64,000 nt of DNA from Alphaproteobacteria bacterium (GCA_965237415.1 CBDEFM010000002.1:1920001-1984000), one strand, 5' to 3'. Counted from the first letter of the stretch, positions 1 to 64,000 are shown. A program made the numbers and translations. Notes: generated by a model not told the origin, from the letters alone.

Positions 1-1119
1 CCCGTCGTGGTCCGCCCCTCCTACGTGCTCGGCGGGCGCGCCATGGAGATCGTCAACGACAGCGAAGGGCTCAATCGTTACATGCGCGACGCCGCCGAGG
101 CCTTCGGCGACGGCCCGATCCTGCTCGATCGCTACCTCAAGGACGCAATCGAGGTCGACGTCGATGCGCTCGCCGACGGTGAGAACGTGGCCGTTGCCGG
201 AATCCTGGAGCACATCGAGGAGGCAGGCATCCACTCGGGCGATTCGGCCTGCGCGTTGCCGCCGCATTCGCTGGACGAAGAGACCGTGGACGAGATCCGC
301 CGCCAGACCATTGCGCTGGCCCGCGCGCTCGACGTCTGCGGCCTGATGAACGTGCAATACGCCGTGCAAGCCGGCACCGTCTATGTGCTGGAGGTCAACC
401 CGCGGGCGAGCCGCACCGTGCCCTTCGTCGCCAAGAGCATCGGCGCCCCCATCGCGAAGCTCGCGGCGCTCGCGATGGCAGGCGAGCGACTGCCCGAGGC
501 GATCCTGAACGGCGGCGCGGCGCCTCAGCATGTCGCGGTCAAGGAGGCGGTCTTCCCCTTTGCCCGCTTCCCCGGCGTGGACACGGTGCTGGGGCCGGAG
601 ATGAAGTCCACCGGCGAGGTCATGGGCATTGACCGCGACTTCGGCAGCGCCTTCGCCAAGGCGCAGATCGGCGCCGGCATGCACCTGCCGGTCTCGGGCC
701 GGGCCTTCGTCTCGGTGCGGGACGACGACAAGCCCGCCGCCGTGGCGATCGCCCGCAGCCTGGCCGAGCTCGGGTTCGATCTCGTCGCCACCAGCGGCAC
801 CCGCAGGGCGCTGGCGGAGGCCGGGATCGACGCTGCGCACGTCAACAGGGTGCAGCAGGGCCGCCCGCACATCGTCGATGCCATCAAGGACGGCACCATC
901 CAGCTCGTGGTCAACACCACGGAGGGCGCGCAGGAACGGCTGGCGAGCTATCGCCTGCGCCGCGCCGCGCTCGAACATCAGGTCCCCTACTTCACGACGC
1001 TCTCGGGCAGCCGCGCCATGATCCGCGGCGTCGAGGCGCTGAAGGGCGGCAGCCTTGATGTCGCCCCCCTCCAGTCCTATTCTCGGTCCAATCAGAACGT
1101 CGGCGGGAAACGCCGATAA
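1..1119 (+). CDS. carB: Carbamoyl-phosphate synthase large subunit, C-terminal part (5' end outside window)
   Basis: [48 protein letters not shown] and C-terminal MGS domain; followed by greA as typical in alphaproteobacteria. Confidence 0.97.
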
Positions 1120-1183
1120 GCGGAGATCATCGACAGGCTCGGGAGGGGACGCGCCCCGGCCGAGAGCGCGCGAAGGTCCGGCG

Positions 1184-1654
1184 ATGGACAGGCACTTGAT
1201 GACGCCCGAGGGGCACGAGCGCCTCAAGGGCGAGCTGCGCCGGCTCAAGGCCGAGAGGCCACGCATCGTGCGCGAGATCGCTGCCGCCCGGGAGCACGGC
1301 GATCTCTCGGAGAACGCCGAGTACCACGCCGCGAAGGACCGCCAGGGCCTCACCGAGGCGCGCATCCTGGAGCTCGAAGCCAAGATCGGCGGCGCGGAGG
1401 TGATCGATACCAGCACGCTCTCCGGCGACCGGGTGCAATTCGGCGCGACGGTCTCCATCGTCGATGAAGACACCGAGGCCGAGAGCACCTATCAGATCGT
1501 CGGCGCCGACGAGGCCGACGCCAGCGATGGCCGGCTCTCCATCACCTCGCCGTTGGCGCGGGCGCTGGTCGGCAGGTCGATCGGCGATTCCGTGGAGCTC
1601 GAGGCTCCGGGCGGCCGCCACACCTACGAAATCACCGCCGTCCTGTACGGCTGA
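1184..1654 (+). CDS. greA: Transcription elongation factor GreA
   Basis: MTPEG...[17 protein letters not shown]...[11 protein letters not shown]-type motifs; ATG at 1184. Confidence 0.96.
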
Positions 1655-1667
1655 TTCTGTATATTCC

Positions 1668-2663
1668 TCAGGCGTTGACGTCGACGACGACGCGGCCGCG
1701 CACGCCGCCGTCGAGGATGTCGTTGGCCCGTGCCACCACCTCATCGAGCGCCACCACCTCGGTCATCGCGTCGAGCGCATCGCGCGGCAGATCGCGCGCG
1801 AGCCGCTGCCAGGCCTCCCGGCGCGGCGCGGCCGGGCACATGACGGAATCGATGCCGATCAGGCTCACGCCCCGCAGGATGAAGGGCAAGACCGTGGTCT
1901 TGAGGCCGGGGCCGCCGGCGAGGCCGCAGGCCGCGACCGCGCCGCCGTAGCGGGTCTCGGCCAGGACGTGGGCCAGCATCGCGCCCCCCACCGAGTCGAC
2001 GGCGCCGGCCCAGTGCTCGGAGAGCAACGGCTTGTCAGGCGCTTCCGCCCGCTTGCCGCGGGGCAGCACCTCGCTCGCACCGAGGCCCGTGAGATAGTCG
2101 CGGCATTCGGGCCGGCCGGAGATGGCGACGGTCTCGTAGCCGAGGCGGGCGAGGAGCGCGACGGAAACGCTGCCCACGCCGCCCGCAGCACCGGTGACCG
2201 CGACAGGGCCCGCGCCCGCGGCGACGCCGGCGCGCTCCAGCGCGATGACGCAGAGCATCGCCGTGAAGCCTGCCGTGCCGATGGCCATCGCCCACTTCGT
2301 ATCGCAGCCTTCGGGCAACGGCTGCAGCATGCGCGCCGGCACCCGCGCCCGTTGGGCGAAGCCGCCCGGGTGCCGCTCGCCGACTCCCCAGCCGGTGAGC
2401 ACCACGGCCTGACCCGGCGCGAAGTCCGGCGACTCGCTACGCTCCACGGTGCCGGCGAAATCGATCCCGGCGGTCATCGGGGGCTTTCTGATGATCGGCG
2501 CGCGCCCGGTCAGCGCCAGGCCGTCCTTGTAGTTGAGGCACGAATAATCGACCCGCACCGTGACCTCGCCCTCCGGCAGATCGGCCTCGGTGAGTGTCCT
2601 GATGTCGGCCGCGACCCCGTCCTCTCGCCGATCGACGACGAGTGCTCTGTAACCGTCAGTCAT
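1668..2663 (-). CDS. acuI: MDR-family oxidoreductase YhdH/AcuI (acryloyl-CoA reductase)
   Basis: YSCLNYKDGLA, AIGTAGFTAMLC, VTGAAGGVGS, TTVLPFILRGVSLIGIDSV. Confidence 0.88.
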   Translation of the reverse strand: MTDGYRALVVDRREDGVAADIRTLTEADLPEGEVTVRVDYSCLNYKDGLALTGRAPIIRKPPMTAGIDFAGTVERSESPDFAPGQAVVLTGWGVGERHPGGFAQRARVPARMLQPLPEGCDTKWAMAIGTAGFTAMLCVIALERAGVAAGAGPVAVTGAAGGVGSVSVALLARLGYETVAISGRPECRDYLTGLGASEVLPRGKRAEAPDKPLLSEHWAGAVDSVGGAMLAHVLAETRYGGAVAACGLAGGPGLKTTVLPFILRGVSLIGIDSVMCPAAPRREAWQRLARDLPRDALDAMTEVVALDEVVARANDILDGGVRGRVVVDVNA

Positions 2664-2747
2664 TGCGCTTCCCGCCCCATTCTCAAGAACCTCGTCTCAT
2701 ATCCGCCTGAACCCAGTCAGGCAACCGTTGCGGGGATGCCACTCGTC

Positions 2748-2775
2748 TTGACAGGCGAAGCGCCGCGGCTAGAGT
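2748..2775 (+). promoter_or_regulatory. Putative sigma70 promoter of thrS
   Basis: TTGACA-16 nt-TAGAGT about 40 nt upstream of the thrS ATG. Confidence 0.5.
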
Positions 2776-2816
2776 GCCGCGACCTCGGGGGAAACTAGGG
2801 ATTTAACGCCGCCGCC

Positions 2817-4757
2817 ATGCCGACACTCTCGTTGCCGGACGGCGCGGCGCGCTCGTTCGACGCCCCCGTGACCGGCGCCGCCCTCGCGGCGTCCATCGGC
2901 CCCGGACTCGCCAAGGCGGCGCTCCTTGTCGAGGTCGATGGCGAGCTGCGCGATCTCTCCCGGCCGATCGAAGTCGACGCGGCCGTGCGTGTGATCACTG
3001 CACGCGATGAGGACGCGCTCGAGGTCCTGCGCCACGACACCGCGCACCTCCTGGCGGAGGCGGTCAAGGAGCTCTACCCCGACGTCCAGGTGACCATCGG
3101 CCCCGCCATCGAGGACGGCTTCTATTACGACTTCGCCCGCGACGAGCCCTTCACGCCCGCCGATCTCGAAAAGATCGAGGCGCGCATGGCCGAGATCAGG
3201 GCGCGCGACGAGACAGTCGAGCGCGAGGTGTGGACGCGCGACGACGCGGTCTCGCTGTTCGAGGGCATGGGCGAGCATTACAAGGCGGAGCTCATCGGGG
3301 CGATCCCGGCCGGCGAGCCTATCACGCTCTATCGGCAGGGCGGTTTCGTCGACCTCTGCCGTGGCCCCCACCTGCCGTCGACCGGCAGGGTCGGCGCCTT
3401 CAAGCTCCTCAAGGTCGCCGGCGCCTACTGGCGGGGCGACGCGCGGAACGAGATGCTCCAGCGCATCTACGGCACCGCCTGGCCGGACCAGAAGCAGCTC
3501 AAGGCTTATCTGCACCGGCTTGAGGAAGCCGAGAAGCGCGACCATCGGCGCCTCGGGCGCGAGATGGAGCTCTTCCACTTCCAGGAAGAGGCGCCGGGCG
3601 CGGCGTTCTGGCACCCGAAGGGATGGACCCTCTTCCGCGCGCTCGTCGACTACATGCGAGCGCGGCAGGATGCCGCCGGCTACGACGAGGTCAGCACGCC
3701 CGACATGATGGACAGCGTGCTCTGGGAGGCATCGGGCCATTGGCAGACCTTCCGCGAGCACATGTTCACCTCGCAGACCGAGGACGGCCGGCATTACGCG
3801 ATCAAGCCGATGAATTGCCCCGGCCACGTGCAGGTCTTCAAGCGCGGCATAAAGAGCTACCGCGACCTGCCGCTCAGAATCTCCGAGTTCGGCAAGGTCC
3901 ACCGCTACGAGCCGTCGGGCGCGCTGCATGGCCTGCTCCGGGTGCGCGCCTTCAGCCAGGACGACGCCCACATCTTCTGCACGCCTGAGCAGACCGAGGC
4001 GGAGTGCCGAGGCGTGACCGAGCTTTGTCTCGACGTCTACCGCGACTTCGGCTTCGAGGACGTGCAGATCAAGTTCGCCGACCGGCCGCCCAAGCGCATC
4101 GGCGCCGACGAGGTTTGGGACCAGCTGGAGGCGGCGCTCAAGGGCGCGTTGGAGAGCATGGGGATCGACTACAGCCACAATCCCGGCGAAGGCGCGTTCT
4201 ACGGGCCGAAGCTCGAGTTCGTGCTGCGCGACGCCATCGGGCGCGAGTGGCAGTGCGGCACGCTCCAGGTCGACCTCAACCTGCCGGAGCGCCTCGACGC
4301 AGGCTATATCGGCGAGGACGGCGTGCGGCACCGGCCTGTGATGCTGCACCGGGCGCTGTTCGGCTCGCTCGAGCGCTTCATCGGCATCCTGCTGGAACAT
4401 TACGGCGGCCACTTGCCGCTCTGGCTCTCGCCCACCCATGCCGTGGTAGCAACCATTACCGACCAGTCCATCGACTACGCAAAGACGGTGACCCGGCGGC
4501 TGCAGGGCGCCGGGCTTCGCGTCGATGCCGACCTCCGCAACGAGAAGATCGGCTACAAGGTGCGCGAGCACAGCGCGGCCAAGATCCCGCTGATCCTCGC
4601 CGTCGGCGCGCGGGAGGCCGAGCAGGGCACCGTCTCGGTGCGGCGGCTCGGATCCAGGGATCAAGAAATTCTTGCGCTGGACGAGGCCGTCACTACACTT
4701 TGCCGGCAAGCGGCCGGACCGCTCAGTCGGCGGGCCGCTCAGGAGGGAACGGGTTGA
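2817..4757 (+). CDS. thrS: Threonine--tRNA ligase
   Basis: TGS domain, [33 protein letters not shown]. Confidence 0.98.
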
Positions 4758-4824
4758 CGAAGCGCCACACCGTCCATGACGATGCCGTCGGCCCGACAAG
4801 CGCCACGATGAAGGGAGGCGGAGA

Positions 4825-5361
4825 ATAGCGAGACATCCGGTCGCGACACCACCGACGCGTGAAGGACCGCGCGTCAATGATGATATTCAGGTGGCAAATG
4901 TCCGCCTCATCGATCAAAACGGAGGGCAGGTCGGCGTCGTCGCCGTTGAGCGTGCGTTGGAGCTCGCGGACGAGGTCGGGCTCGACCTGGTCGAGGTTGC
5001 ACCGGAGGCGGAGCCGCCGGTGTGCAAGCTCCTCGACTTCGGCAAGTACAAGTACGAGGCCCAGAAGAAGGCCAGCGAAGCCCGCAAGAAGCAAAAGACG
5101 ATCGAAATCAAGGAGGTCAAGTTCCGGCCTGGCATCAATGAGGCTGACTACGAGGTGAAGCTGCGCAACATCCGCCGGTTCCTCGACGAGGGCGACAAGG
5201 TCAAGGTGACCATGCGCTTCCGGGGACGCGAGATGGTGCACCAGAACATCGGCATGAACGTGCTCGCACGCGTGCGCGATGACCTCGGCGAGCTGGCGAA
5301 GGTCGAGCAGATGCCGAAGATGGAGGGCCGCCAGATGACCATGGTGATGGCCCGCAAGTAA
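4825..5361 (+). CDS. infC: Translation initiation factor IF-3 (non-canonical ATA start)
   Basis: IF-3 motifs LDLVEV..PPVCK..DFGKYKY, KEVKFRP, MRFRGRE; in-frame ATA at 4825 preceded by GGAGG gives N-terminus [21 protein letters not shown]. Confidence 0.95.
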
Positions 5362-5383
5362 CCCCCGGGCGCCGCCCGAACGA

Positions 5384-5566
5384 CACCCACCTCTCCCTGT
5401 CCCTCTCCCCCTGAGGGGCGGAGAGGGGACGCAGGCGGCGATTGCGGAGGGTCCCCCTCTCCGCCCCCGAGCGCCGTAAGGCGCGAATGCCAAGCTCGCG
5501 GAGCGAGCGCCCGGCGCTTGAGGGAAATGAATTGCGCGGCGGAGAGGGCCGGGACGAGGTAGGGGG
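5384..5566. repeat. Inverted pair of CCCTCTCC...GGAGAGGG REP-like palindromes
   Basis: 5384-5430 cacccacctctccctgtccctctccccctgaggggcggagaggggac, and an oppositely oriented copy 5452-5566 (tccccctctccgccc...gcggagagggccgggacgaggtaggggg) with an insert in its loop. Confidence 0.65.
5471..5524 (+). repeat. Dispersed structured repeat family B, copy 1
   Basis: gcgcc-gtaa-ggcgc...gccaagctcgcggagcgagcgcccggcgcttgaggg is near-identical to 21598-21650. Confidence 0.75.
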
Positions 5567-5653
5567 TGCGCGCTGCCGCCGGCGACGATGAGACAATCCC
5601 GTGCCAACGCCAAAAGCCGGGAACAGTATTTCAAAGCAAGACACGACCCGCCC

Positions 5654-5682
5654 TTGAATCCTGCCGGCACAGCGAGTACAAC
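5654..5682 (+). promoter_or_regulatory. Putative sigma70 promoter of rpmI-rplT
   Basis: TTGAAT-17 nt-TACAAC. Confidence 0.45.
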
Positions 5683-5729
5683 GGCGCGCGCCCGGCACCC
5701 CCTTGTCCATCGAGAAACGCGAGACGCTT

Positions 5730-5927
5730 ATGTCCAAGCTCAAGTCCAAGAGCAGCGCCAAGAAGCGGTTCTCCGCCACGGGGCGCGGCAAGCTCCGCCG
5801 GCGTGCAGCCTTCCACCGGCACAATCTGACCAAGCGCACGAAGAAGGTGAAGCGCAACCAGCGCGGATCGCAGACGCTCTCCGCGTCGGATGCGGCGATC
5901 GTGCGGCCGTTCCTGCCCTATCTCTGA
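5730..5927 (+). CDS. rpmI: 50S ribosomal protein L35
   Basis: [21 protein letters not shown]...RHNLTKR. Confidence 0.96.
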
Positions 5928-5946
5928 GCGCGGCGGAGGACTCCTC

Positions 5947-6312
5947 ATGGCACGGATAAAGCGGGGCGTGACCACCCATGCCCGGCACAAGAAGGTGCTG
6001 AAAATGGCCCGCGGCTATCGCGGTCGCGGCCATTCCAGCTACCGCGTGGCCCTCCGCCGGGTCGAGAAGGCGCTGCAATACGCCTATCGCGACCGCCGCA
6101 CCCGCAAGCGCCGGTTCCGCGCACTGTGGATTCAGAGGATCAACGCCGCGGCCCGCGAGCACGGGCTCACCTATTCCCAGCTCATGCACGGTCTCGCGCT
6201 CGCCAAGGTGGACATCGACCGCAAGGTCTTGGCCGACCTCGCCGTGCGCGAGCCGGCGGCGTTTGCGGCCGTCGTCGAGCAGGCGCGGAGCGCGCACGGC
6301 GCGACCGGCTGA
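5947..6312 (+). CDS. rplT: 50S ribosomal protein L20
   Basis: MARIKRGVT...[25 protein letters not shown]; SD GGAGG. Confidence 0.97.
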
Positions 6313-6355
6313 TCGGCCGCCGCGCCATCGGGGCTCGGCTGTCGGAGTAGGGTCC

Positions 6356-7432
6356 TTGGAAGACCTCCACGCCCTGGAAGAGCGGATGCTGGCCGGGATC
6401 GAGACGGCCGGCGACCTGCCCGCTTTGGAGCAGGCCCGCGTCGCGGCGCTCGGCAAGAAATCGCCGCTCACGCAAGCGATGAAGGGCCTCGGCGGGCTCG
6501 ATATCGACGCGCGCAAGGAGGCCGGCGCCCGGCTCAACCAGATCAAGCGCAGGCTCGCCGATGCCCTCGACGCGCGCCGCGCGGCACTGGAACGCACCGC
6601 CTTGGACCAGCGCCTTGCGACCGCGCGGGTGGATGTCACGCTGCCGCCCCGCCCCGAATGCGACGGCACCATTCACCCGATCAGCCAGGTGCTGGATGAG
6701 CTGATCGCGATTCTCGCCGACATGGGCTTCCGGGTCGTCGAAGGGCCCGACATCGAGGACGACTTCCATAATTTCACGGCGCTCAACATCCCGCCGGAGC
6801 ACCCGGCGCGCCAGATGCACGACACCTTCTATTTCGGCGCCGACGAGGGGGGAGAGCGTATGCTGCTCAGGACCCACACCTCGCCGGTGCAGATCAGGAC
6901 GATGCAGGCCGAGCCGCCGCCGCACCGGATCATCGCACCGGGCCGCACCTACCGCTGCGACTACGACATGACCCACACGCCCATGTTCCATCAGATCGAA
7001 GGGCTGGTGATCGACGAGAGCACCCATATGGGGCATCTCAAGGGCTGCCTGATCGATCTGGCGCGGGCGTTCTTCGAGGTGGAAGACCTGCCGGTGCGAT
7101 TCCGCCCGAGCTACTTCCCCTTCACCGAGCCGTCCGCCGAGATGGACATCGGCTGCTCGCGGGAGGGCGGAGGCCTGCGCATCGGCCACGGCGCCGACTG
7201 GATGGAGATCCTGGGCTGCGGCATGGTGCACCCGAAGGTGCTGGAGATCGTGGGGCTCGACCCCGCGCGCTACCAGGGCTTCGCCTTCGGCCTCGGAGTC
7301 GAGCGCCCGGCCATGCTGAAATACGGCATGCCCGACCTGCGCAGCTTCTTCGACGCCGACCTGCGCTGGCTGCGCCACTACGGCTTCGCGCCCTTCGACG
7401 TGCCGAGTCTGGCAGCGGGGCTGAGCGCGTGA
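6356..7432 (+). CDS. pheS: Phenylalanine--tRNA ligase alpha subunit (probable TTG start)
   Basis: [45 protein letters not shown]. Confidence 0.97.
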
Positions 7433-9837
7433 AGTTCACTCTCTCCTGGCTGAAGACGCATCTGGAGACGGATGCCCCGCTCGACGCCATTGCGGCGAAG
7501 CTCACCGCGATCGGGCTCGAGGTGGAGGAGGTCCGCCGCCCGGGCGATGAGCTCGCGGCCTTCACCGTGGCCCACGTGGTCGAGGCGAAGCAGCATCCGA
7601 ACGCCGACAAGCTCAGGCTCTGCGTGGTCGATACGGGCACGGAGCAGGTCGAGGTGGTGTGCGGCGCGCCCAACGCGCGGACCGGCATGAAGGGCGTCTT
7701 CGCCCCGCCCGGCACCACCATCCCCGGCACCGGCGTGGTCCTCAAGAAGGCGAAGATCCGGGGCGTCGAGAGCTGCGGGATGCTCTGCTCCGAGCGCGAG
7801 ATGGGGCTGAGCGACGAGCACGAAGGGATCATCGAGCTCGACCCCGAGGCCCCGGTGGGCGCGCCCTTCGCCCAGTTCATGGGCCTGGACGACCCGCTGT
7901 TCGATATCGCGATCACGCCCAACCGCGCCGATTGCCTCGGCGTCTACGGCATCGCCCGCGATCTCGCGGCGGCCGGCCTCGGCAGCCTCAAAACCGCCGA
8001 GATCGAGCCTATCGCCGGCGCCTTCAAGAGCCCCATCGACGTAACGCTCGATTTCCCCGGCGACGGGCCGAGCCCGTGCCCGCTCTTCCTCGGCCGCTAC
8101 GTGCGGGGTGTGCGCAACTGCGAGAGCCCCCGCTGGCTCAAGGACCGGCTCACCTCGGTCGGTCTGCGGCCGATCTCCGCCCTGGTCGACCTCACCAACT
8201 TCCTGACCATCGACCGCAGCCGCCCGGTGCACGTCTTCGACGCCGGCAAGGTGAAGGGCGACATCTGGCTCAGGCTCGGCAAGGGCATCGCGGCATTCGC
8301 CGCGCTCAATGGCAAGGATTACGTGCTCGACGACACGATGACCGGGATCGGCGACGAGAGCGGCGTGATCAGCCTCGCCGGGGTCATGGGGGGCGAGCCC
8401 ACGGGATGCACGATGGAGACGACGGATGTCTTCATCGAGATCGCGCTCTTCGACCCCGTTCGCACGGCTGCGACCGGGCGCGCGTTCAACCTCGAGAGCG
8501 ACGCCCGCTATCGCTTCGAGCGCGGGGTCGATCCGGCGTTCGCGGGGCCCGGCATGGAGCTCATGACCCGCCTCGTCATCGAGATCTGCGGCGGCAAAGC
8601 GAGCGAGGTCGTGGTCGCCGGCGCGGAACCCGCGTGGCGGCGCGAGATCGCCTTTCGCCCCTCCAGGGTCAAGGCGCTCGGCGGTGTCGACAGCGAGCGC
8701 TCGGAATCCCTCGGCATCCTCTCGGCTCTGGGTTTCGCCTGTGAGGAGAAGGACGCCGACCTGGTCTCGGTCGAGCCGCCGCCCTGGCGCGGGGACATCG
8801 TTGGAGAGGCGGACCTTGTCGAGGAGGTGCTGCGGATCGCGGGTTTCGATCAAATCCCCGCCGTCTCCCTCACCCCAACGGCGAGCGAGAGGGCGCGGCC
8901 GGCGCTCTCCCCCGCGCGCCGCCGGCTCGGCGCCATGCGCCGCTCGCTCACGGCGCGCGGCATGTTCGAGGCGGTGACCTGGTCCTTCATGCCCCGACAA
9001 TACGCGGCGCTCTTCGGCGGTGCGCCGGACGAGCTGGTGCTGGCGAACCCGATCAATGCCGAGCTCGACGCCATGCGCCCTTCGATCCTGCCCAATCTCA
9101 TCGAGGCCTGCCGGCGCAACGCGGATCGCGGCCTCGCGGACGCGGCGCTGTTCGAGACGGGCCCGGTCTACACCGGGACCGGGCCGGACGACCAGCGGAC
9201 GATCGTCGCCGGGGTGCGGGCGCAGGCGGCGGCTTCGCGCAACTGGCACGGGGCGGAGCGGCCGGTGGACCCGTTCGACGCCAAGGCCGATGCCCTCGCC
9301 GCCCTCAGTGCGGCCGGCGTGTCGCTCGGCAGCCTCCAGACCAGGGCGGAAGGGCCTGAGTGGTACCACCCCGGCCGGGTCGGCACGCTTGCGCTCGGAC
9401 GCACGGCATTGGCCTGTTTCGGCGAGCTGCATCCCGGCGTCCTCGCCGCGCTCGGGGCCGAGGGGCCGATGGTGGGCTTCGAGGTGATGGTGGACGCGCT
9501 GCCCATGCCCAAGGCGAAGGCGACGCGCGCCAGGCCGGCGCTCGTTGCCTCCGACTATCCGGCGGCCGAGCGCGACTTCGCGTTCATCCTCGACAGTGGG
9601 GTCCCCGCAGCGGAGGTCGAGCGCGCCGCCCGCAATGCCGAGAAGGCGCTGATCAAGGCGGTCACGGTGTTCGATGTCTACGCCGGCCCCGGCATCGAGG
9701 CGGACAAGAAATCGCTCGCGATCGCGGTTCGGCTCGAAGCGCAGGATCGCACGTTGACCGATCCGGAAATCGACGCGGCGGCCGCGAAGATCGTCGCCAA
9801 CGTGGCGAAGATCACCGGCGGCGTGCTGCGCGGCTGA
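7429..9837 (+). CDS. pheT: Phenylalanine--tRNA ligase beta subunit
   Basis: [41 protein letters not shown]-terminal FDX-ACB domain. Confidence 0.97.
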
Positions 9838-9875
9838 CCGCGCTTGCGCTCGGGCAAAGGGTTCGGGCCGCTCCC

Positions 9876-11678
9876 ATGACCGACCTCGCACGCATCCGCA
9901 ACGTCGCGATCATCGCCCACATCGATCACGGCAAATCGACCCTCGCCGACCGGCTGATCGAGCGCTGCGGCGGCCTGCAGAAACGCGAGATGACCAGCCA
10001 GGTGCTCGATTCGATGGAGCTCGAGCGCGAGCGCGGCATCACGATCAAGGCGCAGACCGTACGCCTCGCCTATCGCGGCGCCGACGGCGCAGAGCATGTC
10101 ATCAATCTGGTGGATACCCCCGGCCACGTCGACTTCTCCTACGAGGTGAGCCGCTCTCTAGCCGCATGCGAGGGCTCGTTGCTGGTGGTCGACGCCACCC
10201 AGGGCGTGGAGGCGCAGACCCTCGCCAACGCCTATCAGGCGGTGGATCACGACCACGAGATCGTCCCGGTGCTCAACAAGATGGACCTCGCCTCGGCCGA
10301 GCCGGAGCGGGTGAAGCAACAGATCGAGGACGTCATCGGCATCGACGCGTCGGGCGCGGTGGAGGTCTCTGCCAAGACCGGGCTGGGCATCGAGACCGTG
10401 CTGGATGCGCTCATCGCCCGCCTGCCCGCGCCCGAGGGCGATGAGGACGCGCCGCTCTCGGCGCTGCTGGTGGATAGCTGGTACGACCCCTATCTCGGCG
10501 TGGTGATTCTGGTGCGCGTCATGCACGGCCGGCTCACGCCGCGCACGAAGATACGGATGATGGCGTCCGGCGCCGAGCACGAGGTCGAGCGGGTCGGCGT
10601 GTTCACGCCCAAGAAGACGCTGGTCGACAGCCTCGGACCGGGCGAGATCGGCTTCATCACCGCCGCCATCAAGGACGTGGGCGACTGCGACGTGGGCGAC
10701 ACGATCACCGCGGTCAGACGACCTGCGGCGGCGGCGCTGCCGGGGTTTCGGCCTAGCGTGCCGGTGGTCTTCTGCGGGCTTTTTCCGGTCGATTCGAACG
10801 ACTACGAGCGGCTGCGCGAGAGCCTCGCCAAGCTCCGCCTCAACGATTCGAGCTTCCATTACGATGCCGAGAGCTCGCCCGCTCTGGGTTTCGGCTTCCG
10901 CTGCGGCTTTCTCGGCCTGCTCCACCTGGAGATCGTGCAGGAGCGGCTGGAGCGCGAGTTCGGCCTCGACCTCGTGGCGACGGCGCCGAGCGTGGTCTAC
11001 CGCGTGACGCTGACCGACGGCCAGGATCTCTCCCTCCACAATCCGGCGGACATGCCGGACCCCACGCGGATCAAGAGGATCGACGAGCCCTGGATTCACG
11101 CCACGATCCTGGTCCCCGACGAGCATCTGGGCGGCGTGCTTGCGCTCTGCGAGGAGAAGCGGGGCGTGCAGCTAGACCTGACCTACGCCGGCAACCGGGC
11201 GATGGTGATCTACCGGCTGCCGCTCAACGAGGTGGTCTTCGATTTCAACGACCGCCTGAAGTCGGTCTCGCGCGGCTATGCGAGCTTCGACTACCGGCTC
11301 GAAGACTATCTGGAGAGCGACCTGGTCAAGCTCGCCATCATGATCAACGGCGAGCCCGTGGACGCGCTCGCGCTGATCGCCCACCGGAGCCAGGCCGAAT
11401 GGCGCGGCCGTGCGCTCTGCGTCCGCCTCAAGGAGTTGATCCCGCGCCAGCTCTTCAAAATCGCGATTCAGGCCGCGATCGGCGGCAAGGTCATCGCGCG
11501 CGAGACCGTAAGTCCGCTGCGCAAAGACGTGCTCGCGAAGTGCTACGGCGGCGACGTGACGCGCAAGCGCAAGCTCTTGGAGAAGCAAAAGAAGGGCAAG
11601 AAGCGCATGCGCCAGATCGGCAACGTCGAGATTCCGCAGGAGGCATTTCTCGCCGCGCTCAAGATCGGCGAGTCGTAG
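9876..11678 (+). CDS. lepA: Elongation factor 4 (LepA)
   Basis: [52 protein letters not shown]. Confidence 0.98.
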
Positions 11679-11822
11679 AGCGAGTCCGTCTTCGACGGAC
11701 TCGCGATAGGCCGCGACTGCGGCCCGCCGCTCCTGCGGCGCCCTCGCGGAGGCGCCGGCCGCAGGCCGGCTGCCGTGAGCGACAAAAATTCTAAGCGTTG
11801 GCTTGTAGAACGGAGACGCTTT
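11676..11822 (+). repeat. Dispersed structured repeat family A (TAGAGCG-type, MITE/CIR-like), copy 1
   Basis: About 110 nt near-identical to 37117-37227; begins with the lepA TAG stop; right-hand palindrome is degenerate. Confidence 0.85.
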
Positions 11823-11835
11823 GGCCAGGCCCGCC

Positions 11836-12144
11836 CTATTGCCAGCGGGTACTACGGCGCCTGCGCCTCCCGAGCAGGAGCAGCAACGCCGCCGGGACCA
11901 GGGGGATCGCCCAGGCGGGCCCGCGCAGCACCGGCAGCACGATATCGGACCAGAGCCAGGGGGCGACGTTCTTCTCGATCAGGGCCTGGAAGCCGACGAG
12001 GCTGTTCCCGTCGAACATGAACCACAGCTCGCCGCCCGAAATCAGGCGGTAGCCGCCGGCGCCCACCGCGCTATAGACCTCGTGGCCGAACACGGCGAAG
12101 AAAATCAGCAGGAGCGCGACCCCGATTAAGCGAACGATCACCAT
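11836..12144 (-). CDS. Small hypothetical membrane protein (102 aa, two hydrophobic segments)
   Basis: MVIVRLIGVALLLIFFAVFG...SGGELWF..SLVGFQALIEK..PWLWSDIVLPVL..PAWAIPLVPAALLLLL; longer ORF start rejected because it overlaps tRNA-Ser. Confidence 0.7.
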   Translation of the reverse strand: MVIVRLIGVALLLIFFAVFGHEVYSAVGAGGYRLISGGELWFMFDGNSLVGFQALIEKNVAPWLWSDIVLPVLRGPAWAIPLVPAALLLLLGRRRRRSTRWQ

Positions 12145-12220
12145 ACGACTTCCCCTTTCCACCAATATGGTGCCTCGCGTATTGCAGCGCCAGACGTTGT
12201 TGCTATTGTTCCGCCGCCGC

Positions 12221-12308
12221 GGAGGGATGGCCGAGTGGTTTAAGGCGCACGCCTGGAAAGCGTGTTCACCGAAAGGTGTCCGGGGTTCGAATCCCCGTCC
12301 CTCCGCCA
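12221..12308 (+). tRNA. tRNA-Ser(GGA)
   Basis: GGAGGGA acceptor stem pairing with TCCCTCC-GCCA, anticodon arm CACGC-CTGGAAA-GCGTG, long variable arm, GGTTCGAATCC T-loop. Confidence 0.96.
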
Positions 12309-12382
12309 AATCATTCCTCTAATCCATTGAATCACACGATAATTTGAACGACCGGCGAACCAGCCCGGAATGGTCGCCCGGA

Positions 12383-14227
12383 TCAGAACGCGATGCGCAA
12401 TCCTGCGCTCACCAGGTGATCGCCGCGCGAGGTGTCGCCCGAGCGCCCCGAATGTCCTAGAACGGCACTCGCTTGCCCGCCCAGGCTGGCCGAGACGCCT
12501 ACATCGGCGCTGAGCCAGTGCCGGGGCGGTTTGAAGCCCTCTGCCGTAAACCGCCCGGCCATGGTGTTGGAGCCGGCCGTGACCGAGACGGGGTCGTCGT
12601 CGAGCTCTCTCTCATAAGCGACGCCGGCGTAGGGACGTACGACGAGGCCGCTCAGCTCCGCCTCGCCCGTCACTCGATAGCCGGCGCGGGCGACGAGGGA
12701 GCTCCGCTCGAACGCGGCAAAGTTCATCGCGGTGGGTGCGCGTCCGCTCTCCCGATACGCGTCGATCTCCTGATCGAGCCAGGAGAGGCCGATCGCCGGC
12801 CCATGACGGACCGTTTCCAATGCATCCAGCGTCCATCCGAGGCCGATATCGACGCCAACCTGACGCGCCGCCGTGGAACCGCGCTGGGTCCTCACCGCCG
12901 AGCCGAAAGGAATCGAGCGCTCGATATCCACCTCGGTCCTGCCGAGGTTCACCGCGCCGCTCAGGTGAATCGCGCCCATCCGCCACGTCCCGTGCAAGGA
13001 CCCGACGGTCGTATCGCTATCGAGGGTAGCCCCCGAGACGCCGTCGTCGTGCCGGCCGAGGCTCAGTGCGGCACCCCACCAGACGTCGGCCGACGCGCGC
13101 TGACCGAAGCCCACCGTGACCGCCTGCTCGTCGGCCTCTGCCTCGCCAAGACGCGGCAGCGCGTCGACTTCTCGCCGGCCCGAACGCACCAGCACGTAGC
13201 TGCGCCACTGACCGGCCGGCCGCTCGAGCTCCCTGTTGGAGAGTCGCTCGGCTGCGACGGCACTCCGGTGCGCCGCCACCACGCTCGCGAGCATCGCGTG
13301 CGCCGCGCCGCTGGGGTGCTTGCCGTCGGCGAACAGGAAACTCTCGTTGGCACCCGGCGCGTAGGTGGCGGGCGAAAGCGAACCTGCCGGACCGCAGGCG
13401 AGCGCGTTGACCGCCTCGCTGAGAGGAGCGCACGCTGTCCCGTCGACATTGGTGAAGCCATATTTCGCGGGGTCCCGAACAACCTGGTCGAAGAGCCCGA
13501 ATGCGTCGATCGGGACGATCCCGTCGTCGAGCGAGCCGAGCCCCGCGTCGAGCGCCTCGTTGTAACCCTGGGCGAGGGCCGTCAGCGTCGCCGAAAACCG
13601 TGGATCGGGGATGCTCTGGGCGAACGGTGTCGCGCCTGGATCCGGCAGGTTGAAGACCACGATATGGCGTGCGCCCGCATCCTGGAGACGTTGGATCGCG
13701 CGAGCGTAATGTCGCACCGTCTCCGCGATGGCGGCCTCGGGATTGACCGGCGGAGCACCCGGCGCAGGCATCAGGGCGGCCTCGAGGATATCGACGAGGT
13801 CGTTGCTCCCGGCCCATAGGGCGTAGAGGGCGTCGGGATCGGCCTCACCATCTGGCCGCGAGCCAACATGGAGGGCAATCTGCTCGTCGATCCCCGGCAA
13901 CCGTATCTCGCCGACCCCCGGCACGGTGACGAGACAGGGGAGGTCCGGATTCACGCAGGCACCGCCGATGGCGTAGTTCGTCCCACGGGCGCCCGACGGC
14001 AGGGCAAACGCATCGAATTCGCCCGCCACGATCTCTGCCCAGACCGGGTCAGGGTTGGTGGTGAAGCTGTTTCCCGGCGGCACCAACGGCAAGAGTTGGG
14101 CCACGTTGCCGGAGTCGCTCAAGCTGTCGCCGAACACGACGACGGCGCTGTAGTCCTGCGCCCGAGCGCCGGACGCGCAGGCGACAAAGGCGAGAGCAAC
14201 CAAGAGTGCGCGAACATGAAGACGCAT
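12383..14227 (-). CDS. Autotransporter GDSL/SGNH lipase-esterase (EstA/ApeE-like)
   Basis: Signal peptide, FGDSLSDSG, TNYAIGGA, WAGSND, FADGKHP, C-terminal beta-barrel ending in F. Confidence 0.9.
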   Translation of the reverse strand: MRLHVRALLVALAFVACASGARAQDYSAVVVFGDSLSDSGNVAQLLPLVPPGNSFTTNPDPVWAEIVAGEFDAFALPSGARGTNYAIGGACVNPDLPCLVTVPGVGEIRLPGIDEQIALHVGSRPDGEADPDALYALWAGSNDLVDILEAALMPAPGAPPVNPEAAIAETVRHYARAIQRLQDAGARHIVVFNLPDPGATPFAQSIPDPRFSATLTALAQGYNEALDAGLGSLDDGIVPIDAFGLFDQVVRDPAKYGFTNVDGTACAPLSEAVNALACGPAGSLSPATYAPGANESFLFADGKHPSGAAHAMLASVVAAHRSAVAAERLSNRELERPAGQWRSYVLVRSGRREVDALPRLGEAEADEQAVTVGFGQRASADVWWGAALSLGRHDDGVSGATLDSDTTVGSLHGTWRMGAIHLSGAVNLGRTEVDIERSIPFGSAVRTQRGSTAARQVGVDIGLGWTLDALETVRHGPAIGLSWLDQEIDAYRESGRAPTAMNFAAFERSSLVARAGYRVTGEAELSGLVVRPYAGVAYERELDDDPVSVTAGSNTMAGRFTAEGFKPPRHWLSADVGVSASLGGQASAVLGHSGRSGDTSRGDHLVSAGLRIAF

Positions 14228-14286
14228 CGCATGCCTCCCTGATGGCATTCGGCCAGCGTTCGCGGGTGCCGGTGGTCGGAGGCGTC

Positions 14287-14700
14287 TCAGGCCGTGGTCC
14301 GCCCCCGAAGCATGTCGCGGAGTGTGCAGAGCTCGTCGAGGACGCGGGTGGCGCGGGCGCGGACCTCAGGGTCGAGGGAGCTCTCGACTTCGATCCTGTC
14401 AGGCGCTGCGGGTGCGGCGGCCGGCCGGGACGCCCGCTCGCGCAGCAGCTTCTGCACGCCGCGCACGGTGTATCCCTCGGCGTGCAGCAGGTGCCGGATA
14501 TGGCGCAGCAGCGCCACATCCTCGGGCCGGTAGTAGCGCCGCCCGCCGCCCCGCTTGAGCGGCCTGATCTGGGGGAACTTGGTCTCCCAGAAGCGCAGCA
14601 CGTGCTGCGGCACGGTGAGCGCCTCCGAGACTTCGCCGATGGTACGGAATGCGTCCGGCGATTTCAGAATGCCCGCGCCAGCGGGCTCGGCACCCTGCAT
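14287..14700 (-). CDS. MerR-family HTH regulator (ihfA-associated)
   Basis: [38 protein letters not shown]. Confidence 0.9.
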
Positions 14701-14703
14701 CGT

Positions 14704-15072
14704 CTAGTAAGAGGCCGGCCCGCCGGGCCGCTCAATGTCGGACACCGTCTCCGCGCTCTCGCCCTCTTCAGCGGGCGCGAGCAAGCTATTGATGCGGTCC
14801 TTCAGCACATGGGACGCGCGGAATACCAGGACGCGGCGCGGAACGATGGGCACCTCTTCGCCGGTCTTGGGGTTGCGCCCGATACGCTCGCCCTTCATCC
14901 GCGCGCTGAAGCTGCCGAAGGAAGAAATCTTCACCGGCTCGCCACGCGCCAGAGCATCGGCAATCAAGCCGAGGACGGATTCTACCAAATCCGCCGATTC
15001 CTTGCGTGACAGGCCGATTTCGCGGAAGACAGCCTCGGCAAGATCGGCGCGGGTGACCGTTCGCCCGGCCAT
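14704..15072 (-). CDS. ihfA: Integration host factor alpha subunit
   Basis: [48 protein letters not shown]. Confidence 0.95.
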
Positions 15073-15177
15073 TGTTTCCCGCCTCCCTTATGATGGCGGC
15101 CACGGTAATGCCTCGGCGCCGCAGCGTCAACCACGACTCGCGTGCCCGACTTTCAATTGTCGGGCGGGCTCAACGCC

Positions 15178-16149
15178 TTACAAACGGATGACGCCGGCGC
15201 CCCAAACCAGCCCGCCGCCGATCGCCTCGACCACCAGTAAATCTCCCGGCTTGATCCGCCCGTCGTCGATGCCGGCGTTGAGCGCGAGCGGGATGGAGGC
15301 AGACGAGGTGTTGGCGTGGCGGTCCACGGTCACGATCGTCTTCTCCGCCGGGATGCCGAGCTTCTTGCCGGTCGCATCGATGATGCGGCGGTTCGCCTGA
15401 TGGGGGACCAGCCAGTCGACCTCGTCGACGCCGACACCTGCGGCTTCCAGCGCCTCGCCCGCGATTTCCGCCAGATTGGCTACGGCATGGCGGAAGACCT
15501 CGCGCCCCTGCATCCTGAGATGGCCCGACGTCTGGGTGGAGGAGACGCCGCCGTCAACATAGAGCACCTGATAGTGGCGCCCGTCGGAACGCATGCGGAC
15601 CGAGAGCACGCCTCTATCCGCCGTGCTGCCTGCGCCGGTCTCTGCACGCAGCACCGCGGCCCCTGCCCCGTCGCCAAAGAGCACGCAGGTCTGGCGGTCG
15701 TCCCAATCGAGGATGCGCGAATAGGTCTCGGCGCCGACGATGAGCGCCGTTTCGGCCGCGCCGCTCTTGACCATGCTGTCGGCCACCTGGAGTGCGCAGA
15801 CGAAGCCTGCGCATACCGCCTGGACGTCGAAGGCGATGCCGCCGGTCATGCCGAGCCTCGCCTGCACCTTGGTCGCGGTGGCAGGGAAGGTGTTGTCCGG
15901 CGTCGACGTCGCCAGCACCAGCAGGTCGAGCGCGGCGGCGTCGATGCCGGCTGCCTCCAGCGCCGCCTGGCTCGCCGCACAGGCGAGGTCGGAGGTCAGT
16001 TGGTCATCGGCGGCAACATGGCGCTGCCTGATGCCGGTCCGGGTCTTGATCCACTCGTCGCTTGTGTCGATGCGCGTGCTGAGCTCATCGTTGCTGAGCA
16101 CCCGGTCGGGGAGATAGGCGCCGCAGCCGACCAACCGGGAACGGCGCAT
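15178..16149 (-). CDS. fabH: Beta-ketoacyl-ACP synthase III
   Basis: [36 protein letters not shown]. Confidence 0.96.
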
Positions 16150-16151
16150 AG

Positions 16152-17204
16152 CTATAGCGCGGCCCTCTTAGGCTCCGGCAGAGTCGAAAGCTGGAGACGC
16201 GACAGCTCGTCGATGATCTTGGGATTGATCCCCTGGCTCACCATGTCGAAGGCGACGCCGACGGCGTTGGCGAAGCCCTTGTGATCGGTGCCCCCGTGGC
16301 TCTTCACAACGACCCCGTTCACGCCCAGGAACATCGCACCGTTATAGGCGCGGGGGTCGACGCGCTCCCTGAGCAGGCGGAGTGCCGGCCGCGCCAGCAG
16401 GTAGCCCAGCCGCGAGAACAGCGAACGCCGGAAGGCGCTCTTCAGATACTCGGTGTAGAGGCGCGCCGTACCCTCCGCCGACTTGAGCGCGATGTTGCCG
16501 GCGAAGCCATCGGTTGCGATGACATCGACCGTGCCGGCGGCGATGTCGTCGGCCTCGACGAATCCGTGAAACTTGATGGGCAGCCCGGAATTTCGCAGCG
16601 TCGAGGCGGCGGTGCGAATGATCTCGCTGCCCTTCAGCTCCTCGGTGCCGATGTTGAGGAGGCCCACTGTCGGCTCGCGCACGCCGAGAACGTTGCGCGC
16701 GAAGACCTCGCCCATCACGGCGAACTGCGCGAGCGTCGTCGAGTCGCAGTCGATGTTGGCGCCGAGATCGAGCATCACGCTCTCGCCCCGCACCGTGGGC
16801 ACGATCGACCCCATCGCCGGGCGGCCGATGCCCGGCAGGGTCTTGAGCGTGAATTTGGAAAGCGCCATGAGCGCGCCGGTGTTGCCTGCCGAGACCACAC
16901 CGTGCGCCGTCTTCTCGCCCACGGCGTCGATCGCTAGCCGCATGCTCGAACGCTGGCGCCGGCGAAGCACCTGGACAGGCTTGTCGTTGTCGGCGATCAC
17001 CTCGTCGGCATGGTGGATGGTGCTGACCGACTTCAGGCGCTTGTAACGCTCCAGGCTTGCGGCAATCGCCGTCTCCTTGCCGAAGAACATGAAGCGGAGA
17101 CGCGGATAGCGCACGCGGGCGATGTTGGCGCCCCGGATCACCACGTCGGGTGCACCGTCCCCGCCCATCGCATCCAGGGCGATCACGATCTCCGATTGGC
17201 TCAT
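16152..17204 (-). CDS. plsX: Phosphate acyltransferase PlsX
   Basis: [40 protein letters not shown]. Confidence 0.96.
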
Positions 17205-17234
17205 CCTGGGCCTTCGCCTCGGCCTGGTGTTGGG

Positions 17235-17414
17235 CTAGGCCTCGCCCTCGATCACTTCGCGGCCCCTATAGTAGCCGCAGGCCCGGCACACATGGTGGGG
17301 CAGCTTGTGCTCGCCGCAATTCGGGCATTCGGCCGGATTGGCCTTCGCCAGCGCGTCATGGGAGCGACGACTCCCGCGCCGCGCGCGGGAGACTTTCTTT
17401 TTCGGGACGGCCAT
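17235..17414 (-). CDS. rpmF: 50S ribosomal protein L32 (not in ORF track)
   Basis: Manual translation [22 protein letters not shown]...[30 protein letters not shown]. Confidence 0.95.
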
Positions 17415-17508
17415 CGATAACTTCTCACCGCTTGAATGCGCCGACGCTGCGCCATCGCTTCAGCAGGATCGCGTCAACTGCGCCGGCACTACACGATCGA
17501 CTCGCACA

Positions 17509-18081
17509 TTACAACTTGCTTTTCAGTTGGCCAAGCACCGCAAACGGTCCAGCGTCCACATCGCCACTCGATTCGCCTTTTCCGGGCTCCCCCCCGCCTG
17601 CCGTGTAGGTGAGCGGCTCAGCCGGCGCGTCCGGGTGGCGCGGATAGGGGTCGAGGAAGAGCGCAAGATGCTCCGCCACCACCTCTCCCACATCGATGCA
17701 GTCGGCGGGCAGCGGCTCCGCCTCCTCACCCTCCGCCAGAACCTCAACCTCGTGCTCAGACGAGTCCTCCGGCAATGGCGCGTAGAGGACGGAAATCGCT
17801 TCGCAGAGCGTGCGCGGCACGGGCTCGAGCGTCACCACGCAGCTCTGAGCGAGCCGCGCCTGGATCGTACCGCTCACGCGAATAGCCCCCTCGGCGTCGC
17901 CAGCCGGCTCGACGCGAAGCTCCGCCGCAAGCAGCTCCAATGCCAGCAGGTCGAGCCGGCGCATGAGCGCCTCCCTCTCCGCATCGTCGAACTCGATCTC
18001 AAGGGTGAGGCCCCGCGGACCCACCTCGTCGGGCGCGATCAAGCGCCGGCCTCTGGCGCGCGCGGGCGAATCGGCGCTCAC
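17509..18081 (-). CDS. YceD/DUF177 family protein
   Basis: QSCVVTLEPV, IDVGEVVAEHLALFLDPYPR, GPFAVLGQLK; GTGA overlap with upstream gene; lies upstream of rpmF. Confidence 0.88.
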   Translation of the reverse strand: MSADSPARARGRRLIAPDEVGPRGLTLEIEFDDAEREALMRRLDLLALELLAAELRVEPAGDAEGAIRVSGTIQARLAQSCVVTLEPVPRTLCEAISVLYAPLPEDSSEHEVEVLAEGEEAEPLPADCIDVGEVVAEHLALFLDPYPRHPDAPAEPLTYTAGGGEPGKGESSGDVDAGPFAVLGQLKSKL

Positions 18082-18674
18082 GGGCCGTTCTCTGCCGCAG
18101 GCGCAACCATGAGCGAGGAAACCGGCGGCAGCTCGAGCTCGCCGCCGAGCAACGCGGCGGGGCTCTGGCGATCGAGCGCATCCAGCAATGACTCGACATA
18201 GCACGCCATCGCCTCGACGCGGGCGGCGGGCGGCGGGTCGTTGTTGAAGACGTTGCGCTCCAGCGCTTCGGCGATGGAGCTGCGGCGCTCTGCGCCCGGC
18301 GCCTGATCGAAGGCCTGGTCATAGGCCATGGCGCGCCCATAGAAGGCGCGGGCCATCTGTTTCACCCGTTTGCCGACGCGGAGGTCGCCGACGCCCATCT
18401 CGCGGAGGCTCTGATCCATGTCGTCGAACATCACGTCGAAGAGCGCCTGGCTCAGCTGCCGGCCCCCCTCATCGCACTGGCGCAGCCTGCGCATCAAAGG
18501 AACCACATGCAGGACGATCAGGTCGAAGCGGCCGTCGAGCGTGTCCGCAACGCCGCCCTCGGTGTAGAGGATGGGATCGCGCGCCTGGCGCACTGCTACC
18601 ATGTAGAGGCGTCGGGCCGCCTCGCGCCGGCGCTTGCGCCCCTTCAGTTGGCGCCAGATGCGCCCGACTGCCAT
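18078..18674 (-). CDS. Ubiquinol-cytochrome c chaperone (Cbp3-like)
   Basis: VADTLDGRFDLIVLH, FDDMDQSLREMGVGDLRVGKRVK..AFYGR. Confidence 0.9.
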   Translation of the reverse strand: MAVGRIWRQLKGRKRRREAARRLYMVAVRQARDPILYTEGGVADTLDGRFDLIVLHVVPLMRRLRQCDEGGRQLSQALFDVMFDDMDQSLREMGVGDLRVGKRVKQMARAFYGRAMAYDQAFDQAPGAERRSSIAEALERNVFNNDPPPAARVEAMACYVESLLDALDRQSPAALLGGELELPPVSSLMVAPAAENGP

Positions 18675-18763
18675 GACGATACACTTCCTCGCCGGTCCGC
18701 GCCGTTGACACGTCTCGTCAACGCGCGCAGGTTGACGCGGCTTAGCGAGCGGAGGTGGCTTCC

Positions 18764-19255
18764 ATGGCGCTGCGGCGCAGATTCGGAGAGACTATCGCAG
18801 CGCACGCATGCGGACAGCGCACCCGGCGCGCCCTGCTCGGCTGCGCGCTGGCGGCGGCGCTGCTCGCCGGCTGCGAACCGATTGTCCACCAGCAGGGCCA
18901 TGTGAGCGATCCGGAAGCGCTGGTCGAAATCAAGCCCGGCGTGCAGGCCCGCGAGGACGTTGCACGCCTGCTGGGCACGCCGTCCTCGATGGGGACGTTC
19001 GACGACAAGCACTGGTACTACATCAGCCGTCGCACGGAGACGACGGCGTTCTACGAACCCGACCTGGTCGACCAGAACGTCACCGTGATCGCCTTCGACG
19101 AGAACGGCGTCGTGGCCGAGGTCGCCTCGCTTTCGCTCGCCGAGGCGCGCGCGATCGAGCCGGTGGACGAGGAGAGCCCGACGCGCGGGCGCACGCTCGG
19201 CCTGCTCGAGCAGCTTTTCGGCAACATCGGCCGGCCGGTCGCGCCCCCGCAGTAA
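18764..19255 (+). CDS. bamE: Outer membrane protein assembly factor BamE (lipoprotein)
   Basis: Lipobox LLAGC, V..LLGTPS, WYYIS, FDENGVV, LLEQLFGNIGR; GGAGG before ATG 18764. Confidence 0.9.
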   Translation: MALRRRFGETIAAHACGQRTRRALLGCALAAALLAGCEPIVHQQGHVSDPEALVEIKPGVQAREDVARLLGTPSSMGTFDDKHWYYISRRTETTAFYEPDLVDQNVTVIAFDENGVVAEVASLSLAEARAIEPVDEESPTRGRTLGLLEQLFGNIGRPVAPPQ

Positions 19256-19296
19256 GGCGCCTCGTCCCCTCGATCTCCTCCCGGCGCTGAGGCGCA

Positions 19297-21390
19297 TCAA
19301 CCGGCGGTGAACTTCGCGATGATGGCGAGCAGCAGGATCGCCACGATATTGGTGATCTTGATCATCGGGTTGATGGCGGGCCCGGCGGTGTCCTTGTAGG
19401 GATCGCCGACGGTATCGCCGGTGACCGCCGCCTTGTGGCTGTCCGAGCCCTTGCCGCCGTAGTTGCCGTCCTCGATGTATTTCTTGGCATTGTCCCAGGC
19501 GCCGCCGCCGACAGTCATGGCAATGGCGAGGAAGAGCCCGGTCACGATCGTGCCCATGAGAGCCGCGCCCAGTGCCGAGAAGCCGGCCGATTGGCCCGCG
19601 ATCGCCCAGATCACGATATAGAGCACGATCGGCGCCAGGATCGGCAGCAGCGAGGGCAGGATCATCTCGCGGATGGCTGCCTTCGTGAGCAGATCGACGG
19701 CGCGGCCGTATTCCGGCTTGCCTGTCCCCTCCATGATGCCGGCGATCTCCCTGAACTGCCGGCGTACCTCGAGCACCACGGAGGCCGCGGCCCGGCCGAC
19801 CGCGAGCATCGCCATGGAGGCGAAGAGGAAGGGCAGGAGACCGCCGAAGAAGAGGCCGACGACCACATAGGGATTGCTCAACGAGTAGTCGAGCTCGACG
19901 CCCGGGAAGTATCGCCCCACTTCCTCGGTATAGGCCGTGAACAGCACAAGCGCAGCAAGCCCTGCGGAGGCGATGGCGTAGCCCTTGGTCACCGCCTTGG
20001 TGGTGTTGCCGACCGCATCCAGCGCGTCGGTCGTTCGCCGCACGTCCTCTGGCAAGTCCGCCATCTCGGCGATGCCGCCGGCATTGTCGGTCACCGGGCC
20101 ATAGGCATCGAGGGCAACGACCATGCCGGCGAGCGCCAGCATCGCTGTCACCGCGATCGCGATGCCGAAGAGGCCGGCAGCGAGATAGGCGAGGATGATC
20201 CCTGCCGAGATGATGATCGCGGGAAGCGCCGTCGCCTGCATGGAGACCGCAAGCCCCTGGATGATGTTGGTGGCATCCCCCGTGGTCGACGCCTTGGCGA
20301 TACCGCGCACCGGCCCGAACTCGGTCGACGTGTAGTATTCGGTGACCCAGATCATGAGGCCGGTCACCACCAGCCCGATCAACCCGCAGAGGAAGAGGTC
20401 GAGGCCCGAGGCCGTCACGTCGCCGACTGTGAACTCGGTGTTCCAGCCCACCACCCAGTCGGTGATCGGATAGAACGCGATGGCGGAGAGCACGGCGGAG
20501 ACCAGGAAGCCGCGATAGAGCGCGGGCATGATCTTCTGGCTCTTGCCGAGGCGGACAAAAAAGGTGCCGATCACCGACGCCAGGATGCAGGCGCCGCCGA
20601 TAGCCAGCGGGTAGAGCATGAGCGATTGCTGCAACGGCCCGGTGAAGAACACCGCCGCGAGCAGCATGGTGGCGACGATGGTGACGGCATAGGTCTCGAA
20701 GAGGTCGGCCGCCATGCCGGCGCAGTCGCCCACATTGTCGCCGACATTGTCTGCGATCACCGCGGGGTTGCGCGGATCGTCTTCGGGAATGCCGGCTTCC
20801 ACCTTGCCGACCAGGTCGGCGCCCACGTCGGCGCCCTTGGTGAAGATGCCGCCGCCCAAGCGCGCGAAGATCGAGATGAGCGAGCCGCCGAAGCCCAGCG
20901 CGACGAGCGCTTCCAGCACGGTCTTCGTCTCGACCTCCGCGATCAGCAGGATCGCGTAATAGACGGTGACGCCGAGGAGGCCGAGGCCCACCACCAGAAG
21001 GCCGGTGATTGCGCCGGAGCGGAAGGCGACGCTGAGCGCAGGCTTGAGCCCGCCGGTCCGGGCCGCATCTGCGGTCCGTACATTCGCCCGCACAGAGACG
21101 TGCATGCCGATGTAGCCGGCCGCGCCGGAAAGAACCGCACCGATCAGGAAGCCGATGCCCACCAGATGGCCGAGGAGCCCGGTCAGAATGCCGAACAGCA
21201 CCAGCCCGACGAGGGAGATCGTCAGGTACTGGCGGTTCAAGTAGGCCCGCGCGCCCTCCTGCACGGCGGCGGCGATCTCCTGCATGCGCTCCGTGCCGGC
21301 GCTCGCGCTCAGGACCGACCGTGTGGCGTAAAGACCATAGGCGAGCGCGACGAGTCCGCAGGCCACGGCAAACCAAAGGATTGCTGACAT
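19297..21390 (-). CDS. hppA: Membrane-bound H+-translocating pyrophosphatase (K+-independent signature)
   Basis: [46 protein letters not shown]. Confidence 0.95.
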
Positions 21391-21597
21391 GGTGGCAACC
21401 TCATTGAGCGATGGGGAGAAAGGCGCTTGTGCACGCGTTTGCGCGCGCCGGGGGGGCCTCCGGCGCGGCGGAAAATGACAGAAGAGCCCGGCGAGCGCAA
21501 CCGGGGTGCGGGTCGGCGACCCCACCCTGGTAGCAAGCGGGCATGGGCATGGGATGGGCCGGGCCGCAAAGCGGCCCGGAGCGCGCGACCGCGCGCC

Positions 21598-21650
21598 GCG
21601 CCGAATGGCGCGTAGCCAAGCGAGCGGAGCGAGCGCCCGGCGCCTGAGGG
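21598..21650 (+). repeat. Dispersed structured repeat family B, copy 2
   Basis: gcgcc-gaat-ggcgc-gtagccaagcgagcggagcgagcgcccggcgcctgaggg; preceded by extra hairpin gggccgc-aaa-gcggccc at 21561. Confidence 0.75.
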
Positions 21651-21728
21651 TCAAGAACAAGTCGCCGGGCTGGTGCGGGCCGGGTGCGCTGGTATAGTGC
21701 GCGCGCCTTCAGATCCGGGAGAGGACGA

Positions 21729-22583
21729 ATGAAGCTGTTGCGAGTTGGCGAGGCGGGCGCCGAGCGGCCGGCCGTGATGCAGGACGACGGAACCATCATC
21801 GATGTATCGAGCGCGGTCGGCGAGATCGACGGCGCCTGGCTCGAAGGCGGCGGCGTCGGGCGGTTGGCGGCAGTCCTGGCCGAAGGCGCCGGCCGCTTCC
21901 CGATCGTCGATGCCGGCACGCGAATCGGCCCGCCGATTGCGCGGCCCGGGCACCTCATCGCCATCGGCCTCAACTTCGCCGATCACGCCAAGGAAGCGGG
22001 GATGGACCTGCCGACGGAGCCGGTGGTTTTCTCCAAGGCGCCGAGCTCTTATAGCGGGCCGGACGACGACGTGCTGATCCCGCGCGGCAGCACCAAGACC
22101 GACTGGGAGGTCGAGCTCGGTGTGGTGATCGGCCGCAGCGCCGAAAACCTGCCGGACGACGACGCGGCCATGGCCCATGTCGCCGGCTACTGCATCTGCA
22201 ACGACGTCTCCGAGCGCGACTTCCAGCTCCAGCGCGGCCCCACCTGGATCAAGGGCAAGTCGGCGCGGACCTTCTGCCCCACCGGCCCGTGGCTGGTCAC
22301 CCCCGACGAGATTCCCGACCCCCAGAGCCTCGCCATGTCGCTCACCGTCAACGGCGAGATGCGGCAGACCGGCAGCACGGCGACCATGATCTTCGGCGTT
22401 GCCCACCTCGTCCGCTACCTCAGCAAGTTCATGGTGCTGGACGCGGGCGATCTGATCTCGACCGGCACCCCGCCCGGGGTCGGCATGGGCATGAAGCCGC
22501 CGGTCTACCTCAAGCCCGGCGACGTGATGGAACTCGAGATCGAGGGCCTCGGCCGCCAGCGGCAGACGCTCCGCCAAGGGTAG
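21729..22583 (+). CDS. Fumarylacetoacetate hydrolase family protein
   Basis: IGLNFADH, KTDWEVELGVVIG, NDVSERDFQ, GDLISTGTPPGVG. Confidence 0.92.
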   Translation: MKLLRVGEAGAERPAVMQDDGTIIDVSSAVGEIDGAWLEGGGVGRLAAVLAEGAGRFPIVDAGTRIGPPIARPGHLIAIGLNFADHAKEAGMDLPTEPVVFSKAPSSYSGPDDDVLIPRGSTKTDWEVELGVVIGRSAENLPDDDAAMAHVAGYCICNDVSERDFQLQRGPTWIKGKSARTFCPTGPWLVTPDEIPDPQSLAMSLTVNGEMRQTGSTATMIFGVAHLVRYLSKFMVLDAGDLISTGTPPGVGMGMKPPVYLKPGDVMELEIEGLGRQRQTLRQG

Positions 22584-22613
22584 CCGCCGCAGCCTGACGC
22601 CGGCCGGCACCGT

Positions 22614-22642
22614 TTGACAGGGGTGCGGGCGCTCCCTATGGT
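22614..22642 (+). promoter_or_regulatory. Putative sigma70 promoter of rpmJ
   Basis: TTGACA-17 nt-TATGGT. Confidence 0.55.
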
Positions 22643-22668
22643 GCGCCGCCCCTCGATGAGAGGATGAC

Positions 22669-22794
22669 ATGAAGGTCTTCAACTCGCTGCGCGCCGCCAA
22701 GAAGCGGCACAAGGATTGCCAGATCGTGCGCCGCAAGGGCCGCGTCTTCGTCATCAACAAGCGCAACCCGCGCTTCAAGGCGCGCCAGGGCTGA
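22669..22794 (+). CDS. rpmJ: 50S ribosomal protein L36 (type B; not in ORF track)
   Basis: Manual translation [41 protein letters not shown]. Confidence 0.95.
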
Positions 22795-22918
22795 TCGCGC
22801 CGGACCGCTGCAGCCCTGCCGGCACAGCGCCCGCCTGCATTGACGGGCGGCGCGTGCGCACCGACAATCCGCCCCGTCCAACAACGAGGGCCCCGGCCGG
22901 GCCTCGGAAGGTGCTGCC

Positions 22919-24409
22919 GTGATTGCGATGCCGGAGCCCGACGCGGGCGTCATCAGCCAGCGGCAGTCCCTGGTCGCAGCGCTGCGCAAGTTGCTGCCCG
23001 AGGACTGCGTCATCGACGACGAGCGCGGTCTGCGCCCCTTCGAGTGCGACGGCCTCAGCGCCTACCGGGCACTGCCCATGGTCGTCGTCCTGCCGCGCGA
23101 TACGGGCGAAATCAGCCGCGTGCTGGCGCTCTGCCACGATCGGGGGGTCAAGATCGTGCCTCGCGGCGCCGGCACCGGGCTTTCGGGCGGGGCGCTGCCG
23201 CTCGCCGACGGGGTCACCGTGGGCTTCGGCAAGCTCAACCGGATCCTCGAGATCGACACCGCCAACCGCTGCGCCGTGGTCCAGCCTGGCGTCGCCAACC
23301 TCGCTATCAGCACGGCGGTGAGCCCCTACGGCTTCTACTATGCGCCGGACCCCTCCAGCCAGATTTCCTGCTCGATCGGCGGCAACGTCGCCGAGAATTC
23401 CGGCGGCGTGCACTGCCTCAAGTACGGGCTCACCACCAACAACCTGCTCGGTATCGAGATGGTGCTGATGGATGGCGAGGTCCTGCGCCTCGGCGGCAAG
23501 CAATTCGATGCCGAGGGCTACGACATGCTCGGCGTCGTGACCGGGTCCGAGGGGCTGCTCGGTGCCGTCACCGAGGTGACGGTGCGCATACTCCCCAAGC
23601 CCGCCACGGTGCGCGCGCTCCTTCTCGGCTTCCCCGACAACGCCTCGGCCGGCGCCTGCGTGGGCGAGATCATCGCCGCCGGAATCATCCCGGCAGGGCT
23701 GGAGATGATGGACAAGCCGGCGATCGAGGCGGCGGAGAGCTTCTGCCAGCCCGGCTATCCCATGGATGTCGCCGCAATCCTGATTTGCGAGCTCGACGGG
23801 CCGGAGGTGGAGGTCGACGAGCTCGTCGCCCTGGTGGGCGACCTCGCCCGCAAGTCGGGAGCGACGACGATCCGCGGGAGCAGGGACGAGGCGGAGCGGG
23901 AGCGCTTCTGGCTCGGCCGCAAGTCCGCCTTCGGCGCCGCAGGCCGCATGGCGCCCGACTATTACGTCATGGACGGCACCATCCCGCGCGCCCGCCTGCC
24001 CGAAGTCCTGACCCGGATCGGCGAACTTTCCCGCGAATACGACTTGCCGGTCGCCAATGTCTTTCACGCGGGCGACGGCAATCTGCATCCGCTCATCATG
24101 TACGATTCCAGCATCCCCGGCGCCCTTCAGCGCACCGAGGAGATGGGCTCGAAAATTCTCAAGCTCTGCGTCGAGGTGGGCGGCGTGCTGACCGGCGAGC
24201 ACGGCGTCGGCGTCGAGAAGCGCGACCTGATGGGTGCGATGTTCACCGAGGACGACCTCAAGCAGCAGCAGCGCATCAAGTGCGCTTTCGATCCCGACCA
24301 GCTGCTCAACCCCGGCAAGGTCTTCCCGACGCTCCACCGCTGCGCCGAGCTCGGCCAGATGCACGTGCACCGGGGCGAGACGCCGTTTCCCGACCTGCCC
24401 CGCTTCTGA
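22919..24409 (+). CDS. glcD: Glycolate oxidase subunit GlcD
   Basis: PRGAGTGLSGG, YAPDPSSQ..CSIGGNVAENSGGVHCLKYG, FHAGDGNLHP, GEHGVG. Confidence 0.93.
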   Translation: MIAMPEPDAGVISQRQSLVAALRKLLPEDCVIDDERGLRPFECDGLSAYRALPMVVVLPRDTGEISRVLALCHDRGVKIVPRGAGTGLSGGALPLADGVTVGFGKLNRILEIDTANRCAVVQPGVANLAISTAVSPYGFYYAPDPSSQISCSIGGNVAENSGGVHCLKYGLTTNNLLGIEMVLMDGEVLRLGGKQFDAEGYDMLGVVTGSEGLLGAVTEVTVRILPKPATVRALLLGFPDNASAGACVGEIIAAGIIPAGLEMMDKPAIEAAESFCQPGYPMDVAAILICELDGPEVEVDELVALVGDLARKSGATTIRGSRDEAERERFWLGRKSAFGAAGRMAPDYYVMDGTIPRARLPEVLTRIGELSREYDLPVANVFHAGDGNLHPLIMYDSSIPGALQRTEEMGSKILKLCVEVGGVLTGEHGVGVEKRDLMGAMFTEDDLKQQQRIKCAFDPDQLLNPGKVFPTLHRCAELGQMHVHRGETPFPDLPRF

Positions 24410-25674
24410 TGGCCGAGAGCCTGGCCCCGACCGATGCGGACGGCCTCGCGGACGCCGTCCGCTGGGCAGTTGCGGGCGAACACCCGCTCGAAGTCTTAGC
24501 CGGCGGCTCCAAGCAAACGCTGGGCCGCCCGGTGCAGAGCGCGGCGACCGTCTCGCTCGCCGCGTTCGACGGCATTGTCGACTATCAACCCTCCGAGCTG
24601 GTGCTGACGGCACAGGCGGCGACACCGCTCGCCACCATCGAGGTCGCACTCGAGGCCGAGCGGCAGATGCTGGCGTTCGAGCCTGCGGACTATGGGACTC
24701 TGCTCCGCGCGCCCGGCGGTGCCGACCTCCGCGCGACTGGCGGCGCGACGCTCAGCGCGCCTGGCGGCGCGACTCTGGGCGGCGCACTGGCCTGCAACCT
24801 CTCGGGCCCGCGCCGGATCAAGGCGGGCGCCGCGCGCGATCACTTCCTCGGCATGCATGCGGTGAGCGGGCGGGGCGAGCGCTTCAAGGCCGGTGGCCGC
24901 GTGGTCAAGAACGTGACCGGCTACGATGTCTGCAAGCTGCTCGCGGGCTCCTACGGCACGCTCGCGCTCATGCACGAGGTGACGGTCAAGGTCCTGCCGG
25001 CGCCGGAGCGGACGCGCACGGTCCTGGTGTTCGGCTTGGAGCCGGGCGCGGCTCTCGATGCCCTCGGCGCGGCGCTCGGGAGCGCCCACGAGGTCTCGGG
25101 CGCCGCCCACATGCCGGCTGAGATCGCGGCACGCTCGGCGGTCTCCTACGTCTCAGGCGCCGGCGCCGCAGTCAGCGCCGTGCGGGTCGAGGGCTTCCCC
25201 GCGTCGGTGGAGGCACGCTGCGAGGCATTGCGCGCGTTGCTCGGGCGCTTCGGCGCGGTCGAGGAACTCCACTCGAAGAACTCGGCGATGCTCTGGCGCG
25301 AGATCCGCGACGTCCGGGCCTTTGCCGGTGACGGCAGGCCGCTCTGGCGCCTCTCCGTGCCGCCGGCATCGGGCGCGGCTGCGGCCGCGCGCGTGGCAGA
25401 GGCGGCGGACGTGCGTGCCCTCTTCGACTGGGGCGGCGGACTCCTCTGGCTCGCGGTCGACGGCGCGCCGGACGCGGGCGAAGCCCCGGTGCGCGCTGCC
25501 GCTGCGGCAGCGGGCGGGCACGCGACCCTGGTCCGCGCCGATGCGCCGACGAGAGCGGCGCGCGCAGTATTTCAGCCCCAGACGACGGGGCTTGCGGCGC
25601 TGACCGCGCGCATCAAGCGCGCCTTCGATCCGACCGGCGTGCTCAATCCCGGGCGCATGTACGCGGGCGTGTAG
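24409..25674 (+). CDS. glcE: Glycolate oxidase FAD-binding subunit GlcE
   Basis: YQPSELV, NLSGPRRIKAGAARDH, GGRVVKNVTGYD, FDWGGGL, FDPTGVLNPGR. Confidence 0.92.
   Translation: MAESLAPTDADGLADAVRWAVAGEHPLEVLAGGSKQTLGRPVQSAATVSLAAFDGIVDYQPSELVLTAQAATPLATIEVALEAERQMLAFEPADYGTLLRAPGGADLRATGGATLSAPGGATLGGALACNLSGPRRIKAGAARDHFLGMHAVSGRGERFKAGGRVVKNVTGYDVCKLLAGSYGTLALMHEVTVKVLPAPERTRTVLVFGLEPGAALDALGAALGSAHEVSGAAHMPAEIAARSAVSYVSGAGAAVSAVRVEGFPASVEARCEALRALLGRFGAVEELHSKNSAMLWREIRDVRAFAGDGRPLWRLSVPPASGAAAAARVAEAADVRALFDWGGGLLWLAVDGAPDAGEAPVRAAAAAAGGHATLVRADAPTRAARAVFQPQTTGLAALTARIKRAFDPTGVLNPGRMYAGV
24703..24774 (+). repeat. Three imperfect 24-nt in-frame tandem repeats inside glcE
   Basis: ctccgcgcgcccggcggtgccgac / ctccgcgcgactggcggcgcgacg / ctcagcgcgcctggcggcgcgact (LRAPGGAD LRATGGAT LSAPGGAT). 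Confidence 0.8.
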
Positions 25675-25679
25675 CGAGG

Positions 25680-26984
25680 ATGCAGACCCAGTTCTCCGAG
25701 AGCCAGCTGGCGCACCCGGCGCTGGCCCAGGCCAACGAGGTGCTCCGCACCTGCGTCCATTGCGGGCTTTGCCTCTCCACCTGCCCCACCTATGCGCTGC
25801 TCGGCGACGAGCGGGACAGCCCGCGCGGGCGCATCTACCTGATCAAGGACATGCTGGAGCAGGACGCGCCGGCGGACGCCACGGTGACCCGTCACATCGA
25901 CCGCTGCCTCTCCTGCCTCTCCTGCATGACGACCTGCCCGGCGGGCGTCGATTACATGCACCTGGTCGATCACGCGCGCGGCCACATCGAACGAACTTGG
26001 GAACGCCCGCCCGCCGAGCGCGCGCTGCGCACGTTGCTCAGCACCATATTGCCGCGCCCGGGCCTCGCGCGCCTCGCGCTCATGGCTGCGCGCGGTCCGT
26101 CCCTGTTGGCGCCGCTCTTCGGCGGGCGCATCGGTGCGCTGTTGCGCCTCGCGGGCCGCCCGTCCTATGGGCCGAGCTGGGTCGAGCGGCCGCAGGTGAT
26201 CGCCGCCCAGGGCCGGCGCCGCAAGCGTGTGGCGCTGCTCATGGGCTGCGTGCAGTGCACCCTCGCGCCCGAAATCAACGAGGCGGCGGTCCGCGTGCTC
26301 ACCCGCCACGGCTGCGAGGTCGTGGTGCCGCGCGGTGCCGGCTGCTGCGGCGCGCTCTCGCACCACCTGGGCGACGAAGCGCGCGGCCGGGCCCAAGCCG
26401 GGCGCACGGCAGCCGCATTCGCGCGGGAGGCCGCTGAAGGCGGGCTCGACGCGGTCGTCGCCACGGCATCCGGCTGCGGGACGATGCTCAAGGACTACGG
26501 CCATCTGCTGAAGGACGACGGGGCCCATGCCGCCGACGGAGCACAGGTGGCGGCGCTTGCCCGCGATATCAGCGAGGTGCTCGACGAGCTTGGCCTCACG
26601 TGCGACGGGCGAGCGCCCACGAGTGCGCCCGTCGCCTATCATTCGGCCTGCTCGCTACAGCACGGTCAGCGGATCGACCGCCAGCCGAGGGCGCTCCTCG
26701 CGGCCGCCGGCTTCACCGTGCGAACGGTCCCGGATGGACATTTCTGCTGCGGCTCGGCGGGAACTTATAATATTCTTCAGCCGGACCTCGCCGGGGCACT
26801 CGGCGCGCGCAAGGCGGCGGCGATCGAGAGCACCGGTGCCGCGTTCGTGGCCGCCGGTAACATCGGCTGCATGGTGCAGATCGCCAGCCACACCGCGCTG
26901 CCGGTGGTGCACACGGTCGAGCTCCTCGACTGGGCGACCGGCGGGCCGTGTCCTTCGGCGCTGCAACAGACGGCCGCAGCGTAA
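25680..26984 (+). CDS. glcF: Glycolate oxidase iron-sulfur subunit GlcF
   Basis: CVHCGLCLSTCP, CLSCLSCMTTCP, two CCG domains. Confidence 0.94.
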   Translation: MQTQFSESQLAHPALAQANEVLRTCVHCGLCLSTCPTYALLGDERDSPRGRIYLIKDMLEQDAPADATVTRHIDRCLSCLSCMTTCPAGVDYMHLVDHARGHIERTWERPPAERALRTLLSTILPRPGLARLALMAARGPSLLAPLFGGRIGALLRLAGRPSYGPSWVERPQVIAAQGRRRKRVALLMGCVQCTLAPEINEAAVRVLTRHGCEVVVPRGAGCCGALSHHLGDEARGRAQAGRTAAAFAREAAEGGLDAVVATASGCGTMLKDYGHLLKDDGAHAADGAQVAALARDISEVLDELGLTCDGRAPTSAPVAYHSACSLQHGQRIDRQPRALLAAAGFTVRTVPDGHFCCGSAGTYNILQPDLAGALGARKAAAIESTGAAFVAAGNIGCMVQIASHTALPVVHTVELLDWATGGPCPSALQQTAAA

Positions 26985-27067
26985 CGCCACCGGGCAGGAA
27001 CTGACGCTGGGGAGAGCGACATCGGGTCGAGCCTTCGTTCGGATCGCCCGATGCCAGGCAGGACACT

Positions 27068-27406
27068 ATGGACGTGACGACGGAACGAGAGGACGGCGTG
27101 CTGTCGGTGCAGGTGGAGGGGCGCATCGATGGCTCCACCGTGCTCGCGTTCCACGAGGCGATCGAGACCGCGCTTAAGGACGGCGACCACGCCGTGATCG
27201 TGGACTGCGAGAGGCTGAGTTACATCGGCAGCGCGGGTCTTCGCACCATGCTTTCGATCGCCAAGGCCGTTTCCAACCGCGATGCACACTTTGCGCTCTG
27301 CGCGCTTTCGGATCCGGTGCTGAAGATCTTCGAGAAGAGCGGCTTCGATACGATCATCACGATCCGCCCGTCACGAACCGAGGCGCTCGCCGCGATCGCC
27401 GACTAA
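27068..27406 (+). CDS. STAS-domain anti-sigma-factor antagonist
   Basis: 112 aa, GRID, LSYIGSAGLR (phosphoacceptor Ser motif), IFEKSGFD. Confidence 0.9.
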   Translation: MDVTTEREDGVLSVQVEGRIDGSTVLAFHEAIETALKDGDHAVIVDCERLSYIGSAGLRTMLSIAKAVSNRDAHFALCALSDPVLKIFEKSGFDTIITIRPSRTEALAAIAD

Positions 27407-27455
27407 ACCGAGCCGCTCCGAGCGGCGCGGTCGAACCGGGCCGGCGCGAGGGCAA

Positions 27456-28400
27456 TCACAGCCCGATTGCTTTCTGCGCCTCCTCGGTGAGCGCGATGCC
27501 CGCGTTTGCCGTGGCATCCGCCAGCACATCGATCCACTGCTGGCCATGGGCGGCGACGCGATGAGTGAGGCCGATCCGCCGCGAGGGCTCGGGCGCGGCA
27601 AAGCGAAGGAAGCTCAGGCCGGGAACGATTGCGCGTTCGGTAAGCGCGGCCGTTTCGGGCAGGAGCGTCAGTCCCGCGCCGCTTGCGACAAGCCTCGACA
27701 ACGTGGCGAGCGACTCTGCACCGCGGCGCACCTCCCGCGTGCGCCACATCAAGGAGGCGCCGAGAACCTGGTCGGCCAGACAATGGCCGTCGCCGAGCGT
27801 AAGGAGCGGCCCGATATCCGCCCGTGCCAGATCCGACGGACGCAGGTCATCGCCGAGTGTGCGGCGGATCGAAGCAAGGCGCTCGGTTCGGCCGGCGAGC
27901 ACAAGGCGTTCCTCGAAGAGCTCGCGTTCGGGCAGCTCCAGCAGCCCCAGCGGGAGCGAGACGACCGCCGCGTCGAGACGGCCGGCAAGCAGGCTGGACA
28001 CGAGGTCCTGCCCCGGCGCCTCCAGGATGTCGAGCTCGATACGGGGCGAGGCGTCGTGCAAATTTTTCAGCAGTCCCGAGATCAGGTAAGGCGCGAGCGT
28101 AGAGACGATCCCGACGGAGACCCTGAGGGGGCCCGTCTCGAATCTCTGGCCCAGGTTCTGGAGGAGCAGTGTTTCGTCCAGGATCCGAAGGGTCTGCTCA
28201 TGCGCTTCCCGGCCGAGCGGCGTGAGCAGAATGCCGCGGCTCTCCCGCTCCACCAGAGGCCCGCCGAGAGAGGACTCGAGTTCGCGGATCTGGAGCGAGA
28301 GCGCAGGCTGCGAAACGTGAACGCTCTCGGCCGCCCGGCTGAAGGAGCCATGTTCGATCAACGCCTGGAAGTAGCGCAGCTGACGCAATGTGACCGGCAT
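27456..28400 (-). CDS. LysR-family regulator, OxyR-like
   Basis: TLRQLRYF..SFSRAAE...VSQPALSLQIRELE; STLAPYL, DGHCLADQ, ESLATL, GLTLLP, PEPSRRIGL. Confidence 0.88.
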   Translation of the reverse strand: MPVTLRQLRYFQALIEHGSFSRAAESVHVSQPALSLQIRELESSLGGPLVERESRGILLTPLGREAHEQTLRILDETLLLQNLGQRFETGPLRVSVGIVSTLAPYLISGLLKNLHDASPRIELDILEAPGQDLVSSLLAGRLDAAVVSLPLGLLELPERELFEERLVLAGRTERLASIRRTLGDDLRPSDLARADIGPLLTLGDGHCLADQVLGASLMWRTREVRRGAESLATLSRLVASGAGLTLLPETAALTERAIVPGLSFLRFAAPEPSRRIGLTHRVAAHGQQWIDVLADATANAGIALTEEAQKAIGL

Positions 28401-28661
28401 GTCCTGTCCCCATGGGCGCGACCGCAGCGAGGGAAGCGATCCAGGCCCAGCGTGAGCGAGAGAGTGCCCCGGCAACGGGGCCATCAGATGGAACGTGAGA
28501 CCACCTCGAAGGCCGGGCCTAGACCGATCCGGCGCTGCGGTCCTCAACCGCGCGAGCCCGGCTGAGGTTGGGAAGCGAGGGCTGCCTCAGAGGGCAGTGC
28601 CCCTGCCTCGGGGCGACACGGCGAACGGCGGGTTCGACAAACGGAGAACGAATCTCCTGGC

Positions 28662-28913
28662 CTATGCCGCCGTAGCTGCTGCGACCGGGCCGCTACGATG
28701 CCCCACGCGGCCCGGTTCGGTATGCCGCGGTGAGAACCGTCTCGCCGACGATACCCTCCGCCTCGGCTGCGTCCGTTTCCCGGATCGCGATCCTGCCTGC
28801 TCGTCGATAGTCCCTATACTGCCGACGATCCCTTCCGTCTCGGCGTCGTCGATCGCCTAAGCCTTCTCGTCGGACTTGTCGCCCTTGCCGGGCGCCGTCT
28901 CCCTCTCATCCAT
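28662..28913 (-). pseudogene. Possible degraded small-peptide gene with repeated D-x-A-E-x-E-G-I-V-G motif
   Basis: Strong SD GGGAGG 8 nt before ATG 28913; MDERETAPGKGDKSDEKA-TAG-AIDDAETEGIVGS...; second motif copy 77 nt away in another frame. Confidence 0.35.
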
Positions 28914-29113
28914 CGTGCTTTCCTCCCTTCGTGACGAGTTTTATTCTTGGCCTTGGGTGACACCGGACAATGCGTCTTCGGTCACCCCCACTCTTTGTTA
29001 AGCTTGCATCTTTGTGATGGTATGCCAAAAGAATTACCGCTACCGAATCCTGTGTTCTTCGATAAGTTGAACTTATACGGCTCATCCCCGCAGGGCGGCG
29101 GGCATGCGCGCAA

Positions 29114-31099
29114 TCATGCGGAGACACCATCGTCCGCCTTGCCATCGTAGCGCAGCACGACGCATGTGATGTCGTCCGACTGCTCTGCCTCGCCAACGAA
29201 CTTTACCACCGCACTGGTCACGTTCGTGAGCACGACGTCGACAGGCAGGTCGTGGCCATCTGCGAGAACTTCCTCCAGACGCGCCTCGGTGAACTCCTCG
29301 TTGTCCACGTTCATGGCTTCGGTGATGCCGTCCGTGTAGAGGAACATCGTGTCTCCCGGAGCCATCGTCACCGCGTCTTCGTTGTAGGGCAATCCGGGCA
29401 TGACGCCGACGGCCATGCCCCCGGTCATCGGCAGCGGCGCGACCTCGCCGGGGCGCCGGACCACGAACGGGGGGTTGTGCCCGGCGTTGGCATAGATGAA
29501 CTCGCCAGAGTCGGGGTCCAGGATGCCGTAGAACAGCGTCACGAACAGGTCTTGAGGGTTCTGCTCGCAGATGGCGTCGTTGACCTCTTGCAGGCAGGGG
29601 CCCGGGGTGGGATGCCGGGCTGCGGCGGCGCGCATCACGGTCCGCGCAATCGCCATAAAGAACGCCGCCGGCACGCCCTTGCCGGAGACATCTGCCATGA
29701 CCACGCTCAGGCGGCCGTCGCCCAAAGTGAAGAAGTCGTAGAAGTCGCCGCCCATCTCGCGCGCGGGAGTCATGAGCGCGTGCCCCGAATAGGTCGGATT
29801 TTCCGGCATCGTCTTGGGCAAGATCGCTCCCTGCAGGGCATGCGCGATCTTGAGCTCGGACTCCATGCGCTCTTTTGCCCGTTCGAGCTGCGCGTTCGAT
29901 GCCTCCAGGTCCCGCGTGCGTGCGCGCACCATGCTTTCCAGATATTCCTCGCGCGCCTGGACCTGGCGCACCATGTTCTGGAACACGCGGACCAGCGTGC
30001 CGAGCTCGTCGCGCCGGGCGGCCACGGTGTCGAGAGTCTCCGGGGCGAAGCTCAGCGTGTCGGTGTCCACTTCCGCTGCCGCCGCGGTCAACGCCGTGAC
30101 CGGCTGCACGATGCGCCGCGCGGACAGTGCTGCAATGACGGAACCGATGGCGAAGGCCGCCGCCGCGACAATCAGTCCATACTTGATGTGATCCGCGAAC
30201 AACTGATCCAGGTGATCGCGCTGCATGTGAATAACGGCAGCGCCCGTGGCGACGCCGCCGCGGTCGAGAATCGGCGCGGCCACATGGAGGGCGCTGTCGC
30301 CGAGATAGGACATGGCGCCGTCCACACCCAGTGCACGCGTGGCAAGCTCTTCGTCTTCGGTTGAGAGCGTCGCGTCCGACATGGGCACGCCCTTGCTCTC
30401 AAATGCGGCCATGCCGATCAAATCGAGCAGGTCGTTGACCACCCAGATCGCCCGGATGGCCTCGCGCCCGGCCAGCGAGTCCAGCGCGGCTTCGATACCG
30501 ATGATTTCGCCCGGACCGCCGGTCTTGGCTGCCAGCGTGCCGACCAGCACGGATTCGTGGCTGCCGGCGCGAACGCCCACATACCGGATGGGCTTTTCCC
30601 ACCCCTTTGGCGGGATCGACTGGAAGGAAATGGAGAAGCGGCGGCCGGAGACCAGCGCCTCCACGACTCGGGAATCGATACCGGCGGACGCCAGATCCGA
30701 GGGGTCGCCCTCGCTCAGGCCGTCGACGGCACGCACCAGCGGCTCACCGCCTTCGCCCAGCAGCCAGATGTCATCGACGGAGCTATCCGCCGTCAGTCGC
30801 GCGAAATAGGCCCCGAGAGCGTCGTCGCCTCCCTCCTCGTGCTCGTGATTTTCGAGGTGGCTGGCGATCGCCAGCGCCTGTGCCTCCATCTGACTGATGA
30901 TCATGCGGTCGATCGCGTCGGCGGTGAGTTCGGCCCGGTTGGCTTCGCTCGCGATAAGCCCGGCAACGAGCCGCGCCTGGTCTTCGGCCTGCTCGATCAG
31001 CGCGTCGCGCGCGAGATAGCCCATCGCCAAGGCGACCCCCGCGATTGCCACGCCGACGCACGCGGCAACCGTGATGATCAGGCGTCGAGAGAGGGTCAA
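29114..31099 (-). CDS. Membrane-bound HAMP + PP2C/SpoIIE (RsbU-like) serine phosphatase
   Basis: TM1, large extracytoplasmic region, TM2, HAMP (PVTALT..RRDELGTL..FQNM), coiled coil, GGDFYDF, ADVSGKG, YTDGITEA, QSDDIT. Confidence 0.93.
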   Translation of the reverse strand: MTLSRRLIITVAACVGVAIAGVALAMGYLARDALIEQAEDQARLVAGLIASEANRAELTADAIDRMIISQMEAQALAIASHLENHEHEEGGDDALGAYFARLTADSSVDDIWLLGEGGEPLVRAVDGLSEGDPSDLASAGIDSRVVEALVSGRRFSISFQSIPPKGWEKPIRYVGVRAGSHESVLVGTLAAKTGGPGEIIGIEAALDSLAGREAIRAIWVVNDLLDLIGMAAFESKGVPMSDATLSTEDEELATRALGVDGAMSYLGDSALHVAAPILDRGGVATGAAVIHMQRDHLDQLFADHIKYGLIVAAAAFAIGSVIAALSARRIVQPVTALTAAAAEVDTDTLSFAPETLDTVAARRDELGTLVRVFQNMVRQVQAREEYLESMVRARTRDLEASNAQLERAKERMESELKIAHALQGAILPKTMPENPTYSGHALMTPAREMGGDFYDFFTLGDGRLSVVMADVSGKGVPAAFFMAIARTVMRAAAARHPTPGPCLQEVNDAICEQNPQDLFVTLFYGILDPDSGEFIYANAGHNPPFVVRRPGEVAPLPMTGGMAVGVMPGLPYNEDAVTMAPGDTMFLYTDGITEAMNVDNEEFTEARLEEVLADGHDLPVDVVLTNVTSAVVKFVGEAEQSDDITCVVLRYDGKADDGVSA

Positions 31100-31154
31100 C
31101 GGCGGCGTCCCGCAATGCTGTACGCCCGATGCCAGAGCCGGGCGCGGGGCGCTG

Positions 31155-31832
31155 TCACGGCAGCGGGCCCCCGGTGAGGTCGGTGGTCTCCTCCAGCGGC
31201 CGGTGCACGCGCCGCTTGATGTGGCTGCTGAGCCTGTTCATGCCGAACGTCAATAGGAGGCTGAACCCGATGAACCAGATCATAGCCCAGAGATAGACCC
31301 AGAGCGCGAGCCCGATCTTGTCGACGGCGCCGATGACCGTATCCGCCCGGCGCACGAGTTCCGGCACACCGATCACCGAGGCGGTGCTGGAGGCCATGAC
31401 GATGATGAGGAAATAGCTGGTCCAGGCCGGCACGAAGAGCAGCGCCTCCGCCATTTCGTGGCGTCGCAAGTGCCGGATCGCGACGAGCGCGTTGTCGGAC
31501 ACATAGCCGGCGACGGCGATTCCCAGCGCGAGCGACGCCTTGATCCATGCCGGGAACGTCGCGGAGGCGCCGAAGAGCGTGATTTCGGTGGGGATGATGT
31601 AGGCCAGATAGAACAGCATGACGAACGTCGGCGCATTGCGCGCCAGTGTCGTCAGCCCGCTGCCGCCATGCCGCGCGCCCCAGTTGGAACCTTCCCGCAG
31701 CGAGGCAAGCGCTAGCCCGACGATCGTCCCGATCGCCATGGCGAGCAGGGAGACGATGATGTTCCAGCCGAATCCCTCCGCCAGATAGGGCGACCAGACC
31801 CAGAGGACGTCGATGGTCTCACGCGCCGTCAT
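31155..31832 (-). CDS. Polar amino acid ABC-type membrane domain (HisM/Q-like, divergent)
   Basis: PYLAEGF..IIVSLLAM.IG...G, RNAPTFVMLF, SSTASVIGVPEL; EAA loop not recognisable. Confidence 0.8.
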   Translation of the reverse strand: MTARETIDVLWVWSPYLAEGFGWNIIVSLLAMAIGTIVGLALASLREGSNWGARHGGSGLTTLARNAPTFVMLFYLAYIIPTEITLFGASATFPAWIKASLALGIAVAGYVSDNALVAIRHLRRHEMAEALLFVPAWTSYFLIIVMASSTASVIGVPELVRRADTVIGAVDKIGLALWVYLWAMIWFIGFSLLLTFGMNRLSSHIKRRVHRPLEETTDLTGGPLP

Positions 31833-33430
31833 GGTCGCGAGGCCCTGCTCTTCTCAAACCGCCGGAAGAGCTGCACCGTGATGATGACCAGGACGAAGTA
31901 GCAGATCAGAAGCAGATTCATCATCACGTCGGCATTGCCCTTTTCCGCCACGATCGAGGTGCTGGCGTGAACGAGCTCCGGCAGGGCGAGCGTGCTGGCC
32001 ATGCCGGTGGCTTTCACGATGTTGGCGGAATTGCCCATGATCGCGGCGTAGCAGAGCGAGAACGCCCGGTGCAGATCGCGCGGCGTGAGTCGTAGCCGGT
32101 GTCCGCCCGAGGCGGCGACATCCGCAGCCAGCGAAAACGCGATCGCATTGCTGGACGCCGCGTAGAGCGACAGAACCACGGCGGCGACCAGGAAGGCGTC
32201 GAGCGTGAATCCAAGCGAAAGCAGCACACCGCCCAGGCCGAAGAACACGATGTAGAGTTGAAGCAGCGGGGGAGTCATGCGCAGGAACTCGCTGAACCCC
32301 CGCAGGAAGTGGCTGACTCCCGGCACCCGGCGGTGCATCAGCCAGCCGAAGAGCACCCCCAGAAAGATGCTGCCGACAACCGTGATGACCGAGAGCAACG
32401 CGGTCAGGGCCAAGCCATAAAGGAAAACGTCTCGGTCGATCGGGTCGTACAGGATGCTGATGTCGAGACCCGTTACCTCCATGATTGTCAGCGAGAAGCC
32501 CGACAGGCCGCCGATGCCGCTGCCGGTGACGAGTGCGACCTCCCGGCATTCCAGAGGCCACTGGCCCTGCTCGCCGCGCCGGCACTTCAGTTCGCCGGTC
32601 TCGTCGACCTCCTGCCAGGTCGTGCGTGCATTCCGCAGGAAGGGAGAGGGCGGCAAGCCCCATTTCTGTTCCAGCGATTGCAGGAAGCCGTCGCGATGCC
32701 ACTGCGCCAGGGTATCGCCCATCAGCTGATCGAGCCGGCCGCCGCCTTCCTCCTTGGCAATAGCGACGGCCCAGGGCAGCACGAAGCGCGTCGGCAGCGT
32801 GACGCTGAATCCGTCCCACTCGCCCGTCTCCAGTTCGTGCAGAAGGAGGACCTCGTCGTAGATCCAGCCGACGCAATGTTCGTTGCGCAACGCCTGGCCG
32901 GCCTCGCGGGTGCTGTTGAACGAGGTCACGCCGAGCAGCAGCCGCTGTTTGGCGAGCCGGTTCCACAATGAGCCCTGAAGGCCGCAGACGGTCTGACCGC
33001 GCAGTTCGGCCCAGGTGCCGATCCTGGCGTTGTCCCGCAGCAGCACATTGGCGCCGTCGCCGTAATATTGCGGCTCGATCATGCTGACCAGCTCGCGGCG
33101 GCTGCGGGTATCGCCCATGGTGGCGGCGACAATGTCGATCTCGCCGCGCCCCACCTTTTGCAAGCGGTTGGCGCTGGTCACCGGCACCAGCTGGACCTCG
33201 ACGCCGATCGCGTCTGCAAAGCCGCGTGCAACGTCCACATCGTAGCCGGCCAGCATGCCCTCGGAATCGCGGAAGCCGAAGGGCGAGTAGTCCTCCTTGA
33301 CGCCGACGATCACGTGTCCGCGGTCCTGGATCTCCTGCAGCCGGTCGGCAAGTGCTGGACAGGCTAAGCCGGCCCAGGCGACGAGAACGGCGGCGCACAG
33401 CAGGCGCCAAGGCGGAAATCGCCGTCTCAT
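31829..33430 (-). CDS. Fused amino-acid substrate-binding domain + ABC-type membrane domain
   Basis: Signal peptide, VGVKEDYSPFGF, GYDVD, VTSANRL, then membrane domain GLALTALLS..RMTPPLLQLYIVFFG..KATGMASTLALPEL. Confidence 0.85.
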   Translation of the reverse strand: MRRRFPPWRLLCAAVLVAWAGLACPALADRLQEIQDRGHVIVGVKEDYSPFGFRDSEGMLAGYDVDVARGFADAIGVEVQLVPVTSANRLQKVGRGEIDIVAATMGDTRSRRELVSMIEPQYYGDGANVLLRDNARIGTWAELRGQTVCGLQGSLWNRLAKQRLLLGVTSFNSTREAGQALRNEHCVGWIYDEVLLLHELETGEWDGFSVTLPTRFVLPWAVAIAKEEGGGRLDQLMGDTLAQWHRDGFLQSLEQKWGLPPSPFLRNARTTWQEVDETGELKCRRGEQGQWPLECREVALVTGSGIGGLSGFSLTIMEVTGLDISILYDPIDRDVFLYGLALTALLSVITVVGSIFLGVLFGWLMHRRVPGVSHFLRGFSEFLRMTPPLLQLYIVFFGLGGVLLSLGFTLDAFLVAAVVLSLYAASSNAIAFSLAADVAASGGHRLRLTPRDLHRAFSLCYAAIMGNSANIVKATGMASTLALPELVHASTSIVAEKGNADVMMNLLLICYFVLVIITVQLFRRFEKSRASRP

Positions 33431-33892
33431 GCTTCTAGCCGCCTGCGCAACACGGTGGGCGCGGAGACCGCAAGGTCCATAGCGCGGCCGCCGCCCTCGG
33501 CTGCCTCCCGGTAAGAAGGAGAGGCCGGGTCGCGTTTGCGCATCAATCCGTCCGCGCCGCGGCGGAATCGGCCATGGAGGCCCGGCAAAAAGCCGCGACC
33601 GCAGCGCATCGGGTGTCGATGATCGTCGCGTAAATCATCGTAGCCACTCTACTTGACGCAAGCCGGAAAGAGGGATCAGCGGGAAAGAATGCTGGCCCTA
33701 CCGGCCGTTGCCGCAGTGCCGCCGGCCGCAGCAGCGAAGAACCCTATCCGATATGGCCAAGGGACGAAATAGAGTATCGTGCCGCGCCTAGAGAACCAAT
33801 GTCTGCCGCCGCCCCATACGCGTCCGTGCTGCAGGGGGCCGGCGCACCCGTGTCAAAGCCCGCGGGATGGGCGGCACACCGTCGGGGGAAGA

Positions 33893-34837
33893 ATGACCGG
33901 CTTCAGTCATCGTCTGCACCTCGCTGTGCCGCGACGTTGGGCGCTGCTCCGGTATGCGGGCGCGGTTCTTGCGTTTGTCTTGTTGGCGTCGGGGCTGCCG
34001 CGCCTAGCACCCCCAGCGCAGGCCGCCGCCGACGGCGTGCTTGCCAAGATAGAGGCCGGCGGTGTGATTCGCGCCGGCACCAGGGCGAGCGCACCGCCCT
34101 TCGCCCGGAAGCTGGAGACGGGAGGATTCGAGGGTTTCTCGGTCGACTTGCTGGAGGCGGTCCGGGCCGCTGCGGAGGAGAAGGTCGGCCGACCGGTCAC
34201 GCTGGAAATTCATGAGGTTACGCCGGCGGACCGGCTGGATCGAGTCGCTGCGGGCGAGCTCGACATCGTGTGCGGCATCACCACGCCGACCTGGGATCGG
34301 GAGGCGCTGGTCGATTTCTCCGTGCCGTTCTTTCGCGACGGCACCCGTATCCTGATCTATCGGGAGCAAGCCACAGGCGGCGTGGATCTCGGCAGGCTCG
34401 ACATCGGCGTGGTCGAAGGCACGACCACCGTGACGATCATCGGCGAAGAGCTGCCCACGGCCAATCTGCGTCTCTATCCCACCATGAACGATGCCATGGC
34501 AGCGCTCGCTGCGTCCGAAGTGCACGGTGTCGCCAACATCGGCATTACGCTGCTGGGGCTCGCGGCACGGGCGGAGCCGCGCCGCAGCGTGGTGTTACTC
34601 CCGCGCACCTACGCGCTCGCCATTGAAACGCTGGCCTGCGTCCTGCCGCAGGACGACAGCCCCTGGCGCGATACCGTCAATCGGGTCATCGTCGACATGT
34701 TTACCGGAGTGGAAGACTCCAACAGCCGTTACGACGAGATCTACGATCGGTGGTTCGGGCGCCACAGCGAGATCTTCTATCCGCTCGACCGCGACAACCG
34801 GACCTATCTGAGCACCGTATCGATCTGGGCGCGGTGA
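33893..34837 (+). CDS. Amino acid ABC substrate-binding protein (GltI-like family 3)
   Basis: Signal peptide, AGTRASAPPF, GFSVDL, GELDIVCGITT.TWDRE..VDFS.PFF, EGTTT, IYDRWF. Confidence 0.88.
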   Translation: MTGFSHRLHLAVPRRWALLRYAGAVLAFVLLASGLPRLAPPAQAAADGVLAKIEAGGVIRAGTRASAPPFARKLETGGFEGFSVDLLEAVRAAAEEKVGRPVTLEIHEVTPADRLDRVAAGELDIVCGITTPTWDREALVDFSVPFFRDGTRILIYREQATGGVDLGRLDIGVVEGTTTVTIIGEELPTANLRLYPTMNDAMAALAASEVHGVANIGITLLGLAARAEPRRSVVLLPRTYALAIETLACVLPQDDSPWRDTVNRVIVDMFTGVEDSNSRYDEIYDRWFGRHSEIFYPLDRDNRTYLSTVSIWAR

Positions 34838-34907
34838 CGCACCGGCGCGCCGGTGACGCACGGGCAGTGAGCGCAAAGCCCATACCAGAGAACGCTCAGC
34901 AAGAGCG

Positions 34908-34924
34908 ATGATATAGTGTAACCT
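34908..34924. promoter_or_regulatory. Putative Zur box
   Basis: ATGATATA-G-TGTAACCT resembles the palindrome ATGTTATA-N-TATAACAT; 44 nt upstream of zur-znuCB. Confidence 0.6.
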
Positions 34925-34968
34925 GTTGCGGTTGCCGCACCGCAGCACGCGGCGAAATTGAGGAACGA

Positions 34969-35475
34969 ATGAACGGCCAGCACGTCGACCGGCCCGCCTT
35001 CCATGACGGCGGGCACGAACACCAGGGCTGTATCGCCGACGCGCTCACTCGTGCCGAGGCCGTGTGCCGCCAGCGCGGCGCCCGGCTCACGCCGTTGCGG
35101 CGCAAGGTGCTGGAGCTGGTCTGGGGGAGCCATCGGGCGACCAAGGCCTACGACCTGCTCGCCGCGCTCGGCGATGAAGACGGCGCGGCGAAGCCGCCGA
35201 CGGTCTACCGCACCCTGGAGTTTCTCATGGACCAGGGCCTGGTCCACCGCATCGACAGCCTCAACGCCTTCGTCGGCTGCCCGACGCCCGACCGTCGCCA
35301 CACTGCACAGTTTCTCATTTGCGGCGGTTGCGGCGAGGTGTCGGAGATGGCTGCGTCGAGCATCGACCGCGCGGTCGCGGACCAAGCAGCCGGCTCCGGC
35401 TTCGCGCTCTCGCGTCAGATCATCGAGCTGCACGGCAAATGTCCGCACTGCGCGGCGCTGCCGCAGAGCCCCTGA
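34969..35475 (+). CDS. zur: Zinc uptake regulator (Fur family)
   Basis: RLTPLRRKVLEL, KAYDLL, PPTVYRTLEFL..GLVHRIDSLNAFVGC, CxxC...CxxC; precedes znuCB. Confidence 0.9.
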   Translation: MNGQHVDRPAFHDGGHEHQGCIADALTRAEAVCRQRGARLTPLRRKVLELVWGSHRATKAYDLLAALGDEDGAAKPPTVYRTLEFLMDQGLVHRIDSLNAFVGCPTPDRRHTAQFLICGGCGEVSEMAASSIDRAVADQAAGSGFALSRQIIELHGKCPHCAALPQSP

Positions 35476-36278
35476 GTCGCCGGCCGGCCGCCGCCGGGCC
35501 GCCGCTCGCCTCGGGCCGCGACCTGGTGGTGCGCTATCGCGGCCGCACGGTGCTGGACCGGGTCTCGATCGAGGTCCACCGCCGGGAGGTGGTGAGCCTG
35601 ATCGGGCCCAACGGGGCCGGCAAGACCACCGCCGTGCGCGCGCTGCTCGGCCTGATCAAGCCGGATGCGGGAGTCGTCCATCGCGAGCCCGGCGTCGTGG
35701 TCGGCTATGTTCCTCAGCGCATTGAGCCGGAGTCGCTCCTGCCGCTCACCGTGCGCCGGTTCCTGGCGATGGCAGGGCGGCGGACCCGTGCCGACGTTGC
35801 CGCGGCACTGGAGGAGGTGGGAGCGGCGGCGTTGATCGACCGCCAGCTGAGCAGCCTTTCCGGCGGTGAGTACAGGCGCGTCCTGCTCGCCCGGGCCCTG
35901 CTGCGCAATCCTGACCTGCTGGTGCTCGACGAACCTGTCCAGCAGGTGGACTTCGCTGGCCAGATGGCCATGCACCAATTGATCGCCCACCTGCGCAATC
36001 GGCGCGGATGCGGTGTGCTGGTCATCTCCCACGACCTTCACCTTGTATTGGGCGCGACCGACCGCGTGGTGTGCATCAATGGGCATGTCTGCTGTGCCGG
36101 CGAGCCGGAGGCGGTGAGCCGCCATCCCGAATACATCTCGCTGTTCGGCCCCCATGCGGCCACCGCGCTCGCGGTCTACACCCACGACCACGACCACAGC
36201 CACGGCCTGCCCGCCGCTGTGACGCCGGTCGACGCAGACTCGCCCGACGCGGGATCGCCGCCCGCCGGGTCTGGCTGA
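35439..36278 (+). CDS. znuC: Zinc ABC transporter ATPase (start uncertain)
   Basis: GPNGAGKT, GYVPQ, LSGGE, LVLDEP, SHDLHLV, HVCC, His-rich tail. Confidence 0.9.
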   Translation: MSALRGAAAEPLSRRPAAAGPPLASGRDLVVRYRGRTVLDRVSIEVHRREVVSLIGPNGAGKTTAVRALLGLIKPDAGVVHREPGVVVGYVPQRIEPESLLPLTVRRFLAMAGRRTRADVAAALEEVGAAALIDRQLSSLSGGEYRRVLLARALLRNPDLLVLDEPVQQVDFAGQMAMHQLIAHLRNRRGCGVLVISHDLHLVLGATDRVVCINGHVCCAGEPEAVSRHPEYISLFGPHAATALAVYTHDHDHSHGLPAAVTPVDADSPDAGSPPAGSG

Positions 36279-36285
36279 CCGCACC

Positions 36286-37119
36286 GTGTTCGACGATTTC
36301 TTCGCGCGCGCGCTCGCGGGCGGCATCGGCATCGCGCTCGCCACCGGGCCGCTCGGCTGCTTCATGGTGTGGCGGCGCATGGCCTATTTCGGCGATTCGG
36401 TTGCGCACAGCGCGTTGCTCGGCGTCGTGCTCGGCGTTGGGCTCGGCATCGACCTCAACGTCGGCATCGTCCTCATGTGCATCGGGCTCGCCCTGCTGCT
36501 GCTCCTGCTCCAGCAGCAGCGGCGACTGGCTACCGACACGCTTCTCGGCATCCTCGCGCACGGCGGCCTGGCGCTTGGTCTTGTGGGAATCAGCTTCCTC
36601 GAAAGCGTGCGCGTAGACCTGATGAGCTACCTGTTCGGCGATATCCTGGCCGTTACCGGCAGCGACCTGATATGGATTTATGGCGGCGGCGGCGCGGTAC
36701 TGGTCGCGACGGTGCTCATCTGGCGGCCGCTGCTGGCCGTCACCGTGCACGAGGAGCTCGCGCGTGCCGAAGGCGTGCGCGTCGGTCTCGTCCGTATCGC
36801 CTTCACCCTCCTGATCGCGCTGGCGGTCGCCATCGCCATGAAGATAATCGGGCTGATCCTGATCGTGGCGCTCCTGATCATCCCGGCGGCGACGGCGCGC
36901 AGGTTCGCGCGCTCGCCCGAGCAGATGGCGGTGCTTGCGAGCGTCGTCGGCGTGGTCGCCGTGGCCGGCGGGTTGCACGGCTCCCTGGCCTGGGACACGC
37001 CATCGGGCCCCTCGATCGTGGTCGCGGCGCTTGCTCTGTTCACGCTCGGCCACGGCGGCGCCGCGCTGGCCTCGGCCTGCGTAGGCCGGGTCGTTGATTC
37101 GACACCGGGCAACAATTAG
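36286..37119 (+). CDS. znuB: Zinc ABC transporter permease
   Basis: GPLGCFMVWRRMAYFGDS.AHSALLG, DLMSYLFGDILAV, DTPSGPSIV. Confidence 0.92.
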   Translation: MFDDFFARALAGGIGIALATGPLGCFMVWRRMAYFGDSVAHSALLGVVLGVGLGIDLNVGIVLMCIGLALLLLLLQQQRRLATDTLLGILAHGGLALGLVGISFLESVRVDLMSYLFGDILAVTGSDLIWIYGGGGAVLVATVLIWRPLLAVTVHEELARAEGVRVGLVRIAFTLLIALAVAIAMKIIGLILIVALLIIPAATARRFARSPEQMAVLASVVGVVAVAGGLHGSLAWDTPSGPSIVVAALALFTLGHGGAALASACVGRVVDSTPGNN

Positions 37120-37265
37120 AGCGTGTCCGACATTGTCGGACACGCGACAGGCCGCGACCGCGGCCCGCCGCTCCTGCGGCGCCCTCGCGGAGGCGCCGGC
37201 CGCAGGCCGGCTGCCGTGAGCGACAAATGCCTAGAGCGTTTCCGTGTGAAACGGAAATGCTCTAG
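37117..37265 (+). repeat. Dispersed structured repeat family A, copy 2 (complete, TAGAGC...GCTCTA ends)
   Basis: Matches 11676-11786; terminal inverted repeat TAGAGC/GCTCTA; right palindrome ctagagcgtttccgt-gtga-aacggaaatgctctag; begins with the znuB stop. Confidence 0.85.
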
Positions 37266-37294
37266 CTTCGCGCTCTCGCGCAAGGAGAACGCAG

Positions 37295-37675
37295 ATGGCG
37301 GCGAGCGGCGACCTGGCCCAACAGGTGATCGAGCGGCTGCGTTTCGACGACGCCGGCCTCATTCCCGCGATCGCGCAGTCGCACGAGACCCGCGAGGTGC
37401 TGATGCTCGCGTGGATGAACGCGGACTCGGTGCGCGAGACACTCGCGACCGGCCGGGTCTGCTACTGGTCCCGCTCGCGCCAGCAGCTCTGGCGCAAGGG
37501 CGAAACCTCGGGTCACACGCAGCGGCTGGTCGAGATGCGCTTCGACTGCGACAGCGACGCCCTGCTGCTCCTGGTCGACCAGACCGGCCCCGCCTGCCAC
37601 ACCAACCGCCCGGCCTGCTTCTTCCACGCCGTGCAAGACGGCGAGATTCGCGTGATCGCCGAGCCGGTCCGCTAG
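37295..37675 (+). CDS. hisI: Phosphoribosyl-AMP cyclohydrolase
   Basis: GLIPAIAQ, YWSRSRQQLWRKGETSG, DCDSD, GPACHT..CF. Confidence 0.95.
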   Translation: MAASGDLAQQVIERLRFDDAGLIPAIAQSHETREVLMLAWMNADSVRETLATGRVCYWSRSRQQLWRKGETSGHTQRLVEMRFDCDSDALLLLVDQTGPACHTNRPACFFHAVQDGEIRVIAEPVR

Positions 37676-37704
37676 CCGGCATTTCGCCTTGGCACTGCTG
37701 AGAT

Positions 37705-38520
37705 CTACCGAAGCGATGGACCGCGCCGTTCGAGAAATTCCCTGAGAGCACGGGCACACGCCGGGCCATGCGAATAGGCGACGCCGTGGCGTGCGCCGGC
37801 GACGACGTGCATCTCGCAATCCGGCATGGCGCGCAGCCGTTCGACCTGCGTCTCAAGCGAGACGAAGGGGCTGTCGTCAGGCGCGATGAGGAGGGTGGGC
37901 ACGCGGATGTCGCCGAGCGCCTCCGTGAGGTCCACCTGCACCAGCATGTCCACGAGGTCGACACAGGCGTGAGGCGCCGAGGCCCGTTGCGTGTCGTGGA
38001 ACCAGCGCTCCATCGCCGGGCTCAGGCGGCCTGCTGGAAACCGCAGCGGCATGAGCTTTGCCGACCAGTCGTCCATGCCCAGCTCTCGCACGTCGTCCCT
38101 GAGCGCCCGCGATCTGCCGATCGTGCCGCCCCGGTGCGCCGCGGTGACCATGGTGAGCGTCAGCAGGCACTCCGGACGGTGCGCCGCAAGTTGGAGGCCG
38201 ACCGTGCCACCCGTCGATTCTCCGACGAAATGAACCCGCTTCGTGCCGAGCGCGGCGAGCACGTCTCGAACGTCGTCGGCCAGCGCGTCGATGGACCAGG
38301 CTTCGCCCTCTGCGGGAACGAATGAGCGGCCGAAGCCGCGCAGATCCATGCGGACAATCCGGTAGCGGTCCGCCAGTACCGGTAACCAGGTGACCCATAT
38401 GTCGGAATCGATGGCGAGCCCGTGGAGAAAGAGGATGGTCTCGCGCGGCTCCATCCAAGGGGGCACGACGTCGCAAAGTTCGTAGTGGATATTCCCCTCG
38501 GGACGTTCCAGCATCGCCAT
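37705..38520 (-). CDS. Alpha/beta-fold hydrolase
   Basis: LFLHG, DLRGFGRS, nucleophile elbow GESTGG, VPTLLI, ARH. Confidence 0.88.
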   Translation of the reverse strand: MAMLERPEGNIHYELCDVVPPWMEPRETILFLHGLAIDSDIWVTWLPVLADRYRIVRMDLRGFGRSFVPAEGEAWSIDALADDVRDVLAALGTKRVHFVGESTGGTVGLQLAAHRPECLLTLTMVTAAHRGGTIGRSRALRDDVRELGMDDWSAKLMPLRFPAGRLSPAMERWFHDTQRASAPHACVDLVDMLVQVDLTEALGDIRVPTLLIAPDDSPFVSLETQVERLRAMPDCEMHVVAGARHGVAYSHGPACARALREFLERRGPSLR

Positions 38521-38706
38521 GGCATCGCCTCCGGCGTCGGCCGATTTCCGGGTCAATCGCCGCCCTGCGGTGGGCCGCGCCCGTGCGATGCAGTGTCTGG
38601 CTTTGGCAATTTTCTGACAAGCCCGCGCAGCGGCCGATACGCAACCAATGCCGGCGTTGATCGGCGCCGGCTGCCGCCGCATCATCGGGCAGTGGAGGAT
38701 ATCAAG

Positions 38707-40128
38707 ATGGTTGGCAGCGACGAGCTTTGCATGATGACGGCGGGCGAGGCGCTTGCAGCCTTTCGCGCCCGCCGGCTCTCGTCGGTCGAGCTCATGCAGG
38801 CGGTGATTGCCCGCGTTGAGCAGGTCAACCCCGCGCTCAACGCCTTTACCTATACCTTCTTCGAACGCGCGCTCGAGCAGGCGCGCCGCGCCGAGGCCAA
38901 GTACCTCAAGAGCGATGGCCGGCCCCGGCCGCTCGAGGGCATCCCCGTCGCGATCAAGGACCTGCACCCGGTCAAGGGCGAGATCACCACGTTCGGCTCC
39001 AAGGCCTTCGCCGATAACCGACCGGACCACACCGCGCCCACGGTGGAACGCTTGCTGCGGGCGGGCGCCATCCTGCACGCGCGCACGACCACGCCCGAAT
39101 CGCCCTCCGGCACGACCTACAGCGCGCTCTGGGGCGTGACCAGAAACCCGTGGAACACGGCCTACAGCCCCGGCGGCTCATCGGGCGGGGCGGGGGCAGC
39201 ATTGGCGAGCGGCATGACCATGCTCGCCGACGGCACCGACGCCGGCGGCTCGATCCGGATCCCTGCTTCGGCATGCGGGTTGATCGGCTACAAGCCGCCA
39301 TTCGGACGCAACCCGCTCGATCTCGAATTCCCGCGCGAGACGATCCTTCAATTCGGCCCGCTCACCCGTGCCGTCGGCGATGCCGCGCTCATGCAGAATG
39401 TGATGTCGGGCCCGCATGCGGAGGATCCCTGCTCGCTCCGGACCCGTGTTCGCATCCCCGAAAACTTGGCCGGGATCGAGGGGTGGCGTGTCGCCGTCTC
39501 GCTCGATCTCGGCTACAAGACGATCGATCCGGAGGTCGAGCGAAACACGCGCGCTGCCGCAGACGTCTTTCGCGATATGGGATGCGACGTGGAGGACGTT
39601 GCGCTCGGTTGGAACTCCGGCGTGCTGGATGCCTTCCTGACCCATTCGGAAGCGCTCTATGCTGGCATGTTCGGGCATCTGCTGCCGCGCTGGCGCTTCG
39701 AGATGGACCCGTTCCTGGTCGACGTGATCCAGCGTGGTATGCGCCTCGACGCCGCACGGGCCTATCGCGTCAACCTCGTGCGCGGCGAGATGTACCGGCA
39801 GCTCTCGCCGATCCTCGACCGCTACCACGTGTTGATCTGCCCGACCCTCGCCGTGCCGTCGGTGCCGATCGAGCACAACAATATGGACTACGATCTGCGC
39901 ATCGGCGGGACGCCGGTGCAGCCGCATCTCGGCTGGCTCCTGACCTACCCGTTCAACCTGGTGGGCGAGTGTCCGGTCATGAGCGTGCCGAGCGGCTTTT
40001 GCAAAAAGACCGGCGTGCCGACGGGAATCCAGATCGTCGGCCGGAGCTTCGATGACCTTCGCGTGTTCCGTGCGGCCGCGGCGTATGAGAAAGCGAGCCC
40101 GTGGAGCGGCCGCTGGCCGGCCCTTTGA
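38707..40128 (+). CDS. Amidase signature family protein
   Basis: GIPVAIKD, TRNPWN..SPGGSSGG, GTDAGGSIRIPAS, P.GIQIVG. Confidence 0.92.
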   Translation: MVGSDELCMMTAGEALAAFRARRLSSVELMQAVIARVEQVNPALNAFTYTFFERALEQARRAEAKYLKSDGRPRPLEGIPVAIKDLHPVKGEITTFGSKAFADNRPDHTAPTVERLLRAGAILHARTTTPESPSGTTYSALWGVTRNPWNTAYSPGGSSGGAGAALASGMTMLADGTDAGGSIRIPASACGLIGYKPPFGRNPLDLEFPRETILQFGPLTRAVGDAALMQNVMSGPHAEDPCSLRTRVRIPENLAGIEGWRVAVSLDLGYKTIDPEVERNTRAAADVFRDMGCDVEDVALGWNSGVLDAFLTHSEALYAGMFGHLLPRWRFEMDPFLVDVIQRGMRLDAARAYRVNLVRGEMYRQLSPILDRYHVLICPTLAVPSVPIEHNNMDYDLRIGGTPVQPHLGWLLTYPFNLVGECPVMSVPSGFCKKTGVPTGIQIVGRSFDDLRVFRAAAAYEKASPWSGRWPAL

Positions 40129-40144
40129 CGGAACGCCGATCCGG

Positions 40145-40816
40145 CTAGCCGATCTCGATACCGCCGGGATAACAGAAAGACGCGCGCGGCGCGTGGAAGC
40201 CGAACACCAGCTCCAGCGGCTCCCTGGGGCGGAAGGGGTGGATCGGATGTCCCGGGTCCAGGAACGAGATCGATCGCATTTCGAAAGCCTTGGCCCGCTC
40301 CATGATGACCGCATGGCGGTTGCGCATCACCCGCCCGTCGAGGGCCGACAGGACCATCAACTGACCGCCCGTGATCTCGCCGATCTCGCCGCTCGTGCGA
40401 GCACGGGAGCGGATCAACGGCCGCCCGTCGACCGTGGCGGTCGCGACCAGGGTATCGCCCTCGAACTCCAGCGTCGTCACGCCATCCGTCGCCGGGATGC
40501 CGCGCTCGATGGCGTAGTCGCGTACCCGGGGCGACGAGATGAAGTAGTGGCTGAACCAGCGCCCCGGCGTATCGTCGTCGGCGTCATGGCCGACGACGTC
40601 GAAACAGATATAGCTGAGCGAGTACGCGCCGAAGCCGGAGGTCTGCTCGTCCCGGTCCACCACATAGTGCACGAGGACGACAGCGCGGCTCTCCACGGGC
40701 GTGAGCCCGAGACCTGCGGGCAGCGCCTCGTCGATCGCCCCAGGCCCCGCCGGCACGTAGCTCAGGAACATCATTCGGCAGTTGACGACCAGCTGCGGCG
40801 GCAGAAGTTCAGGCAT
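40145..40816 (-). CDS. Acetoacetate decarboxylase-like fold protein
   Basis: 223 aa, ALPAGL..., GAYS...GRW, GIPA; general ADC-superfamily pattern only. Confidence 0.5.
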   Translation of the reverse strand: MPELLPPQLVVNCRMMFLSYVPAGPGAIDEALPAGLGLTPVESRAVVLVHYVVDRDEQTSGFGAYSLSYICFDVVGHDADDDTPGRWFSHYFISSPRVRDYAIERGIPATDGVTTLEFEGDTLVATATVDGRPLIRSRARTSGEIGEITGGQLMVLSALDGRVMRNRHAVIMERAKAFEMRSISFLDPGHPIHPFRPREPLELVFGFHAPRASFCYPGGIEIG

Positions 40817-40860
40817 GGCGCACCTCTCGCTGCAATTCGGACCGCACGAGTTTACCGTGT

Positions 40861-41385
40861 CACGAGCTCTCGGGCGGTGTGTGCCAGCGCGTCGTCATCG
40901 CCATGGCGCTGAGCCATTCGCCCAAGCTGCTGCTCGTGGACGAGCCGACGGCAGGGCTCGACGTGACGATCGCACGGCAGATCCTGGACCTGATGGCCGA
41001 GCTGGTGCACGAATTCGGCTCGTCGCTGATGCTCGTCTCGCGCGACATGGGCGTGGTGGCGCACTATTGTCAGCGGGTGGCGGTGATGTACGCCGGTCAG
41101 ATCGTCGAGGTCGGCGAGACCGATGTGTTCTTTGGCGCCGCCGCCCATCCCTACAGCCGCCACCTGCTGCGTGCCGCACGCGCAGCTCGGGACGACCGGC
41201 GCGGCGTCTCTGCGTCGGTGGAGGCGCGGGCCGCTGCGGCCCAAGGTTGCGCCTACATGCCGCGATGCCCTGTGGCGCTTGCAACGTGCGAGCAGTCTTC
41301 ACCCGCGCTGGAGCCGGTCAACGACGGTCATACCGCTCGCTGTTTCCGCCGCGGCGAGGTCGCGCGGGGCGAGGTGCAAGCCTGA
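40861..41385 (+). pseudogene. 5'-truncated oligopeptide ABC ATPase (OppD/DppD fragment)
   Basis: Begins at HELSGGVCQRVVIAMAL..DEPTAGLDVT; Walker A half missing; H-loop reads SRD. Confidence 0.8.
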
Positions 41386-42383
41386 TGGCGGAGCGCCTGC
41401 TCGAGGTCTCCAACCTCGTGAAGCATTTTCCGATGGGTCGCCGTCAGACCGTCAAGGCGATCAATGACGTCTCGTTCCACATCGATCGGGGCGAAACCCT
41501 GGCTCTGGTGGGTGAGAGCGGCTCCGGCAAGACCACGGTGGGCCGGTGCATCCTGCGCCTGATCGAGCCCACCGAAGGTCGGATCACCTTTGCCGGCGCG
41601 CAAGTCGATACCATGTCGGCAAACCAGCTTCGTGCGCTCAGGCCGCGGGTGCAGATGGTCTTCCAGGAACCCTACGACTCGCTCAACCCGCGCATGAGAA
41701 TCCGGAAGATCGTCGAGGAGCCGATCCTCCTCGGCGGCGACATGACGCCGGTACAGCGCCACGATCGGGTCGCCGAGGTGCTTGAGATGGTGCGCCTCGG
41801 CGCTGACTCCATGGACAAGTATCCCCACCAATTCAGTGCCGGCGAGCAGCAACGCATCGGGATTGCCCGCGCCATCTCCACAGAGCCCGAGCTCGTGGTG
41901 CTGGACGAACCGACGTCAGCGCTCGACGTCTCCGTGCGCGCCGAGATTCTAGACCTGCTGACGGACCTTCAAGAAGACCTGGCGCTCTCCTATCTTCTGA
42001 TTTCGCACGACTTGACCGCGGTACGGCGCGTTTGCCACCGCGTGGCGATCATGTACCTCGGCAAGATCGTGGAGCGCGGCAATGCCGACGAGCTGTTCGA
42101 GCAGCCCCTGCATCCCCATAGCCGGGCGCTGCTTTCCTCGGTGCTCTACCCCGATCCGAGCGAGCAACTTTCGCGCTTCCTCCTGAGCGGCGAAATCCCG
42201 AGCCCGATCGACCTGCCCCCGGGTTGTCATCTCCACGGCCGCTGCCCCTGGGCTGTCGACACCTGCAACGATGCCTATCCCGATGCGGAGGAGCTGCTTC
42301 CCGGGCGCCACGTCGCGTGCTTCCGGGCGCGCGAAATGAATGCTCTGAACGGCGGTACGGCCGCCGAAAACCAAGACGCCTGA
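41385..42383 (+). CDS. Oligopeptide/dipeptide ABC ATPase (OppF/DppF-like)
   Basis: GESGSGKT, QMVFQEP, YPHQFSAGEQQR, DEPTSALD, C-terminal GC..H.RC domain. Confidence 0.9.
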   Translation: MAERLLEVSNLVKHFPMGRRQTVKAINDVSFHIDRGETLALVGESGSGKTTVGRCILRLIEPTEGRITFAGAQVDTMSANQLRALRPRVQMVFQEPYDSLNPRMRIRKIVEEPILLGGDMTPVQRHDRVAEVLEMVRLGADSMDKYPHQFSAGEQQRIGIARAISTEPELVVLDEPTSALDVSVRAEILDLLTDLQEDLALSYLLISHDLTAVRRVCHRVAIMYLGKIVERGNADELFEQPLHPHSRALLSSVLYPDPSEQLSRFLLSGEIPSPIDLPPGCHLHGRCPWAVDTCNDAYPDAEELLPGRHVACFRAREMNALNGGTAAENQDA

Positions 42384-42408
42384 CGTCGCGCGCGACCGAT
42401 CCCCTACG

Positions 42409-43854
42409 TCACGAACGGTTCCACACGCTCACCGGCGGATGCCGGCCGGCCCAGGGCTGTGCCTGCTCGAGCTGGCTCGCGAGCCTCAGAAGCACGTCCT
42501 CGCCACCCGAACGCGCACCCAGCTGGATACCGATCGGCAAGCCGTCGTCGGTCCAGTGGAGAGGCACGCTGATCGCCGGATGCCCCGAGACGTTGTAGAT
42601 CGATTGTGCCGTGTTGTAGGTCCAAAGCCGGTCGAAGAAGACCTCCGAATCGGCCATGTTAGCATCCAGATGGCCCAGCGGCGGCGGCGGGGTGGCCGTC
42701 GTGGGAGTCAGCCAGATGTCGTAATCCTCGAAGAACCGCGCGAACGCGCGGGTGATGCCGTTGATGTCATAGAGGGCACGCAGGAGATCGCTCGCAGACA
42801 GCGACCGGCCTCGTTCCATCAGGTAGAGGTTATTGCGCTCCAGATTGTCCGGCCCCGGCGTCCGCCCGACGGCGGCGGCGAGAGCTTCGATCGTCGGAGC
42901 CGAATGAGCCGCGAAGAGCGTCATGAAAATCTCGAGCAGGCGCTCGCGATCGTACCCCGGTTCGGCCGGCTCCACCTCGTGACCGAGCCCTTCGAGCAGC
43001 GTGGCCGCCCCTTCCATCGCGGCAATGCTCTCGGGGTGGGCGACCTTGCCGGGCGGCGTGCCGGGCGAGAAGCCGACCCGGAGCGGGCCGGGGTCCACAC
43101 CCACCTCTTCGATAAAGGGACGCGCCGGCGGCGGCGCGACGTAGGGGTCGCCCACGTCCGCGCCGGCCGTGCAATCCAGGATCAGCGCCGTATCCCGAAC
43201 CGTCCGGCTGACCACATGCTCGGCGACGAGGCCGTTCCACATCTCGCCCGCGTCGGGCCCGAGCGGGTTCCGTCCCCGCGTCGGCTTGAGACCGACCACG
43301 CCGCAGTTCGACGCCGGGCCGCGGATCGAGCCACCGCCGTCGCTCGCATGCGCTGCCGGCACGATCCCTGCCGCGACGGCCGCGGCCGAACCGCCGCTCG
43401 AGCCGCCCGTGCTATGGCCGAGGTTCCAGGGATTGCAGCTTGCACCGTAGGCGACGGGTTCGGTGGAGCCGTTCGAGCCGAGCTCCGGCGTGTTCGTCTT
43501 GCCGACAACAACGAGCCCAGCGCGCTTCCACCGCACCAGGATCTCGCTGTCGTAATCGCGGGTCCAGCCGTCGAGGAGGCGGCTGCCGCTGCTGGTGGGG
43601 ACGCCCGCGTAGGAGACGACGAGGTCCTTGAGTAGGATGGGCACGCCGGTGAGCGGCCCCTCGGGGAGCGGTGCGGCCACCGCGGCCCGCGCCTCGTCCG
43701 CCATCACGTTGACGACGGCGTTGAGCTCGCCATCCAGCGCGTCGATGGCCGCGAGCGCGTGCTCCACGAGCTCGCTCGCCGAGGCATCGCCGCGCCGGAC
43801 GAGTTCGGCAAGGGCGATCGCGTCGTGGTTCGCATAGTCGATCAGGGTCTGCAT
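42409..43854 (-). CDS. Amidase signature family protein
   Basis: [50 protein letters not shown]. Confidence 0.92.
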
Positions 43855-43883
43855 GGCTCCCTCCTCTCGCCCTCTCGCGCCGC

Positions 43884-44699
43884 CTATTCGTACAGCAAAC
43901 AGGCGACCCGATGGTTGCCGCCCACGTCCATCAGCGGCGGCTCGCGCTCCGAGCAGACGGGCATCCGCTTCGGACAACGTGTGTGGAAATGGCACCCCTT
44001 GGACGGATCGATGGGGCTCGGCACGTCGCCCTCGATAGCGCCCTGACCCGCAATGTGCCGCTCGGTCGGCTCGGCCGAGGGAATGGATTCGAGCAGGGCC
44101 TGGGTGTAGGGGTGCAGCGGCTCATCGTAGAGGCGCTCGCTCTCCGCCAACTCCACGATCCTGCCGAGATACATCACGGCGGTCCGGTCGCAGACCCGCT
44201 TCACGACGCTGAGGTCGTGCGAGATGAAGATGTAGGTGAGCTGGTAGTCCTGCTGGAGCTCCAGCAGGAGCTGCAGGATCTGAGCACGGATCGACACATC
44301 GAGAGCGGAGACCGGCTCGTCGAAGATGATGAGCTTGGGGCGGAGGTGCAGCGCGCGGGCGATGGCGACGCGCTGGCACTGGCCGCCCGAGAACTCGTGA
44401 GGATAGCGGTCGTAGTCGGCCGCGCGCAGACCCACGACCTCCAAGAGCTCGCTGGCCTGCTGGATCCGTTCCAGGCGGTTGCCGATGCCGTGGTAGTAGA
44501 GCTGGATCGCGATATTCTCGCCCACCGTCATGCGCGGATTGAGTGAGGAGAGCGGGTCCTGAAAGACGATCTGCATCTCGCGCCTGAGCCGCCTCAGGTC
44601 GCCGCCCGAAGAGCCCAGAACGTCGACCCCGTCGAGCGTGACGCTGCCGCTGGTGGGCTCGATCAGACGCAAGATCAGCCGTGCCGTGGTGGACTTGCC
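43884..44699 (-). pseudogene. 5'-truncated oligopeptide ABC ATPase (OppF-like)
   Basis: Starts mid-Walker A (GKSTTAR), fused directly to SBP sequence; rest intact (YPHEFSGGQCQR, DEPVSALD). Confidence 0.85.
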
Positions 44700-45730
44700 G
44701 GCGAGAGCATGCCGTACTCGGCCCGGCCCGTGCCGGCGAAGATCTCCCGCACCAGACTCTCGCGGTCGATGGCCATGTTCATGGCGCGGCGTACGCGCAC
44801 GTCCTGCAGGATCGGGTGCCTGTTGTTCAGATGAATGAACCAGATGAAGGGCACGTTCTCATTGATGGTGAGATGGAAGCCCTCATCGACCAGGTCCTGA
44901 ATGTCGTCCCAGGGCGGCGTGTTGGTCATGTCGATCTCGCCCGTGCGCAGCGCGTTAATGCGCGTCGCGGGGTCCTCGAGCGGGCGGAAAATAACCCGGT
45001 CGAGCTTCGCCTTGCGGCCCCAATAGTCCGGGTTGCGCTCGATGACCGTCTTCACGCCCTGCTCGCGCTCGACGAACTTGAAGGGCCCGGTGCCGATCGG
45101 GTTCAGCGCAACGCCTTCGTTCCCGAACGTCTCGACCGCAGTCGGGCTGATCATGAGCGGCTGGCCGTAGCTCTGGAGCCCCGAGCGGATCCATTCATAG
45201 TTGGGGGCGTTGAGCGTGACCTTGATCGTCATGTCGTCGATCGCTTCGACGTTCTCGATCCAGCGTGTGTAGGCGGCGACGAAGGCCTTCGACTTTGCGT
45301 AGAAGTGCGGCGAGGCTTCGTTCCAGAAGCGGTCGAAGTTGAACTTGGCTACGGCCGCATCGAACGGCGTGCCGTCGTGGAACTTGACGCCCTCGCGCAG
45401 GTAGAACGTGTATTCGAGACCGTCTTCCGAGATTTCCCAGCTCGTTGCGAGCGCCGGGATGAGCTCGGGCGTCGCTGCGTTAGGATCGGTCAGGTCTTCT
45501 TTCGCGAAGCTCTCGAATATCTGATACGTCACGTCGTAGGTGAGCCTCCCGCCGGTGGCGTGCGGGTCGAGGATGTCGGTCTCCGCAGGCATGCCCCAGA
45601 CCAGCGTGCCCTCGCCGCCCTCGGCGGCGGCGTCCTGGGCGGTGCCGACCAGCGCCACGGCACCCGCAATCGCAAGCGATGCCAGAGGAGGCCCCAAACC
45701 GCCGCAGTGCCCGTTGGCTGTTCCGGTCTG
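44700..45730 (-). pseudogene. 3'-truncated peptide ABC substrate-binding protein (family 5)
   Basis: Signal-like N-terminus, PALATSWEIS.DGLEYTFYLREGVKFHDGTPF, PIGTGPFKF, VRRAMNMAIDR; ends after EYGMLSP; 5' boundary approximate. Confidence 0.85.
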
Positions 45731-45850
45731 GCTCGCTCCGGGGCGTCGTCGTGATAGGCGTGATATGGTGGGGAAGCGTGCGCCGCGCCGTGCAAGCGGG
45801 CGATATCTTTGGGCGCTCGACACGTTGCTGAACGCTGAGAGGACGAATCG

Positions 45851-46519
45851 ATGGAACTGTACGAGGCCATGCGCACGACATTCGCCTGCCGCGACTTTAC
45901 CGACGATCACCTGCCTGACGAGGTGATCTACGAGATGATCGAGAACGCCCGCTTTTCGCCGAGCGGGGGCAACCGTCAGGGCAACCGGGTCATCATCGTG
46001 CGCGACATGGCGACCAGGCAGCAGCTCTCCGACCTGACGGTGCCGGTGGCGAAGCGCTATCGCGCCCAGATGGACGCCGGCGAGAGTCCCTGGAACGCCT
46101 ACGTTCCGACCAAGCTCACGCCTGAGCAGATCGAGGCGACTCCGGCGCCGGCCATGCTGACCGAGCCGCTACTCAAGTCCTCCGTCGTGCTCGTCGTCTG
46201 CGTCGACCTCAAGGTCGTCGCCGCGACCGACCAGTATCTGGACCGCGTGGGTGTGATCGGCGGGGCCTCGATCTATCCCTTCGCCTGGAGCCTGCTGCTG
46301 GCGGCCCGGCAGAACGGGTTCGCCGGCACCATCACGACGCTCCCCATCGCCCACGAGCCCGAGATCAAGACGCTGCTCAACATCCCGGACGATCACGCGG
46401 TCTGCGCGGTCATGCCCTTCGGGCGCCCGGTCAAGCAGCTCACCAAGCTGAAGCGCCGCCCGGTGGAGGAGATCGCAACGCGCGAGCGCTTCGACGGCGA
46501 CGTCTTCGCGCAGGGCTGA
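45851..46519 (+). CDS. Nitroreductase family protein
   Basis: MELYEAMRTT..CR.F, FSPSGGNRQ, ASIYP, LLLAAR..G. Confidence 0.9.
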   Translation: MELYEAMRTTFACRDFTDDHLPDEVIYEMIENARFSPSGGNRQGNRVIIVRDMATRQQLSDLTVPVAKRYRAQMDAGESPWNAYVPTKLTPEQIEATPAPAMLTEPLLKSSVVLVVCVDLKVVAATDQYLDRVGVIGGASIYPFAWSLLLAARQNGFAGTITTLPIAHEPEIKTLLNIPDDHAVCAVMPFGRPVKQLTKLKRRPVEEIATRERFDGDVFAQG

Positions 46520-46558
46520 CGCAGGACGCCTCGGCGCTAACGCAGGACGCAGACGCGA

Positions 46559-46592
46559 CGAGACCCCGCAGGCATTGCCTTGCGGGGTCTCG
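46559..46592. terminator. Hairpin between convergent nitroreductase and tRNA-Asn
   Basis: cgagaccccgca-10 nt-tgcggggtctcg, perfect 12-bp stem. Confidence 0.55.
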
Positions 46593-46630
46593 CTTCGACC
46601 GGCGGACCGCCTGCTCCGGCGGTCGGAAAC

Positions 46631-46706
46631 TGGCTCCCCGGGCCGGACTCGAACCAGCGACCCAGCGGTTAACAGCCGCTTGCTCTACCAACTGAGCTAC
46701 CGGGGA
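46631..46706 (-). tRNA. tRNA-Asn(GTT)
   Basis: TCCCCGG..AGCTCAGTTGGTAGAGC..GCGG-CTGTTAA-CCGC..GGTTCGAGTCC..CCGGGGA-GCCA. Confidence 0.96.
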
Positions 46707-46860
46707 TCATTCGTCGCCTCTTGGCCGCTCACCTCCCGGCCGAACGCCCATCTCGGCTCTATATAGCATCAAGAACGCCGCCATTCCAGACGCCCTACGT
46801 GCTGACCCTTAGTGGATCCGGCGTTCCCGGTGCCGGAGTTCTCGCGGTGCCAATACCGCT

Positions 46861-47547
46861 TCAGGCTGACACTGCAGCGGGGCGTGAGGGGCGAGTCTGT
46901 TCCAGCTCCTGAACAAGCTCTGCCGTGGTTCGGACCCGGCAATAGCCCCTGAAACCGTGCAGGGCTTCGCGGTGACGTTCGTCCGAATACGCGGCGCACG
47001 CGTCGTCGACCAAGGTCATCAGGAACCCGCGGTCGCAACCGTCACGAACGGCCGTTTCGACGCATTGGTCGGTCAGCATCCCCATGACCATCACGTACTC
47101 GATGCCGAGGTTGCGCAGCACGTACTCGCAGTTGGTCGAGTTGAACAGGCTCGAGGAGGTCTTGGGGATGACGATCTCGTCGTTTCCCGGACGCAACTCG
47201 TCGATGACCTCTGCTTCCCATGACCCCTTGGCGGCGAAGATCCCGGAAATCTTGTAGTCCAGGCTGCGGTCGCGGCCGTCCCGGGTCAGGCACTCGATCA
47301 CCGTGTAGATGACTTCGATACCGGCGTCGCGGCAGGCGGCGATCAGGCGTTGCCCGTTCGGGATGACGACGTCGCGAACCCGGTCGTAGAGGTACTGGCT
47401 GTTGGGGTTCTGTGTGGGCCTCTTTGCATTGTATTCGCCCTTCTGAAGATCGACGACGAGCAGAGCGGCCCGCTCGGGCTCGACCGCCCGCTGCCGAAAC
47501 GACACGTCGCCTTCCAGGGGAATTGCTTCGATTTCGCTGCGCTCCAT
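46861..47547 (-). CDS. Isochorismatase-family cysteine hydrolase
   Basis: ALLVVDLQ, IPKTSSSLF, TDQCVET (D-K-C triad). Confidence 0.9.
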   Translation of the reverse strand: MERSEIEAIPLEGDVSFRQRAVEPERAALLVVDLQKGEYNAKRPTQNPNSQYLYDRVRDVVIPNGQRLIAACRDAGIEVIYTVIECLTRDGRDRSLDYKISGIFAAKGSWEAEVIDELRPGNDEIVIPKTSSSLFNSTNCEYVLRNLGIEYVMVMGMLTDQCVETAVRDGCDRGFLMTLVDDACAAYSDERHREALHGFRGYCRVRTTAELVQELEQTRPSRPAAVSA

Positions 47548-47643
47548 GTGTGTCGTCTCCCATTCTTGAGGCCGGGTCGCCCGCCTCTGTCCGATCACGA
47601 CGAAGGGCCGTACCGCGACCGCCGGCATGAATTCCTGGTTCCG

Positions 47644-48957
47644 TCAGTAAACCTGCACGTATCTCTCGCACATGCGCTCGGATCGCGACTCTGTGTAGAG
47701 CCGCATTTCGTGCCGTTTGAGCGCGGAATAGGCCTGCACCATCGTGGGCGTGAACCAGCTCTTCACGCTCTCGTCGATCTCGAACACGTCGAGAGCCTCT
47801 TCGAGCGAGGCGGGAAGCCTGCTGATTCCGAGCGCTCCTCTTTCGTCTTCGCTCAAATCGTCCGGTTCCCCATTCACCAGGGTCGGGCGTGGCAGCTTGT
47901 CGCGTATTCCCTGCAGGCCCGCGCGCACGATGACGCCGATGGCGAGGTAAGGGCTCGCGGTGGCATCGGTGAAGCGGAACTCGATGTTGAATGCGTCGCC
48001 GCGGTCCGCCGGATCGGGGGCCGGCGACGGGCAGATGCGAATGGCGGCCTCCCGATTCTGAACGCCGACCACGTCGTAGCCGCAGCTCCAGTGATGGGGG
48101 CCGAGGCGCAGATAGGAAATGGGGCTCGGTGCAGTCAGGGCGCAAAGGGCCGCGACGTGGCGCTGAACGCCCGCGACGAAGCTGGCGGCGACCGCGCTGA
48201 GCTCTCCCGGTGAATCGGCGTCGTAGGCAGCAGCGTTGCCGTCGGCATCCCAAAAGCTCATATGAAGGTGGCAGCCGTTGCCGACCGCATCCGGGGCCGG
48301 CTTGGGGGAGAATGTCGCGCGCAGCCCGCACTGGCGCGCGGCCTCGTGCACGACCTCGCGGGTGAGCACGACACGATCCGCGCCCGCGAGACCCGCAGCA
48401 GGCCCGCAGGTGATCTCGAATTGCCCCACGCCATACTCGGGCTCGAAGGTCTCGATCCCGGCTCCGGCGTCGATCAAGGCCGCCACACAAAGATCGGCGA
48501 ACGGCGCAATCCGACGCACCGCATCCAGCGAGAACGGGGCCGCCCAGCGCAGATCCTCGCCGAAGAGCGCGAACTCGTTCTCGTAGGCGATCTGCAGGTC
48601 GAAACCGGTTTCCGCCTTCAGATCCGCCAGCGCGGCGGCCAGGAAGCTGCGCGTGCAGCATTCCCACGGGCTCCCGTCCGGATTGAGACTGTCGCAGAGG
48701 ACCAGATGAAGGGGCGGATGCTCGGGCCGCAGTACAACTCGTCGCCGCGTCTCGTCATCGGGGGTCTGCCGTACCTCATCCATCGGCCCCCACGGGTTCT
48801 CGGCAATGTCCTCGAACGGAGTCATCGCCTGCCCTGCCAGCGCCCAACCGAGGCCGTGGGCCTTGCGGCGCTCATACTCCGCGATCGGTACGCCGCGGGT
48901 GCGCGAGAGCCCCACGAGGTCGTTCCAGACCAGATAGATCAGCTCGCCGCGGCTCAC
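47644..48957 (-). CDS. Glutamine synthetase-like protein (probable gamma-glutamyl-amine ligase)
   Basis: EPEYGVGQFE, PKP..DAVGNGCHLHMS, NREAAIR, NIEFRF.DATASPYL; GTG start after GGAGG. Confidence 0.88.
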   Translation of the reverse strand: MSRGELIYLVWNDLVGLSRTRGVPIAEYERRKAHGLGWALAGQAMTPFEDIAENPWGPMDEVRQTPDDETRRRVVLRPEHPPLHLVLCDSLNPDGSPWECCTRSFLAAALADLKAETGFDLQIAYENEFALFGEDLRWAAPFSLDAVRRIAPFADLCVAALIDAGAGIETFEPEYGVGQFEITCGPAAGLAGADRVVLTREVVHEAARQCGLRATFSPKPAPDAVGNGCHLHMSFWDADGNAAAYDADSPGELSAVAASFVAGVQRHVAALCALTAPSPISYLRLGPHHWSCGYDVVGVQNREAAIRICPSPAPDPADRGDAFNIEFRFTDATASPYLAIGVIVRAGLQGIRDKLPRPTLVNGEPDDLSEDERGALGISRLPASLEEALDVFEIDESVKSWFTPTMVQAYSALKRHEMRLYTESRSERMCERYVQVY

Positions 48958-49137
48958 GGTCTTTGTTCCTCCGGACGCTGATGTATGACGTCTCCGAGGG
49001 TTGCGCCTGGATCGGTCATGGCTGCTCCGGCCGGTGTGCAATGGCTGTCGAACTAATAGAGATGTGTCGCAACGATGTAAAAGACCTCGGGTGTCGAGCC
49101 CACGTCCTTGCACCGCGAACGCGCCGAGGAATTCTGG

Positions 49138-49959
49138 CTAGTGCGCCATCAGGACCGGGACTGTCATCTCGCGCAAGACGTCGCGCGTCACGCCACCCAG
49201 CAGCTTCTCGCGCATTGGGTTATGACCGTAGCCACCCATGACGAGGAGGCCGATGCCGCAATCGCCGATCTCGGAGAGCAGGGCATCGCCGATGGCGATG
49301 CCAGACGAGGTCTGCGTGTGCCGGGCCTCCGCGCTGACGCCATGCCGAGCCAAGTGCGCGCCGATGTCGGCGCCCGGTATGTGCCTGCCGTCGTCCATGT
49401 CGACGCCGAAGACGATCACTTTGCGCGCCTGCTGCATCAGGGGCAGCGCACCGTCGAGTGCGTGCTTCGCTTCGCGCGTACCGTTCCAGGCGAGCATGAT
49501 GGTTGCCGCGTTGACGTCGAACTCGCCGGCATAGGGCCAGATCAGCACGGGGCCGCCTGCGCCCAGCACCGCGCTGTCCGCCAGCCCGCCGAGGCTGTCG
49601 TCATCCTTAGGGTCGGTTTGGCCGACGATGACAATGTCGGCATAGTGCGCACTCGTCACGATGGCATCGGCTAAATCGCCGGCCATAAGGCGCCATTCGC
49701 CGCGCACCGCCGTCCTCGCCGTCCGTTCGGCGAAGCGTTCTTCGGCCTCTTCGGCGAGCCTGCGCTCTTCCGTATCCAGCCGTTTCTGGATCTCTGGAGG
49801 GAATTCGCAGCGGATGAAGCCAGGGATGTTGCGTCGGGACAACACATAGACGCCGGTTACCCTGCCCTCATGACGTTGGGCCAACTGAATTGCGGCATTC
49901 AGCCGTGCCGCCGACCGGTTGTCCTTTCCAAGCTGCACCACGATGTCCTTGTACGCCAT
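49138..49959 (-). CDS. Universal stress protein (tandem USP)
   Basis: MAYKDIVV, ADIVIVGQ, AWNGTREA, LLVMGGYGH..REKLLGGVT..PVLMAH. Confidence 0.92.
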   Translation of the reverse strand: MAYKDIVVQLGKDNRSAARLNAAIQLAQRHEGRVTGVYVLSRRNIPGFIRCEFPPEIQKRLDTEERRLAEEAEERFAERTARTAVRGEWRLMAGDLADAIVTSAHYADIVIVGQTDPKDDDSLGGLADSAVLGAGGPVLIWPYAGEFDVNAATIMLAWNGTREAKHALDGALPLMQQARKVIVFGVDMDDGRHIPGADIGAHLARHGVSAEARHTQTSSGIAIGDALLSEIGDCGIGLLVMGGYGHNPMREKLLGGVTRDVLREMTVPVLMAH

Positions 49960-50031
49960 GGCCTGGCCTCCTTCACCACACCGCCCATGCCCGAAGGCGT
50001 GGCGGCTCTCTCAGTTCAATCCTGGTGCCGT

Positions 50032-50973
50032 TCAGCACCGTCGGTCTGTCCATTCGATGTGATCCGGTAAAATTGGAGGGGCATCCGACGGGGCGCAGGC
50101 CGCGTCGATCTGAGAATCCGAGAGGTCGTACGCCTGACTGAGCCGGGCCCCGCCTATGTCTGCCCCGTCGAACAGCGCCCCCTGAAGCTCCGTTTCGCTG
50201 AAGTTGGTGTCGGACAGATCTGCTCCAGCAAAATTGGCATATGCGCCGTTTGCCGAGGTTATGATCGCCCCCTCCATCAGCGCATTCGAGAAGTTCGCAA
50301 CGAGAAACTCGGCGCCCGCTAGATTGGCTCGCTCCAGATCTGCCCCGTGAAGAACCGCGCCCACGAGGTCGGAATCGGCGAGGTTCGACTCGCAAAGATT
50401 TGCCTCTTCGAGATTTGCGCGCGTGAAGACCGCTCCGCTCAGATTCGCACCGAATAGATCGGCGCCGCTGAGGTCCGCCTCGATAAGGATCGCGTTCTCC
50501 AGATTGGCCCACCTCAAGTCCGCGCCAGCCAGAATGGCTCCACGGAGGTCCGCACCGCTAAGGTCAATCTCCTTCATTGCCACGCCGTCGCGCGCCAGCG
50601 CTTCGACACCCGCCTTCAGCGCTCGCGCTCCTTTCCCTTCCGGGAGCGCATAGGCTCGCGCGATCATCGCGAACAATGTCGCTTCGCGAACGCCGCGATC
50701 GATCGGTCGCTTCTCCATGTCCATGGTCACGCCGTAGATGCCAAACGCGAACAGCATGACGGCAGACAACTGAAGGAGGAATCGAAAACTGGCGATGTTG
50801 CCGTACAGGTAATAGTACCAACCGGTTGCGTATTCGAATCCGTACAAAGCGACTGCCATGGATGTCTTAAAACTATTTTTCCTTCGCCAGTTTCGTGGCC
50901 AATTTGGCCTCGTTTCACCTGGCTTCGTGCGCACACGGTTGCCCGTGTTCTCTATGTCAGCCGGTTTCTCCAT
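50032..50973 (-). CDS. Membrane-anchored pentapeptide-repeat protein (start uncertain)
   Basis: Hydrophobic segment followed by many A(D/N)LxG pentapeptides (DLSGADLRGAILAGADLRWANLENA...). Confidence 0.85.
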   Translation of the reverse strand: MEKPADIENTGNRVRTKPGETRPNWPRNWRRKNSFKTSMAVALYGFEYATGWYYYLYGNIASFRFLLQLSAVMLFAFGIYGVTMDMEKRPIDRGVREATLFAMIARAYALPEGKGARALKAGVEALARDGVAMKEIDLSGADLRGAILAGADLRWANLENAILIEADLSGADLFGANLSGAVFTRANLEEANLCESNLADSDLVGAVLHGADLERANLAGAEFLVANFSNALMEGAIITSANGAYANFAGADLSDTNFSETELQGALFDGADIGGARLSQAYDLSDSQIDAACAPSDAPPILPDHIEWTDRRC

Positions 50974-52012
50974 CGGATTTGCGCATGGGCAGCATGGGCC
51001 GGGCCGGCGCGGACGCGTATGGCGTTCGCTACACGCCGCCCGAAAATCGGTTTCGAATGCCGCCACACCCTCATGTGCCGTGCGCCCTTCTCATGCTCTC
51101 TTACCGTGAGATGGTGGCAGGTGGGCACCGCCGCAAGGGCGGGCAGCCACCGCAGAGAGCCACACCCACTGTTCGGCCCGCAGGGACGTACGAGCCTCAA
51201 GAGCGGAGGGCGCGCCGAAACTCATCGGCCGCGCGCAACCATGCCCAAGGCGCTTCCACCAGGACTCACGCGCCGATTGACGCACGGGCTCCGCAGGTTG
51301 CGTACCCGCGCGCCGAGCGGCTTCGGGCCTTGAGCGTGTCGGCGGCGACGTTCTCGGGCAACCATGGGCACCGCGCATCCCGGCGCTCCAGCCCGTCCTG
51401 AAGCATCTGCGTCTTGCGGTCCCGCGGCGACGTCGCTCGGCTCACCGCGATGTCGCCTCGCGGAGACGCCGGGCCGGGCAACGCCTGTACCGCCTACTCC
51501 CGAATCATCAAATGCTGGTGACGCAGTCCAAAATGTGGTTGACACCACAATTGTCCCATAACAGGATTGATGCGTACTCGCTGGCCCGACGAAAGGCCAA
51601 GCACACCGATGTGGCCTGGGAAAGGAGCATGGTGCAGTTCACGAGGCCACTGTGGAACCAATTGTCCGGTGGCGACTCTCAGTTCGCCAACTCGGTCGCG
51701 TTTAACGGTAACCGTTTCGGCTCCGACTTCGCTGTTAATCGTGTGTTCGACGATTCTATAATTGGAATTCCAGGACGAACGGCTCAACGCGCCGCGGCGG
51801 CGGCTTTGAGTGCTTGCAAGCGGTATAGGGACGTCAGCGGTGCGCGCTAATTCGAGCCCGTGCGACGAATTCTACTTTTCTTCGAATGTAAGGAATTATC
51901 AACGCCAGAGTGACAGTCCATCGCAAGTGGAACGTTTGCGTTTGTGGCGGGTTTCACACGGCAAAATCCGTGGGAGAAATGAGGGATTACCCGCATCCGG
52001 GTGGGCATTTGA

Positions 52013-53128
52013 ATGACCCAGGATGCCCCGGATATTGTGGTGTTCGACCGCGTGCAGAAAAGCTACGACGGGGAGACACTGGTCGTCAAGGACCTCAATT
52101 TAGGTATCAAGGCGGGCGAATTTCTGACGATGCTGGGCCCCTCCGGGTCGGGAAAGACGACTTGTTTGATGATGTTGGCTGGTTTCGAGCCAGCGACGCA
52201 TGGCGAAATTTACTTGAACGACAGGCCGATAAACAAGGTCGCCCCACATCGGCGCAATATCGGCATGGTATTTCAGGACTATGCTCTGTTCCCGCACATG
52301 ACGGTGAATGAGAACCTGGCGTTTCCCTTGAAGGTTCGGAAGATCCGCAAGTCGGAGGTCGAGGCAAGAGTTAAGCGCGCGCTCGACATGGTTCGGTTGC
52401 AGGAATTCGGCAATCGACGACCGGCTCAATTGTCCGGCGGTCAGCAGCAACGGGTGGCGGTTGCTCGGGCGCTGGTGTTCGAGCCCGACCTGGTGCTCAT
52501 GGATGAACCTCTCGGCGCCTTGGACAAGAATTTGCGTGAGGAGATGCAGTACGAAATCAAGCATCTTCATGAGGAACTCGGCGTAACGGTGGTCTACGTC
52601 ACCCACGATCAGTCCGAAGCCTTAACCATGTCCAACCGGATTGCCGTCTTCAATGATGGGGTGATTCAGCAATTGGCAAGTCCCAGCGCGCTGTACGAAC
52701 AGCCGGAGAATGCCTTTGTTGCGCAGTTTATTGGCGAGAACAATCGCTTATGTGGCAGAGTTAAGTCCGTCGAGGGGCAGCATTGCCACGTGGATTTAGA
52801 TGGCGGCGGCACGATTCGAGCCCTTAATGTGAGGGTCGAAGGCATGGGCGCGCGGACGACGCTCTCCCTGCGCCCTGAACGCGTCATCATCGCGTGCCAG
52901 GAAGGGGAAGTGGAAAACAGGCTCGTCGGTCGCGTCGAGGAGTTGATCTATTTGGGAGACCATATCCGCGCGCGCTTGTCTGTCGCGGGAACCGAAGAAT
53001 TCGTCGTGAAGATTCCGAATACGGACCGCAATGCTGCGCTGCACGAGGGCATGGACGTGAACCTGGGCTGGGCCGCCGAGGATTGCCGGGCGTTGGACGC
53101 GCCGGCCGAGGTGGTCGGTTCCGATTAG
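52013..53128 (+). CDS. Polyamine-type ABC transporter ATPase (PotA-like)
   Basis: GPSGSGKT, FQDYALFPHM, LSGGQQQR, DEPLGALD, TOBE domain. Confidence 0.92.
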   Translation: MTQDAPDIVVFDRVQKSYDGETLVVKDLNLGIKAGEFLTMLGPSGSGKTTCLMMLAGFEPATHGEIYLNDRPINKVAPHRRNIGMVFQDYALFPHMTVNENLAFPLKVRKIRKSEVEARVKRALDMVRLQEFGNRRPAQLSGGQQQRVAVARALVFEPDLVLMDEPLGALDKNLREEMQYEIKHLHEELGVTVVYVTHDQSEALTMSNRIAVFNDGVIQQLASPSALYEQPENAFVAQFIGENNRLCGRVKSVEGQHCHVDLDGGGTIRALNVRVEGMGARTTLSLRPERVIIACQEGEVENRLVGRVEELIYLGDHIRARLSVAGTEEFVVKIPNTDRNAALHEGMDVNLGWAAEDCRALDAPAEVVGSD

Positions 53129-53211
53129 AGCAAATCAAGACGCGTCGGTGTAGCCGCCGCGAGGCTTGAGAACCCGCCGGCCTGTCCGGCAAACGAGAGA
53201 GGAGAGAGAAA

Positions 53212-54315
53212 ATGCGATGGTTGTTGAGTACGACTGTTGTTGCCGCTGGGGTCGCATTGGCGGCTGGCAGCGCCCAGGCGGTCGACCTCACGATCGTGTC
53301 GTGGGGCGGCGCTTATACGGCGAGTCAGCAAAAGGCCTATCACGATCCCTATATGGCAGAGAATCCGGACATTAGCATCATTAATGACGACAACGCCGCC
53401 GAGGGTCTGGCCAAACTGAGGGCCCAGGTCGAATCGGGCAACGTCACCTGGGACATCGTCGACATGGTGGCGGCCGACGCGATTACCGCGTGCGACGAAG
53501 GCGTAATCATGGAAATCGATCCGGACACGTGGCTGGCGGCAGCGCCGGATGGGACTCCTGCGTCGGAGGATTTCTTCGCCGGCACCCTGTCGCCGGGCGG
53601 AACCAACTGCTTCATCCCGCAGATCGTCTATTCCACAACCTTCGGCTATCGCACTGACGTCTTCGACGGTGAGCAGCCCTCGACAATTGCCGACGTGTTC
53701 GATCTCGAGAAGTTTCCCGGCAAGCGGTCGCTGGAGAGAAGGCCCATCAACAATCTCGAGTGGGCGCTGGTCGCCGATGGCGTCGCGCCAGCAGATGTCT
53801 ACGGCATGCTCAGCACGTCAGAGGGTGTGGCGCGGGCCTTCGCCAAGCTCGATACCATCAAGGATCAAGTGGTCTGGTGGACCAAGGGAGCCCAGCCGCC
53901 GCAGCTGCTGGCGGACGGCGAGGTCGTCATGGCCTCGGCCTACAACGGTCGACTCTTCTCGGCCATCGCCGAAAAGAATCAGCCCATCGCCATGATGTGG
54001 GATCGGCAGATCTTCGATCTCGACGGCTGGGTCGTGCCGGTCGGCGTCCAGGATCTCGATGCGGTGAAAAAGTATCTCTACTACGCCACCGACACGCAGC
54101 GCTTGGCGGACCAGGCGAAATTCATCTCCTACGGTCCGGCCCGCTATTCGTCGGCGCCCCTGGTGGGCAACCATGCCGATCTCGGTATCGACATGAAACC
54201 CCACATGCCGACAGATCCCAATAACGCCGCGACCATCTTCGATTTCGACTATGTCTGGTGGGCCGACCACCGGGCGGAACTCGACGAGGTATTCAACACC
54301 TGGCTCGCCAGGTAG
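53212..54315 (+). CDS. Polyamine-type ABC substrate-binding protein
   Basis: Signal peptide, VSWGGAY, QVESGNVTWD, DLEKFPGKR, QLLADGEV..AYNGR. Confidence 0.88.
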   Translation: MRWLLSTTVVAAGVALAAGSAQAVDLTIVSWGGAYTASQQKAYHDPYMAENPDISIINDDNAAEGLAKLRAQVESGNVTWDIVDMVAADAITACDEGVIMEIDPDTWLAAAPDGTPASEDFFAGTLSPGGTNCFIPQIVYSTTFGYRTDVFDGEQPSTIADVFDLEKFPGKRSLERRPINNLEWALVADGVAPADVYGMLSTSEGVARAFAKLDTIKDQVVWWTKGAQPPQLLADGEVVMASAYNGRLFSAIAEKNQPIAMMWDRQIFDLDGWVVPVGVQDLDAVKKYLYYATDTQRLADQAKFISYGPARYSSAPLVGNHADLGIDMKPHMPTDPNNAATIFDFDYVWWADHRAELDEVFNTWLAR

Positions 54316-54398
54316 CAGAGCATCGGAGGGGCGGGATGCATATGTGCGTCCCGCCCTCTTTCCTTCGAGGCCCCTGAGCGACACCCGGACCGGCACCC

Positions 54399-55661
54399 AT
54401 GTCGACGGTCGCCGATAGCGCCCTGAGAACCGCCGATGGCGTGCCGTTGAAGCGTAGCCTGCGCCGGGCGACGGCCCGCAGGCGGCTTCGCGCATTCCTG
54501 TTGGTCGTACCGATCCTGGCATTCCTGTTGATCACATTTGTTTTCCCGGTTATCGACATGTTGTTTAGAAGCGTCGACAATCAAATCGTTTCGTCCGTCC
54601 TCCCCCGTACAACGCTGGCTATCCAAAGCTGGGATCCCGCGAGCGAGGAGTTGCCGGCTGAATTCGTGTTTGAAGCTCTGGTGCTGGACATTCAGGAATC
54701 ATTTAAGAGCAAACGTCTGGGCCGCGCCGGGCGGCGTTTGAATTACGAGATGACCGGAATGACGAGCTTATTCCGGGTGTCGGGACGACGAGCCAGAGGC
54801 ATAACCGAGGCCCCTTTCAAAGACCAAGTCATCGCGATTGACCAACGATGGGGAGAGCGGAAAACTTGGCAGACAATTTACCAGGAATCGAGCAAGGTCA
54901 CCGAAAGTTACTTTTTGTCGGCCGTCGACCTTCGGGTTGACTATCGCGGTGAAATTTCCTGGAAGGCAGAGGAGCGACGAATTTATTTGTTCCTCTTCTA
55001 TCGCACATTGTGGATGAGCGGTTTTATCACGATACTTTGTTTAGCCCTCGGCTACCCAATTGCTTTCCTTCTGGCAACGTTACCGCCACGCCACAGTAAT
55101 CTCTTACTGATTCTCGTTCTGCTGCCATTCTGGACTTCTTTGCTGGTCAGGACGACTGCGTGGATCGCCTTGCTTCAGTCCGAGGGGGTGTTGAACGACC
55201 TGATGGTATTTTCGGGCATTATTTCGGATGACGGTCGATTGCAGATGATTCACAATAAGTTCGGTACGTTCGTGGCGATGACGCACATTCTTTTGCCCTT
55301 CATGATTTTGCCGCTTTACTCGGTGATGAAAACCATCCCCTCGACGTACATGCGCGCGGCGCGGTCTCTCGGCGCATCGCCTTTCACCAGCTTCATGCGG
55401 GTCTATATGCCCAACACCGTTCCGGGTATCGGGGCCGGGTGCATTCTGGTCTTTATTCTGTCGATCGGCTACTACATCACGCCGGCGTTGGTCGGCGGGC
55501 GAACCGGCACATTCATTTCGAATATCATCGCCCTTCACATCAGTGAGACATTGAACTGGGGCCTGGCCGCGGCGTTGGGCGTGATATTGCTGGCCCTCGT
55601 CCTGTTGCTTTATTTCCTCTATGACAGGATCGTCGGCGTCAACAATATGAAGCTCGGATAG
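54399..55661 (+). CDS. Polyamine-type ABC permease (PotB-like)
   Basis: GYPIAF, LLPFWTSLLVRTTAW, RAARSLGASP (EAA-type loop), YITPALVGG. Confidence 0.9.
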   Translation: MSTVADSALRTADGVPLKRSLRRATARRRLRAFLLVVPILAFLLITFVFPVIDMLFRSVDNQIVSSVLPRTTLAIQSWDPASEELPAEFVFEALVLDIQESFKSKRLGRAGRRLNYEMTGMTSLFRVSGRRARGITEAPFKDQVIAIDQRWGERKTWQTIYQESSKVTESYFLSAVDLRVDYRGEISWKAEERRIYLFLFYRTLWMSGFITILCLALGYPIAFLLATLPPRHSNLLLILVLLPFWTSLLVRTTAWIALLQSEGVLNDLMVFSGIISDDGRLQMIHNKFGTFVAMTHILLPFMILPLYSVMKTIPSTYMRAARSLGASPFTSFMRVYMPNTVPGIGAGCILVFILSIGYYITPALVGGRTGTFISNIIALHISETLNWGLAAALGVILLALVLLLYFLYDRIVGVNNMKLG

Positions 55662-55666
55662 ATTTC

Positions 55667-56515
55667 ATGCCGCCGCCGCTGCACGCGACACACTCGGAAC
55701 GCGTTTGGTACTATACGTTTCGTACGCTATGTGTGCTGATTTTTATCTTTTTGGTTGGCCCTATTTTCGTCATCATACCGCTTAGCTTCAACGAGCTTCC
55801 CTACTTTACCTTCACGCCGGAAATGCTTGCCTTCGATCCGGCGGGCTACAGCACGAAGTGGTATCAGGAATTCTTTACCGAGGATTCATGGCAAAGGGCC
55901 GTACAAAATAGCTTCTTTATAGCAATATTCGCGACGCTCATTTCGACATTTCTCGGCACGCTCGGGGCGCTCGGGCTAAGCAGGCCCGAAATGCCGTTCA
56001 GGAAAACGATCATGGCGCTCTTGATATCGCCGATGATCGTGCCGCTGATTATTTCGGCTGCGGGTATGTATTTCTTTTATGCACGCATCGGGATCGCGTC
56101 GACGCACTTCGGCGTCATTCTCGCCCATTCGGCGTTGGGCATCCCCTTCGTCATCATTACCGTGACGGCCACCCTGGTGGGCTTCGATCACTCGCTGACC
56201 CGTGCGGCGGCAAGCCTGGGGTCGAGCCCGACGCGCACCTTCTTCGTGGTGATCGTGCCGTTGATTCTGCCTGGCGTCATATCGGGCGCGCTGCTGGCGT
56301 TCATCACCTCCTTCGACGAGGTCGTGGTGGTGCTGTTCGTCGGCTCCGTCGAGCAAAGAACGATTCCGTGGAAGATGTTCTCGGGCATCCGGGAAGAGAT
56401 CCGCCCGACCATCCTGGCGGTCGCTACACTCTTGGTGTTCGTATCGATCGTGTTGTTGACGATGGTCGAACTCTTACGGCGGCGGAGCGAGCGGCTGCGC
56501 GGTATTCGATCCTGA
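55667..56515 (+). CDS. Polyamine-type ABC permease (PotC-like)
   Basis: IIPLSFN, SPMIVP, RAAASLGSSP, TSFDEVV. Confidence 0.9.
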   Translation: MPPPLHATHSERVWYYTFRTLCVLIFIFLVGPIFVIIPLSFNELPYFTFTPEMLAFDPAGYSTKWYQEFFTEDSWQRAVQNSFFIAIFATLISTFLGTLGALGLSRPEMPFRKTIMALLISPMIVPLIISAAGMYFFYARIGIASTHFGVILAHSALGIPFVIITVTATLVGFDHSLTRAAASLGSSPTRTFFVVIVPLILPGVISGALLAFITSFDEVVVVLFVGSVEQRTIPWKMFSGIREEIRPTILAVATLLVFVSIVLLTMVELLRRRSERLRGIRS

Positions 56516-56540
56516 CCCACCCGGCGGGGTCCCAACTCTT

Positions 56541-56555
56541 GTTCTTGTAATGTTC
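56541..56555 (+). promoter_or_regulatory. Alphaproteobacterial LexA (SOS) box
   Basis: GTTC-TTGTAAT-GTTC is an exact GTTC-N7-GTTC, 24 nt upstream of the radical SAM ATG. Confidence 0.75.
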
Positions 56556-56579
56556 GCCGTCGCAGTCTACGCTGTGGCG

Positions 56580-57644
56580 ATGCGGGACGTGCGCAAAGGA
56601 CGAGGAGCCGCGAGCAACCGGAGCGGCCGCTACGAGCGCCACCAGCACGAGACGTTCGACGATGGGTGGGGCACCATCGACGAGGCCCAGGTACCGCTCC
56701 GCACCGAGGTCCGGCCCGATACCAGCCGCACGGTAATCACCCGCAACGATTCGCCCGATCTCGGGTTCGACCGTTCCATCAACGTCTATCGCGGCTGCGA
56801 GCATGGCTGCGTCTATTGCTACGCGCGCCCGACCCATGCCTATCTCGGCCTCTCGCCCGGCCAGGACTTCGAGAGCCGCATCTTCGCCAAGCACGATGCG
56901 CCGGCCCAACTCGAGCGCGAGCTGGCGCGCCCTGGCTATGAGTGCCGGATGATTGCGATGGGCACCAACACCGACCCCTACCAGCCGACCGAGCGCCGCC
57001 TCGCACTCACCAGGCGCGTCCTCGAGGTGCTCGACCGGCACGACCATCCGGTCGGCATCGTGACCAAGTCGGCGCTGGTCACGCGCGATGCGGACATCCT
57101 CTCCCGCATGGCAAAGCGCAGGCTCGCCACGGTCGCGCTCTCGGTCACGACGCTGGACCGCGACCTCGCGCGCACCATGGAGCCGCGCGCGTCGACGCCG
57201 GCTAAGCGGCTGGACGCGATGCGCACGCTCGGCCAAGCGGGCGTCCCTGTGGGCGTGATGGTCGCGCCCATCATCCCGGGCCTTACCGACCACGAAATGG
57301 AAACGATTCTCGAAGCCGCCAAAGAGGCTGGCGCGGGCCGTGCGGGCTACGTCGTTCTGCGGCTGCCGCGGGAGGTGCGGGAGCTCTTCCTGGAATGGCT
57401 CTCGGTCCACGCGCCGAACAAGGCAAAGCGCGTCGTCTCTCTGCTGCAGGGGATGCGCGCAGGCCGGCTCAATGATCCCAACTTCGGCTCCCGCATGACC
57501 GGCGCCGGCCCCTACGCCGATCTGATCGCCACGCGCTTTGCTGCCGCGACGCGACGCCTCGGGCTGGTGCGCCGGGGGCCTAGTCTCGACACGGGGCGGT
57601 TCCGCCCGCCCGCCCGCGACCCCGCGCATCTCGCCCTCTTCTGA
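56580..57644 (+). CDS. PA0069/Rv2578c-family radical SAM protein (SPL-like, putative DNA repair)
   Basis: GRGAASN, NDSPD.GFDRSIN.YRGCEHGCVYCYARPTH, GTNTDPYQP. Confidence 0.9.
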   Translation: MRDVRKGRGAASNRSGRYERHQHETFDDGWGTIDEAQVPLRTEVRPDTSRTVITRNDSPDLGFDRSINVYRGCEHGCVYCYARPTHAYLGLSPGQDFESRIFAKHDAPAQLERELARPGYECRMIAMGTNTDPYQPTERRLALTRRVLEVLDRHDHPVGIVTKSALVTRDADILSRMAKRRLATVALSVTTLDRDLARTMEPRASTPAKRLDAMRTLGQAGVPVGVMVAPIIPGLTDHEMETILEAAKEAGAGRAGYVVLRLPREVRELFLEWLSVHAPNKAKRVVSLLQGMRAGRLNDPNFGSRMTGAGPYADLIATRFAAATRRLGLVRRGPSLDTGRFRPPARDPAHLALF

Positions 57645-57695
57645 GCCGCCGGCGCGCCGTTGCCCGCGCGGGCCACGCTCGTGGTAGAAGCGCTC

Positions 57696-58334
57696 ATGGC
57701 AAAGCGACACGTCCCGCGGGATAGTCCGGACTTTTCGCTGGAAGACGCGGCGGACGGGCGCGTTGCCGGGATCGACGAGGCCGGCCGGGGCCCTTGGGCG
57801 GGGCCCGTGGTCGCGGCGGCGGTCGCGTTCGGCGCGGGCGGCCCAACGCCACATTTGCGGGCGATGATTACCGATTCCAAGCTGCTCCGGGCCGAGCGCC
57901 GCTCCGCGCTGCAGCCGGCAATTCTGGCCTGCGCCGATGCTGCCGTCGGCCTCGCCAGCGTCGCCGAAATCGACAGCATGAACATCCTTCAGGCCACTCT
58001 TCTGGCCATGCGCCGTGCTGTCGTCCGTCTCGCCCACCTGCCCGACCTCGCGCTGGTGGACGGCAACCGCGCGCCCTGCCTGCCTTGCCCGGTGCGGACG
58101 GTGGTCGGCGGCGACCGGCTGAGCCTCTCGATCGCCGCGTCCTCGATCGTCGCCAAGGTCGCCAGGGACCGTCTGATGGCGCGCCTCGCGCTCGACCATC
58201 CCGGCTACAGTTGGGAGCGGAACGCCGGCTATGGCACGGCGGAGCACCGCGCGGGTCTCGCGCGGCTCGGGCCTTGCGTGCACCACCGGCGATCCTTTCG
58301 CCCGATCCGCGAACTCTTGGAGGGCGATCCGTGA
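57696..58334 (+). CDS. rnhB: Ribonuclease HII
   Basis: GIDEAGRGPWAGPV, DSK, NILQATLLAM, LVDGN, IAASSIVAKV.RD, HRRSFRP. Confidence 0.95.
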   Translation: MAKRHVPRDSPDFSLEDAADGRVAGIDEAGRGPWAGPVVAAAVAFGAGGPTPHLRAMITDSKLLRAERRSALQPAILACADAAVGLASVAEIDSMNILQATLLAMRRAVVRLAHLPDLALVDGNRAPCLPCPVRTVVGGDRLSLSIAASSIVAKVARDRLMARLALDHPGYSWERNAGYGTAEHRAGLARLGPCVHHRRSFRPIRELLEGDP

Positions 58335-58873
58335 GCCTCCCGACATCCGACGACGACCTCGTCGTCCATCCGCCGGGAATTCTCCAGTGGCGCGGCAAGC
58401 GCTTCGCCTGCGCGATCGGGTCGGGCGGGGTGCGGTCGAACAAGCGCGAGGGCGACGGTGCGACCCCCGCCGGCCGTTTCCCGTTACGCCGGGTCCTCTA
58501 CAGGCCCGACAGGACGGCGCCGCCACGCACCGCGCTCCCCATCGCGCCGCTGAGCCCGCACGACGGCTGGTGCGACGATCCCGGCCATCCCCTCTACAAC
58601 GAGCCGCTGCGTCTGCCCCACGAGGCGAGCCACGAAGAGCTGTGGCGCGGGGATCACGTCTACGACCTGATCGTCATTCTCGGCCACAACGATACGCCCG
58701 CGGTGCCGGGCTTGGGCAGCGCGGTGTTCCTTCACGTGGCTCAGCCGGACTACGCACCGACGGCAGGGTGCGTCGCCCTTGCGGCGGGCGACTTGCTAAC
58801 GATCCTGGCCGGCGTGGGTCGGCGGGCCTGGCTCCGCGTTCCGTCCGCTGGAGTGCCGCCCGGCCGGAATTAG
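58331..58873 (+). CDS. L,D-transpeptidase (YkuD-like) family protein
   Basis: KREGDGATP.G, WCDDP, GSAVFLH...PTAGCV; GTGA overlap with rnhB. Confidence 0.88.
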   Translation: MSLPTSDDDLVVHPPGILQWRGKRFACAIGSGGVRSNKREGDGATPAGRFPLRRVLYRPDRTAPPRTALPIAPLSPHDGWCDDPGHPLYNEPLRLPHEASHEELWRGDHVYDLIVILGHNDTPAVPGLGSAVFLHVAQPDYAPTAGCVALAAGDLLTILAGVGRRAWLRVPSAGVPPGRN

Positions 58874-59583
58874 CGCGTGGGACGGGCCCCAAAAATCGCC
58901 GTACCGATCCGGACGTGGGTGGCGCCGAGCGCGATCGCTGTCCGGTAGTCGGCCGACATGCCCATGCTGAGGCGGTCGAGGCCGTGGCGCGCGGCGAGCT
59001 CCCGCAATAGCGCGAAGTGGGGGGATGGGTCTTCGTCGGCGGGCGGAATGCACATGAGCCCGATCACGGGCAGCATCAGATCGTCCCGGCAGTGCGCGAC
59101 CAGTGCATCGAGGCCATCCGGCAAGATTCCGGCCTTCTGCGGCTCGGCCCCGGTATTGACCTGAATGAAGCAGTCAGGACGGCGGCCCTGGCGCACCATC
59201 TCGCGGGCCAGCGCAGCAGCCAGCTTGGCCCGATCGATCGCATGGATGGCATCGGCGATGGCCACCGCGTCGCGGACCTTGTTGGTCTGCAGCGCGCCGA
59301 TGTAGTGAAGTGCCGCACCGGGCCATTCGGTGCGGAGCGCCTGCCATTTCTCGCTCGCTTCCTGCACCCTGTTCTCGCCATAGGTCGTGTGGCCGGCGGC
59401 AAGCGCAGGCAGGATCCGGCTTGCGGGGTGTCCCTTGGAGACCGCGATCAGCGTAATCTCGCCCCCGCCGCGTCCTGCGGCACGCGCCGCATCCTGGACC
59501 TCGGCCGTGACGGCGGCCAGATTGGCGGCGACATCGACGGCCGGCGGGTCGTCTCTGGGAGTGGCAGGGGCTGCGTGCGCCAT
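58870..59583 (-). CDS. yggS: PLP homeostasis protein YggS/PLPBP
   Basis: LIAVSK, GENRVQE, HYIGALQTNK, GLMCIP, LSMGMS.D...A...GAT.VRIGTAIFG. Confidence 0.94.
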   Translation of the reverse strand: MAHAAPATPRDDPPAVDVAANLAAVTAEVQDAARAAGRGGGEITLIAVSKGHPASRILPALAAGHTTYGENRVQEASEKWQALRTEWPGAALHYIGALQTNKVRDAVAIADAIHAIDRAKLAAALAREMVRQGRRPDCFIQVNTGAEPQKAGILPDGLDALVAHCRDDLMLPVIGLMCIPPADEDPSPHFALLRELAARHGLDRLSMGMSADYRTAIALGATHVRIGTAIFGARPTR

Positions 59584-59605
59584 AGGAACCTGAATTGAGC
59601 GAGCG

Positions 59606-60214
59606 GTGGGAACGCTAGCAGAGGCGGCGGCAAGCCTCAAACGAACGGCGGGGAGCAGCTTGCCGGCGCTCCTGCTGATGACCGACGAGGCGCGGCTCGC
59701 CGATCCCCTCCCGGCTGCCAACGCGCTGCCGGCGGGGAGCGGCATCATCCTCCGTCATTATGGAACGCCGGAGCGCGCGGCGCTCGCCCGCAGCCTTGCC
59801 GCTATTGCGCGACGACGAGGGCTCGTCCTGCTGGTGGGCGAAGACCCGGCGCTCGCGCGGCGGGTCGGCGCTCACGGGGTCCATCTGCCGGAGCGCGCCA
59901 TCAGGCGCGCCGCTGCCGTGCGCTGGCAGCGGGACTGGCTGGTCACCGCCGCCGCCCATTCCCCTGCGGCGTTGCGCTCGGCCGCCTCCGCTGGCGCCGA
60001 TGTCGCTCTACTCTCCCCGGTGTTCGCCACGGCGAGCCACCCCGATGTCCGCGCCCTCGGCCCCCACCGTTTCGCTGCGCTGGCGCGCGCCAGCCCTCTC
60101 CCGGTCTATGCTCTCGGCGGCATCGACAGCACCCGCGCGCGTCTCCTGCAAGGCAGCGGCGCCGTTGGAATCGCCGGCATCGGCGGGCTCATTCCTCAGA
60201 CGCCTCGCCCGTAA
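59606..60214 (+). CDS. Thiamine-phosphate synthase-like (ThiE/TenI) protein
   Basis: MTD.R, ILRHY, GVHLP, TAAAHS, LSPVFAT.SH, VYALGGI. Confidence 0.8.
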   Translation: MGTLAEAAASLKRTAGSSLPALLLMTDEARLADPLPAANALPAGSGIILRHYGTPERAALARSLAAIARRRGLVLLVGEDPALARRVGAHGVHLPERAIRRAAAVRWQRDWLVTAAAHSPAALRSAASAGADVALLSPVFATASHPDVRALGPHRFAALARASPLPVYALGGIDSTRARLLQGSGAVGIAGIGGLIPQTPRP

Positions 60215-60239
60215 GGGCGAAGTGCCGCGCGCAGCCATC

Positions 60240-61457
60240 CTAGAGGGGCGGTGTGCCGCCTTCGAGGGGGATGATCTCCACCGCTGAGCCGCGCGCCGCC
60301 GCCGGCGCATGGGGCGGGCGGACGACGAGGCATTGCGCCTTCACCAGCAGCGACAGCATCGAGCTGTCCTGCTTCGTGAAGGGCGTTGCGATCAGCGCAC
60401 CGCTTTCGTCGCGCCTGAGCGTCGCGCGGAGATAATCCTGCCGCTCGTCGTTCTCCCCGACGTCGGCGCCAAGGCTCGCTCGTTGCGCCATCGGGTGAGC
60501 GCCCTCGTCGGAGCCGAGCATGCGGGCCAGCGCCGGCCTGAGGAAGACCAGCGCGCAAACCAGCGAGGAGACCGGGTTGCCGGGGAGGCCGAGCAGGCGG
60601 GTGCCGCCGACGGTGCCGAACATCAGTGGCTTGCCGGGCCGCATGGCGATCTTCCAGAAATCGAGGGTGAGTCCTTCATCCTTGAGCGCGGAGCGGATCA
60701 GGTCGTGCTCGCCCACCGAGGCGCCGCCGGTGGTGACCAGCAGGTCCGCGCCATTCGCGCCGGCGGCAAGGCGCGCGAGGGAGTCGGCGTCGTCGCGGGC
60801 GATGCCGAGGTCGATCGCCTCGCCACCGCACCCCTCCACCACCGCCCTGAGCGCGTGCGTGTTGGAACTCACGATCTGATTGGCGCCCAGCGGCTCGCCC
60901 GGCATGACGATCTCGTCGCCGGTGGCAAGCAATGCGATTCGGGGCCTGCGCCTGACCGTGAGCCACGGCTGGTTCATGGCGGCGGCAAGCCCGATGGCGC
61001 GTGCGTCGAGCCGCCTTCCTGCCGCGACGCCGACCTCGCCCGCGCGAAAATCGAGGCCGGCGGGGCGAATGTAGCGGCCCGCCGGCGCGCCTGCGCGCAC
61101 GGTAATCGCGTCGCCGTCCCGGCGCGTGTTCTCCTGAATGACGATCGTATCGGCGCCGTCCGGCACCGGCGCGCCAGTGAAAATGCGGACAGTCTCGCCG
61201 GGGCCGACCGTGCCTTCGAAGCGGGCGCCGGCGGGCACGCTGCCGATCTGACGCAGGGTGACGGGCACCTCCGCGACATCGGCGGCGCGCGCGGCGTAGC
61301 CGTCCATGGCCGAGACGGCGAAGGGCGGCTGCGTGAGGCGGGCGACGATGTCGGCTGCCAGCACGCGGCCGTGAGCCGCGGCGAGCGGCACGGTCTCCGC
61401 CGGCAGCGGCGAAAAGGCGGAAGTGATGCGGGCGACCGCTTCAGCGACCGGAATCAT
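60240..61457 (-). CDS. moeA: Molybdopterin molybdotransferase MoeA
   Basis: PPF.VSAMDGYA, RIFTGAPVP, ATGDE, TTGGASVG, MRPGKP, LPGNPVS. Confidence 0.95.
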   Translation of the reverse strand: MIPVAEAVARITSAFSPLPAETVPLAAAHGRVLAADIVARLTQPPFAVSAMDGYAARAADVAEVPVTLRQIGSVPAGARFEGTVGPGETVRIFTGAPVPDGADTIVIQENTRRDGDAITVRAGAPAGRYIRPAGLDFRAGEVGVAAGRRLDARAIGLAAAMNQPWLTVRRRPRIALLATGDEIVMPGEPLGANQIVSSNTHALRAVVEGCGGEAIDLGIARDDADSLARLAAGANGADLLVTTGGASVGEHDLIRSALKDEGLTLDFWKIAMRPGKPLMFGTVGGTRLLGLPGNPVSSLVCALVFLRPALARMLGSDEGAHPMAQRASLGADVGENDERQDYLRATLRRDESGALIATPFTKQDSSMLSLLVKAQCLVVRPPHAPAAARGSAVEIIPLEGGTPPL

Positions 61458-61460
61458 CGG

Positions 61461-61937
61461 TCACGGCGCCCGGAACTCGCCCGACTTGCCGCCCTCCTTG
61501 TGGGTGAGCCGCACGTCGGTGATGCGCATGCCGCGATCGGCGGCCTTGCACATGTCGTAGACGGTGAGCGCGGCCACGCTCGCTGCGGTCAGCGCCTCCA
61601 TCTCGACCCCGGTGCGCGCCGTGATGCGGCAACTGGCCTCGATGTCCACGGCGCCCTCTGCCTCGTCGCAGGTGAGCCTCACGTCGACAGCGCTGAGCGC
61701 CAGGGGATGGCAGAGCGGGATCAGATCGGCGGTCCGTTTGGCCGCCATGATGCCGGCAAGCCGGGCGACACCGAGCACGTCCCCTTTCGCGACGCCCCCT
61801 TCCTGGATCAGCCGCGCGGTCTCGGGCTTCATCAGCACGCGCGCCCGCGCCGTCGCCCGGCGCTCGGTGACCTCCTTCTCCGTCACGTCCACCATGCGCG
61901 CCTTGCCTTCGGCGTCGATGTGGGTGAGCCGCGCCAT
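61461..61937 (-). CDS. moaC: Cyclic pyranopterin monophosphate synthase MoaC (own ATG and SD, but also the C-terminal domain of the TrpC ORF)
   Basis: [54 protein letters not shown]. Confidence 0.95.
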
Positions 61938-62771
61938 CGCTCGGCCCTCCGCCGCCTGAGCGGCCGGCGCGTCGGCGGAGACGGGCGCGAGCAGCGCCGC
62001 TGTCGCCGCCGCGACATCGGCCTGGCGCATCAGGGACTCGCCGACCAGGAACCGGCGCACGCCGAGCGCCGTCATGCGGGCGATATCGGCCGGGCCGTGG
62101 AGGCCGCTCTCGCAGACCATGGGCGGCCCGCCCGCCGCCAGCGGCGCGAGGCGCTCGGTGGTCGCGAGATCGACCTCGAGGGTCTTCAGGTTGCGGTTGT
62201 TGATGCCAAGCAAGGAGGCACCGAGAGCCAGCGCCCGCTCGAGCTCGTGCGCGTCATGGACCTCCACCAGCGTGTCCATTCCGAGCTCCCTTGCCGCGGC
62301 AGCGAGCTCGGCGGCCTCCCCGTCGCCAAGGGCGGCCATGATGAGCAGGATGCAGTCCGCGCCGAGCGCGCGTGCCTCGACGACCTGATAAGGATCGAGC
62401 ATGAAGTCCTTGCGCAGCACGGGGAGCGGGACGGCCTCGCGCGCCTCCAAGAGATAGCGGTCTTCGCCCTGGAAGTAAGGCTTGTCCGTCAGCACGGAGA
62501 GGCAGGCCGCGCCGCCGCGGGCGTAGGCGGCCGCGAGTGCCGGCGGGTCGAAATCGCTGCGGATCAGGCCCTTGCTGGGCGAGGCCTTCTTGAGCTCGGC
62601 AATGAGCGCCGGGCGGCCGCTGTCGGCGACCGCGCTGAGCGCTCGGGCGAAGCCGCGTGGCGCTTCCGCCGCGCGCGCCCTCTCCGCCAGCGCTGCCTGC
62701 GAGACTGCCCTCTTGCGGGCGGCGACGTGGAGCCGCTTGTCGTCGCAGATCTTGGAAAGGACGTCGCTCAT
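61461..62771 (-). CDS. trpC: Indole-3-glycerol phosphate synthase, reading in frame into MoaC (TrpC-MoaC fusion ORF)
   Basis: [46 protein letters not shown]; no stop before the moaC ATG. Confidence 0.92.
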
Positions 62772-63826
62772 TGGCCCGCTGCGCTCCCGGCCCGCGCGGG
62801 CGCGCTCCGGCCGCTGATCTCGACGAGCCGGTCGAGCGCGGCCTGGGCCTTGCCGCTGTCGACCGCCTCGGCCGCACGGCGAACGCCGTCCATGAGATCG
62901 CCGGCGCGCCCGGCGACGATGAGCGCCGCGGCGGCATTGAGCAGCACGATGTCCCGCGCCGGACCGGGCGCGCCATCGAGGACGGCGCGAACGATGGCGG
63001 CGTTCTCCCCGGCGTCGCCGCCCTTCAGATCCTCGGGCTGGGCCCGCGGCAGGCCAGCGTCCTCCGGCGTGACCTCGAAGCGGCGGATCGTGCCGCCGTC
63101 GAGTTCGACAACCGCAGACGGCCCCGTGGTAGTGAGCTCGTCGGTACCATCGCTGCCATGGACGACCCAGACGCGCTCGGACCCGAGATTGCGCAGGACC
63201 TCGGCCATGGGCATCGCCCACTTGGGGTCGAACACGCCGATCACCTGGCGGGTGGCGCCGGCCGGGTTGGCGAGCGGGCCCAGCAGGTTGAAGACGGTGC
63301 GCGTGCCGAGCTCGATCCGGGTCGGCCCCACGTGGCGCATGGCGCTGTGGTGCCGCGGCGCCATGAGGAAGCCGATCCCGGCCTCCCACAGGGCGTCGCG
63401 GACGAGCGCCATGTCCGCATCGATGGTGACGCCGAGGGCGGCGAGCAGGTCGGCCGAGCCCGAGCGCGAGGAGAGCGCCCGGTTGCCGTGCTTGGCGACG
63501 GGCACGCCGCAGCCAGCGGCCACGAGCGCGGCGGCGGTCGAGATGTTGAAGGTGCCCTTGGCGTCCCCGCCGGTGCCGCAGGTGTCGATGGTTCCCTCGG
63601 GCGCGTCGATTTTTAGCGCGCGGGCGCGCATCGCCTGCGCGCCGCCGGTGATTTCGTCGACGGTCTCGCCCCGCACGCGGAGCGCCATGAGAAAGCCGCC
63701 CATCTGCGATGGAGTCGCCTCACCCGCCATCATCGCGTCGAAGGCGGCCCGCGATTCGTCCACGGAGAGCGCCGCGCCGCTCGCGACACGCCCTATGAGC
63801 GCCTTGAAATCGGTCGATTCCGTCAT
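62768..63826 (-). CDS. trpD: Anthranilate phosphoribosyltransferase
   Basis: [43 protein letters not shown]. Confidence 0.96.
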
Positions 63827-64000
63827 GGGGGTCAGACGTCCGCTCGCTCGCTCGCGCGCCGGCTCCAGGCCGCGCTGCCCGGCCGGTGCGCCCCGTGTTA
63901 TAGCCGGTTCTCGACGAAACGCCATACGGGCGTAGGCCGGTCTGTCGCCGGAGTGCAGCCGCCAGAAGCGCGCCATTCGGTCTTGACCGAGCCGCCGCGA

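Follow-up and report, generated by a model that had tools for sequence, protein, structure and literature searches.

A permease pair from an amino-acid ABC importer with lost ATPase-docking loops as a candidate receptor for a membrane PP2C phosphatase

Transmembrane permease domains (TMDs) of the HisM/HisQ type dock their ATPase through a cytoplasmic EAA---G coupling loop. What function can be served by two such domains in a gene cluster that encodes a membrane phosphatase and no ABC ATPase? The question is raised by positions 29114-34837 of a 64,000-nucleotide stretch of an Alphaproteobacteria bacterium genome (CBDEFM010000002.1:1920001-1984000), referred to here as the window. A first-pass annotation had described the locus as a fusion of a solute-binding protein (SBP) with a TMD, a second, overlapping TMD, a phosphatase 55 nt further on and a divergent SBP. 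The four ORFs were confirmed as described. They are listed below with a nearby STAS gene.

33779..34837, plus strand: SBP2, free family-3 solute-binding protein (ORF; SBP_bac_3, 7e-21).
31829..33430, minus strand: SBP1-TMD1 fusion, 533 aa (ORF; SBP_bac_3, 3.2e-25 at residues 40-258).
31155..31832, minus strand: TMD2, second permease subunit, 225 aa (ORF; ArtQ-like fold in model).
29114..31099, minus strand: phosphatase, 661 aa (SpoIIE, 8.9e-53, and HAMP).
27068..27406, plus strand: STAS anti-sigma-antagonist-type protein (STAS, 3.5e-20).

The fusion protein consists of a signal peptide, the family-3 binding domain (40-258), a Cys-containing linker and a 5-TM permease domain (~296-533), in this order. 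Its stop codon and the start of TMD2 overlap in the tetranucleotide ATGA, and no terminator-like site was found in the 55-nt gap between TMD2 and the phosphatase. The phosphatase starts at a TTG, giving the product MTLSRRL..., as in its homologues. The SBP2 gene is divergent from the rest of the cluster; its product has a signal or anchor segment at the N-terminus, and translation may in fact begin at an ATG near 33890. Against the GrrP model TIGR04262, SBP2 scored 127 bits, under the cut-off of 190. Residues invariant in the family alignment include C85, T89, T91, R94, T137 and N173 of SBP2, and SBP1 also has invariant residues across the family. RNA-library contigs from one study cover the locus, although they may stem from DNA carry-over.

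To what extent are the permease domains still those of an importer? Neither TMD matched PF00528 (BPD_transp_1), even at E=10, and a precomputed PF00528 match was found in none of the 120 TMD2 homologues listed; the pot permeases of the window do match this family. With TIGR01726 (HEQRo_perm_3TM, cut-off 42.2 bits) the two domains lie on the threshold, at 40.7 (TMD2) and 40.3 bits by hmmscan and at 43.1 and 45.2 bits in a six-frame search of the genome. The AlphaFold2 model of TMD2 (pLDDT 84.3) retrieved ArtQ in Foldseek (4yms_D, E 2.7e-06; 4yms_C, 1.1e-05; TM 0.66-0.69) and then MetI, and the likeness of TMD1 to the ArtQ fold is by profile only (4yms_D, 1.5e-07). The flanking motifs RxxP and ...S.(I/L)(G/A)(V/L)PEL are retained in the TMDs. 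The loop strings quoted in the first-pass annotation are exact translations of the following segments.

32081..32170, minus strand: TMD1 TM3-TM4 cytoplasmic loop region, SLYAASSNAIAFSLAADVAASGGHRLRLTP.
31428..31505, minus strand: TMD2 TM3-TM4 connection, YVSDNALVAIRHLRRHEMAEALLFVP.

The TMD2 connection comprises 20 residues in 80/80 loci of the family, against 40 in 5/5 canonical or intermediate relatives, and the TMD2 model has a mere 4-residue helix (127-130) between H95-123 and H133-150. Judged by alignment and model, this 20-residue deletion removes the coupling helix from TMD2. The TMD1 loop has 39-50 residues (mode 46) compared with 56 in canonical relatives; HMMER aligns the EAA stretch of ArtQ with a gap of 10 residues, and TMD1 has no EAA---G motif. 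Its coupling helix is degenerate and rewritten throughout the family. Thus, of the earlier statement that both loops are shortened and lack EAA---G, the absence of the motif stands for both domains and the shortening stands in full for TMD2, while TMD1 is only about 10 residues shorter and is rewritten. The alignment check proposed at that time, a search for an intact coupling helix, found none family-wide. The loop E..RG....V..GQ.EAA.ALG......R.I.LPQ is present in 5/5 canonical polar-amino-acid TMDs of the same genome and in neither TMD here. The pot permeases, which had been said to keep the loop, do have it at full length in the form AA--LG, but with R replacing E (RAAASLGSSP, RAARSLGASP).

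No ABC ATPase gene lies among the ORFs of the cluster (29114-34837), as had been noted earlier, and the ABC_tran genes closest to it in the window serve other systems.

35319-36278: ZnuC-like ATPase gene (ABC_tran), next to genes for an ABC-3 permease and a Fur-family protein.
43884-44672: oligopeptide-type ATPase piece (ABC_tran).
52013-53128: PotA-like gene (ABC_tran).

The expectation that homologues would also lack an adjacent cognate ATPase was borne out. An adjacent ATPase was seen in 0/80 short-loop loci; in 52 of these any ABC match was absent within ~8 kb (fetched flanks), and the closest in any locus was 2.7 kb from TMD2. Neighbour ATPases examined in five loci (L037, L045, L047, L061, L062) belong to other families, and those of L037, L047 and L061 have permeases of their own beside them. 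Among the closest canonical relatives the loops are of full length, and in 10/10 fetched loci the gene that directly follows TMD2 encodes a GlnQ-like ATPase. ATPase absence therefore tracks loop loss.

An intermediate lineage (G178, G315) retains full-length loops. Here a PAAT-type ATPase, 49% identical to a canonical GlnQ-like ATPase, is encoded in a STAS-PP2C-ATPase-kinase operon beside the SBP2, SBP-TMD1 and TMD2 genes. By its gene content this intermediate looks like a true co-sensing transporter. Since the link to a PP2C operon is already present where loops and ATPase are retained, loop loss did not create the signalling link. All 32 short-loop TMD2 sequences fall on one side of a 100/99 branch of the tree, which indicates a single origin. 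The three GlnQ-type ATPases of the present genome each lie beside canonical TMDs and share 40-42% identity with the intermediate-lineage ATPase, none being a close orthologue; the suggested look for a remote ATPase yielded no orphan of the GlnQ type in this genome.

The module was found in Alpha-, Beta- and Gammaproteobacteria. The SBP-TMD1 fusion is directly upstream of TMD2 in 80/80 loci, and an SBP2 orthologue is present in 72, either divergent upstream (53) or between TMD2 and PP2C (19). The linkage to PP2C posited by the first-pass annotation is conserved: in 73/80 loci TMD2 is followed by a PP2C that shares this N-domain, and in a sample of 401 genomes from the class a strong TMD2-family match and the PP2C N-domain (E<=1e-65) occur in the same 7 genomes and in no others. 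Furthermore, TMD2 and PP2C form a single ORF in 12/80 loci (24 protein clusters of ~855 aa), TMD2 and an RsbW-type HATPase_c_2 kinase do so in 6/80, and one TMD2-like protein carries STAS and cNMP-binding domains. Six nested loci carry a gene other than PP2C downstream of TMD2; in three of them its product is a methyl-accepting chemotaxis protein (L045) or a Peripla_BP_6-MscS protein (L054, L060), which may be read as output swapping. The dN/dS values of 0.12-0.20 for all three genes tested reveal purifying selection, and 31 columns are invariant in 53 TMD2 sequences. Two modules within single assemblies also occur.

The phosphatase is composed of TM1, a periplasmic dCache-like domain (~30-300), TM2, HAMP (326-381) and SpoIIE/PP2C (461-651). 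It matches PF07228 (SpoIIE) at 8.9e-53, with 179.5 bits against a cut-off of 25, and is the sole SpoIIE-type gene found in this genome. GGDFYD, DVSGKG, TDG and DD.T, which we take to be the PPM motifs, are readable in its translation. The best NCBIfam match is the SiaA equivalog NF038263, over residues 314-651 only; with 109.4 bits against a cut-off of 700, the phosphatase was rejected as a SiaA orthologue. Residues 1-310 have no Pfam match. The model of this N-domain (pLDDT 86.8) consists of H3-84 followed by two beta-sheet modules, and Foldseek assigned probability 1.00 to the ligand-binding domains of TlpQ, DctB, KinD, Tlp3 and PctA (E 3e-08 to 1e-05; best named match TlpQ 6fu4, 3.1e-08), with modest TM-scores over the matches (0.3-0.48). 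The phosphatase thus has a periplasmic dCache-like sensor domain of ~280 residues, absent from the earlier reading, through which it could sense ligands independently of the TMD pair; that pair is not necessarily the sole input. To our knowledge, neither this N-domain nor obligatory SBP/TMD companions belong to the described Sia or Rsb systems.

The STAS gene lies 1.7 kb past the 3' end of the phosphatase gene. Its product scores 78.7 bits with TIGR00377, over the cut-off of 53.45, and contains a GSAGL stretch, presumably at the usual phosphorylation-site position of STAS antagonists. By proximity, this protein is the likely substrate of the phosphatase. No HATPase_c_2 kinase is encoded in the window. 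Two stand-alone kinases were found elsewhere in the genome, one of them 52% identical to a locus-linked kinase, and the RsbW/SiaB-type HATPase_c_2 partner is most likely encoded near C2:1289100. In the fetched flanks of the 80 loci, a STAS gene was present in 47 and a kinase in 31.

We consider it probable that SBP1-TMD1 and TMD2 form a heterodimer, derived from a type I ABC importer of the PAAT family, that has lost ATPase docking and acts as a receptor or co-receptor for the adjacent dCache-HAMP-PP2C phosphatase. Most likely, such a device evolved from a co-sensing importer, works independently of an ATPase and feeds a partner-switching cascade. The transporter-derived sensor put forward in the first-pass annotation thus gains support from the loop loss, the ATPase absence and the PP2C linkage and fusions; we infer the physical contact between TMDs and phosphatase, the signalling direction from the former to the latter, the ligands and the relay of their binding by the SBPs. 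In such a receptor, ligand-loaded SBP1 (tethered) and/or SBP2 (free) would bind to the TMD pair from the periplasmic side. The conformational change, which in a pump is sent via the coupling helices to the ATPase, would here travel within the membrane to the TM/HAMP unit of the phosphatase, in the fused forms directly from TM5 of TMD2 to TM1 of the phosphatase, and would set PP2C activity. PP2C would then dephosphorylate the STAS protein (nearest candidate 27068-27406), which in its dephosphorylated form would sequester the RsbW/SiaB-type HATPase_c_2 kinase. If this holds true, ABC-importer TMDs have been repurposed without their ATPase and a former pump serves as a signal receptor.

The flow could also be reversed, the TMD pair being a facilitator or channel that receives an amino-acid-like solute from the SBPs, works without ATP and is gated or regulated by dCache-PP2C, kinase and STAS. 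Parallels are the C-terminal STAS domains that control SulP transporters and the cNMP-binding domains that control channels; the cytoplasmic C-terminus of TMD2 is fused to the kinase in 6/80 loci and to STAS plus cNMP_binding in one protein, and such fusions would suit a regulated TMD pore equally well. A dCache input domain is part of the phosphatase itself, and the pocket-like residues that are invariant in both SBPs speak for a continuing need of ligand binding. This arrangement nevertheless seems unlikely. We know of no type I importer TMDs that translocate substrate without ATPase-driven alternating access, no genes for the metabolism of an imported substrate are linked to the module in the window, and the replacement of PP2C in six nested loci (in three by a chemoreceptor or PBP-MscS protein) fits a shared input module better. 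It is quite improbable that dCache is the real sensor and that the TMD pair and SBPs only scaffold, localise or stabilise phosphatase and kinase without conveying ligand information. Domains of the dCache fold commonly serve as ligand-binding inputs and the fusions demonstrate co-assembly, not signalling; however, a pure scaffold needs neither two SBPs with invariant pocket residues nor a gene order kept over three proteobacterial classes, and the periplasmic and membrane cores of the TMDs are as conserved as the phosphatase (dN/dS).

An ordinary ABC importer with a shared ATPase encoded elsewhere, the phosphatase being a neighbour by chance or co-regulation, is very improbable. Shared ATPases exist in other ABC families, and the at least 150 ABC_tran matches in this genome mean that genomics alone leaves room for a remote ATPase with unorthodox docking. 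Against it, each of the two docking loops is deleted or rewritten throughout the family, the ATPase is adjacent in 10/10 canonical relatives but in 0/80 short-loop loci, each of the genome's three GlnQ-type ATPases has its own TMDs, and in-frame fusions to PP2C and kinase exclude a chance neighbourhood. The loss of Pfam recognisability and of the ATPase could be attributed to a decaying, functionless transporter remnant, which is hardly credible given the dN/dS of 0.12-0.20, the 31 invariant columns in 53 TMD2 sequences, the intact reading frames and conservation from Alpha- to Gammaproteobacteria, and the RNA-library contigs over the locus (one study; DNA carry-over possible).

A full-text literature search found no description of such a module. 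PAAT importers (Thermoanaerobacter Art(QN)2, PDB 4YMS; HisQMP2; GlnPQ) have the same family-3 SBPs and two 5-TM permease subunits of the ArtQ fold, and in GlnP, as here, a binding domain is fused N-terminally to the permease domain; the present module differs from them in having no ATPase gene, a deleted or degenerate coupling helix and linkage or fusion to signalling proteins. PstSCAB-PhoU-PhoR, UhpC-UhpB and the yeast proteins Ssy1, Snf3 and Rgt2 are transporter co-sensors or transporter-like sensors, in which a signalling protein receives its input from a transporter or a homologue of one. UhpC, Ssy1 and Snf3 are homologues of secondary carriers, whereas ABC-importer TMDs stripped of ATPase coupling are found here. 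Many related loci jointly encode a HAMP-PP2C membrane phosphatase, a STAS-type substrate and a HATPase_c_2 kinase, as in RsbU/RsbV/RsbW and in the SiaA/SiaB/SiaC partner-switching module of Pseudomonas aeruginosa (available excerpt of bioRxiv 10.1101/674879 = PMC7647112). Chemoreceptors, sensor kinases, cyclases and Ser/Thr kinases can all be stimulated by SBPs (review PMC8050422); a look-up of 'SpoIIE', 'PP2C' and 'partner-switching' in that review gave 0 occurrences. In these receptors periplasmic SBPs capture ligands for signalling, as proposed here, but dock on the receptor's own periplasmic domain, whereas a dedicated permease pair lies here between SBPs and output protein. In the Bce co-sensor (BceAB-BceS; excerpt of PMC3023708) and the Pst co-sensor, a transporter supplies the input to a signalling protein, again as proposed here; both need their own ATPase, and output of this type is through a histidine kinase rather than a PP2C partner switch. 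The complete ATPase-driven transporter of Bce and Pst, not found at the present locus, appears to be retained only in the G178/G315 lineage.

The permease pair is encoded together with two binding proteins and a membrane phosphatase, and the genes of this region of the window are as follows.

33779-34837, divergent: SBP2, a second family-3 binding protein
31829-33430, minus strand: SBP-TMD1 fusion, 533 aa, with a signal peptide, SBP_bac_3 at 40-258 and a C-terminal permease domain (TMD1)
31155-31832, minus strand: TMD2, a permease of 225 aa
29114-31099, minus strand: membrane phosphatase, 661 aa, with HAMP and SpoIIE/PP2C domains
27456-28547, strand of the phosphatase gene: LysR-type regulator, between the phosphatase and STAS genes, 566 nt downstream of the phosphatase
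27068-27406, downstream of the phosphatase: STAS anti-sigma-antagonist

The SBP-TMD1 and TMD2 genes share an ATGA overlap. The phosphatase gene starts with TTG 55 nt past TMD2, and its product begins with MTLSRRL, the N-terminus conserved in homologues. The terminator scan detected no terminator-like site between the genes of the cluster, the promoter scan found no promoter, and the Rfam scan of 26500-35500 returned no family. Metatranscriptome contigs from four runs of one study covered the locus at 98-99% identity; the TMD2/phosphatase gap and the fusion/TMD2 junction were each bridged in three runs. The locus is thus probably expressed, and these contigs of a single study, in which DNA carry-over is possible, hint at co-transcription of the cluster. 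Pairwise dN/dS against five close relatives was 0.12-0.20 for TMD2, the SBP-TMD1 fusion and the phosphatase; the module is not a relic. At window position 34832, contigs of RNA runs X2 and X4 lack 19 bases at the extreme 3′ end of the SBP2 gene, which looks like strain variation and would change the C-terminus.

Neither permease domain was matched by PF00528, even at E=10. With TIGR01726, the PAAT (polar-amino-acid) N-terminal model, both scored 40 bits by hmmscan and 43-45 bits in the six-frame search, on the threshold of the 42.2 cut-off. An AlphaFold2 model of TMD2 built from 53 homologues (pLDDT 84.3) was compared with solved structures by Foldseek; two 4YMS ArtQ chains came top (E 2.7e-06 and 1.1e-05; TM 0.66-0.69) and MetI next. 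In this model the connection from TM3 (H95-123) to TM4 (H133-150) holds only a four-residue helix. The loop E..RG....V..GQ.EAA.ALG......R.I.LPQ, present in all five canonical PAAT permeases of the genome, is absent from TMD1 and TMD2. The span between the two flanking motifs of TMD2 is exactly 20 residues in each of 80 related loci, compared with 40 residues in 5/5 of the nearest canonical and intermediate relatives. In TMD1 the span is 39-50 residues (mode 46) versus 56, and a 10-residue gap in the HMMER alignment to ArtQ falls on the ArtQ EAA stretch. TMD1 and TMD2 are therefore genuine ABC-importer membrane domains without the ATPase-docking loop. The first-pass annotation had described a shortened loop in both domains and expected alignment to confirm loss of the coupling helix; this was borne out, with the correction that TMD2 is strongly shortened and TMD1 moderately. 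Its statement that the pot permeases of the window keep the loop holds for a full-length AA--LG loop, the first position of which is R, not E.

Across 401 genomes of the class, seven matches of the TMD2 profile were strong and the rest trailed off as weaker ones. All ten weaker matches that were fetched lie in ordinary operons (binding protein, TMD, TMD, GlnQ-like ATPase) and have full-length loops. The profile of the phosphatase N-domain, at E<=1e-65, picked out the same seven genomes and none of the 394 others. Two of the seven, G178 and G315, belong to one family and carry SBP2, SBP-TMD1 and TMD2 genes with full-length loops. Nearby they have an operon of STAS, dCache-PP2C, ABC ATPase and HATPase_c_2 kinase genes (L097:2413-11018 in G315; L089/L098 in G178). 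The ABC ATPase of this operon belongs to the polar-amino-acid type: it shares 49% identity with a canonical GlnQ-like protein, and the closest solved structures are ATPases of amino-acid ABC transporters, ArtP and the 4YMS ATPase chain among them. From the canonical operons and these two genomes it follows that an ATPase accompanies full loops and is missing where the loops are short, and that the tie to partner-switching genes predates the loss of loop and ATPase. Forty-four TMD2 sequences were placed in an unrooted maximum-likelihood tree. One branch (support 100/99) sets apart the 32 short-loop sequences, the ten canonical ones group together at 100/100, and the two intermediates join between these sets, at a node where long branches meet.

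Every ABC ATPase gene of the 64-kb window belongs to another system: ZnuC accompanies ZnuB and a Fur-family regulator, PotA has a binding protein and permeases of its own, and the remaining one is an oligopeptide-type piece. The oligopeptide-type ORF (262 aa, in 43884-45910) aligns to ABC_tran from profile position 33 on, the Walker A region being outside the ORF, and the match of the adjoining SBP_bac_5 ORF ends after the first 253 of the profile's 368 positions. Truncation or frameshift of opp/dpp genes may account for this, as may mis-set ORF limits. Genome-wide, at least 150 ABC_tran matches were found, including three GlnQ-type ATPases, each beside canonical PAAT permeases. The same three are the genome's best matches to the ATPase of the intermediate lineage, at only 40-42% identity. 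Since the GlnQ-type ATPases have permeases of their own, resemble the intermediate's ATPase only to this degree, and would face permeases with loop deletions, it is unlikely that a remote ATPase energises the TMD pair.

The family is small and widespread. The TMD2 profile gave 55 matches at E<=1e-30 among 1.84 billion cluster representatives (50% identity clusters), and a scan with one genome per species gave 128 encoding loci, the best 80 of which were compared by searching their six-frame ORFs with the window's own domains. These 80 come from Rhodospirillales, Defluviicoccus, Zavarzinia, Kaistia, Bosea, Mesorhizobium, Aquamicrobium, Azospirillum, Geminicoccus, Accumulibacter and Competibacteraceae; the spread takes in Alpha-, Beta- and Gammaproteobacteria, the last two names included. 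Cultivable carriers among them include Zavarzinia aquatilis, Kaistia soli, Aquamicrobium and Azospirillum rugosum. The SBP-TMD1 fusion immediately precedes TMD2 in 80/80 loci. The co-occurrence with a SpoIIE phosphatase anticipated in the first-pass annotation was found: one with the same N-domain follows TMD2 on the same strand in 73/80, the other seven comprising one contig that ends too early and six loci with another gene after TMD2. SBP2 is present in 72/80: in 53 it lies upstream in divergent orientation, and in 19 it sits between the TMD2 and phosphatase genes. A STAS gene lies in the flanks of 47/80 and a HATPase_c_2 kinase in those of 31/80. Some assemblies hold two modules (L021 and L030; L063 and L070). 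The L037 module comes from a record titled Anaerolineae bacterium MAG; it shares 56% identity with TMD2 of the window and clusters with the Rhodospirillaceae locus L046 (support 100/97), likely through mis-binning or lateral transfer.

In line with the reading of the same annotation, none of the 80 loci has an ABC ATPase gene adjacent to TMD2. The flanks of 52/80 loci contain no ABC ATPase match, and the closest match to TMD2 across the 80 is 2.7 kb away. Neighbouring ATPases were considered as the missing partner in five loci and rejected, all being of other families: MalK-type with two BPD_transp_1 permeases (L061), PotA-type with its own SBP and permease (L037), one with SBP_bac_8 and a double permease (L047), oligopeptide-type (L045) and both halves of a CUT2/RbsA-like tandem ATPase (L062). 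They adjoin their own permeases in three of the five. Beyond these five, ATPase matches lie 3.0-7.2 kb away in L016, L035, L038, L053, L064, L066, L071, L074 and L078.

Residues 1-310 of the phosphatase have no Pfam match. A model of this N-domain from 25 orthologues (pLDDT 86.8) consists of a long helix followed by two alpha/beta modules, and Foldseek matched it to ligand-binding domains of the dCache type (TlpQ, a Vibrio histidine-kinase domain, DctB, KinD, Tlp3, PctA); E-values were 3e-08 to 1e-05 and TM-scores modest. By this model the phosphatase carries its own sensor domain. The genome, in which no second SpoIIE-type gene was found, also encodes three small STAS proteins and two HATPase_c_2 kinases that stand alone; the kinase near C2:1289100 of this genome is 52% identical to the kinase linked to the locus in relatives. 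The phosphatase was rejected as a SiaA orthologue (109 of 700 bits) and SBP2 as a GrrP member (127 of 190 bits).

Gene fusions join the permease directly to signalling domains. TMD2 and the phosphatase form one open frame in 12/80 loci, and TMD2 and the kinase in 6/80; such fusions were confirmed by Pfam for L061 and for the protein entry P0155. Among longer relatives, 24 clusters (about 855 aa) were found in which HAMP and SpoIIE domains come after TMD2. P0146 (509 aa; source names Ectothiorhodospiraceae bacterium) combines a TMD2-like domain with STAS and cNMP-binding domains, and P0233, P0236, P0292 (645-657 aa) and P0154 (484 aa) combine one with an NMT1_3-type binding domain and a downstream SBP_bac_3 domain, respectively. 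Judged from the ArtQ fold, the topology fits a TMD2-phosphatase fusion: the ArtQ-type domain would end in the cytoplasm, from which phosphatase TM1 would lead out to the dCache domain and TM2 back to HAMP.

The six loci with another gene after TMD2 are nested in the short-loop clade. The gene encodes a methyl-accepting chemotaxis protein in L045 (3709-5232), a Peripla_BP_6 plus MscS-type protein of roughly 1000 aa in L054 (8658-11669) and L060 (8698-11643), and a conserved protein of 556-595 aa in L044 (4777-6447) and L052 (8662-10449), the two being 73% identical and unmatched by any Pfam model up to E 0.1. In L055 an ORF of no clear family comes next, encoded on the other strand. Because other genes succeed TMD2 in these nested loci, the evidence favours the TMD/SBP set being a portable input module. 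A methyltransferase gene lies upstream in L045, L052, L055 and L060.

ABC importers are textbook pumps, the membrane domains of which are thought to be useless without the ATPase. The coupling helix and a cognate ATPase, their two defining features, were both sought and neither was found in the module, which in functional terms therefore falls outside the ABC-importer family; the nearest known kind is the transporter-like sensors and co-sensors. In the best-supported reading, the module is a transporter-derived, ATPase-independent receptor for the membrane PP2C that feeds a STAS/kinase partner switch, and its ancestor was an importer already coupled to that switch. This sharpens the proposal of the first-pass annotation, in which the permease pair relays ligand binding to the phosphatase; relay and ligands alike are putative. 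Within the receptor reading we infer the contact made in the unfused form, the direction of information flow, the ligands and the cellular output. The main rival reverses the flow, so that the signalling proteins gate an ATP-independent pore, and the fusions of TMD2 to kinase and STAS fit it equally well.

Rather more tentatively, and with somewhat less than even confidence, the window can be read as the end-state of a series, preserved in living genomes, that turned a primary active transporter into a pure receptor. A canonical PAAT importer (SBP, TMD, TMD, ATPase) would have become a co-sensing transporter with its ATPase gene within a STAS-PP2C-kinase operon; a single 20-residue deletion of the coupling helix, together with loss of the ATPase, would then have left a portable, ATP-independent module of SBP plus permease pair. 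This module would serve the PP2C partner switch, and nested lineages apparently use it for a chemoreceptor and an MscS-type channel protein as well; the partner-switch kinase or STAS protein may fill the cytoplasmic face left by the ATPase. If the series is real, this would be the first receptor class made from ABC-importer membrane domains.

Full-text searches outside subscription journals and supplements, together with a term look-up in a review of SBP signalling, turned up no account of ABC permeases that lack an ATPase and are tied as a pair to a PP2C. The family, lacking ATPase and docking helix, is under purifying selection and hard-wired to signalling proteins. A receptor of this origin would be an ABC-derived addition to the short list of transporter-like receptors. 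It would also offer an input mechanism for Gram-negative partner-switching systems, whose input signals are, to our knowledge, mostly unknown, and the canonical, intermediate and ATPase-less forms would be a natural series for the re-routing of ABC-importer conformational coupling. Where given, source names of these genes are 'ABC transporter permease', 'polar amino acid transport system permease' or 'hypothetical protein'. In the Atlas look-up the clusters were unnamed or 'ABC transporter permease subunit' and had no common Pfam, and none of the 120 TMD2 relatives listed, of 303 in the protein collection, carried a Pfam permease domain. Transporter-type names on these genes would mislead metabolic reconstructions.

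In the window's genome a second stand-alone STAS gene lies right after an ammonium-transporter gene (C2 about 566767-568660; L083:1767-3660). In L016 (10973-13128) the PP2C gene of the module is followed, 0.9 kb downstream and after a GPP34-family gene, by an ammonium-transporter gene. These neighbours may hint at a nitrogen-related output.
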